Shown here in pieces: positions 1-35,804 of a DNA stretch of 35,804 nucleotides (position 1 is its first letter; the number at the start of each line of letters is the position of its first letter). The position numbers were made by a program, and so were the translations under genes. The stretch is taken from NCBI GenBank assembly GCA_964383645.1, contig CAYLII010000003.1:1-35804 (forward strand), written 5' to 3'. This DNA comes from an uncultured Methanosarcinales archaeon. Its GTDB lineage: Archaea > Nanobdellota > Nanobdellia > Woesearchaeales > JAGVZT01. The notes beneath the pieces are model-generated. The model had not been told where the DNA came from, ran no database searches, and saw only the letters and a program-made list of their open reading frames with translations.

Positions 1-308
1 GCTGAGAGCGCGGCAAGCCCTAGCCCGAAGATAAACAGCCTGGCTGTGTCATATATCCTTGTGAGATAGTCGAGTACTATAATGAGCAGAAGGCTGGTGA
101 GAAGGCTAAAAACCAACGCGATTATTGCCCACAGCATGATAAGCTCTGCGCCAGACACTATGAATTTAAAGAGCAGCGCGGCAAACAATAGCAGGCCTAC
201 CCTGACCACCACCCAGCCATAGCTATCCTCAAGTAGGCTCGGCTTCTTGCTGAATGTGTGCCACCTCATGATGAGGGATTCAGGCATAAGGTCTTCGTTA
301 TTGGTCAT
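1..308 (-). CDS. hypothetical membrane protein, N-terminal part (gene runs off window start)
   Basis: My own minus-strand translation starts at the ATG (complement of 306-308): MTNNEDLMPESLIMRWHTFSKKPSLLEDSYGWVVVRVGLLLFAALLFKFIVSGAELIMLWAIIALVFSLLTSLLLIIVLDYL... The frame stays open to position 1 and contains hydrophobic helices. It is absent from the ORF track, presumably because it is truncated. Confidence 0.5.
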   Translation of the reverse strand, partial: MTNNEDLMPESLIMRWHTFSKKPSLLEDSYGWVVVRVGLLLFAALLFKFIVSGAELIMLWAIIALVFSLLTSLLLIIVLDYLTRIYDTARLFIFGLGLAALS

Positions 309-488
309 GTTTATCACAATAGGTAAATATAGATATAATTGTAACTTGTTAGTGACAATTTGTTTATATGTCTTTCGCTAAAATGTGGCCTTCTACATAC
401 ATATCAGGGATACAAAAAGTTTAAATATAGCCCAGCATAATAGGAAAACCATCTTATTAATCGAGAGGGCATTTAAAAGGTGATGATT

Positions 489-752
489 ATGGCAGAAGAT
501 GACAAGAAATTTTCAAAAGAGCTTATAGGAAAGACTGTTGTGAGCAAGACCGGAAAGAGGTTTGGGGAAGTTGGAGACATAATTTTCGAGACCAAGTCAG
601 GAGAACTTATCCACATGGTCATAGTCAATCCGACCATCTATACAGAAAAACTTGAGGTAGAGAGGGATAAGAAGGGAAATATACTCATACCTTTTAGCGC
701 AGTGATTGCCATAGGCGACTTTATGGTGGTCGCCGAAGAAGACATCATCTGA
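489..752 (+). CDS. PRC-barrel domain protein
   Basis: Track ORF 480..752. The size and the GKTVVSKTGKRFGEVGDIIFETKSGELIHMVIV ... IPFSAVIAIGDFMVV pattern are typical of small archaeal PRC-barrel proteins. An AGGTGAT Shine-Dalgarno-like element at 478-484 favours ATG 489, but GTG 480 and ATG 483 are possible. Confidence 0.7.
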   Translation: MAEDDKKFSKELIGKTVVSKTGKRFGEVGDIIFETKSGELIHMVIVNPTIYTEKLEVERDKKGNILIPFSAVIAIGDFMVVAEEDII

Positions 753-806
753 TTAGGCTATTTCTTTAATTTATATGTTTTAATATTTTATATATCTCAC
801 TGCTGA

Positions 807-1817
807 ATGGCTATTTCCAAAACCTTTTTATTCCACCCTGGTTTTATGCCTGCAATGGATGAATACAGTATCTGGACTGAGAAATACAGGCCTAAGGATT
901 TTTCTGATATGCGCGGCCAGGAGCATGTTATACCCAGAGTAAAGGCTTTTGTTGAGCAGAAGAACATGCCTCACCTGCTTTTTGCCGGCCCAGCAGGTAC
1001 AGGAAAGACCACCCTTGCAATGATTGTTGCAATGAAACTGTTTGGAGAGGGCTGGCAGGCCAATTTCCTTGAGCTCAACGCCTCTGATGAAAGAGGCATA
1101 GATGTTATTAGGGTAAAGGTTAAGGACTTTGCCAGGACTAAGGCATTGGGGGATGTGCCGTTCAAGATAATATACCTTGATGAGTGCGATGCTCTTACTA
1201 AAGAGGCCCAGCAGGCCCTCAGGAGGACTATGGAGAACTACACCCGCACATGCAGGTTTATCCTGAGCTGCAACTATTCCTCAAAGATAATCGAGCCCAT
1301 CCAGAGCAGGTGCGCCATATTCAGGTTCAGGTTGCTCTCCAAGGAGAACATGCTAGAGATAATCTCTAACATAGCGAAGCGCGAAGGCCTGAAGGTGGAT
1401 GAAAAGGGCAAAGAGGCCCTCTATATGGTAAGCGAGGGCGATTGCAGGAAGATGGAAAACATCATGCAGAGCTGCGCTGTGATGAGTAAAAGCATAACAG
1501 AGGATGTTGTCCACTCGATGTCATCTATGGCCAAGCCAAAGGAGATTCTAGAGGTGCTTGAGTTGGCACTCAAGAACCAATTTGTGAAAGCAAGAGAGCT
1601 CCTTCTCACCATAATGCTAAACTACGGACTTGCAGGGTTGGACATAATAAAGCAGATCCAAAAAGAGGCTATGTCCCTCCAGACAGATGACCGCAGCAAG
1701 ATGGAGATAATCGAGAAGTGCGGAGAGGTCGAGTTTAGGATGGTTGAGGGTGCAGATGAGTTCATCCAGCTCGAGGCCCTGCTGGCTTTTGTCACATTTG
1801 TAGGCTCAAAGAAATAA
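807..1817 (+). CDS. rfcS: replication factor C small subunit
   Basis: RFC box II (WTEKYRPKDFSDMRGQEH), Walker A (GPAGTGKTT), Walker B (YLDECDAL) and the SRC motif (IQSRCAIFRF). The length indicates no intein. The true start may be ATG 846 or 855. Confidence 0.93.
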   Translation: MAISKTFLFHPGFMPAMDEYSIWTEKYRPKDFSDMRGQEHVIPRVKAFVEQKNMPHLLFAGPAGTGKTTLAMIVAMKLFGEGWQANFLELNASDERGIDVIRVKVKDFARTKALGDVPFKIIYLDECDALTKEAQQALRRTMENYTRTCRFILSCNYSSKIIEPIQSRCAIFRFRLLSKENMLEIISNIAKREGLKVDEKGKEALYMVSEGDCRKMENIMQSCAVMSKSITEDVVHSMSSMAKPKEILEVLELALKNQFVKARELLLTIMLNYGLAGLDIIKQIQKEAMSLQTDDRSKMEIIEKCGEVEFRMVEGADEFIQLEALLAFVTFVGSKK

Positions 1818-1956
1818 ATCCCTTATTCATTCCTAGTGCCTAAATTCTTAAGTTCTAATCAATATTAACAAATATCTCTAGAAAACTGATGAAGTTCAGA
1901 AAACAGATAGAGACAAATCAATAGAAAAAAAGATAGAAAAATAAAAATCCCCAGAT

Positions 1957-2934
1957 TTATATCTGGGTGTGTTTCACTGCAAGAGTTGTGGAAACATCAT
2001 CTTCATAGTCATATACCAGCTTGATATTGACTGTCTTTGCATAGTCTGTGTCTGCCACTACATCCTGCGTGCAGGATATTGTAAGTCCTGTATTAGCTGA
2101 ATCTGTGCTTGGCGCAAGCCATACTGATCCGCTACTTCCGCCCTGAAGACTTGTGCATCTTATGCCATCCCAACCGGGAGCAGATACCTCCACCCAAATT
2201 CTATTTTCTCTTGGAGTGGTCTGTAGACCGCACTTTGTGTTCCTCTCATAAATCTTTCCAGTTCCCTTGTCCTGGATTGTGAATGAGAAACCAACCTTGT
2301 TCTTACCAACCAGGCTCTGATGGAAGTTCAGCACCTGCACCGGCGCGCTTGAGCTATAGACTGGTTTATATCCGTCAATTGTGCAGATGTCATCACTTGT
2401 GTCAAGCGGATTCTTCTTCACGCAGACCTGGGATACTGCATTTGTTCCATAAAGATAGCACACCTTGGCTGCGATTGTGATGGGTGGAAGATTCGTGACA
2501 GCAGTTCCCACATAATTAAGCTCCGGGAACTCTACCATTGTGATTCCTCCTGCCATGACCTGTGCTGTGTCTGACTGTTTTGTGGAAGGAAGCAGATCGT
2601 CATAAGGCTGCATCACAAGATCCCATGGATTGACTCCAAACTCTGCAGGGTCTATTCCTAGTATCCTGACAACCACATCCTCTCTCTTCACTTCCCATTC
2701 TCCTTCATTGCTGAGCTGGACATAGATATAGAATGGGCTTGTGCCCGCATCATATACATATTCGGGAGGGGCATTTTCTACAAAAGCCATTTTCAGCCCA
2801 GTAGTCCCACCTATGAATGGCGAACCAGCTGGTGTTGAATTGCCGGAAAGCTCGCACCCTGTGGCGCCGATAAGCGACATTACGAGCGCAAGCGCTAAAC
2901 TGATAAGAATAATCCTCTTGAGTTCCATTTTCAA
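1957..2934 (-). CDS. secreted Cys-rich putative lipoprotein, unknown family (paralog A)
   Basis: N-terminal signal peptide ending in the lipobox-like LIGATGC. Shares GTTGL..F..N.PP.E.YD, I.G.DP, C.Y.Y.T....S.VC...P....D.CT and later Cys positions with the upstream gene. Its start overlaps the upstream gene's stop (ATGA at 2931-2934). Confidence 0.7.
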   Translation of the reverse strand: MKMELKRIILISLALALVMSLIGATGCELSGNSTPAGSPFIGGTTGLKMAFVENAPPEYVYDAGTSPFYIYVQLSNEGEWEVKREDVVVRILGIDPAEFGVNPWDLVMQPYDDLLPSTKQSDTAQVMAGGITMVEFPELNYVGTAVTNLPPITIAAKVCYLYGTNAVSQVCVKKNPLDTSDDICTIDGYKPVYSSSAPVQVLNFHQSLVGKNKVGFSFTIQDKGTGKIYERNTKCGLQTTPRENRIWVEVSAPGWDGIRCTSLQGGSSGSVWLAPSTDSANTGLTISCTQDVVADTDYAKTVNIKLVYDYEDDVSTTLAVKHTQI

Positions 2935-3818
2935 ATCCTCCTTATATTCAAAGATTTAGTAAGTGATGTCTTAAACCCATATTTCAGGTTAAGCAGGAGA
3001 GTTGTCGTATATGCTGTATCAGTAACTGTGGCTATCTCGCAACTGGTGGTGCCAACTCCGTTGATGAGCTTTATCGTGCTGGGCTCGCATGTCATTGACT
3101 GTGTGCCCACCTTTGCGCTTGTGACCTCCACAATATCCATATCCTGGTAGGTAAGCTGCTCTGTGCAGGTGGATACCTTGCCCGCGCTTATGACCTCGCC
3201 AGACTTGTCCAGATTGCTGATGGTGATAATGAAATATGTGATTCCCATTGAAGGCCTCACATCAATCTTGGTTATTGCTACAGGCGCGCCCTGTCCTCCT
3301 GATAGAGAAACAAGCCTTGCAGTGCAGACATCATCATCATTATTAGATGGATTTGGATCCATGCATACTGAGGCAACGCCCTCTGTGGCATATTCATAGC
3401 AGCCGATAACAATCACCGGTGTTGTGAATGTGTCTACCCCATCAGGAAGCGTGGCAGTGACCTTGTCTTCTATAACTGCATATCCTCCTACAGGATTAAG
3501 ATAGCTCTTGCCTGTTATAAGGCCGGGCTGGGTGCTTGACCAGCCAATCTTGACAATATTTGGGTCAAACCCCGTGAGAGTAAGATAGGGATTTGTGTCA
3601 GTCACTCCTTTATTGTATATCTCCAATATGAAAGGGAAAGTCTTTCCGTCATATATCTCTGGCGGAGGGCTGTTCGGCATGAAGTTTATAGAGAGACCTG
3701 TCGTTCCGACATGGAAATTCTGGTCTGTTGTGCCCGTGGATGTGCCTGTACCAGAGCAGCCATAAAAAGTGAGTGCTACCATCACAACTACGAAAAATGC
3801 TGATATTCTGCCTTTCAT
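2931..3818 (-). CDS. secreted Cys-rich putative lipoprotein, unknown family (paralog B)
   Basis: Signal peptide ending in TFYGC, followed by a Thr/Gly-rich linker. Colinear motif conservation with 1957..2934. Confidence 0.7.
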   Translation of the reverse strand: MKGRISAFFVVVMVALTFYGCSGTGTSTGTTDQNFHVGTTGLSINFMPNSPPPEIYDGKTFPFILEIYNKGVTDTNPYLTLTGFDPNIVKIGWSSTQPGLITGKSYLNPVGGYAVIEDKVTATLPDGVDTFTTPVIVIGCYEYATEGVASVCMDPNPSNNDDDVCTARLVSLSGGQGAPVAITKIDVRPSMGITYFIITISNLDKSGEVISAGKVSTCTEQLTYQDMDIVEVTSAKVGTQSMTCEPSTIKLINGVGTTSCEIATVTDTAYTTTLLLNLKYGFKTSLTKSLNIRRI

Positions 3819-3937
3819 TTTTTTCCCACGTCAAAAAATGGTCTGGATTTTATTTAAATCTTTCGTTTTTTTGGGCTGAAAAGGCAGTTTTTAAATCCAA
3901 AAGAAATATATAAGGAATTGGATTAGAGCAGATACTT

Positions 3938-4828
3938 ATGGAACTTATATTTTTGGGCACGTCATGCATGATCCCCACCAAGGAGAGAAATACCTCTGCA
4001 ATGCTCCTCACATTCAAGGATGAGAATATCCTCATAGACTGCGGTGAGGGCACCCAAAGGCAGCTTAGGATAGCTGGAATCAGGCCTACGTGCATAACCA
4101 AGATACTCATAAGCCATTGGCATGGAGACCATGTTCTTGGACTTCCCGGCCTTCTCCAGACGCTTGGCGCCTCTGAATACACCGGAAAGCTAAGGATATA
4201 CGGGCCTGCAGGCAGCGCAAGGCAGGTGGAGAAGATGATGGATGCGTTTGTATTCGATAATAGGGTGAATTTTGAGGTTATGGACATAACAAAAGAGCGC
4301 TTCTTTGATAGCAAGGAATTCTGCCTTGAGGCGCTTCCGCTTGACCATTCCATAAGCTGCCTGGGCTTTAGCTTTATTGAGAAGGACAGGCTTAGGATTA
4401 ATGTAAAGAAAGCTGAAAAGCTGGGCATACCTGAAGGCCCCCTCATGGGCGAGCTTCAGCAAGGCAAGGCAGTCATGCACAAGGGTAAAAAGATTGAGCC
4501 TGAGGAAGTGACTTATACTGTTAAGGGCAAGAAAATTACATACATCGCAGACACGGTCATTACAGACAACTGCATAAAGCTTGCAAAAGACGCAGACCTA
4601 CTGATATGCGAGTCAGTCTATGAGTCCAAGCTTGACAACAAGGCTGAGGAGTACAAGCATCTTACCGCAAGACAGGCGGGAATGATTGCGAACCAGGCAG
4701 AGGTAAAGCAGCTTGTGCTCACCCATTTCTCACAGAGATACAAAAACACGCAGGATATAGAAGAGGACGCAAGAGTCGTATTCGACAAGGTCATATGCGC
4801 AAATGACTTCATGCGCCTCAAGCTCTGA
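3938..4828 (+). CDS. rnz: ribonuclease Z (tRNA 3' endonuclease), metallo-beta-lactamase fold
   Basis: N-terminal ELIFLGTS, the HxHxDH motif as ISHWHGDHVLGLPGLL, and a C-terminal LVLTHFSQRY. Size is typical for the short form of RNase Z. Confidence 0.88.
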   Translation: MELIFLGTSCMIPTKERNTSAMLLTFKDENILIDCGEGTQRQLRIAGIRPTCITKILISHWHGDHVLGLPGLLQTLGASEYTGKLRIYGPAGSARQVEKMMDAFVFDNRVNFEVMDITKERFFDSKEFCLEALPLDHSISCLGFSFIEKDRLRINVKKAEKLGIPEGPLMGELQQGKAVMHKGKKIEPEEVTYTVKGKKITYIADTVITDNCIKLAKDADLLICESVYESKLDNKAEEYKHLTARQAGMIANQAEVKQLVLTHFSQRYKNTQDIEEDARVVFDKVICANDFMRLKL

Positions 4829-4958
4829 GCAGAGTTTTAAGGGAGATTTAGAATTCTCAGGACAAAAAGATTAGAATGCCTGTGATTTGCCAGAAAGCCA
4901 AAACTTTCAACAGCCTAATATCCCATAAACTGAAAGATAATCCTCTAAAAAACTAGCC

Positions 4959-5180
4959 TTATCTATAGGCCATCTTGACAGCAGTCTTAATATCCTCTTC
5001 CTTTATTGTTGTCCTTCCAGCGTGCTTGGCAAGCTCAATGGCGTTCTTGGTAATCTCCTCTGCTTTCTGCTCAAGAACCTCTTTAAGAGCCTCTTTTGCA
5101 GGGTCAGAAACCCTGTCTGCCCCTGCGTTTTTCATTATCGCCTCCATTGCCGCAAGCGGAAGTAATCTTTTTGATGCCAT
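4959..5180 (-). CDS. archaeal histone (HMf family)
   Basis: 73 aa with a histone fold: LPLAAMEAIMKNAGADRVSDPAKEALKEVLEQKAEEITKNAIELAKHAGRTTIKEEDIKTAV. Confidence 0.9.
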   Translation of the reverse strand: MASKRLLPLAAMEAIMKNAGADRVSDPAKEALKEVLEQKAEEITKNAIELAKHAGRTTIKEEDIKTAVKMAYR

Positions 5181-5285
5181 TATTACACCTCAAAACCAGT
5201 ATTGCCATAAATTGAGGGAAAAATCTATAAAAAGCTTTTGATTTAGTGTAAATCCAGAATAAACTAGAAGAGGCGCAGGCATTAG

Positions 5286-5672
5286 ATGGTAGGAAAGCAA
5301 AAAGGAACCAACGCTGAACGTGAGCTAGTCCACATGTTCTGGGCAAAGGGCTGGGCAGCAGTGAGGGTGGCTGGCTCAGGAAGCTCTCACTATCCCTCGC
5401 CAGATGTGCTTGCCGGAAACAACCTCAGGAAGCTTGCCATAGAATGCAAGGCAGTTGGATCTACCAGCAGATATATATCCATAGGCCAGATTGAAGACCT
5501 AATCAAATTCTCGCAGATATTCGGGGCAGAGCCCTGGGTCGGCCTCAGATTTAACAGGGAGGAGTGGCTCTTTGTTGGAATTGAAGATCTGGAAAAAACA
5601 GAAGCCAGCTATGCCGCAAACCTGTTGACTGCAAAGCGCAAGGGGCTGCTATTTGAAGAGTTAATCAAGTGA
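5286..5672 (+). CDS. hjc: Holliday junction resolvase Hjc
   Basis: KGTNAERELVHMFWAKGWAAVRVAGSGS ... PDVLAGN ... AIECK carries the catalytic E..D..E.K arrangement. The size (128 aa) is typical of Hjc. Confidence 0.87.
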   Translation: MVGKQKGTNAERELVHMFWAKGWAAVRVAGSGSSHYPSPDVLAGNNLRKLAIECKAVGSTSRYISIGQIEDLIKFSQIFGAEPWVGLRFNREEWLFVGIEDLEKTEASYAANLLTAKRKGLLFEELIK

Positions 5673-5809
5673 CTCTTGAAGCATTTAGAAAGAATCCCTC
5701 CTAGAGAATCTAGATATCTGGCTTAGCAATTAAGAGTTATATAATTATATATTAAAAAGCTAAAGTTATGAAGAATAATAGAATAACAAAAAAGAAGAGA
5801 AAAAAAGGC

Positions 5810-6088
5810 TTATCTTTTTTTGCCTTTCTTGGCTTTTTTGGGCGTCCTGAAGAGCTTCTGCTCGATGAGCTTTTCCTCTTTCTCTATTTTTGCCTCCTCT
5901 GACTCGATTCTGAGCTCATGCTCGAGAATCCTCTTTGTGATGCTCTCTAGATTTAGGTCTATCCTAGAAATCCTCCTTTCAACCAGGATAAGCACCCTGA
6001 GGCTGTATACAATTCCTGCAAGCGTACCTAGGATTATCGCAAGAATCGCGCCCTGAATATCTAACGGACCTGTTGCCATAAAAACCAC
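5810..6088 (-). CDS. small membrane-anchored coiled-coil protein with Lys-rich tail, unknown function
   Basis: One N-terminal TM helix (GAILAIILGTLAGIVYSL), a charged heptad-like region and a C-terminal PKKAKKGKKR. GAGGTGG lies 5 nt upstream of the ATG on the minus strand. Confidence 0.55.
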   Translation of the reverse strand: MVFMATGPLDIQGAILAIILGTLAGIVYSLRVLILVERRISRIDLNLESITKRILEHELRIESEEAKIEKEEKLIEQKLFRTPKKAKKGKKR

Positions 6089-6469
6089 CTCTTTTGTGAT
6101 AATGTATTATCTTAACTTGTAAGATGGGGGTTTTTATGTAGAAGTCATATATATAGTTTTTCTTTTTAAAGCTGTTTTTGGTGGATTTATTGATTATCTG
6201 ACACCTAAAGAGAGTTATCATTTAGAACCCCTAAAAAACATAAATTGAGCCCTAAAACTAAAAATCGGGTTTTGCATCCGCCACCCCGCAGCCAAAAAAG
6301 AATCTAACTGGGTACCTCCCGCCCTTAACACCTATATAAAGCTCAGGGACCCTATTTAAAAGCAAAGCATTTATAAATAAATCCAGATTTATATACTCCA
6401 TTTTTATAGGGGGTAGCAAAAGGGAGTGATGGCGTTTTTTGAGAAACACACATCAGGGGGGAAACGAAA

Positions 6470-7063
6470 ATGAAAGCGAGCAAGAAATCTGAAAAGAAGG
6501 CACCGGCTGAGAAAGTTGGAAAGGCTGAGAAGATAGACATCAGGGTAGTCAATATAGTGGTAAGCACTTCCCTTGAGCAGGACATACCTCTCGAGAAGAT
6601 GGCTGCAACTCTGCCAAACACAGAGTACAACCCTGAGCAGTTCCCTGGGCTCGTAATAAGGATAAAGGAGCCAAAGACCAGCGCACTGATATTCTCTTCT
6701 GGCAAGATTGTATGCACAGGCGCAAAAACACTTGAGAAGGTTGAAGAGTCAATCCAGCAGATAATAAAGAGCCTTGAGAAGATAAACGTGAAAATCACTA
6801 TCAAGCCGGTAATTAAGATCCAGAATATAGTGGCTTCAGGCTCAATCAACATGGACCTCAACCTGAACACCTTGGCCATGAAGCTTAAGAACACAGAATA
6901 TGAGCCTGAGCAGTTCCCCGGGCTGGTTTATAAGCTGATTGACGCAAAGGCCACTTTCCTGCTGTTTTCCAACGGCAAGGTTGTGTGCACAGGCACCAAG
7001 AGCGAAGAGGAAGTGCACGCCGCCCTGGATAAGCTTATCCAGAACCTAAAGAAAGTATCTTAA
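6470..7063 (+). CDS. tbp: TATA-box binding protein
   Basis: Two direct TBP repeats, each with EYNPEQFPGLV / EYEPEQFPGLV and S(S/N)GK(I/V)VCTG(A/T)K. Confidence 0.95.
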   Translation: MKASKKSEKKAPAEKVGKAEKIDIRVVNIVVSTSLEQDIPLEKMAATLPNTEYNPEQFPGLVIRIKEPKTSALIFSSGKIVCTGAKTLEKVEESIQQIIKSLEKINVKITIKPVIKIQNIVASGSINMDLNLNTLAMKLKNTEYEPEQFPGLVYKLIDAKATFLLFSNGKVVCTGTKSEEEVHAALDKLIQNLKKVS

Positions 7064-7090
7064 ACCCATTCTCTTTCTTAGGGGTTGAGA

Positions 7091-9157
7091 ATGGATGAGG
7101 AGAACGATTCAGAAAGGCAGGAGGAACCCAGGCTTAATGCCTCTGAGCAGATAAGGCGCTTTGAGGAATTCTTTGAGGCAACATACAAGCATGAGATACT
7201 CCATAATCTGCAGGCAGATAAGCCTTTTCTTATAGCTGACTTTGCAAAACTCCTGGAGTTTGACCCTGAGCTTGCAGAGGACCTGCTTGAGCAGCCTGAC
7301 GATTCTGTAAAGGCAGGCGAGCTCGCCCTTCAGAATTTTGACATACCCGAAGGGAAGAGATTCAGGCTGAGGATGACCAACCTGCCTGTCACCCAGAGGG
7401 TGCGTGTCAGGGACATAAGGACACCCAACCTCGGAAAGATGGTGATGGTTGAGGGCATGGTCAGACAGAAGTCGGACGTCCGGCCGCGAGTCGTATTTGC
7501 AAGATTCGAGTGCCCCAGCTGCGGCAACATACTTTCTTTTCCGCAGCTAGACACCAAGATGAAAGAGCCCTCAAGGTGCGTCTGCGGGAGAAAAGGCAGG
7601 TTTAGGCAGCTGAGCAAGGAGCTTGTTGATGCACAAAGGATAGTCATTGAAGAAGCGCCTGAAACCCTTGAGGGAAGTGAGCAGCCAAAGAGAATAGGCG
7701 TACTCCTCAAGGAAGACCTGGTAAGTCCAATTACAGAAAGGAGGACAAATCCCGGCTCAAAAATAAGAGTGATAGGTGTTATCAAGGAAGTGCCTATCCC
7801 TCTTAGGGAAGGAGGTATCTCTACCAACTTTGATATCATCATCGAGTCTAATTATATCGAGCCGATGGATGAGGATTACTCAAAGATACTTATAAGCGAA
7901 GAGGAAGAGGAAGAGATAAAGGAGCTTGCGAAAGATCCAAAAATCTTTGACAAGATGATAAACTCTATTGCCCCTTCCATCTATGGGCATGACAAGGTCA
8001 AGGAAGCCCTCATACTCCAGCTTTTTGGCGGCGTGCAGAAGCAGAAAAAGGATGGCGTGCTCACAAGAGGCGACATCCACATCCTCCTTATGGGAGACCC
8101 TGGCTCTGGAAAATCACAGCTGCTTAAGAGGATAAAGATAGTGGCTCCAAAGGCATCCTATGTCTCAGGCAAAGGCGCTAGCGGAGTAGGACTGACCGCT
8201 GCGGTGATAAAAGACGAGTTCATCAAGGGGTATGCCCTTGAGGCAGGCGCGCTTGTTCTTGCAAACAAAGGATTGTGCTGCATAGACGAGCTGGACAAGA
8301 TGAGCGAAGAGGACAGAAGCGCGATGCACGAGGCGCTTGAGCAGCAGACAGTCACTATCGCAAAAGCCAACATCCAGGCGACCCTGCTGGCACAGACCAC
8401 TGTCCTTGCAGCAGCCAATCCAAAGTTTGGAAGGTTTGACCTCCACACGCCCCCGGCAAAGCAGATTGATCTTCCTCCTGCGCTCATAACCAGGTTTGAC
8501 TTGCTATTTCCCATAATGGACATCCCTGACGAAACCAATGACAAGAAGATGGCAGAATTTATCCTAAAAAGCCATCAAAGTGACGAGGGATTCGAGACTG
8601 AGATAAGCACTGAACTCATGAAAAAATATATCGCCTATGCAAAGCAGAGATATGAGCCAGTGCTCTCGGAAGAGGCGCTCGAGGATATAATGGATTATTT
8701 TGTCACACTCAGGAATAAAAGCACATCCCCTGACAGGGAGCTTAAGACAATCCCAATAACTGCCAGGCAGCTTGAGGCGCTTGAGCGGTTGTCGGAGGCT
8801 GCCGCAAAAGTCAGGCTCTCCGAAACTGTTTCAAAAGAAGACGCAAAAAGGGCAATAGACCTGCTCCATTACTGCCTGCTCCAGGTGGGGCTTGACGAGA
8901 AGACAGGCCAGATAGATATAGACAGGATATCCAGCGGCATATCCACCAGCGAGAGGGGCAAGATAGTGAATATTAGGGAGATAATCACCAACCTTGAGAA
9001 GGTTGTCGGAAAAACAAGGCCCATACCTATTGATGACATCCTAAGAGAAGCAAGGGACATGGGCATAAGCGGAGAAGAAGTGGAAGAGGCTATAGAAAAA
9101 CTCAAGAGGAGCGGGGACATCTTCGAGCCTAGGAGAGGTTATATCCAAAAGATCTGA
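7091..9157 (+). CDS. mcm: MCM replicative helicase
   Basis: Zn motif CPSCGN...CVCG, Walker A GDPGSGKSQ, Walker B CCIDELDKM, arginine finger TRFDLLF, and a C-terminal winged-helix-like domain. ATG 7091 is preferred over the track's TTG at 7085. The length indicates no intein. Confidence 0.95.
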   Translation: MDEENDSERQEEPRLNASEQIRRFEEFFEATYKHEILHNLQADKPFLIADFAKLLEFDPELAEDLLEQPDDSVKAGELALQNFDIPEGKRFRLRMTNLPVTQRVRVRDIRTPNLGKMVMVEGMVRQKSDVRPRVVFARFECPSCGNILSFPQLDTKMKEPSRCVCGRKGRFRQLSKELVDAQRIVIEEAPETLEGSEQPKRIGVLLKEDLVSPITERRTNPGSKIRVIGVIKEVPIPLREGGISTNFDIIIESNYIEPMDEDYSKILISEEEEEEIKELAKDPKIFDKMINSIAPSIYGHDKVKEALILQLFGGVQKQKKDGVLTRGDIHILLMGDPGSGKSQLLKRIKIVAPKASYVSGKGASGVGLTAAVIKDEFIKGYALEAGALVLANKGLCCIDELDKMSEEDRSAMHEALEQQTVTIAKANIQATLLAQTTVLAAANPKFGRFDLHTPPAKQIDLPPALITRFDLLFPIMDIPDETNDKKMAEFILKSHQSDEGFETEISTELMKKYIAYAKQRYEPVLSEEALEDIMDYFVTLRNKSTSPDRELKTIPITARQLEALERLSEAAAKVRLSETVSKEDAKRAIDLLHYCLLQVGLDEKTGQIDIDRISSGISTSERGKIVNIREIITNLEKVVGKTRPIPIDDILREARDMGISGEEVEEAIEKLKRSGDIFEPRRGYIQKI

Positions 9158-9161
9158 TTTG

Positions 9162-9863
9162 ATGCAACAGATTTGCCAAGTGAATCCAACAAGGTACAAT
9201 ATGGAAGAAATACAAAAAAGGCAGGTCGCAATAAAAGTAAGAGTGTCTGATATTCAGGAAGGCACTTATGTAAAGGGAGAAGGCTGGAACCCAAATTATG
9301 TCCTGACAAAAGCGGGCAATAGGATTTCCCGGGTCAACCTTATCGCAGCAATAGTATCTATCCAGCCAGGCACGCCTAACAGCACCTATATCGTTGATGA
9401 TGGGTCAGGCACAATCTCCATACGGCCTTTCGAAGAGCTTTCGTCCCTAGGTGGAGCAGTGATAGGTGATATTATAAATATAATAGGCAAGCCGAGGGAA
9501 TACGGCTCAGAAAGGTATGTCGTTCCGGAGATAGCAAGGGTTATCAGGGATGAGATATGGATAAAGATTAGACAGAAAGAGCTTGAGCAGGAAGATACAC
9601 CAAAAAACGGGCCTGCGAAACCAGCGGCTGAAGCTGAATCTCCAATAGACATAGAATCCATAGAAGAGGTCCAACCTCTTCCTGAAAACCCATTTAAGAA
9701 GATATATCACATAATAAAAACCATGGATTCTGGAGATGGTGCCCCTATTGAGGGCGTAATAAAGGCTGCAGACCTCCATAACACAGAAGAGATAATAGGC
9801 GAGCTCCTGAAGGAAGGCGAGATTTTTGAGATAAAAAGCGGAAGGCTCAAGGTTCTGGAATAG
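9162..9863 (+). CDS. RPA32/Stn1-like OB-fold protein with C-terminal winged helix (ssDNA-binding candidate)
   Basis: The OB-fold pattern VNLIAAIVSI...YIVDDGSGTISIRPFE...GDIINIIGKPREYGSERYVVPEIARVIRDEIWIKIRQKELE matches the RPA32 DBD-D style (DDGTG.I ... G.. ..f.g...i). An acidic linker and a wH-like tail (IEGVIKAADLHNTEEIIGELLKEGEIFEIKSGRLKVL) follow. The gene starts 5 nt after the mcm stop. An alternative start is ATG 9201. Confidence 0.6.
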   Translation: MQQICQVNPTRYNMEEIQKRQVAIKVRVSDIQEGTYVKGEGWNPNYVLTKAGNRISRVNLIAAIVSIQPGTPNSTYIVDDGSGTISIRPFEELSSLGGAVIGDIINIIGKPREYGSERYVVPEIARVIRDEIWIKIRQKELEQEDTPKNGPAKPAAEAESPIDIESIEEVQPLPENPFKKIYHIIKTMDSGDGAPIEGVIKAADLHNTEEIIGELLKEGEIFEIKSGRLKVLE

Positions 9864-9946
9864 ATTGATCAAATTCTTGAATATTTCAACAGATAGTTGG
9901 TGCCTGACGCTTGGCATTTCCTAACATTATACCGCGCCTAGCCTTC

Positions 9947-10861
9947 TTAAAATACAACAGGTGTCACAAAAACCTCTAGAAGCGCAGCCACTATAAGCAG
10001 AAGGAATGAGAGAAGCAGCAGCTCTGACGAATCAAGCACGATATGCTCGAAATTCTTTGTGCCAAAATCATGCCTGATTACTGCAATTGAAATTATCCCC
10101 CCTGCAAGGCCACCCACAAAATATGAAAGGATTTCAGGTATCCCGTGTATTGCATATTTGAGTAGCCCTATCGAAAATATATGGAAATATCCTGCTGCTT
10201 TTGTGAGGTGGGCAGCGTCTGCATATTCGCTAAGCCTAGTCCTCACAAAATTACCTATCGCTACCCCCAGCACAGAAGCGTTCCAAGTGAGGATAAATAT
10301 CGAGCCCACACCGTAAAGGAAAGAAAAAAGGATGCAGAACATGAGCACCTTGAGGTTATTAAAAAATATCTTTCCCAAAAGGCCGAGCTTTGCAGCATTC
10401 CCGGTTATGTTTGAGTTGATGTTCAGGTAGGTCTGGGTCTGGGTGCTGAAAAGGTTCTGGACAGAGGCAGAAGGCAGAAAAATATACCACATTGCAAACG
10501 AGACCGTAAAGCCAAAAAATAGGTACATGAAATAGGTGAGCGCCTTTCCATGCTCTTTTAGAAGGACTATCTCTTTCTGGATTATTGTGTCTTTCTTCTC
10601 TTCAAGTTTGATTGTGCTGTAGATAAGAGGCATGCTCGCTATCACTGTTAGGAAAATCATAACAAGGCTGGCCTCGCTGTAAAATATCCACTGGCTCAGG
10701 AGAATGGCTAGAGAGGTATACAGGATTCCTACAAAAAACATTATATAGGGCCGTTTCTCTGCCTTCTTAGGGCTGGTTATCCACTCTAGAACCATAACCC
10801 TTCTCTTCCTCGGGTAATATATATAGTTTTTGTATGTCTCTGGGAAAGATAGATGTAGCAT
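9947..10861 (-). CDS. SpoIIM-like (DUF95) polytopic membrane protein
   Basis: Several TM helices and a C-proximal HGIPEILSYFVGGLAGG resembling the HGIFE(L/I)PA motif of the SpoIIM family. An alternative start is ATG 10795 (MVLEW...). Confidence 0.6.
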   Translation of the reverse strand: MLHLSFPETYKNYIYYPRKRRVMVLEWITSPKKAEKRPYIMFFVGILYTSLAILLSQWIFYSEASLVMIFLTVIASMPLIYSTIKLEEKKDTIIQKEIVLLKEHGKALTYFMYLFFGFTVSFAMWYIFLPSASVQNLFSTQTQTYLNINSNITGNAAKLGLLGKIFFNNLKVLMFCILFSFLYGVGSIFILTWNASVLGVAIGNFVRTRLSEYADAAHLTKAAGYFHIFSIGLLKYAIHGIPEILSYFVGGLAGGIISIAVIRHDFGTKNFEHIVLDSSELLLLSFLLLIVAALLEVFVTPVVF

Positions 10862-10884
10862 GTTGCTGCCAAGTCCTATTAAGT

Positions 10885-10924
10885 GGGATATGCATATCCC
10901 TAGGTATATCCAGAGGATATAACC
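10885..10924. promoter_or_regulatory. cluster of GGATAT/ATATCC half-sites (two adjacent palindromes) in a divergent promoter
   Basis: A perfect 16-bp palindrome GGGATATGCATATCCC at 10885-10900, followed by TATATCC-aga-GGATATA at 10905-10921. Confidence 0.45.
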
Positions 10925-10941
10925 ACTAGGAAGCTTTAAAA

Positions 10942-11373
10942 ATGAGTATTCGTTCCCCTATAAGCATGGATTACAATCAGCTGCTGGAAAAGGCAAAAAA
11001 AGAACTCCCTGAAAAAAGCGATGCCCATGAGAGATTTGAGGTGCCCAAGGTTAGGGGCCACATACAGGGAAATAAGACCGTAATAAGCAATTTTCCCCAG
11101 ATAGCCTCGGCTATCAATAGGGATGTTGAACATCTTCTCAAATATCTCCTGAAAGAGCTTGCAACTCCAGGAGAGATAAAAAACCAGGTTTTGTTTATAG
11201 GAAGAAAGGTATCTGCAGTAATGATAAATGACAAAATAGACAAGTATGTCAAGGAATTCGTGCTTTGCAAGGAGTGCAAGAAGCCTGATACCAAGCTCCT
11301 GAAAGAAGACAAGATTACATTCGTGAGGTGCCAGGCCTGCGGAGCAAAGCACCCTGTACTGACAAAGATATGA
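10942..11373 (+). CDS. eif2b: translation initiation factor aIF2 beta subunit
   Basis: YNQLLEKAKKELP...RFEVPKV...GNKTVISNF and the C-terminal Zn ribbon CKECKKPDT...CQACGA. Confidence 0.92.
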   Translation: MSIRSPISMDYNQLLEKAKKELPEKSDAHERFEVPKVRGHIQGNKTVISNFPQIASAINRDVEHLLKYLLKELATPGEIKNQVLFIGRKVSAVMINDKIDKYVKEFVLCKECKKPDTKLLKEDKITFVRCQACGAKHPVLTKI

Positions 11374-11424
11374 CGGGGATTTTGGCTATTTCCCTTACAC
11401 AAATTCATTAATGAGGAAAGCCGC

Positions 11425-11715
11425 ATGATCATCAAAAAGCATATCAATGCCAATAGACTCATTCTGGCTATCTGTGACGAGAATCTTCTTGGAAGTACAT
11501 TTGAGGAAGGCGGCAAAAGGCTTGAAGTCAACAGGGTGTTTTATGAAGGCGAAAAAATAAGCGAAGAAGAGATAGTAACCCTTATTGGAAAAGCCTATAT
11601 CATAAACGCAGTTGGAAGGGATTCTGTCGCCTGCTGCGCCAAGGCAGGCCTATGCGATATTGAGAGCATCCCAAAAATCAAAGGAATCCCTTATTTCCAG
11701 GCAGTTCTGTTCTAA
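11425..11715 (+). CDS. DUF424-family protein
   Basis: LILAICDENLLGSTFEEGGKRLEVNRVFYEGEKISEEE...IINAVGRDSV fits my recollection of DUF424. It sits directly downstream of aIF2-beta, a placement I also recall as common for this family. Confidence 0.6.
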   Translation: MIIKKHINANRLILAICDENLLGSTFEEGGKRLEVNRVFYEGEKISEEEIVTLIGKAYIINAVGRDSVACCAKAGLCDIESIPKIKGIPYFQAVLF

Positions 11716-11824
11716 TAAGAGATTTTAGAAAACATCCAACAAATTAAGTTTCTAGTATTCCTATTTTATTATCCTATTTTTAGAATTCTGTTTCTATTTA
11801 GGGTTTATGCACAAAGGCAGGCTG

Positions 11825-14800
11825 TCATCCGAACCATTTGCCAAGCCCTTCCTGCTTCTCCTTCTCTTTTCCGAAGAATGAGTCTATTCTCCTCCCCAAA
11901 AGATCTAGGGTCTGACGTAGGTATGGGTGCACACCATACTTCTCTGCGATACTAATGCTGGGCTCAAGATATTTGATGACAGAGCCCTCTGAGATTGTAA
12001 ATATGATTTTCCCTCCGCACTTCTCGCATTTTCCTCCAAGAGGCGGCCGCCTGTACTTCTCATTGCATTTCCCGCACCGGAATATCTGCATGGAGAATTT
12101 CCTGAGATTTCCCTTAATGTCTTTGAGGAAGTGCTTTTCTATTACTAATGTGGCCACGTCTGTCTGGTCGACTGCTCTGACCTTCTCTGCTATATCCATC
12201 TGCCCCCTTATCTTCTCTTCCATGCTTGGCAGGGTCTTGTATGCAGAGCACCTCACTCCGTTATTTATGTTTGCTGTGTCATGGGTAAAGCCCATTCCTT
12301 CATACTGGCTCTCTTTGTTTATCCTGTCCCTGAGCTGCTCTATCCTGACTTCGCCAGTCTTCTTGTACTGCATTGCGGCTTCGTAGAACTCCAGAGGGTA
12401 CCTCCATACCACATCCAGGCCGAGCGCCATATCATCTACCTCAGAGGGAATCAGCTTGTATGTGAGAACAAGGGGCGAGTCCATCGTCCTTCCACCTCTC
12501 TTATCAGGCAGGAATTTCCTTGAGAAATTAAGGAATGCGTCCATTAGGAGTATGACGCAGCACTCGTCTCCATCACAGTCCCTTCTGAGGGCCGCATGCC
12601 AGAGAGGATGGGCCAGGCATCCTTGCATCTGCGAAAACCCTATTATGCGCCCAATCATGCCTGCAGAAATATGTGGGGCCAGGCCCACAACGAGTGCGCC
12701 AACCATCTCTTTTTCAGACTCTAATTTATAAAAAGGCTCAATTCCATAAAAATTAACTAACTCCTCATCAATAAATTTTGAGACCCTCAATAGGACTGTG
12801 TCGGCTGGCTCGTCAGGCGTGTTTTTGTTTCCGGGAAGTATTATGTCCTGGGGTTTTATCTCCAGAATCTGGCTTTCGTCTGTTAGTTTTTTTCCGTTTA
12901 TGTCCTTTTCATATCCCATTTCCCTGAGCTTCTCGACGCTGGTGCCTATCTCATTCGGCTTGAAATGGGTGATAGCAAGCTCTGACATGTCATACCTAGT
13001 TGTTCCATCCTTATTGACATAGATATCATATTTGGCCCTGAGAATTCCCTTTGCCAAGTGCTCGGGGATATGCCCTGCATTTGAGGTGCCTCTTACTCCT
13101 TTCACCAGATCAGGATAGTTTGTGTAACCCAGCTTGTTGAGAACCTCTTTCAGATAATGCGAGATATCTATACTCCTATTCTTGTAGGGCCTGGCTTTCT
13201 CCCCGCATTTTTCGCAGGCCTCATTCTCAACCATCCCGCATCTCTTGCAATAATAGACACTCTTAATCTGCGACTCGCACATCTCGCACACGTTAAATAT
13301 TGTCTCCTTCCCGCAGTTTCTGCATATGTTTATTGGGAAATCTGCAGTTATGTTGCCAGTGAGCAGCGCTGCCTGTATAGATCTCAGCCTGCCACCCTCA
13401 TCTCCAACAGGAAATAACCCGTGGGGTGAACCTGTAAGAGCCCTCATCTTGGCCTTTTCAGGTCTGCCCATCCTAGCACCTATGAATGTGCCTCCTTTAT
13501 CTCTTATAGGTAAGGGAGATATCATATTTACTATTGAGACTGTATCCTTTCCGGGATTTTCTTTTATTATTGCAGACAGCTCCTCTGTGGATTTTGTGTT
13601 GAGCTGGACATTGAGAGCAAACACCCTTGCCCAATCCCCCTCAATAACCACGAACTCGTTTGATGCGAGGAGATGAGGAATGCCAAGCCTCTCCAGTATC
13701 TGCTTTTTTTCTGGTTCATAAGGCATGATTATCTTGGATACCACTTCATTCTCCCTCATTATTTTGGAGACATCAAGCCAGCCTCTTAGAGAGTGCATCT
13801 CATCAGGTGTTATTGAGTTCCAGAAAAAGGTGAATCTTGGGTGAAGAGGGATTTTAGTAAGAGAAGATATCTTTATGCATACCTCTGCTGTACTGGAATA
13901 GTTTGGCTTCTCAAAAAGAGATTCCACTTCTTTCTCGCTGAGTTCAGCAAATTCAGCCAACTTGGCCCTGTCAAGTGAGCCAAATAATGAAACGGTTGCT
14001 TTCTCAAGCTCAAGAATCCACCATTCATCGCAGTATCCAGGTGGCACAAGCTTGTGATTATTCTCGCTGAAGTCTCCATAGTTGAAAAGGATGTCTCCAA
14101 GGTACAGCAGCTCTTTTACACTCTCCTTGTGAAGATTATATTCCTGCATTGTGTTCAGCCTGACCACATCCCCGCTGGCCAGCTTCACTATAGGCCCATC
14201 TATTGTATCGCAAGTAGTCATTGCTGCTGCCTTTCCGGGTCTTTCCACTTTCAGCTGGGTGCCGAGCGCGATGTAGCTGTTGAGAAGATACTGGGTGATG
14301 GGATGCATCGATGCTGAGGAGAGTCCGCTGACCCTGCTCCGGCCATACCTTAGCCTAAATCCGCCAGCTCTCATTGGATGTGTAAGAACTGGCCTCCCGC
14401 CTACCAAATCCTTGAGGTAGGTGTAATTGGGGGATAGCTTTGCCTCCTGTTTGGAAGTATCTGAAGATTTAGATTTTATCTTAGTCTGAAGTGCAAGAAA
14501 TTCCTCAAGGAACCCCCATTCCAGTCCAAGGTCTTTGCCCCACTGGGAAATCCTCTTCCACACCTTTGGCGCCTTCTGGGTAAGCCCCTCTGCCATCACG
14601 AGACATACTCCTCCCCTGATGAGATTTGTCTCCACCCTTGGAAGGTCTTTATGCTGGGACACCTCCATCTCTTCTGTAGGCTCGCCGCTGACTTCTACTG
14701 GAAGATGCCTTGCCATGAAATCTATCTCTTCGGGGGTAGGAAAATATTGTAGGTTTGTGACGCGCTCATGGTAGTCCATAATCTCTGTCTTGAATCTCGC

Positions 14801-15367
14801 AATCTCTTCCTCATCAGGGTCGTATGTGGAATAGCCCATCTTAATGCGGACATAATCTGTCAAGAGGACTGAGAATGCTGCTGCTGTGCCACCTGCCCCT
14901 CTTATTGGCCCGGCATACAAAGGGGAAAAATATTCCTTTCCATCTCTTCGTTTCTTAATCTCCAGCGAGATGAATCCCTCAAGAGGCGCGGCAACTATTC
15001 CCAGGGTATGGTAGGCAAATCCTGTCCTTATAGCTACCTCCATTGCCTCTTTCTTGTCCTTGAATGTGCAGAATTTCTGCTCTGCCACCTCTACAGACAC
15101 AAGGAGGGCAACTCTCCAGTCTAGGACACCATATTTTCCCTCAAGCTCATGTATCCTTTCGATAAGCCCTTTTCCCACCAGCTGGGGGGCAACGTTTGAG
15201 ATGAGGCCTTCTACCCTCTCTGCCATATTTTTTGCGAGGGGTATGTCTACTTTGGGCTCTGGGTCATACCCTTTTTTTCTCGCTGAGTCTGCTATTTCGT
15301 ACGCCTTTCTCATCTCTTTTTCCAGGCGCTCAAAATATGCACCCATCTCGGGGCTTTCAGTGCTCAT
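11825..15367 (-). CDS. polC: DNA polymerase II (PolD) large subunit DP2
   Basis: 1180 aa. The conserved N-terminus (YFERLEKEMRKAYEIADSARKKGYDP), Zn clusters (CRNCGKE..CEMC, CKRCG..CEKCG, CGKCNEKYRRPPLGGKCEKCGG) and LAPHISAG..DGDE region are characteristic of DP2. No intein-sized insertion is present. Confidence 0.95.
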   Translation of the reverse strand: MSTESPEMGAYFERLEKEMRKAYEIADSARKKGYDPEPKVDIPLAKNMAERVEGLISNVAPQLVGKGLIERIHELEGKYGVLDWRVALLVSVEVAEQKFCTFKDKKEAMEVAIRTGFAYHTLGIVAAPLEGFISLEIKKRRDGKEYFSPLYAGPIRGAGGTAAAFSVLLTDYVRIKMGYSTYDPDEEEIARFKTEIMDYHERVTNLQYFPTPEEIDFMARHLPVEVSGEPTEEMEVSQHKDLPRVETNLIRGGVCLVMAEGLTQKAPKVWKRISQWGKDLGLEWGFLEEFLALQTKIKSKSSDTSKQEAKLSPNYTYLKDLVGGRPVLTHPMRAGGFRLRYGRSRVSGLSSASMHPITQYLLNSYIALGTQLKVERPGKAAAMTTCDTIDGPIVKLASGDVVRLNTMQEYNLHKESVKELLYLGDILFNYGDFSENNHKLVPPGYCDEWWILELEKATVSLFGSLDRAKLAEFAELSEKEVESLFEKPNYSSTAEVCIKISSLTKIPLHPRFTFFWNSITPDEMHSLRGWLDVSKIMRENEVVSKIIMPYEPEKKQILERLGIPHLLASNEFVVIEGDWARVFALNVQLNTKSTEELSAIIKENPGKDTVSIVNMISPLPIRDKGGTFIGARMGRPEKAKMRALTGSPHGLFPVGDEGGRLRSIQAALLTGNITADFPINICRNCGKETIFNVCEMCESQIKSVYYCKRCGMVENEACEKCGEKARPYKNRSIDISHYLKEVLNKLGYTNYPDLVKGVRGTSNAGHIPEHLAKGILRAKYDIYVNKDGTTRYDMSELAITHFKPNEIGTSVEKLREMGYEKDINGKKLTDESQILEIKPQDIILPGNKNTPDEPADTVLLRVSKFIDEELVNFYGIEPFYKLESEKEMVGALVVGLAPHISAGMIGRIIGFSQMQGCLAHPLWHAALRRDCDGDECCVILLMDAFLNFSRKFLPDKRGGRTMDSPLVLTYKLIPSEVDDMALGLDVVWRYPLEFYEAAMQYKKTGEVRIEQLRDRINKESQYEGMGFTHDTANINNGVRCSAYKTLPSMEEKIRGQMDIAEKVRAVDQTDVATLVIEKHFLKDIKGNLRKFSMQIFRCGKCNEKYRRPPLGGKCEKCGGKIIFTISEGSVIKYLEPSISIAEKYGVHPYLRQTLDLLGRRIDSFFGKEKEKQEGLGKWFG

Positions 15368-17043
15368 TTCCCAAACCTCATTATCTTCACTTCTCTGGTG
15401 TTAAAATTTATCACAGGGACTCTTGCCGGCTCAGGATGGATTCCCATCTTCTCCATGAAGCTTGTCTTGGACTGCCAGCAGCTGCCCGAGATCATAGTTA
15501 TATTTTTGTAGTTTGAGACAATGGTCTTGTGGAGATGCCCTGTGAGGAAGAAATCAGGAATCTTTTCTATCACTAGAGGATCTCTTTTTGCATCTGGATT
15601 ATAGATTGTGGATTTGTGAGTGGGTGCAAGATGCCTCCTCTGCAGGAGAAACTGCATTATAAGGTCTGCCCTGTCAACGCCTCCTTTCTGCCGGATGGAT
15701 TCTACATTATCTGAATAATAAGTGAAGCTATATCCATGGTAGAGCAGGAAATCCAGTCCTGAAAAATCTTTGGATGACAAAATATTAACATTGCAGGGAT
15801 TGCTGAGCATGATTGTATTTGGCAGCTTGAATAGAGGCGCAGCGATATCGTCATATAGGGGAGGCTGCGGCTCCTCAATCCTTACGGCATCATGATTTCC
15901 AGGAATAATTATTAGCTTCTTGTCTTTAGGTATCTCTTTTAGATAACCAGCACAGGCCTCATACTGCTCGTATATGTCCTTTATGTTGAGCTCCTTATTC
16001 TGGTCAGGATATACTCCCACCCCATCCACAAGATCTCCCAACATGAATATGTACTTCACTTTTGATGCAAGAGCCCTCTGGCTTTCTGTGCCTATCTCTC
16101 CCTTTATCCAACTTATGCCTTTTTCCAGCTCCTTGTCAAGAAAATTTATTGAACCTACATGTAGGTCTGAAAGGACTATCCCATATACCTCTTCTCTGCC
16201 ATTATATTTCTTAATCTCCTTGAAGAGAGGTATGTCCGGATAGGAGATAGAGTTGGAGAAGACTATCTTATCACCTGTGGTTCCCTTCACACCAATAACC
16301 TCATCTTCGACAAGATCCTTAGCCTGGGCATAAAGTTCAGCATTATTTTTGTTGACAAGCACACTTATAGTGCCTGTCGGATCTTCTAGGGTGAGTCTGA
16401 TATGCTTGTTCTTCATGGTCACCTCTTTGTCTTTGACCATCCCTATAAGGGATATTTCTTCCCTGTCTTTTTTCCCGACTAGCCTGCCTATAGATACTAC
16501 ATTCTGCATATCCCTTCTTGTGGAAAGCATTGTGCTGAGAGATTTATATCTTGCATTAAGATGGCTTATGAAGTCCTGGACCTCGAGTTTTGCCACCACA
16601 TCCCTAAAAAGGTTTTCGTATTTTATCTCCTTTCCTGCTTCCTCTGAGATCTCCTTTCCTGCTTGTTGGGCAGGCTGTTTCATTCCTCCTGCAGGGGATA
16701 ATCTCTGTTTTTTTAGGACCTCCACAAGATTAAGGTAGCCTTCTATCTCTTTTCTTTTCTCATATAAGACCCTCAGCCTGTCAAAATCCCTCCAGTTTAT
16801 CTTATCTGGCTGTACATTAGGAAGCATTCCCAAGATATCTTTATTCATGACAACAAGCGGGAGTTTTGGATCCATAATTCCAAAGTTGAACCCCTGCTCT
16901 AGGGCAGAACCCTCTTCCTCTAAGATGTCGGGGCTGACAAGAATATTTTCTGAGAGGAACGAGTTTACCCATTCCTTAATTTTAGAACTATTCTTCATCT
17001 CCCCCATCACGCACCCTCTGGCCGAGTATGGCCCTAATCTCAT
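15364..17043 (-). CDS. polB: DNA polymerase II (PolD) small subunit DP1
   Basis: An OB region followed by calcineurin-like phosphoesterase motifs (LSDLHVGS, GDLVDGVGVYP, IPGNHDA, LTGHLH). Its stop overlaps the DP2 start (ATGA at 15364-15367). The start may be ATG 17007 or 16998. Confidence 0.93.
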   Translation of the reverse strand: MRLGPYSARGCVMGEMKNSSKIKEWVNSFLSENILVSPDILEEEGSALEQGFNFGIMDPKLPLVVMNKDILGMLPNVQPDKINWRDFDRLRVLYEKRKEIEGYLNLVEVLKKQRLSPAGGMKQPAQQAGKEISEEAGKEIKYENLFRDVVAKLEVQDFISHLNARYKSLSTMLSTRRDMQNVVSIGRLVGKKDREEISLIGMVKDKEVTMKNKHIRLTLEDPTGTISVLVNKNNAELYAQAKDLVEDEVIGVKGTTGDKIVFSNSISYPDIPLFKEIKKYNGREEVYGIVLSDLHVGSINFLDKELEKGISWIKGEIGTESQRALASKVKYIFMLGDLVDGVGVYPDQNKELNIKDIYEQYEACAGYLKEIPKDKKLIIIPGNHDAVRIEEPQPPLYDDIAAPLFKLPNTIMLSNPCNVNILSSKDFSGLDFLLYHGYSFTYYSDNVESIRQKGGVDRADLIMQFLLQRRHLAPTHKSTIYNPDAKRDPLVIEKIPDFFLTGHLHKTIVSNYKNITMISGSCWQSKTSFMEKMGIHPEPARVPVINFNTREVKIMRFGK

Positions 17044-17054
17044 TCTTATTTTAA

Positions 17055-18266
17055 TTAATGCAGGTCCAGATCCTGCTTTAGTATCTCTACCATTTTTGGA
17101 ATCGTAGAATTTGGAACTGCAAGGCTTATCTCCCTTGTCCTGCCATATCTTCCTTTTGAAACAACTTTTGCATGGATTATGCCCTGCATGTCAAGCTCGG
17201 CGATTACATCAGATACTCTTCTTTGCGTGAGCGGCCTCAGGCTGGTTTTTTCGCAAAGCTCTTTGTAATAATCATAAACATCACCTGTGAGAATTGTACC
17301 TTTTTTCTGGTCGCAGGTGGAAAGGATGCTGTAGAGCACCGCCTGTATCTGCTTTGGAAGGGTCTTTACAGCCTCAAGTATCCTATCGCGGTCTATCTTG
17401 TCTTCTGCCTCATCTATATGCTCTGTGCAGACTTGCTTGAGGTTTTTCCTCTCTGCAATCTCACCCGCCACCCTTAGAAGCTCAAGGGCCCGCCTGGCAT
17501 CCCCATGCTCTCTTGCAGCATATGCTGCGCATTTCTCAATCACGCCTGGTCCTATAATCCCTTGCTTGAAAGCAAGATCTTTTCTGTGGGTAAGTATGTC
17601 CTTTATCTGTAATGCATTATAAGGAGGAAATTGCTCCTCTTCTTCGCTTAGAGAGGATTTTATCCTTGGGTCTAGCATCTCTGTGAACTGCAGGTCGTTA
17701 GATATTCCTATGACCGAGACCTGTGCCTGCTTGAGGTCTGAATTGATTCTTATCAGGTTATAGAGCGTGTTGTCGCCGGTCTTTTTCACAAGCTGGTCTA
17801 TCTCGTCAAGAATTATGATTATCAATTGCTTTTGCGAGTCCAAGGAATCATAAAATATCTTATAGACCTCATCAGTAGGGAGTCCTGTGGGGGGGATTGT
17901 CTTTCCCAGCTCTCTGGCGAGCTCTGCTATCATCCTGTATTCTGTATCAGAGATTTTTTTAAGTTTGCAATTGAGATATACCACTTTTAGAGGTATATTC
18001 CTGGTTTTGGCTATCTCTGCTATCTTTGAGGTGGTATATCTTACGCACACAGTCTTTCCTGTCCCTGTCTGGCCATATATAAACAGATTGCTCGGCCTCT
18101 CTAGCTTCAGGCAGGGCGCCAGGATCTCAGCTATCCTTTGTATCTGTTCATCCCTGTGGGGGATATCATTGGGGGTATAGCTACTCTGAAGCACTTTTTT
18201 GTCAAGAAAAAGGGATTCTTTGTCAAGATAATGCTCAAAAAAACCTTCCAACCCCTTTTGAACCAT
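17055..18266 (-). CDS. cdc6: Orc1/Cdc6 origin recognition / initiator protein
   Basis: Walker A GQTGTGKTV, Walker B IIILDEID, sensor region and a C-terminal winged helix (TQRRVSDVIAELDMQGII). Confidence 0.95.
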   Translation of the reverse strand: MVQKGLEGFFEHYLDKESLFLDKKVLQSSYTPNDIPHRDEQIQRIAEILAPCLKLERPSNLFIYGQTGTGKTVCVRYTTSKIAEIAKTRNIPLKVVYLNCKLKKISDTEYRMIAELARELGKTIPPTGLPTDEVYKIFYDSLDSQKQLIIIILDEIDQLVKKTGDNTLYNLIRINSDLKQAQVSVIGISNDLQFTEMLDPRIKSSLSEEEEQFPPYNALQIKDILTHRKDLAFKQGIIGPGVIEKCAAYAAREHGDARRALELLRVAGEIAERKNLKQVCTEHIDEAEDKIDRDRILEAVKTLPKQIQAVLYSILSTCDQKKGTILTGDVYDYYKELCEKTSLRPLTQRRVSDVIAELDMQGIIHAKVVSKGRYGRTREISLAVPNSTIPKMVEILKQDLDLH

Positions 18267-18330
18267 GGATTCCAGAGAATCAGGGCATTATTTAAGGATT
18301 TTCGTTATTTGAAATATATGTTTAGGACCC

Positions 18331-18360
18331 ACACCCCCACACCTTGAATTCGCATGGAAA
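18331..18360 (-). repeat. ORB-like origin recognition box, left copy (reads on minus strand)
   Basis: The reverse complement, TTTCCATGCGAATTCAAGGTGTGGGGGTGT, aligns with 18605-18634 at about 23 of 30 positions. The shared core is GAAnTCAAGGTnnGGGGGTGT, which includes a G-string. Confidence 0.7.
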
Positions 18361-18420
18361 TAGGTTCTGGTAGCAAAGAGGGACGATTTAGCACACTATA
18401 AGGTTTTTGAAGCCTAAACC

Positions 18421-18570
18421 ATCTTTAAAATTATTGCCTATTTAATTTTTCTTTATTTTTCATATATATTATATATTATTTCAATATAGATAATAATAAT
18501 AATATAATAAGAACTAAAAAAATAAAAACAGATAGAAAACTACTAAAATACAAAAACAATATAAGAATTA
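18421..18570. other. AT-rich duplex-unwinding-element candidate of oriC
   Basis: Almost pure A/T tract (ttaaaattattgcc...atataataagaactaaaaaaataaaaac...) lying between the inverted ORB-like boxes and adjacent to orc1/cdc6. Confidence 0.65.
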
Positions 18571-18604
18571 CCATTGGAATGCACAAGAAATCAAGTATAA
18601 AATA

Positions 18605-18634
18605 GTTCTATAGGAAATCAAGGTCAGGGGGTGT
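18605..18634 (+). repeat. ORB-like origin recognition box, right copy
   Basis: GTTCTATAGGAAATCAAGGTCAGGGGGTGT is inverted relative to 18331-18360. A partial third copy of the core (GAAATCAAGT) lies at 18588-18597. Confidence 0.7.
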
Positions 18635-18975
18635 AAATTGATTAAAGTCTAACTTCCTAATTACTATTCTTTAGGATTCATTTAAAATCCCCTTAGAGTG
18701 GCCTTAGGAAACTTTCTCCTCTCCACCTTTTGTTTCCTCCAAAACCTCTATTTCTTAATATTCATATATCTATTCTTCCCCTAATTTATTTTCAACCTAT
18801 TTGTCCTTATTCATTACTCTTAAATAATAAAAATACAAATGTTTATAAATAATTTCGTATTTCCATAATCTCAATAATTTGACAGATATCTAGCTTATTT
18901 CAAAAAGGGTGATTTCTAGGTGTATTCCTAAAAGAGGACCCATTATATTGACAAAAACAGCAAGGAGTGGAGAAC

Positions 18976-19773
18976 ATGATTGTGGAAACAGACTTTTTGA
19001 ACAGGCTAAGGGATTTCGGGCTCAACAGCTACGAAGCAAAGCTTTGGGCAGCACTTCTTTCTCGAGGGATTTCAACCGCAGGCGAGCTTTCTGACATTGC
19101 AAATGTGCCAAGATCCAGAAGTTACGACGTTCTTGAGAGCCTGGAAAAAAAGGGTTTTATCATGGTCAAGGTGGGAAAACCCATCAAATACATAGCAGTG
19201 CCTCCCGAGGAAGTCCTGGAGAGGGTAAAGAAAAAAATCTCTGACAATGCAGACAAGCAGAGCAAGATGCTCGACCAATTTAAAACCAGTGAATTATTGG
19301 ATGAGTTAAACCTGCTGCACAAGACCGGCGTGGATTTAGTGGATCCCTCTGAGCTCTCAGGCGCTCTGAAAGGCAGGAGCAATGTTTATGCCCATCTTAA
19401 TTCCCTTATAAAGAACGCTGAGAAGTCAATTGTTCTCCACACTTCTTCAAGCGGGCTTACCAGAAAGGCGGATGAGCTTGGAAGGTCCCTTAAAAAGGCC
19501 CACGAAAAAGGCATAAAGATAAGGATTGCAGCTCCCATAACAAAGAGCAACAAGGCAGTGGCAGCAGAGCTATCCAAATATGCAGAGATAAGACACACAG
19601 ATAACAAGTCAAGGTTTATGGTAATTGACGGCAAGGATCTGGCATTCCTCGTAATGGATGACGACAGCGTCCATCCAAGCTATGACCTCGGCTTATGGGT
19701 AAAGACACCTTACTTTGCCGCAAGCATAGAAAACATGTTCAACCACCAGTGGGAACACATGAAGGAGATATAA
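18976..19773 (+). CDS. TrmB-family transcriptional regulator
   Basis: N-terminal wHTH: LRDFGLNSYEAKLWAALLSRGISTAGELSDIANVPRSRSYDVLESLEKKGFI. A C-terminal TrmB-like effector domain follows. ATG 18976 is preferred over GTG 18967. Confidence 0.85.
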   Translation: MIVETDFLNRLRDFGLNSYEAKLWAALLSRGISTAGELSDIANVPRSRSYDVLESLEKKGFIMVKVGKPIKYIAVPPEEVLERVKKKISDNADKQSKMLDQFKTSELLDELNLLHKTGVDLVDPSELSGALKGRSNVYAHLNSLIKNAEKSIVLHTSSSGLTRKADELGRSLKKAHEKGIKIRIAAPITKSNKAVAAELSKYAEIRHTDNKSRFMVIDGKDLAFLVMDDDSVHPSYDLGLWVKTPYFAASIENMFNHQWEHMKEI

Positions 19774-19972
19774 GGGGTCTATGTTTTCCTCTTTTTTAAT
19801 TCTCTCTCTTTATTCATTTTTTAATCTGTTTTTCAGTGTATTCTTATTTGTTCATCCTATTGCAGTACGCTTATAATCCAGTTAGAAACCTTTTTAAAAG
19901 ACCAACTCCCTCATTAAGTCAGCCCTTATTAATTAAGGTAACAATTCCAAATTTCAACAAGAGGTGTGCCAT

Positions 19973-22084
19973 ATGTCTATTGAGAATCTTGATTCTATAT
20001 TCCATCCAAAATCAATTGCAGTCATAGGCGCAAGCGAGAGGGAAGGAAGTGTAGGCTACATAGTGTTTGAGAATCTAAAGGAAAAATTTGGGGGAGCTGT
20101 TTTTCCGGTGAATATCAAAAGGGATTTTGTCCAGGGTGCCAGGGCTTACCCATCTATCCTGAATATTCCTAAAAAAGTGGATCTTGCCATCATCTGTATC
20201 CCTTCTGAGAATGTGAAGCAGATAGTTGAGGAATGCGGCAAAGCAGGCGTGAGGGGCATGATAATCATTACAGCAGGGTTTGCAGAACTTGGAGAGAAGG
20301 GTAGGCTGCTTTTGGATGAGATAAATTCTATAAGAAAAAGATACAGCATAAGGATAGTTGGACCCAACTGCCTGGGAATAATAGAGCCAGGCATGAAGAT
20401 GAACGCAAGCTTTGCCAAGTCAGATATCTCCAAAGGCAAGGTGGCATTCATATCCCAAAGCGGAGCGCTTGGGACAGCAATCCTAGACTGGGCCCAGTCA
20501 AATAGGATTGGACTGAGCTGCTTTGTATCTATAGGCTCTATGATGGATGTGGATTTTGGCGACCTCATAGAATATTTTGACAGTGATATAGATACAGAGG
20601 CTATCTTCCTTTATGTCGAATCGTTAAAAGACGTCAAGGAATTTGTGGACAAGGCATCTAGTTTCAGCAGGAAAAAACCCCTCTTTGCCATAAAATCAGG
20701 AAGAGAGGCAGAGGGAGCAAAAGCTGCTGCCTCCCACACAGGCGCGCTCGCGGGAGAAGACAGCCTATATGATGCTGCATTCAGACGGGCAGGGATAGTT
20801 AGAATAGATACAATATCAGAATTCACAGACACACTTGAGGCAGTGGCACTCCAGCCCCTTCCTAAAGGAAACAGGCTGCTTATAATTACGAATGCAGGCG
20901 GCCCAGGGGTAATGGCGACAGATTATCTTGTGAGGCAAGGAGGAAAGCTGGCCAAGCTTTCAGATGAAACTATCTCAAAGCTCAATACATTCCTTCCTCC
21001 TTTCTGGTCGCACTCAAATCCAGTGGATATACTAGGGGATGCGGCAGATGACAGATATGTGCAGGCATTTGATGCGCTCCTCGGAGATGGAGCTGTCGAT
21101 GGGGTGCTTGTGCTTTTAACCCCCCAGGCGATGACCAAGAGCACAGAGACCGCAAAGGCGCTTATTCAAAAGGCAAAAAGATCTAGAAAACCTGTGCTAA
21201 CCTCTTGGATGGGCAAATGCATGGTGGAGGAAGGAAGAAACCTTCTTCTTGAGGGAGGAATTCCAAATTACAGCTCTCCTGAAGAGGCCATAAATGCATT
21301 TCTTAAGATGCACAAGGCTGGTGAAAATAGGGTGTTCCTGAATGAGCCCGTACCTCCTTCTGAAATTGCAAAGCCAGAAATAAGGAGGATAAGAGAGAAA
21401 CTTATCAGGCTTGAGGCAGGCGGAAGGCAGCTTCTTACAGAAGTAGAGTCAAAAGAGCTTCTTGAGACTTACGGCATCAGAACCACTCTCCCAAATCTTG
21501 CTAACTCTCCAAAAGCGGCAGCAGGTCTTGCAAAAACAATAGGTTATCCCGTGGTAATGAAGGTGCAGAGTGAAGACATATCCCATAAGTCAGATGCCAA
21601 CTGCGTGATGCTAAACATCCCTGATGAGGCGTCGGTGCTGAAAAAATACGAGGAGATAATGAAAAATGCGCTCATCTACAACCCTAAGGCAAGGATAGAA
21701 GGGGTCACAGTTCAGAAGATGGTGCCTGAAAAAGGGTTTGAAGTAATCCTTGGTTCCAAGAGGGATTCCCTCTTTGGTCCGGCTGTGCTTTTCGGCATGG
21801 GAGGTATTGCTGTAGAGGCGATAAAAGATACCTCCATTGAGCTAGCACCCCTGGATAGGAAAACAGTAAGGGTGCTAATAGACAGCACAAAGGTGAGCAG
21901 GCTACTCAGAAAAGGGTTTAGAAACATGCCACCTGCCAACATGGCTTGCCTAGAGGATACAGCAATAAGGTTCTCTCACCTTATAAGCGATATTCCCGAG
22001 ATAAAAGAGATGGACATAAATCCCTTGAGGGTGGATGACAAGGAATGCATAGTGCTGGATGCTAGAGTAGTGCTGAGCAAGTAA
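19973..22084 (+). CDS. acd: acetyl-CoA synthetase (ADP-forming), fused alpha-beta
   Basis: CoA-binding N-terminus (PKSIAVIGASEREGSVGY), a succinyl-CoA-synthetase-like domain with the phosphohistidine loop AASHTGALAG, and a C-terminal ATP-grasp domain (GYPVVMKVQSEDISHKSD). Confidence 0.9.
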   Translation: MSIENLDSIFHPKSIAVIGASEREGSVGYIVFENLKEKFGGAVFPVNIKRDFVQGARAYPSILNIPKKVDLAIICIPSENVKQIVEECGKAGVRGMIIITAGFAELGEKGRLLLDEINSIRKRYSIRIVGPNCLGIIEPGMKMNASFAKSDISKGKVAFISQSGALGTAILDWAQSNRIGLSCFVSIGSMMDVDFGDLIEYFDSDIDTEAIFLYVESLKDVKEFVDKASSFSRKKPLFAIKSGREAEGAKAAASHTGALAGEDSLYDAAFRRAGIVRIDTISEFTDTLEAVALQPLPKGNRLLIITNAGGPGVMATDYLVRQGGKLAKLSDETISKLNTFLPPFWSHSNPVDILGDAADDRYVQAFDALLGDGAVDGVLVLLTPQAMTKSTETAKALIQKAKRSRKPVLTSWMGKCMVEEGRNLLLEGGIPNYSSPEEAINAFLKMHKAGENRVFLNEPVPPSEIAKPEIRRIREKLIRLEAGGRQLLTEVESKELLETYGIRTTLPNLANSPKAAAGLAKTIGYPVVMKVQSEDISHKSDANCVMLNIPDEASVLKKYEEIMKNALIYNPKARIEGVTVQKMVPEKGFEVILGSKRDSLFGPAVLFGMGGIAVEAIKDTSIELAPLDRKTVRVLIDSTKVSRLLRKGFRNMPPANMACLEDTAIRFSHLISDIPEIKEMDINPLRVDDKECIVLDARVVLSK

Positions 22085-22226
22085 TCCTTTTTTTCTGGCT
22101 GATTCTTTTTGGTTTTTCTATAGTCTTCTGTGAATTAATACTTTCACCCAACATAATATACAAAAAACTATACTAAGATATAAAACAGAAACATTTATAT
22201 ACTAGTATGTCTAATCATTCTGGAGA

Positions 22227-22592
22227 ATGGTTATTTTGTTTGACCAATATAACCTGCCCGAAAATATCTACGAGATTATATTTTCGACAGGGCAGCAGGA
22301 AGTTGTGGCAAGTCTGCTGGTAAGGCATATCAAGGAGAAGAAAGGGGCCATCTCAAAAGCAGAGATGTCCCAGTTTGCAAAAGACCTCCATGACGGCAAG
22401 CTTACTTACCAGAATCAGAAGATATCCTACAACAAGAGGCAGTTTTACGACAGGATCCTCACCCCCTTAAAAGCGATGGGGGTTGTGTATTATGATATGT
22501 ACAACCGCAATTACACAATATCAAAAAATTTCCACAAGGCTTTGCACGCCATAGCCGAGCTCTGGCTGCAGGAGTACGCAAAAACCGCATGA
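22227..22592 (+). CDS. hypothetical protein
   Basis: Clean 121-aa ORF. The TATA-like CATTTATATAC about 25-30 nt upstream suggests a leaderless mRNA. I recognise no family motif. Confidence 0.5.
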   Translation: MVILFDQYNLPENIYEIIFSTGQQEVVASLLVRHIKEKKGAISKAEMSQFAKDLHDGKLTYQNQKISYNKRQFYDRILTPLKAMGVVYYDMYNRNYTISKNFHKALHAIAELWLQEYAKTA

Positions 22593-22637
22593 TACAAAAA
22601 AAAGGCACCCCTCCGGATTCTCAAAAACCCCATTAAC

Positions 22638-22681
22638 CCCTCTCTTAAAGACCCAGAGGGAGCCTTTTTTTCTCTTTTTTT
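22638..22681 (+). terminator. hairpin plus double T-tract
   Basis: CCCTCT (22638-43) pairs with AGAGGG (22655-60) and is followed by TTTTTTTCTCTTTTTTT. Confidence 0.45.
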
Positions 22682-22824
22682 AGGTGTTAATCTTGCTCTA
22701 AGTTCCTCTCTTGGAACAACTCTTTCAGCTCTTAATGGGGCTTATTGTAGTCACGACCCAGTAATTACAAATCAAAAGTTTTAAATACCTCTTTCTGTTT
22801 CTCATTTTCAAACCTGGTGAGAAG

Positions 22825-23511
22825 ATGGACTTGGAGAAACTAAGGGAAGAGCAGAGAAAGCTTTCTAGAAAGCTCATATTCAAGGATGACTTCTCCGACA
22901 TCTCTCTTATTGCAGGCTGCGAGCTCATCTTCACTGCAGATGAGATAATTGCGGTTGTTGTTGTTCTTGATGCAAAGACGCTCGAGCTAGTGGATAAGAA
23001 ATTCTTCATCTCAAGGCCTAAGATACCATATATTCCCCTTTTCCAAAGCTATCGCGAGGTACCTATTGTAGTAGAGGCGATAAACCTCCTGAAAGAGAGA
23101 CCAGACCTAATCCTTTATGATGGGAATGGAATCCTTCATCCGGCAAAACTTGGCTCTGCATCCCATCTTGGCTTAATACTGGATCTGCCCACAATAGGCG
23201 TGGCCAAAAAGAGATGCATGGGTGAGCTAAAAGAAGGCTACATCTATGTAGATGGAGATAAAAGAGCAGTCGAGCTAAAGACAAAGGAGTTCGCAAAGCC
23301 TCTCTGCATAAGTCCAGGCCATAAGATAAGCCTACAGACAGCAGAAAAAATAGTTAAATCCTGCCTAAACGAGGGAAGCAAGCTTCCAGAGCCTCTAAGG
23401 ATAGCCCACAATTTTGGTGTTTTTGTAAAGAAAAACCTAAAAGAGAGGCACCAGCTTGAGCAAGAGATGGACAATATAAAGCTTGATTTTCCCGAGACTG
23501 AATCTCTCTAA
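22825..23511 (+). CDS. nfi: endonuclease V
   Basis: The motifs IAGCELIF, PYIPLFQSYREVP, ILYDGNGILHPAKLGSASHLGL and PTIGVAKK match conserved endonuclease V blocks. Confidence 0.88.
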   Translation: MDLEKLREEQRKLSRKLIFKDDFSDISLIAGCELIFTADEIIAVVVVLDAKTLELVDKKFFISRPKIPYIPLFQSYREVPIVVEAINLLKERPDLILYDGNGILHPAKLGSASHLGLILDLPTIGVAKKRCMGELKEGYIYVDGDKRAVELKTKEFAKPLCISPGHKISLQTAEKIVKSCLNEGSKLPEPLRIAHNFGVFVKKNLKERHQLEQEMDNIKLDFPETESL

Positions 23512-23527
23512 TATTCAAGGACTTGTT

Positions 23528-23989
23528 TTACTCCCAGTCAACATGGCAATTATGCTCTAGAAAATCCTTCTCTTTGCAATAAGTCCCGTCAGGGAATATG
23601 CAGATAGGGTATTTTAGGATAGTGCCGCTTCTGTTCTCAACCCCTATCTTTGGAAGATACCCCTGTTTTTTGCAAAGCATAAATTCAGTATGACACTCCC
23701 CTCCTGCAAACGCCCACGCCTCGCACTCAATTTCAGGGCTTAATCTGCAATATTCCTCCATCTTTCCAGTAGATTCATTCAGCCTGTACTCATATATGTA
23801 CCCCAGTTTTTCGCAGTAATCCACTTCAAACCCATAAACTATAGGGTACCTCTTAGTAATATTTGTGGAATTAGCAGTTTCTCCAGAAGAGGAATTATTG
23901 CACCCCTCTGCCAGCAAAAAGACGAGCAGAAGGGTTAACAACACCACAGCTGTCAAAACCCTACTTCCCTTATTGACTGTCATTTTCAT
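23528..23989 (-). CDS. secreted Cys-rich putative lipoprotein, DUF333-like repeats
   Basis: Signal peptide with LAEGC. Two C-x-C...W/F..G.C-type modules (YCRLSPEIECEAWAFAGGEC; ICIFPDGTYCKEKDFLEHNC) resemble the DUF333 pattern. Confidence 0.5.
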   Translation of the reverse strand: MKMTVNKGSRVLTAVVLLTLLLVFLLAEGCNNSSSGETANSTNITKRYPIVYGFEVDYCEKLGYIYEYRLNESTGKMEEYCRLSPEIECEAWAFAGGECHTEFMLCKKQGYLPKIGVENRSGTILKYPICIFPDGTYCKEKDFLEHNCHVDWE

Positions 23990-24050
23990 GGTCTTTCAGA
24001 AAGGAGGTGTCTTTTTAATTCTTATGGAACATAACTTCCCCTGCTAGGTT

Positions 24051-24065
24051 AAAGATAAAAGAAAA
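24051..24065 (-). terminator. T-rich tract after 5S rRNA
   Basis: The minus strand reads TTTTCTTTTATCTTT immediately 3' of the 5S closing helix. Confidence 0.5.
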
Positions 24066-24185
24066 GTGATGAACAGCTTTCCGGTTTTCCCGTATGAATA
24101 CAGTACCGACCAGAACGTAAGCCCGCTTGACTTCCGAGTTCGGGATGAGATCGGGTAGGGCCAGGCCACTCTGACCGTCCATCGA
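24066..24185 (-). rRNA. rrf: 5S ribosomal RNA (stand-alone)
   Basis: The minus strand reads GAUGGACGGUCAGAGUGGCCUGGCCCUACCCGAUCUCAUCCCGAACUCGGAAGUCAAGCGGGCUUACGUUCUGGUCGGUACUGUAUUCAUACGGGAAAACCGGAAAGCUGUUCAUC. It has the conserved CCCGAACUCGGAAGUCAAGC and GUACUG blocks. Helix I is formed by GAUGGACGG and CUGUUCAUC. The ends are accurate to about +/-3 nt. Confidence 0.9.
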
Positions 24186-24206
24186 GGATATGGGAATCAG
24201 AGGGCA

Positions 24207-24215
24207 TTTATAAAG
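24207..24215 (-). promoter_or_regulatory. TATA box of the 5S rRNA gene
   Basis: The minus strand reads CTTTATAAA, centred about 27 nt upstream of the predicted 5S 5' end. Confidence 0.6.
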
Positions 24216-24310
24216 CTTACTATTTGCAATAATGTAACTCCTCTATAATAGGTTCTTGACCAAAAATAATAAATACCTGTTGTGGAATCTAAGTTTTAGG
24301 GGGTGTTAAT

Positions 24311-25315
24311 ATGGTATCAACTTTTTTGCCTATATCTACATCAACATGGACTCTTCAAGAGAGATTTTTGACAGTGCCAAACCTTATAGTTTGTGAGACA
24401 GGCATAGCAACAGCTTACCCAAAAGGCGCAGTAGATTTAGAGATTGACAGCTGGAATGGGGCTGTTTTGAAAAAGAAGAATATGCTTGAGGCAGAAGGCA
24501 AGCTTGAGCTCCAGCTAAGGGAAGAGAAAGATGATCTCGGCCACATGAGATATGGCCTTTATGCAAGAAAGCCTGGAGATGCTGCTTTCAAGGGCAATAT
24601 GACCGCAGGCTACCAATATAGGTTTGTAGAATTCAATCCTCGAGACCAAGTTCTCACCGTAGAAAAAGTGATATATTCCGAGATTGAGGCGTTGAAAAAT
24701 CCGGATTACCGAAAACTATTCGAGGAGAAGGAAATGAGGTTGCCATTCGGTCCTATAGCTCCTGCACTGGCAATAATAACCGCAGATGGATATATTGTCT
24801 CTTCAATAAGGGGCACATCAACAAACAAATATCCGGGTGCAGTCTGGGGATTTGGGGGAGATATAGACAATCCAAACATCACGATTGGAGACCACATAGA
24901 AAAAGTGGAGAAAAAAGAGGAGCTCTCAAGCTTCAGGGGTATTAGTCCACAGTATCTTGCGCTTGGCCTAGTGTTTGACCATGTGCTCATGAAACATGAT
25001 ATGCCCATTCTTGCGCAGTATCCCGTGCCATTTTCAATGATAACCAAGGGAGAAAAATATCTTCCTGACGTGGAGAGCGTAAAAGCTATCTCTTCCAGGA
25101 GAGATGATCTTGGCGAGTTCATAACAGACAATTATGTGGATACGCAGTTACCTGATAGCCCTAAATGGGTAGGCAAGCCAAACGCTGCATGGAGCGGGGA
25201 TCTCTTTAGGGTTGGGCAGTTCCTATATGGCGATTCCTGGGCAGAGGGAGTATTAGAGAAATTGCCCCATTATAATAAGGGCAAGGTCGATGCGGAACTA
25301 ATGCTCTCTAAATAA
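24311..25315 (+). CDS. hypothetical protein (334 aa, no recognised family)
   Basis: Long clean ORF with a GGGGGTG Shine-Dalgarno-like element upstream. It has no signal peptide, TM segment or catalytic motif that I can name with confidence. Confidence 0.6.
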   Translation: MVSTFLPISTSTWTLQERFLTVPNLIVCETGIATAYPKGAVDLEIDSWNGAVLKKKNMLEAEGKLELQLREEKDDLGHMRYGLYARKPGDAAFKGNMTAGYQYRFVEFNPRDQVLTVEKVIYSEIEALKNPDYRKLFEEKEMRLPFGPIAPALAIITADGYIVSSIRGTSTNKYPGAVWGFGGDIDNPNITIGDHIEKVEKKEELSSFRGISPQYLALGLVFDHVLMKHDMPILAQYPVPFSMITKGEKYLPDVESVKAISSRRDDLGEFITDNYVDTQLPDSPKWVGKPNAAWSGDLFRVGQFLYGDSWAEGVLEKLPHYNKGKVDAELMLSK

Positions 25316-25320
25316 ATTTT

Positions 25321-26115
25321 TTATCTTATATTCTTCACATCCTCTTTCTTATGGATGTGTATTTCTTTCTCGGAGCTTAGATACCCCCTCAACAGTCCCC
25401 TCTCTGCAAGCTTTGGGAATATGTCTCTCTCTAGGCTGCCCCCTTCATACTCCAGGATCTCTGGCTCTGCCACAAATATTGGAGAAAAAACAAGATATAC
25501 ATCAGACTCCTTTGGCTTTTGGATGAACTGGAGCACCTTTGTGCCCTCCATAGTGACCGTTCCTTTCTCCGAAGGTTTTGGAGAGGTGGTAAGCATAAGC
25601 GTTGCTATAGGCACTTCCCTTAAGTGGGCCTCCCACACCTTTTCAAGGCTAATGTTCGCAAAATATATGTCCCCATACACAACAAGAAACCTGCTGTTCA
25701 CCCTGCCTCTTATCAGCTTGAGCGTGTTCGCAGTCCCCCTAGACACTTTTTCCTCTATATAGTTTACCTTAACCCCATATGCTGTCCCATCCCTGAGAAT
25801 CTCAAACGCCCTTGTAAGCACCCTCTCTCTTCCAATGATAAACACATTCTTGAATCCTGATTCTCTCAGCTTCTTAATCCCATGCTCCAGGAGAGGCTTT
25901 CCGCCTATCCCCATACCAATCATGAACTCTTCACCAATAAGAATCCTGCTCTCTTCCCCACCTGCGAGAATTACCGCAGTCTTCTCTTCCCCTATAGATT
26001 TTGTGATAAAGCGCTCTATCGCCTGGCTGCGGTTCCTTACATAGATGTTGTCAATTGAATTGTCTATCTCCTTGAGCAGGCTTTCTTCTATTGTTATGGA
26101 AATCTTTTCCTTCAT
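25321..26115 (-). CDS. ribbon-helix-helix (CopG-like) domain fused to a sugar-phosphate nucleotidyltransferase-like domain
   Basis: The N-terminus KISITIEESLLKEIDNSIDNIYVRNRSQAIERFI fits the RHH strand-helix-helix pattern. The rest is colinear with the NTP_transferase fold (AVILAGG..., GGKPLLEHGIKKLRESGFKNVFIIG, GTANTL, VVYGDI, QKPK). The G-x-G-T-R-L-x-P-L-T loop is replaced by GGEESRILIGEEF. ATG 26115 is preferred because a TATA box at 26138-26147 would give a leaderless mRNA. Confidence 0.75.
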   Translation of the reverse strand: MKEKISITIEESLLKEIDNSIDNIYVRNRSQAIERFITKSIGEEKTAVILAGGEESRILIGEEFMIGMGIGGKPLLEHGIKKLRESGFKNVFIIGRERVLTRAFEILRDGTAYGVKVNYIEEKVSRGTANTLKLIRGRVNSRFLVVYGDIYFANISLEKVWEAHLREVPIATLMLTTSPKPSEKGTVTMEGTKVLQFIQKPKESDVYLVFSPIFVAEPEILEYEGGSLERDIFPKLAERGLLRGYLSSEKEIHIHKKEDVKNIR

Positions 26116-26137
26116 GCATACTTCATGACAAGGCACT

Positions 26138-26147
26138 ATTTATAAAT
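26138..26147 (-). promoter_or_regulatory. TATA box for the RHH-nucleotidyltransferase gene
   Basis: ATTTATAAAT centred about 27 nt upstream of ATG 26115. Confidence 0.5.
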
Positions 26148-26157
26148 TTTATGATAA

Positions 26158-26185
26158 GGTAGGATTTGGTAGGACATAGGTAAGA
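26158..26185 (+). repeat. three phased direct repeats GGTAGGA / GGTAGGA / GGTAAGA
   Basis: Copies at 26158-64, 26168-74 and 26179-85, with 10 and 11 bp start-to-start spacing. They lie in the divergent intergenic region. Confidence 0.6.
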
Positions 26186-26274
26186 TATTTATAGCTCCGG
26201 CATGATTGCCCTGTTGGATATTATCTCGCGATTATATCAAAAGAGAATATGAAAAAGAGCAGTGAGGGAGTTAA

Positions 26275-27567
26275 ATGAGAGTAGCAATAATTGGATCTGG
26301 TTATGTTGGATTAGTTACGGGTACTTGTTTGTCTGAGATAGGCCACACTGTAATAAGTGTGGACAATAACGAGCAGAAAGTCGCCCAACTCAAGCGCGGC
26401 AAGGTACCCATATACGAGCCAGGCCTAGATGAGATGATGCTTCGGAATATGGAAGAGGGCAGATTGGTGTTTACAACCAGCATAAAAGAGGCAGTTAGGG
26501 CTTCTGACATAATATTCATCGCAGTTGGCACTCCTCCCAGAGAAGACGGCAGCGCAGACCTTAGCTATGTGGAAAATGTTGCCAAGCAGATAGCAGAGTC
26601 AATGGATTCTTATAAGATAATAGTGGAGAAAAGCACAGTCCCCGTAGAGACCGGTGAAAAAGTCAAGAGGACAATACAGCTCTACAACAAGAGAGGCATA
26701 GAATTTGATGTGGTATCTAATCCGGAATTTCTCAAAGAGGGAGATGCCATGGAGGATTTCATGCACCCAGACAGGATAGTGATAGGGGTTGACACCAAAA
26801 AAGCAGAGAACATGATGAGGGAGCTCTACAAGCCAATTGACACAAAAATAATAGTTACAGACATAAAGAGCGCCGAGATCATAAAGCATGCCAGCAACTC
26901 TTTCCTTGCAACAAAGATAAGCTTCATCAATGCAGTCTCCCAGATCTGCGAGAAAACCGGCGCCGACGTTAAGAAAGTTGCAGAAGGCATGGGCGCAGAC
27001 AGCAGGATAGGCCACAAATTCCTTGGAGCAGGGATAGGGTACGGCGGAAGCTGCTTTCCCAAGGATGTGGACGCATTCATAAAGATAGCTGAAAAGAACG
27101 GCTATGATTTCAAGATGCTAAAAGAGGTGCAGGCCGTCAACAAGCACCAGCGCCAGCACTTCATAAGGAAAATACATGACACACTATGGGTAGTAAGAGA
27201 CAAGCACATAGCAGTATGGGGTCTCTCCTTCAAACCAAACACGGATGACATGAGGGAAGCGCCATCAATAGATGTGATAAACTCGCTCCAGAAAGAGGGC
27301 GCAAAGGTAAGGGTATACTGCCCAGGCGCGATGGACAAGGCAAGGGAGATGCTATCAAATGTGGAGTACTGCTCAAACCCCTATGAAGCAGTAGATGACG
27401 CGGATGCCCTGGTAATAATGACAGACTGGGTGCACTTCAAGGAGGCGGACATGGAAAAGGTAAAGGGTCTCCTGAAAAACCCAATTGTGCTTGATGCAAG
27501 GAACATGCATGAGCCCTCGGTAATGAGGGAACTAGGATTTGAATACCACTGCATCGGCAGGAAATAA
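26275..27567 (+). CDS. ugd: UDP-glucose 6-dehydrogenase
   Basis: N-terminal Rossmann motif MRVAIIGSGYVGLVTG, the catalytic-Cys block GYGGSCFPKD, and a C-terminal UDP-binding domain. Confidence 0.92.
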   Translation: MRVAIIGSGYVGLVTGTCLSEIGHTVISVDNNEQKVAQLKRGKVPIYEPGLDEMMLRNMEEGRLVFTTSIKEAVRASDIIFIAVGTPPREDGSADLSYVENVAKQIAESMDSYKIIVEKSTVPVETGEKVKRTIQLYNKRGIEFDVVSNPEFLKEGDAMEDFMHPDRIVIGVDTKKAENMMRELYKPIDTKIIVTDIKSAEIIKHASNSFLATKISFINAVSQICEKTGADVKKVAEGMGADSRIGHKFLGAGIGYGGSCFPKDVDAFIKIAEKNGYDFKMLKEVQAVNKHQRQHFIRKIHDTLWVVRDKHIAVWGLSFKPNTDDMREAPSIDVINSLQKEGAKVRVYCPGAMDKAREMLSNVEYCSNPYEAVDDADALVIMTDWVHFKEADMEKVKGLLKNPIVLDARNMHEPSVMRELGFEYHCIGRK

Positions 27568-27568
27568 T

Positions 27569-28537
27569 ATGGCACCTAAACTCATCTCTCAAAAAAGAAT
27601 CCTTGTTGCAGGTGGCGCAGGATTTCTAGGCAGTCATCTCTGCAGATATCTTGTCAACAAGGGTGAAGAGGTCCTCTGCATCGACAACCTCTGCACAGGC
27701 AGAGCCGCAAACATAAAAGACCTTCTAAAGAGGCAAAACTTCAGGTTTGTCCAGCATGATATAATCGCCCCGCTAAAGATAAAGGGCAGGCTGGACCAGA
27801 TATATGACATGGCCTCCAGGGCAAGCCCGCCAAACTATCAGTCAGAGCCAGTCCACACAATGCTCACCAACGCAATAGGGACTAACAACCTGCTCAGGCT
27901 CGCCATGGAAAAGAAGGCAAGGTTCTTCTTTGCAAGCACTTCAGAGGTCTATGGCGACCCTGAAGAACACCCCCAGAAAGAGAGCTACTGGGGGCATGTA
28001 AATCCAATTGGTGTGAGAAGCTGCTATGACGAGAGCAAAAGATTCGGAGAGGCGCTCTGCATGGCCTACATGCGAAGGCATGGAGTGGACATAAGGATAG
28101 TGAGAATCTTCAATACATACGGTCCGTACATGCAGAAGGATGATGGGAGGGTTGTGACCAACCTCATAAACCAGGCACTCAAAGGCGAAGACATGACTAT
28201 TTACGGAGACGGGAAGCAGACAAGGTCATTCTGCTATGTAGAGGACGAGATTGAAGGTATATACCTGCTCATGAACTCAAAAATAACCGGACCCGTTAAC
28301 ATAGGAAATCCAAAAGAGTTCACTATGCTCGAGCTTGCAAAGCTCATAAAAAAACTCACAGGAACAAACTCCAGGCTGGTCTACAGGCCGCTTCCTTCAG
28401 ATGACCCGCTCCAGAGGAGGCCGGATATCTCTCTAGCAAAAAAAGAACTGGGGTGGGAGCCCAAGATCCCGCTCAAAGAGGGAATAGCAAGGACAATAGA
28501 ATTCTTTAGGAGCCAAGGGCATATGAATTCCCGATAA
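27569..28537 (+). CDS. uxs: UDP-glucuronate decarboxylase (UDP-xylose synthase), SDR family
   Basis: ILVAGGAGFLGSHLCRYL, STSEVYGDP, YDESKR (YxxxK) and RIFNTYGP. ATG 27569 lies 2 nt after the ugd stop. Confidence 0.85.
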   Translation: MAPKLISQKRILVAGGAGFLGSHLCRYLVNKGEEVLCIDNLCTGRAANIKDLLKRQNFRFVQHDIIAPLKIKGRLDQIYDMASRASPPNYQSEPVHTMLTNAIGTNNLLRLAMEKKARFFFASTSEVYGDPEEHPQKESYWGHVNPIGVRSCYDESKRFGEALCMAYMRRHGVDIRIVRIFNTYGPYMQKDDGRVVTNLINQALKGEDMTIYGDGKQTRSFCYVEDEIEGIYLLMNSKITGPVNIGNPKEFTMLELAKLIKKLTGTNSRLVYRPLPSDDPLQRRPDISLAKKELGWEPKIPLKEGIARTIEFFRSQGHMNSR

Positions 28538-28617
28538 CCCTATAATTCTCTTAGAATCTATTTTTTTCTTTGATCCATGCAAAGTTTTATATCTGCTCCA
28601 AGAACCGCTTTAGCGGT

Positions 28618-29334
28618 ATGAAATTTGGCAATCTCACCATCATAGGCACAAGCCACATCGCAAAAGAGAGCGTAGAAGAGATAAAGGGGTTCTTCAAAGA
28701 GGAAAAGCCAGACCTTGCGGCAATCGAGCTTGACCACCAGAGGTATCTTTCTATCACTTCAGGAAAACGGCAGAAGCCAAGCCTTGCTATGATCCCTAAA
28801 GTGGGCTTGCATGGGTTCATCTTTCTGATCATGGGGCATTGGGCCCAGGGAGCGCTTGGGAAGATGGTTGGTGTCGAGCCAGGCTCTGAGATGCTCACAA
28901 CCATAAAACTGGCCAAAAAGCACAAAGTTCCTCTCGCCCTGATAGACCAGGATATCCAGATAACCCTGAAGAGATTCTCTATAATTCCTGCAAGGGAAAA
29001 AGCCAGGCTGCTATGGGATGTATTTACAGGTCTTGTCACAAGAGGCTCAGACCTGAAAAAGATGGGGATAACCTCTGTCGACCTGGAGAGGGTGCCTGAC
29101 AGCGCACTTATCTCAAAGCTAATGGGCATGATGAGGAAACGATACCCCTATCTCTACAGGGTGCTTGTGGAAGAAAGAAACCTATACATGGCAAGAAACC
29201 TGTTCGGGATAATCTCATCAAATCCTGATAAAAGAGTGCTTGCGGTAGTTGGCGCGGGCCATGAAGAAGAGATACTCTCACTTGTAAAATTATATCTCGC
29301 CCATGCCAATAAACTTGCCAGCGCGGCAGTTTAA
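28618..29334 (+). CDS. TraB/PrgY-family protein
   Basis: LTIIGTSHIAKESVEEIKGFFKEEKPDLAAIELDHQRY and C-terminal VVGAGHEE, as in the TraB family. ATG 28618 is preferred. Confidence 0.75.
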   Translation: MKFGNLTIIGTSHIAKESVEEIKGFFKEEKPDLAAIELDHQRYLSITSGKRQKPSLAMIPKVGLHGFIFLIMGHWAQGALGKMVGVEPGSEMLTTIKLAKKHKVPLALIDQDIQITLKRFSIIPAREKARLLWDVFTGLVTRGSDLKKMGITSVDLERVPDSALISKLMGMMRKRYPYLYRVLVEERNLYMARNLFGIISSNPDKRVLAVVGAGHEEEILSLVKLYLAHANKLASAAV

Positions 29335-29339
29335 TAACA

Positions 29340-29347
29340 TTTAAATA
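29340..29347 (+). promoter_or_regulatory. TATA box upstream of tRNA-Trp
   Basis: TTTAAATA centred about 32 nt upstream of tRNA position 1. Confidence 0.55.
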
Positions 29348-29375
29348 TGCTCTCGGATTTCTGTGACGATAGCCT

Positions 29376-29573
29376 GGGGACGTGGTGTAACTTGGCTATC
29401 ACAGTTGGCTCCAGAACTGGAGCGCCGAGCTAAAAGCGATGACGAGAACGTGGTGTGTCCGGCGGATGAAGACACCAGCTGATCAGGGTTCAAAACAACA
29501 GACACTCTTTTGAAAACTGCGCCCGCGAAAACGGCGAAGATGGGTTCTGTTGGTGAAAGTCCCTGCGTCCCCA
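29376..29573 (+). tRNA. tRNA-Trp (anticodon CCA) with two introns (29415-29473 at 37/38; 29495-29559 at 59/60)
   Basis: Manual cloverleaf parse: GGGGACG TG GTGT AACTTGGCTA TCAC A GTTGG CTCCAG|intron1|A CCAGC TGAT CAGGG TTCAAA|intron2|T CCCTG CGTCCCC A. The acceptor stem has 7 Watson-Crick pairs and the T-arm becomes canonical after splicing. Bulge-helix-bulge geometry is present at both introns. A T-tract terminator follows. Confidence 0.8.
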
Positions 29574-29586
29574 TTTTTTCTTTTTT
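29574..29586 (+). terminator. T-tract terminator after tRNA-Trp
   Basis: TTTTTTCTTTTTT begins immediately after the discriminator A. Confidence 0.55.
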
Positions 29587-29668
29587 CTATCTTTCTCACC
29601 ACCTTCCCATATCCTTCTCCCACACAACTAATCGCCATAGCAAACTATAAATACCCTCTTGCTTGGGA

Positions 29669-30820
29669 ATGTCTCTCATGAAAGATAATCCCTCTCTTGA
29701 AGCAGTCTCTACACTTGTGGGTACAGTCATAGGCGCGGGTGTTTTGGGAATACCCTATCTTATAGCAAAAGCAGGCATCCTGAACGGCATAATCCTGATA
29801 GTCCTACTTGGTGCTGCTCTCACTATCCTCTATCTCTACTATGGTGAGATTGTTCTCAGGACAAAAAAGCTTCACCATCTTTCAGGTTATGCCGATAAAT
29901 ACCTGGGGAAATGGGGGAAGCTTGTTGCCACAGTCTCATTCATAATAAGCATGTATGGTGCGTTGGTGGCTTATCTTTTTGGCTCAGGCGCAGCCCTATC
30001 CTCTATTTTCGGGGGCGCTAGCATGCTATATAGCCTTGGGTTTATGGCCGTATGCGCAGGATTAATTTATATCGGAATAAAGGCGGTGGAACGCTCAGAG
30101 CCGGTTTTGATGATGGTAATAATTGTGTTAATCATCACCATATGTACGCTTAATTTTGGAAAGATCCATCCTGAAAATCTCACTGGCTTCAGACTTGACA
30201 CGCTGCTAATCCCCTATGGTGTGATAATGTTTGCCCTTTTTGGCGCAAACGCCATACCTGAGATGAAAGAAGAGCTGGCAGGGCATGAAAAAAACTTAGG
30301 GAAATGCATCATTCTCGGGATGCTTATCCCTGTAATAATCTATATCCTGTTCAGCACAGTGGTTGTGGGTGTGGTGGGAGCTGGCGGATTTGAGGCGCTT
30401 GATCAGGATAGCAGGATAGCTTCAATAGCGCTAGTACAATATGTTGGCCCGCATATGGCTGTTCTTGGAAACCTTTTTGCGGTCTTTGCAATCACTACCT
30501 CTTTCTTGTCTGTTGGGCTCTCCCTAAAAGAGATGTTCATGTTCGATTTTGGCCTAAACCCGAAACAGGCCATGTTTCTCACATTCCTGCCTCCTCTTGT
30601 GCCGTTCCTGTTCCGGCTGACTTCTTTTATAGATGTGCTTGAGATAATGGGCATAGCTGTTGGCGGCATCACTGCATTTCTCATAGTGCTCATGTTCTGG
30701 AACGCGAAAAAAGAGGGTGAGAGAAAGCCAGAATATTCGCTTAGCCCAAACCCGGCGATAGGATTATTCCTCTTGGGCTTAGTGCTGCTTGGCACTATTT
30801 ATTCCTTATTTATGCTCTAA
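29669..30820 (+). CDS. amino acid permease (Trp/Tyr-permease or AAAP-like family)
   Basis: About 11 TM helices. The N-terminal VGTVIGAGVLGIPYLIAKAG resembles the signature of aromatic and other amino-acid transporters of this superfamily. The substrate is not inferable. Confidence 0.7.
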   Translation: MSLMKDNPSLEAVSTLVGTVIGAGVLGIPYLIAKAGILNGIILIVLLGAALTILYLYYGEIVLRTKKLHHLSGYADKYLGKWGKLVATVSFIISMYGALVAYLFGSGAALSSIFGGASMLYSLGFMAVCAGLIYIGIKAVERSEPVLMMVIIVLIITICTLNFGKIHPENLTGFRLDTLLIPYGVIMFALFGANAIPEMKEELAGHEKNLGKCIILGMLIPVIIYILFSTVVVGVVGAGGFEALDQDSRIASIALVQYVGPHMAVLGNLFAVFAITTSFLSVGLSLKEMFMFDFGLNPKQAMFLTFLPPLVPFLFRLTSFIDVLEIMGIAVGGITAFLIVLMFWNAKKEGERKPEYSLSPNPAIGLFLLGLVLLGTIYSLFML

Positions 30821-30829
30821 TATCTTGCC

Positions 30830-31405
30830 CTAGTTCTGTTTCCTGGCACCGAGCACAGAGATGAGAATTATAAGGATTATGAATCCTAGGGCAATATATC
30901 CTGCATAGGTTAATATGAACTCTTTGGCGCCATCCATAAATGGGCTGCTTTTAGCAGTCTGGTTCATGGCAGATCCTGGCTCTTCTATAAGAACTGCCTG
31001 TTCATTGCTTAAGTTCAGTATGGCTTCCTGTTCAGGCGTTTCAGCCACCTCCTCACTTAAATTGGCCGCCCCAATCTCTAAACCCTTTGGGGTGGCATCT
31101 TTGGTTGTTGCAATGCTCATTCCGGTCTTGACAAGATAGAACAGCATTAGGGCAATTCCGCAAATCAGGATAATGAGAATTATTGCCCTGGCAATACCCC
31201 TAATCCAGGCAAATCTCTTTTTTTCAGTAGGCTTGTCCAGTTTAGGGTTTCCCAGCCTTATCCTCTCATAATACCTCTTCCTGCTATAGAATATAAGAAG
31301 AATAACAAGCAGGATGAAAAATATGATGAGCAGGCCTGCTCCCACAACCAGGCCAGCACCCAATATATCCTTATAACTGATGTGCATAACCTGGTTTAGC
31401 TCCAT
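30830..31405 (-). CDS. hypothetical membrane protein (3 TM)
   Basis: Three clear hydrophobic helices separated by basic and acidic loops. I recognise no family. Confidence 0.55.
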   Translation of the reverse strand: MELNQVMHISYKDILGAGLVVGAGLLIIFFILLVILLIFYSRKRYYERIRLGNPKLDKPTEKKRFAWIRGIARAIILIILICGIALMLFYLVKTGMSIATTKDATPKGLEIGAANLSEEVAETPEQEAILNLSNEQAVLIEEPGSAMNQTAKSSPFMDGAKEFILTYAGYIALGFIILIILISVLGARKQN

Positions 31406-31514
31406 TTTAAATCCCCTTCACCACTTGAAAATAGATTCAACTTTATATGCCTTTCTGTGGGAATGCTAGAAAGGTTTATAAAAGACGGAAAACCCCCTAC
31501 AGGTTGGAGTTAAA

Positions 31515-31709
31515 ATGGGAAGAATAAAGACAGCAATGATAAAGAGAGTCACCAACAAGTTGGTGCAGCAGCATAGAGATGACTTCAAGAACAACTTCGA
31601 CGACAACAAAAAGCTTGTGACCAATTTTGCAGACATAAAGTCTAAGAAAATACGAAACGTGATAGCAGGCTACGTTACCAGGCAGATTAACGCAAAACCC
31701 ATTAAGTGA
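31515..31709 (+). CDS. rps17e: 30S ribosomal protein S17e
   Basis: MGRIKTAMIKRVTNKLV...FDDNKKLV...IRNVIAGYVTR. Confidence 0.9.
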   Translation: MGRIKTAMIKRVTNKLVQQHRDDFKNNFDDNKKLVTNFADIKSKKIRNVIAGYVTRQINAKPIK

Positions 31710-31720
31710 GGTGGTCAGAG

Positions 31721-32002
31721 ATGGCAGCGGACAACTCCATCTTCATCGGGAACAAGCCTTTCATGAACTATGTCACGGCAGTCGTGATGCAGTTCACGGT
31801 GAAGAATGCAGACGAGGTTACAGTAAAGGCAAGGGGAAAGTTCATATCCCGCGCAGTGGACGTGGCAGAGGTCGCGGTTAAGAGATTTCTAGAGGGCCAG
31901 GTTGAGATAGGCGATATACATATCGACTCAGAGGAGTTTGAGAACAAGGAAGGAAAGCAGGTAAGGGTCTCTACAATGGAGATACTCATCCGGCGCAAGT
32001 AA
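31721..32002 (+). CDS. albA: Alba (Sso10b) DNA/RNA-binding protein
   Basis: NSIFIGNKPFMNYVTAVVMQF...VTVKARGKFISRAVDVAEV. GAGGTGG lies 7 nt upstream of ATG 31721. Confidence 0.88.
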   Translation: MAADNSIFIGNKPFMNYVTAVVMQFTVKNADEVTVKARGKFISRAVDVAEVAVKRFLEGQVEIGDIHIDSEEFENKEGKQVRVSTMEILIRRK

Positions 32003-32045
32003 TTTCCTAGTCCTTTTTCATCAGGCAGTTTATCTATTCCATAGA

Positions 32046-32055
32046 TTTTAAATAT
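32046..32055 (+). promoter_or_regulatory. TATA box upstream of tRNA-Arg
   Basis: TTTTAAATAT centred about 30 nt upstream of tRNA position 1. Confidence 0.55.
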
Positions 32056-32080
32056 CCCCCTCAATACTTGAGTTAATACT

Positions 32081-32206
32081 GGGCCTGTAGCATAGCGGAT
32101 AGTGCGGTCGGCTTCGGAACCCATAAGGAAATGCGGGCGCCTGTGTCCGCATCCAGTGAATGGGTGGTGATACCGATTGACCCGGGTTCGAATCCTGGCA
32201 GGCTCG
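32081..32206 (+). tRNA. tRNA-Arg (anticodon UCG) with a 54-nt intron at 37/38 (32118-32171)
   Basis: GGGCCTG TA GCAT AGCGGATA GTGC G GTCGG CTTCGG|intron|A CCGAT TGAC CCGGG TTCGAAT CCTGG CAGGCTC G. The BHB has bulges GG|A (32116-18) and AT|A (32170-72), a 4-position central helix CUUC/GGUG (one U.U, one G.U) and a 6-bp inner helix ACCCAT/ATGGGT. Confidence 0.9.
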
Positions 32207-32263
32207 TGAGCGTTAGCGAGCGAACTGACAGGTCAGGAACAAAGCTTAGGCGAAGTGACTATA

Positions 32264-32277
32264 CCTGGCAGGCTCGT
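32264..32277 (+). repeat. second copy of the tRNA-Arg 3' end (CCTGGCAGGCTCGT)
   Basis: Exact 14-nt direct repeat of 32194-32207 (T-stem 3' strand plus acceptor 3' strand plus discriminator). Confidence 0.8.
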
Positions 32278-32372
32278 TTCTGCTTATTCTCCGCCTCTTT
32301 TTGCCAATATATAAATATCCAAAAGCTATTTAAATACCCTCAAGTTCCCATAAGCGGTCAATCGGTGGAAAA

Positions 32373-32639
32373 ATGAATGAAGGAGCCAAGAAATCAAACA
32401 GGGTAAGAAGGATAGTCAGAAAGACTCCCGGAGCAAGGCATGTGTTCCATTACGAGCACAAGGGCCCTCACAAGGCAGTGTGCAGCAAATGCGGAAGCCA
32501 GCTCCACGGTGTTGCCAGCGAGAGGGGTTTCATCATGAGATCGCTCTCCAAGACAGAGAAGAGGCCCTCCAGGCCATACGGCGGAGTGCTGTGCGCTAAA
32601 TGCACTAGAGAGCTGCAGAAGGCCAAGGCCAGGCAGTAA
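32373..32639 (+). CDS. rpl34e: 50S ribosomal protein L34e
   Basis: RKTPGARHVFHYEHKGPHKAVCSKCGSQLHGV...RPYGGVLCAKC. Confidence 0.9.
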   Translation: MNEGAKKSNRVRRIVRKTPGARHVFHYEHKGPHKAVCSKCGSQLHGVASERGFIMRSLSKTEKRPSRPYGGVLCAKCTRELQKAKARQ

Positions 32640-32654
32640 AGGAAGGTAAATAAA

Positions 32655-33017
32655 ATGATGGAAATAGGAAGGGTTTGTGTCAAAATCGCAGGCAGAGATG
32701 CCGGTACAAGATGCGTGATAGTCAAGGTTCTGGACAATACATTTGTCATGATAGATGGTGAGGCGAGAGCCAGGAAATGCAACATGAGGCACCTGGAGCC
32801 GACTGCTACTCTGCTTGAGATATCAGAGGGAGCAAGCCATGCAAAGGTCATAAGCGCCCTTAAGGATGCCGGAATCGAGCCAAAGGAGTGGAAGAAGGCG
32901 GAAAAAAAGACTGCAAAGTCAGAAAAGCCAAAGAAAATAAGAGGCTCAGCCGCCAAAGCGCAGAAAGAAGAGAAAAGCTCTTCTAAGCCCAAGGCAAAAA
33001 AGCCGGCCAAGAAATAA
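32655..33017 (+). CDS. rpl14e: 50S ribosomal protein L14e with Lys-rich C-terminal extension
   Basis: The KOW-type N-terminus EIGRVCVKIAGRDAGTRCVIVKVLDNTFVMIDG..RKCNMRHLEPT is followed by a K/A/E-rich tail of roughly 45 aa. Confidence 0.88.
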   Translation: MMEIGRVCVKIAGRDAGTRCVIVKVLDNTFVMIDGEARARKCNMRHLEPTATLLEISEGASHAKVISALKDAGIEPKEWKKAEKKTAKSEKPKKIRGSAAKAQKEEKSSSKPKAKKPAKK

Positions 33018-33183
33018 TCACTTTAATCTTTTCATTCTTTTTTCTTTTCATCCTTTTTTTAAGCCTTAAATGCTCAGAATTCTATGGATTTGGACATCCA
33101 GTTAGGACATAACACCTGGTATGAAGACCAGAACCCAAAGAAATATATCCTCTAAAGAACAGATTCTTAAAAAAAATAAGGGC

Positions 33184-33423
33184 CTATTTGGCCTTTTTTG
33201 CGGGTTTCTGCACAACAACCTCAAACCGCTTGTTAAGCTTAACTCTCTTTAGAGTGTACTCGCCTGCCTTGAGCCCCTGGCCTGCCGCCCATCTGTTTGC
33301 GGATTCCTCGCTGGGAAAACTCTTTGGCCTGTGAGGCTTTTCAGTCGGATGGAAAAACCTGTATTGGCTTAGGTTGGTTGTCAGATTAAACTTTCTCTTG
33401 ACCTTTGTATGTATCTTTTTCAT
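33184..33423 (-). CDS. small basic hypothetical protein
   Basis: 79-aa ORF, Lys/Arg-rich, ending in KPAKKAK. I recognise no family. Confidence 0.45.
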   Translation of the reverse strand: MKKIHTKVKRKFNLTTNLSQYRFFHPTEKPHRPKSFPSEESANRWAAGQGLKAGEYTLKRVKLNKRFEVVVQKPAKKAK

Positions 33424-33500
33424 TTTCTTGTTTGCACCATCAAATTATCTATAATCAAAAACATAATATGACTTGACAAAGGAAAGCAAAACAAGGGGCT

Positions 33501-33653
33501 TTACCAGCCCTCATCGTCCTCAATCTCTTCGTCGTCCTGAGGCTCCTCGAAGCTCTCGTCTTCGTCTTCAGCGTCGTCGAATTCGTCGTCTTCGAACTCT
33601 TCTTCCTTGCTCTCTTTCCCATCAATATTCTTTTTCTTCTTGTCCCTTGCCAT
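33501..33653 (-). CDS. 50-aa hyper-acidic hypothetical protein
   Basis: My own minus-strand translation is MARDKKKKNIDGKESKEEEFEDDEFDDAEDEDESFEEPQDDEEIEDDEGW*. It falls below the track's size cutoff. The opposite-strand 104-aa track ORF is R/S/L low-complexity and looks spurious. Confidence 0.4.
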   Translation of the reverse strand: MARDKKKKNIDGKESKEEEFEDDEFDDAEDEDESFEEPQDDEEIEDDEGW

Positions 33654-33728
33654 CTTTAAAAACCCCCCTATTAGTTTTAGGTTTGGTTCGGTTTTCAGGC
33701 CGTAACCTGCCTTTGTTTTTATGCTTTT

Positions 33729-33785
33729 TTATTTTTTCTTCTTCTTGCTCTTTGTGCTACTTCCGCAACAGCATCCGCATGCCAT
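33729..33785 (-). CDS. 18-codon Cys-rich micro-ORF (MACGCCCGSSTKSKKKKK)
   Basis: My own codon-by-codon translation. GAGGTGG (complement of 33792-33798) lies 6 nt upstream of the ATG. A TATA-like TTTATAAA (33866-33873) lies about 80 nt upstream. Confidence 0.25.
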   Translation of the reverse strand: MACGCCCGSSTKSKKKKK

Positions 33786-33906
33786 AAAGACCACCTCTTA
33801 TAGTCAATAAATCAAGGCATAGCCCGTAAGGGTTTGGCCCTAGGCACTCTCAAGGCCATCCATTTATAAATCTTTAGAATCTGCAGATTACAGCCATGCT
33901 AGGATA

Positions 33907-33956
33907 TGGCCTGCAGTGGCCTGGCCTGCGCTAAGGCGCAGATGGCCAGATTGGCC
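33907..33956 (-). terminator. GC-rich imperfect hairpin with five TGGCC repeats directly 3' of srp54
   Basis: Core stem CTGCGC (33926-31), loop TAAG, GCGCAG (33936-41), flanked by TGGCC at 33907, 33917, 33922, 33943 and 33952. Its function as a terminator or stability element is inferred only. Confidence 0.3.
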
Positions 33957-35309
33957 CTATCTCATCTTCATATTGCCCATGCCACCTTTCTGGAGCTTAT
34001 TCATGAGCTTCTCTGGCGAGCCCCCTTTCAGGGCCTTTGCCAGCTTCTTGCTCTGTTTGTACTGCTTAAGAAGCTCTCTCACGTCTGCCTCGCTTATCCC
34101 TGCCCCTTTGGCTATCCTCAATATCCTGGAGCTTGTTATGCTGTCTGGCTCTTCCAGCTCTTCTTTTGTCATGGAATCCATCGCATGCTTCCAGAGCTTG
34201 AGCTTCTCTTCCTGCACCTGAAGGGCCTCCTTTGGCATCTTTATCTGCGAGAATCCTGGAATCATTTCCACAATCTTATTGAGGGGGCCCATCCTGTTCA
34301 TGGCCTCCATTTGGTCGTAGAGGTCCACCAGGTTGAATTCGCCTTTCAGGAACCTCTTGCTCAAGTCCTCTGCCTGCTCAGTATTCATAGCTTCATGGGC
34401 TTTCTCCAACAATGCCTCAAGGTCGCCCATGCCCAATAATTTTCCAACAAAATTGTTTGGCCGGAACTTCTCGAGGTCGTCAATTTTCTCGCCCACCCCT
34501 ATGAACTTGACTTTTGCGTCAGTGACAGAGCAGGCAATGAGCGCTCCTCCGCCTTTCGCAGTGCCGTCAAGTTTGGTGATTATGATGCCAGTAACTCCGC
34601 AGCTCTCATGAAATGCCTTCGCCTGGGCCTCTGCGGCCTGCCCTATATCGCCTGATAGCACAAGCAGCCTCTCCTCAGGCTTTGCAGCCTCTGCCAACTC
34701 ATTTAGCTCGGTTATCAATTCCTTTGAGAGCGCGTCCCTGCCTGCTGTGTCTATTATCACAACATCAAACTTCTCAAGCTCTTTCTCGAACTCCCTGTAG
34801 ATCTGGACAGCATCTTTCACTTTCTTGTTCCCGAATGCAGGAACCCCTATCTTATTGCAGAGCTGGGTGAGCTGCTCAAATGCAGCCGGCCTGTAGAAAT
34901 CTGTCTGGATGCAGGCCACCTTGTAGCCCTGCTTCTGGAAATACTTTGCAAGTTTCCCTGCATGTGTGGTCTTTCCCGAGCCGAACAGCCCCACAAGCAT
35001 TATCTTTGTCGGCTTTTTTGTAATCTCAAGTTTGCCCTCCTCTTTTCCAAGGAAATCCACCAGCTCCTCATAGACAATCTTGATGAGGTGCTCTTTTTTA
35101 GTAATTCCTGGAGGAGTCTTATCCTTTAGCGCCCTCTCCTTTATCTTCTCTGAGAGCTTGAAAACCAGCTTCACATTCACGTCAGACTGAAGAAGCGCCC
35201 TCTGAATCTCCCTAACAAGGTCATTTATCAGTTTGTCATCGACAAACATGGCTTTCGCTATCTTCTCAAGCGTATTTCTTAGCGAGCTTCCCAGATTGTC
35301 AAGTACCAT
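33957..35309 (-). CDS. srp54: signal recognition particle protein SRP54
   Basis: N domain, G domain (GLFGSGKTT, DTAGR, TKLDG) and a Met-rich M domain (MGDL...MNRMGPL...MIPG). ATG 35309 is preferred over the track's TTG at 35351. A TATA box ATTTATAAAT lies about 45 nt upstream. Confidence 0.95.
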   Translation of the reverse strand: MVLDNLGSSLRNTLEKIAKAMFVDDKLINDLVREIQRALLQSDVNVKLVFKLSEKIKERALKDKTPPGITKKEHLIKIVYEELVDFLGKEEGKLEITKKPTKIMLVGLFGSGKTTHAGKLAKYFQKQGYKVACIQTDFYRPAAFEQLTQLCNKIGVPAFGNKKVKDAVQIYREFEKELEKFDVVIIDTAGRDALSKELITELNELAEAAKPEERLLVLSGDIGQAAEAQAKAFHESCGVTGIIITKLDGTAKGGGALIACSVTDAKVKFIGVGEKIDDLEKFRPNNFVGKLLGMGDLEALLEKAHEAMNTEQAEDLSKRFLKGEFNLVDLYDQMEAMNRMGPLNKIVEMIPGFSQIKMPKEALQVQEEKLKLWKHAMDSMTKEELEEPDSITSSRILRIAKGAGISEADVRELLKQYKQSKKLAKALKGGSPEKLMNKLQKGGMGNMKMR

Positions 35310-35402
35310 ATGCCTTAGCCTACCTCTTATTAGTCCTCTATTAACCCCCAATTATTTATAAATGTTTAGAATAGGGGGCAGAATTGGTCAATCTCTCTTC
35401 TT

Positions 35403-35804
35403 CTACTCTGCAGCGTCTTTACTGAAGAACTCCTCTATCTTTTTCTTGTACAGTACTGTCGTCACGAGCTCCCAGCTTTTTGGAAAGCACCTGCTGTACT
35501 GGTGCCAGCTGTATCTTTCATCAAGGAATATTATGGCTCCTCTGTCAGTCTCGCTCCTTATCACTCTTCCTGCATTCTGCATCACCTTGTTCATCGCTGG
35601 AAACACATAGCCGTAATCCCATCCCTTCGAGAATTTCTCATCATAGTACTTTATTAGGCCTTTAGTCTCAAGGTCAGGCACACTTAGCGGCAGCCCCACA
35701 ACTACAACAGCGTTCAGGTAATCTCCCGGAAGGTCGATTCCCTCTCCAAAAGAGCCCGAGACAGCTGCCAGAAGCACTGCACCGCTGTCCTTGTAATTCT
35801 TGAA
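35403..35804 (-). CDS. XPD/Rad3 (DinG-family) helicase, C-terminal part (gene runs off window end)
   Basis: GSFGEGIDLPGDYLNAVVVVGLPL and motif VI QNAGRVIRSETDRGAIIFLDERY. The frame is open to the window end. Confidence 0.8.
   Translation of the reverse strand, partial: FKNYKDSGAVLLAAVSGSFGEGIDLPGDYLNAVVVVGLPLSVPDLETKGLIKYYDEKFSKGWDYGYVFPAMNKVMQNAGRVIRSETDRGAIIFLDERYSWHQYSRCFPKSWELVTTVLYKKKIEEFFSKDAAE

What the first reader, a model, noticed from the sequence alone, without database searches (positions are those of the whole stretch)
29376..29573. tRNA-Trp(CCA) gene split by two introns, one in the T-loop, hidden beneath a spurious 77-aa ORF
The only thing the ORF track offers here is an antisense 77-aa ORF, but the + strand folds into a tRNA once two segments are removed. 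The exons are 29376-29414, 29474-29494 and 29560-29573. Joined, they give a 74-nt cloverleaf. It has a 7-bp all-Watson-Crick acceptor stem (GGGGACG/CGTCCCC), a D-loop containing GG, an anticodon stem GTTGG/CCAGC, an anticodon loop CUCCAGA (CCA = Trp), a T-arm CAGGG-TTCAAAT-CCCTG and a discriminator A. The run TTTTTTCTTTTTT follows. I predicted intron 2 (29495-29559, 65 nt) only from restoring the canonical TTCAAAT loop. The same two cut sites fall exactly in a bulge-helix-bulge. The T-stem is the outer helix, followed by a 3-nt bulge AG|T (29558-60). The 4-bp central helix pairs TTCA (29489-92) with TGAA (29554-57). A 3-nt bulge AA|A (29493-95) and an inner helix CAACAGA (29496-502)/TCTGTTG (29546-52) follow, with a single extra G at 29553. 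This is the geometric equivalent, in the T-arm, of the canonical 37/38 site. Intron 1 (29415-29473, 59 nt) sits at 37/38 with a relaxed BHB: bulges AG|A and AC|A, and a central helix CUCC/GAAG with one C.A mismatch. Non-canonical and multiple tRNA introns are known mainly from Thermoproteales and a few uncultivated lineages whose splicing endonucleases have broad specificity. A PolD- and histone-bearing genome with a 59/60 intron is therefore informative both taxonomically and about the type of endonuclease it encodes.
Basis: partly seen in the sequence, partly recalled or inferred. Interest (0 to 1): 0.75.

Follow-up and report, generated by a model that had tools for sequence, protein, structure and literature searches.

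The report
Twice-split tRNA-Trp gene with guide intron
The region is a real tryptophan tRNA gene of a Woesearchaeota-like (DPANN) archaeon, broken by one intron next to the anticodon and one inside the T-loop; the first intron also carries a conserved protein-binding kink-turn and two short sequences complementary to the tRNA, like the methylation-guide intron known in other archaea.

Summary
Observation confirmed and interpretation supported.

- **The gene.** Joining 29376-29414, 29474-29494 and 29560-29573 gives a 74-nt tRNA-Trp(CCA). ARAGORN calls it only after splicing.
- **Relatives.** Four syntenic relatives keep the exons 97-100% identical. Intron 2 varies from 36 to 94 nt and keeps only its ends.
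- **Orthologues without intron 2.** L007 has 70/74 identical exons and lacks intron 2. It reaches 43.4 bits on the Rfam tRNA model.
- **Intron 2 (59/60).** It sits in a near-textbook 3-4-3 bulge-helix-bulge. The unconstrained minimum-energy fold reproduces this structure. Twelve unrelated T-loop introns in related genomes all end in YGARAG|T.
- **The antisense 77-aa ORF** is not conserved as a protein.
Intron 1 is not a plain spacer. In 72 distinct relatives it reads antisense(C34) – NUGA – hairpin – RAU-GA, a box C'/D'-type kink-turn with covarying pairs. A second antisense element to position 39 follows at box C/D spacing. This matches the euryarchaeal tRNA-Trp box C/D intron, but with only one clear kink-turn.

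Multi-intron and 59/60 sites are already known, so this is a new member of a known kind. The intron-1 architecture is the more interesting part. The splicing-endonuclease type cannot be read from this window.

The parts
29341..29348 (+). TTTAAATA, putative archaeal TATA box, 28-35 nt upstream of the mature 5' end
   Evidence: Invariant in the four close relatives, inside a conserved block TAACATTTAAATATGCTC. TTTAAATA or TTTATATA lies at a similar distance in L006 and L007. Promoter function is inferred.
29376..29414 (+). Exon 1: acceptor 5' strand, D arm, anticodon stem 5' strand, and loop nucleotides CUCCAG up to position 37
   Evidence: Identical or one difference in relatives.
29415..29473 (+). 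Intron 1 (59 nt) at 37/38, with a relaxed BHB (central helix CUCC/GAAG with a C34.A mismatch; bulges AG|A and AC|A)
   Evidence: ARAGORN -i calls it once intron 2 is removed. It is 85-97% identical in close relatives. GAAG occurs in 55 of 72 homologues, against perfect GGAG in 4. The BHB conformer is 6 kcal/mol above the MFE.
29415..29424 (+). Antisense element to the anticodon loop (AACUGGAGCG). UGGAGC pairs with G31-A36, and the base opposite C34 is the 5th upstream of the D-type box
   Evidence: Read from the sequence. The same element is present in about 67 archaeal genomes, although the search pattern required it. The MFE of the precursor forms this hairpin.
29425..29428 (+). D/D'-type box CCGA (CUGA in L001, AUGA in most relatives)
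29429..29437 (+). Stem I of the kink-turn (GCU-AAA-AGC)
   Evidence: Stem I is 2-8 bp in 72 homologues, often capped by GNRA or UUCG loops. It covaries in RNAalifold.
29438..29445 (+). C/C'-type box: 3-nt bulge GAU followed by GACGA (tandem G.A with the D-type box; G29444 pairs with C29425)
   Evidence: The bulge is RAU in 66 of 72 sequences. The D1:C6 pair is A-U 37, C-G 10, U-A 4, G-C 1, U.G 1. D2:C5 is U.U in 35. There is a weak Rfam hit to C/D sRNA models, E = 0.08.
29451..29456 (+). Second antisense element UGGUGU, complementary to AC|ACCA (last two intron bases plus positions 38-41). The partner of C39 is the 8th base after the C-type box
   Evidence: It covaries with the last two intron bases (AG/CU, AU/AU, AC/GU, GC/GC, UU/AA, UC/GA) and with position 41 (A-U, G-C, C-G, U-A). 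Spacing is 8-10 nt in 39 of 40 sequences with at least 6 bp.
29466..29472 (+). AUGAAGA at the 3' end of intron 1. GAAG is the BHB central-helix strand. The heptamer also resembles box C (6/7), but no partner D box was found
   Evidence: Status is inconclusive.
29474..29494 (+). Exon 2: position 38, anticodon stem 3' strand, variable loop, T stem 5' strand, and T-loop UUCAAA
29495..29559 (+). Intron 2 (65 nt) at 59/60 in the T-loop. The BHB is T stem / bulge AG|U / UUCA-UGAA / bulge AA|A / inner helix CAACAGA-UCUGUUG, with an extra G at 29553
   Evidence: The MFE reproduces it. Length is 36-94 nt in close relatives, with only the ends conserved. The inner helix has compensatory changes (A-U to U-A in L004). 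It is absent in the syntenic orthologue L007. Twelve unrelated 59/60 introns end in YGARAG|T.
29560..29573 (+). Exon 3: U60, T stem 3' strand, acceptor 3' strand, and discriminator A. No encoded CCA
29574..29586 (+). T-run TTTTTTCTTTTTT, a likely transcription stop
   Evidence: Conserved in relatives. Function is inferred.
29341..29574 (-). Antisense 77-aa ORF, judged spurious
   Evidence: the translation is shared only over the exon-coded stretches, and the frame shifts with intron-2 length.

Best explanation
29376-29573 is the functional tRNA-Trp(CCA) gene of a Woesearchaeota-like DPANN archaeon.

**Proposed pathway.**
- It is transcribed from its own TATA box and stops at the downstream T-run. 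This step is inferred.
- The precursor carries two bulge-helix-bulge introns. The archaeal splicing endonuclease cuts at four sites: 29414|15, 29473|74, 29494|95 and 29559|60.
- The tRNA ligase joins the three exons, and CCA is added afterwards. These steps are inferred from the established archaeal pathway.

**Intron 2** is a lineage-variable insertion whose only conserved parts are those that build the BHB with the T arm.

**Intron 1** is a functional RNA in its own right.
- Its 5' end pairs with the anticodon loop and is followed by a kink-turn (CCGA / stem-loop / GAU-GACGA) that should bind L7Ae.
- Eight bases after the C-type box, a second element pairs across the 3' splice junction.
- Both duplexes place tRNA positions 34 and 39 where a box C/D particle would 2'-O-methylate them, as shown experimentally for the Haloferax tRNA-Trp intron.
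- The guide pairings and the intron-1 BHB are mutually exclusive folds.

**Confidence.** About 0.93 for 'real tRNA-Trp gene with these two spliced introns'. About 0.6 for 'intron 1 guides methylation of C34 and C39'.
For: **Gene and introns.**
- ARAGORN calls tRNA-Trp on the joined exons.
- Synteny holds, with exon identity 97-100% against a variable intron 2.
- The cloverleaf covaries in 38 homologues: 96.2% paired, 11 pairs changed on both sides, 0/500 shuffles.
- The Rfam tRNA model scores 41-45 bits on orthologues that lack intron 2.
- The MFE reproduces the T-arm BHB.
- Twelve independent 59/60 introns share only the BHB-forming ends.

**Intron 1.**
- The kink-turn is conserved in 72 distinct sequences, with covarying stem I and a covarying D1:C6 pair.
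- The position-39 antisense element covaries with both the intron end and exon position 41, at fixed spacing.
- There is a weak Rfam hit to C/D sRNA models.

**Precedent.** Box C/D tRNA-Trp introns guide positions 34 and 39 and persist as circles (PMC11408192; PMC3326292).
Against: - There is no RNA evidence for splicing or methylation.
- The Rfam model could not be run on the joined exons themselves.
- The whole genome is not available, so a second, uninterrupted tRNA-Trp gene cannot be excluded.
- Folding z-scores are unremarkable.
- The intron-1 BHB is weak: one mismatch, no adjoining inner helix, and 6 kcal/mol above the MFE.
- For the guide function, only one kink-turn is evident. The box expected after the position-39 element is UCCG here, with no GA. 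The duplexes are short (6-7 bp). The position-34 element was required by my search pattern, so its conservation is not independent evidence. The presence of Nop5 and fibrillarin in this lineage was not shown (one search was uninformative).
- My parser required stem complementarity when it placed exon boundaries, which inflates the paired fraction.
Confidence: 0.9

Rival explanations
1. Intron 1 is spliced as described, but its kink-turn and complementary stretches serve only folding or processing. For example, L7Ae could act as a chaperone that switches the precursor between conformers or stabilises the excised intron. No ribose methylation would be guided.
For: Only one canonical kink-turn is present. 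No GA box follows the position-39 element in the window (UCCG). In the long form the candidate UUGA is base-paired in hairpin P2, and compensatory changes sometimes destroy its GA. The duplexes are only 6-9 bp. The position-34 duplex is a hairpin with a 4-nt loop in cis.
Against: The two antisense elements target exactly the two positions (34 and 39) methylated by the euryarchaeal tRNA-Trp intron. The fifth-base rule holds for C34. The C39 partner keeps box C/D spacing of 8-10 nt in 39 of 40 sequences. Half-size C/D RNAs with one kink-turn are active in vitro; this last point is my own knowledge and was not checked here.
Confidence: 0.3
2. The locus is a decaying tRNA pseudogene. The T-loop insertion inactivated it, and another gene supplies tRNA-Trp.
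For: Standard tRNA finders do not call it. The rest of the genome is not available.
Against: Exons are 97-100% identical across relatives, while the insertion evolves freely yet always keeps a precise BHB. T-stem pairs on either side of the insertion covary. The same design recurs in 12 independent genes. The promoter-like box and the T-run are conserved.
Confidence: 0.04
3. The antisense 77-aa ORF (29341-29574, minus strand) is a real small protein gene, and the tRNA-like fold is incidental.
For: An ATG-initiated ORF exists, and stop-free stretches of 48-79 codons also occur in relatives.
Against: The predicted peptides agree only where they overlie exons, and they change frame across intron 2. 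Length changes of -29, -3 and +29 nt are not codon-preserving. The plus-strand RNA signals explain all the conservation.
Confidence: 0.01

Closest known systems
Multiple-intron tRNA genes with BHB introns at non-canonical positions (Thermoproteales; also reported as increased in DPANN lineages by Kaneta et al. 2018, PMC5829648)
   Same: Protein-spliced BHB introns. More than one intron per gene. An intron lies outside the anticodon loop. The intron interior is free to vary while the BHB-forming ends are kept.
   Different: The host is a PolD-bearing Woesearchaeota-like DPANN archaeon. The non-canonical intron has a near-canonical 3-4-3 BHB, whereas the canonical-position intron is the relaxed one. 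No specific description of this gene family was found in the searchable library.
59/60 T-loop junction of permuted tRNAs in Thermofilum pendens and Cyanidioschyzon merolae (Chan et al. 2011, PMC3218864)
   Same: The same processing site (59/60) and the same way of building the BHB from the T arm.
   Different: Those are circularly permuted genes processed through a circle. Here the gene is collinear and the BHB encloses an ordinary intron.
Box C/D intron of euryarchaeal pre-tRNA-Trp (Haloferax volcanii, Pyrococcus), which guides Cm34 and Um39
   Same: The same tRNA and the same intron site. There are antisense elements to positions 34 and 39, and the position-39 duplex spans the intron-exon junction. 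There is a D'-loop-C' kink-turn between the two guides. The guide folds exclude the BHB fold.
   Different: The intron is much shorter (59 nt against 105 nt). The position-34 element starts 3 nt after the 5' splice site, leaving no room for an upstream box C. No clear terminal C/D kink-turn is present. The box after the position-39 element is degenerate. The architecture of the euryarchaeal intron is recalled from abstracts and reviews, because the primary papers were not held.
Sulfolobus solfataricus tRNA-Trp intron (65 nt, stable circle; Danan et al. 2012, PMC3326292)
   Same: Similar size, with two short (7-bp) complementarities to positions 34 and 39.
   Different: That intron lacks consensus C and D boxes. 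This one has a well-formed, covarying kink-turn.
Permuted C/D box sRNA24 of Nanoarchaeum equitans (Randau 2012, PMC3491384)
   Same: A DPANN archaeon. The box order is canonical only in the circular RNA.
   Different: That is a free-standing sRNA gene with all four boxes. Here the RNA is a tRNA intron, and the second box pair is not demonstrated.

Membership tests
tRNA (Rfam RF00005, cloverleaf) | A 7-bp acceptor stem, D arm, 5-bp anticodon stem with a 7-nt loop (U33), 5-bp T stem with a UUCRAAU loop, and a discriminator base | tested here: met
   The joined exons are called tRNA-Trp(cca), 74 nt, by ARAGORN. D-stem pair 13:22 is U.U.
tRNA (Rfam RF00005, cloverleaf) | Covariance-model score above the gathering threshold | tested here: inconclusive
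   The tool cannot scan the joined exons, and the unspliced locus gives no hit. Orthologues without intron 2 score 41-45 bits against a threshold of 29. L007 shares 70/74 exon bases.
tRNA (Rfam RF00005, cloverleaf) | Compensatory changes maintain the four stems across homologues | tested here: met
   96.2% of cells are paired, 11 pairs changed on both sides, 0/500 shuffles, and slid controls give 41-52%. Caveat: exon boundaries were placed using stem complementarity.
Archaeal bulge-helix-bulge (BHB) intron | Two 3-nt bulges separated by a 4-bp helix, with cleavage after the second bulge base on each strand, flanked by outer and inner helices | tested here: met
   Intron 2 has T stem / AG|U / UUCA-UGAA / AA|A / 7-bp inner helix, with one extra unpaired G. 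The unconstrained MFE gives this structure. Intron 1 is only a relaxed form, with a C.A mismatch and no adjoining inner helix.
Archaeal bulge-helix-bulge (BHB) intron | The intron interior is free to vary, and presence or absence differs among orthologues | tested here: met
   Intron 2 is 36, 62, 65 and 94 nt in close relatives, 40 nt in L006 and absent in L007.
Archaeal bulge-helix-bulge (BHB) intron | Splicing endonuclease and ligase are encoded by the genome, and spliced RNA is observed | not testable with these tools
   No EndA or RtcB was found among the window's genes. No transcript data are available.
Archaeal box C/D guide RNA | A kink-turn formed by a C-type box (RUGAUGA) and a D-type box (CUGA): canonical stem, 3-nt bulge, tandem G.A pairs | tested here: met
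   CCGA / GCU-AAA-AGC / GAU / GACGA is present. In 72 homologues the bulge is RAU in 66. D1:C6 covaries through four Watson-Crick types. D2:C5 is U.U in 35.
Archaeal box C/D guide RNA | A second kink-turn (two box pairs: C/D and C'/D') | tested here: not met
   A box-C-like AUGAAGA lies at the intron's 3' end, but no partner D box with a workable stem and bulge was found in any form. In the long form UUGA is paired in hairpin P2.
Archaeal box C/D guide RNA | An antisense element ending one base before the D/D' box, with the target base opposite the fifth base upstream | tested here: met
   C34 lies opposite the 5th base upstream of CCGA. For position 39 the spacing from the C-type box is canonical (8th base), but the box that follows is UCCG here.
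Archaeal box C/D guide RNA | Guide duplex of about 10-12 bp | tested here: not met
   The duplexes are 6-7 bp in the window and up to 9 bp in relatives.
Archaeal box C/D guide RNA | L7Ae, Nop5 and fibrillarin are present, and the target is methylated | not testable with these tools
   None of these genes is in the window. A tblastn of 673 kb of related loci found only one L7Ae and no fibrillarin, which is uninformative.

The most novel reading that the evidence does not exclude
Intron 1 may be a circularly permuted box C/D guide. The box-C-like AUGAAGA at its 3' end would come to lie 11 nt upstream of the D-type box only after the excised intron is circularised. That would restore the order C – guide(34) – D' – C' – guide(39). 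The tRNA-Trp intron of Woesearchaeota would then become a complete methylation guide only as a by-product of splicing. Together with the mosaic of up to three introns in this one gene across the order, it would define a DPANN-specific way of making and modifying tRNA-Trp.
Probability: 0.2. Interest if true: 0.65.

Novelty: new member of a known kind. Interest (0 to 1): 0.42.

Why it matters
**Practical.** This is probably the tRNA-Trp gene of the genome, and ARAGORN in default mode and the Rfam tRNA model both miss it. Genomes of this group would then look as if they lack tRNA-Trp. Kaneta et al. 2018 noted exactly this kind of 'missing tRNA' problem in DPANN genomes.

**Biological.**
- T-loop (59/60) BHB introns recur in Woesearchaeota tRNA genes, so their splicing endonuclease must work at several sites in one precursor.
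- The link between the tRNA-Trp intron and guide elements for positions 34 and 39, known from Euryarchaeota and hinted at in Sulfolobus, extends to a DPANN order in a stripped-down single-kink-turn form.
- This form offers a small natural substrate for asking how few elements a box C/D guide needs, and how the guide folds and splicing folds are ordered.

Tried and rejected
- **tRNA finders on the raw locus.** ARAGORN in default mode and with introns allowed found nothing on the unspliced locus.
- **Rfam on the raw locus.** It gave no tRNA hit at gathering threshold or at E <= 10. Only weak C/D sRNA hits appeared.
- **Finding the source contig.** An exact look-up of the window's permease failed twice, and the cluster look-up gave no name.
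- **Folding energy as evidence.** The z-scores are too weak to use.
- **Second kink-turn with the exon-2 CUGA.** I tested box-C-like AUGAAGA (29466-72) against CUGA (29479-82). It was rejected because no canonical stem can form next to the bulge and the loop would be only 7 nt.
- **Second kink-turn with UUGA in the long-form intron.** It was rejected because the bulge would be 5 nt, and UUGA is Watson-Crick paired in hairpin P2 with compensatory changes.
- **A helix C9-G13 / C46-G50 inside intron 1.** The MFE shows it, but L004 and L005 break it.
- **The 9-nt repeat ACGTGGTGT.** It is shared by exon 1 (29380-88) and intron 1 (29448-56). It shrinks to 7 nt in L001 and disappears in L004, so it probably arises from the position-39 antisense element by chance.
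- **Primary papers.** The papers on the euryarchaeal intron (PMC92551, PMC275556) and Sugahara 2007 (PMC1852824) are not held.
Full report
**1. What is in the sequence**

The three proposed exons are 39, 21 and 14 nt. Joined, they give GGGGACGTGGTGTAACTTGGCTATCACAGTTGGCTCCAGACCAGCTGATCAGGGTTCAAATCCCTGCGTCCCCA. Intron 1 is 29415-29473 (59 nt) and intron 2 is 29495-29559 (65 nt).

ARAGORN behaves as follows:
- It finds nothing on the unspliced DNA, with or without its intron option.
- It calls tRNA-Trp(cca) on the joined exons.
- It calls tRNA-Trp with a 59-nt intron at the canonical site when only intron 2 is removed.

At gathering threshold, Rfam reports only a 5S rRNA (24068-24182, minus strand) and an intron-containing tRNA at 32081-32206 in the whole window. 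The gene has no encoded CCA. It is followed by TTTTTTCTTTTTT.

**2. Is it more than chance?**

Folding energy does not answer this. The precursor and the T-arm segment fold only 1.2-1.4 standard deviations better than shuffles. Comparison with relatives does answer it.

The flanking genes are a TraB-family protein (28570-29334) and a Trp/Tyr-type permease (29663-30820). Homologues of the permease at 56-78% identity lie on contigs with the same TraB – gap – permease order. Aligning the gaps and comparing region by region gives:

| Region | Identity among close relatives |
|---|---|
| Exons | 72-74 of 74 |
| Intron 1 | 85-97% |
| Intron 2 | 48-72%, with lengths 36, 62, 65 and 94 nt |
| Flanks | 62-83% |

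Only the two ends of intron 2 are conserved (AACAAC... and ...GGTGAAAG). An upstream block containing TTTAAATA (29341-29348) and the downstream T-run are also conserved.

A more distant syntenic relative, L006, has a 40-nt T-loop intron of unrelated sequence. The next, L007, has no T-loop intron at all and shares 70/74 exon bases. Rfam's tRNA model scores L007 at 43.4 bits. It scores three other orthologues that have only the canonical intron at 41-45 bits, against a threshold of 29.

I also aligned 38 distinct spliced homologues. On that alignment the cloverleaf is 96.2% paired, and 11 of 21 pairs change on both sides. No shuffle out of 500 reached this, and slid controls give 41-52% paired. 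Acceptor, anticodon and T stems are all 100% paired. One caveat applies: my parser used stem complementarity to place the exon boundaries, so the paired fraction is somewhat favoured.

**3. Intron 2**

- T stem CAGGG/CCCUG
- 4-bp helix UUCA/UGAA
- 3-nt bulges AA|A and AG|U
- 7-bp inner helix CAACAGA/UCUGUUG
- a single unpaired G at 29553

The close relatives fold the same way, with compensatory changes in the inner helix.

Across 673 kb of related archaeal DNA I found 12 distinct T-loop introns of 17-94 nt at the same site. They include another tRNA species next to tRNA-Trp in L038, L051 and L060. Their interiors are unrelated. All begin after UUCAAA, all end in YGARAG followed by U, and those inspected have an inner helix next to the bulge.

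The cut sites are unambiguous, because sliding either one changes the T-loop. 59/60 is a known BHB site: the halves of the permuted tRNAs of Thermofilum pendens and Cyanidioschyzon merolae join there (PMC3218864).

**4. Intron 1**

The bulges are AG|A and AC|A, and no inner helix adjoins them. Forcing this fold costs 6 kcal/mol relative to the MFE (-15.6 against -21.9). In the MFE the anticodon loop pairs with the first bases of the intron instead.

*A weak Rfam hit prompted a wider look.* At a permissive threshold Rfam gave weak matches to archaeal C/D sRNA models (sR28, E = 0.08). I therefore scanned one genome per species for GGCTCCAGNNNTGGAGCGNNGAGC. This returned 82 loci, about 67 of them archaeal: mostly labelled Woesearchaeota or Nanoarchaeota, plus one Undinarchaeota. 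The remaining 15 were bacterial chance hits.

*The kink-turn.* In 72 distinct intron sequences, the part not fixed by the pattern is strikingly regular. The order is NNN-UGGAGCG, then NUGA, then a hairpin of 2-8 bp often capped by GNRA or UUCG, then a 3-nt bulge, then GA.
- The bulge is RAU in 66 of 72 sequences.
- The first base of NUGA pairs with the fourth base after the bulge as A-U 37, C-G 10, U-A 4, G-C 1 and U.G 1. I calculated by hand that about 34 pairs would be expected if the two positions were independent.
- The neighbouring pair is U.U in 35.

This is the anatomy of a box C/D kink-turn of the internal (D' – loop – C') kind. In the window it is CCGA (29425-28), GCU-AAA-AGC (29429-37) and GAU-GACGA (29438-45). 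The base opposite C34 is the fifth upstream of CCGA, which is the box C/D rule.

*A second antisense element.* UGGUGU (29451-56) is complementary to the last two intron bases plus positions 38-41.
- Across relatives it covaries with the last two intron bases in six combinations: AG/CU, AU/AU, AC/GU, GC/GC, UU/AA and UC/GA.
- It also covaries with position 41 through A-U, G-C, C-G and U-A.
- The partner of position 39 sits 8-10 bases after the C-type box in 39 of the 40 sequences with at least 6 bp. Eight is the canonical value, and it is the value in the window.

*Precedent.* The tRNA-Trp intron of Haloferax and other Euryarchaeota is a box C/D RNA that guides methylation of exactly positions 34 and 39. 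It acts in trans and persists as a circle (PMC11408192; PMC3326292). The Sulfolobus intron has two 7-bp complementarities to the same positions but no boxes.

**5. What does not fit a full box C/D RNA**

- I could not find a second kink-turn. The 3' end of the intron (AUGAAGA, 29466-72) resembles box C. GAAG is kept in 55 of 72 sequences, although GGAG would pair perfectly with CUCC and occurs in only 4. That suggests a second constraint on these bases.
- No D-type partner for it gives a workable stem and bulge.
- In the 77-82-nt form of the intron, the candidate UUGA is Watson-Crick paired in a covarying hairpin.
- In the window the corresponding bases are UCCG.
- The guide duplexes are short, 6-7 bp.
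- If the intron is circularised, AUGAAGA would lie 11 nt upstream of the D-type box, which restores the canonical order. A permuted C/D sRNA that is canonical only as a circle is known in Nanoarchaeum (PMC3491384). I rate this reading as possible, not shown.

**6. The antisense ORF**

The antisense ORF (29341-29574) is present. In relatives its translation agrees only over the exon-coded stretches, and it changes frame with intron-2 length. It is an artefact of the conserved RNA gene on the other strand.

**7. Context and the endonuclease question**

The window encodes the following:
- replication and repair proteins: PolD large and small subunits, MCM, Cdc6, RFC and Hjc
- transcription and translation factors: TBP and aIF2-beta
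- others: SRP54, Alba and endonuclease V

This is an archaeal core set. Relatives are labelled Woesearchaeota. No EndA, RtcB, L7Ae, Nop5 or fibrillarin gene lies in the window.

Kaneta et al. 2018 report that several DPANN lineages carry alpha4-type EndA with an extra loop (L3), associated with more disrupted tRNA genes. They also note that some tRNAs of these genomes remain unfound.

The intron-2 BHB is near canonical, so it does not by itself demand a broad-specificity enzyme. The relaxed motif is intron 1.

**8. Verdict**

The gene is one member of a widespread pattern in this order. In that pattern tRNA-Trp carries a universal guide-like intron at 37/38, plus a changing set of extra BHB introns in the D loop, near position 25, at 53/54 and at 59/60. 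It is a new member of a known kind. The single-kink-turn guide intron is the part most worth following up.

Noticed in passing
window 32081-32206 (+): A second intron-containing tRNA. Rfam tRNA scores 47 bits. The intron ends in GGTGAT|ACC, like some tRNA-Trp introns of relatives, and it contains GTGAAT and GGTGAT motifs. It was not examined for a kink-turn.
   Followed up: partly
window 24068-24182 (-): A 5S rRNA gene standing alone (Rfam 71.9 bits).
   Followed up: no
window 28570-30820; L001, L004, L005, L006, L007: The tRNA-Trp gene sits directly upstream of a Trp/Tyr-family permease gene, and this order (TraB – tRNA-Trp – permease) is conserved down to 56% permease identity. Whether the pairing of a Trp tRNA with a putative aromatic amino-acid transporter means anything is unknown.
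   Followed up: no
L026, L037, L041, L047, L049, L057, L063, L067, L074 (about 15/16); L060, L073, L077, L047, L049, L074 (near position 25); L022, L023, L026, L046, L053, L071 (53/54): tRNA-Trp genes of other Woesearchaeota-like genomes carry further insertions. One class lies in the D loop (for example L041 GTACAA|TCCACGGAAGTGGGTACAA|CCTGG, with a GUAC/GUAC central helix). Another lies after about position 25, and another between T stem and T loop. This gives up to three introns per gene. L071 seems to have both a 53/54 intron and a second T-loop intron. The boundaries were placed by a simple parser, not checked one by one.
   Followed up: partly
L038, L051, L060 (for example L060 about 5359-5420): Another tRNA gene (acceptor 3' strand CAGGCCC) lies just upstream of tRNA-Trp and also has a 59/60 T-loop intron of 20-29 nt, so the T-loop site is used in more than one tRNA species.
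   Followed up: no
window 29380-29388 and 29448-29456: A 9-nt direct repeat ACGTGGTGT is shared by exon 1 (positions 5-13) and intron 1, where it overlaps the position-39 antisense element. It shrinks to 7 nt in L001 and is lost in L004, so it is probably chance.
   Followed up: partly
L007 about 770-800 and 1290-1320; L005 1290-1560: In L007 the tRNA gene is flanked on both sides by copies of AATAACGAAAATCCG... In L005 the gap between the tRNA and the permease is about 270 nt longer and holds inverted-repeat-like sequence (GGGATGAATGC..., AAAATCCGATATGGAAATCGG). These may be small mobile or repeat elements.
   Followed up: no
window 3938-4828 (+): A metallo-beta-lactamase-fold protein with a weak match to the tRNase Z N-terminal domain (E = 2.7e-4), a possible tRNA 3'-end processing enzyme.
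   Followed up: no
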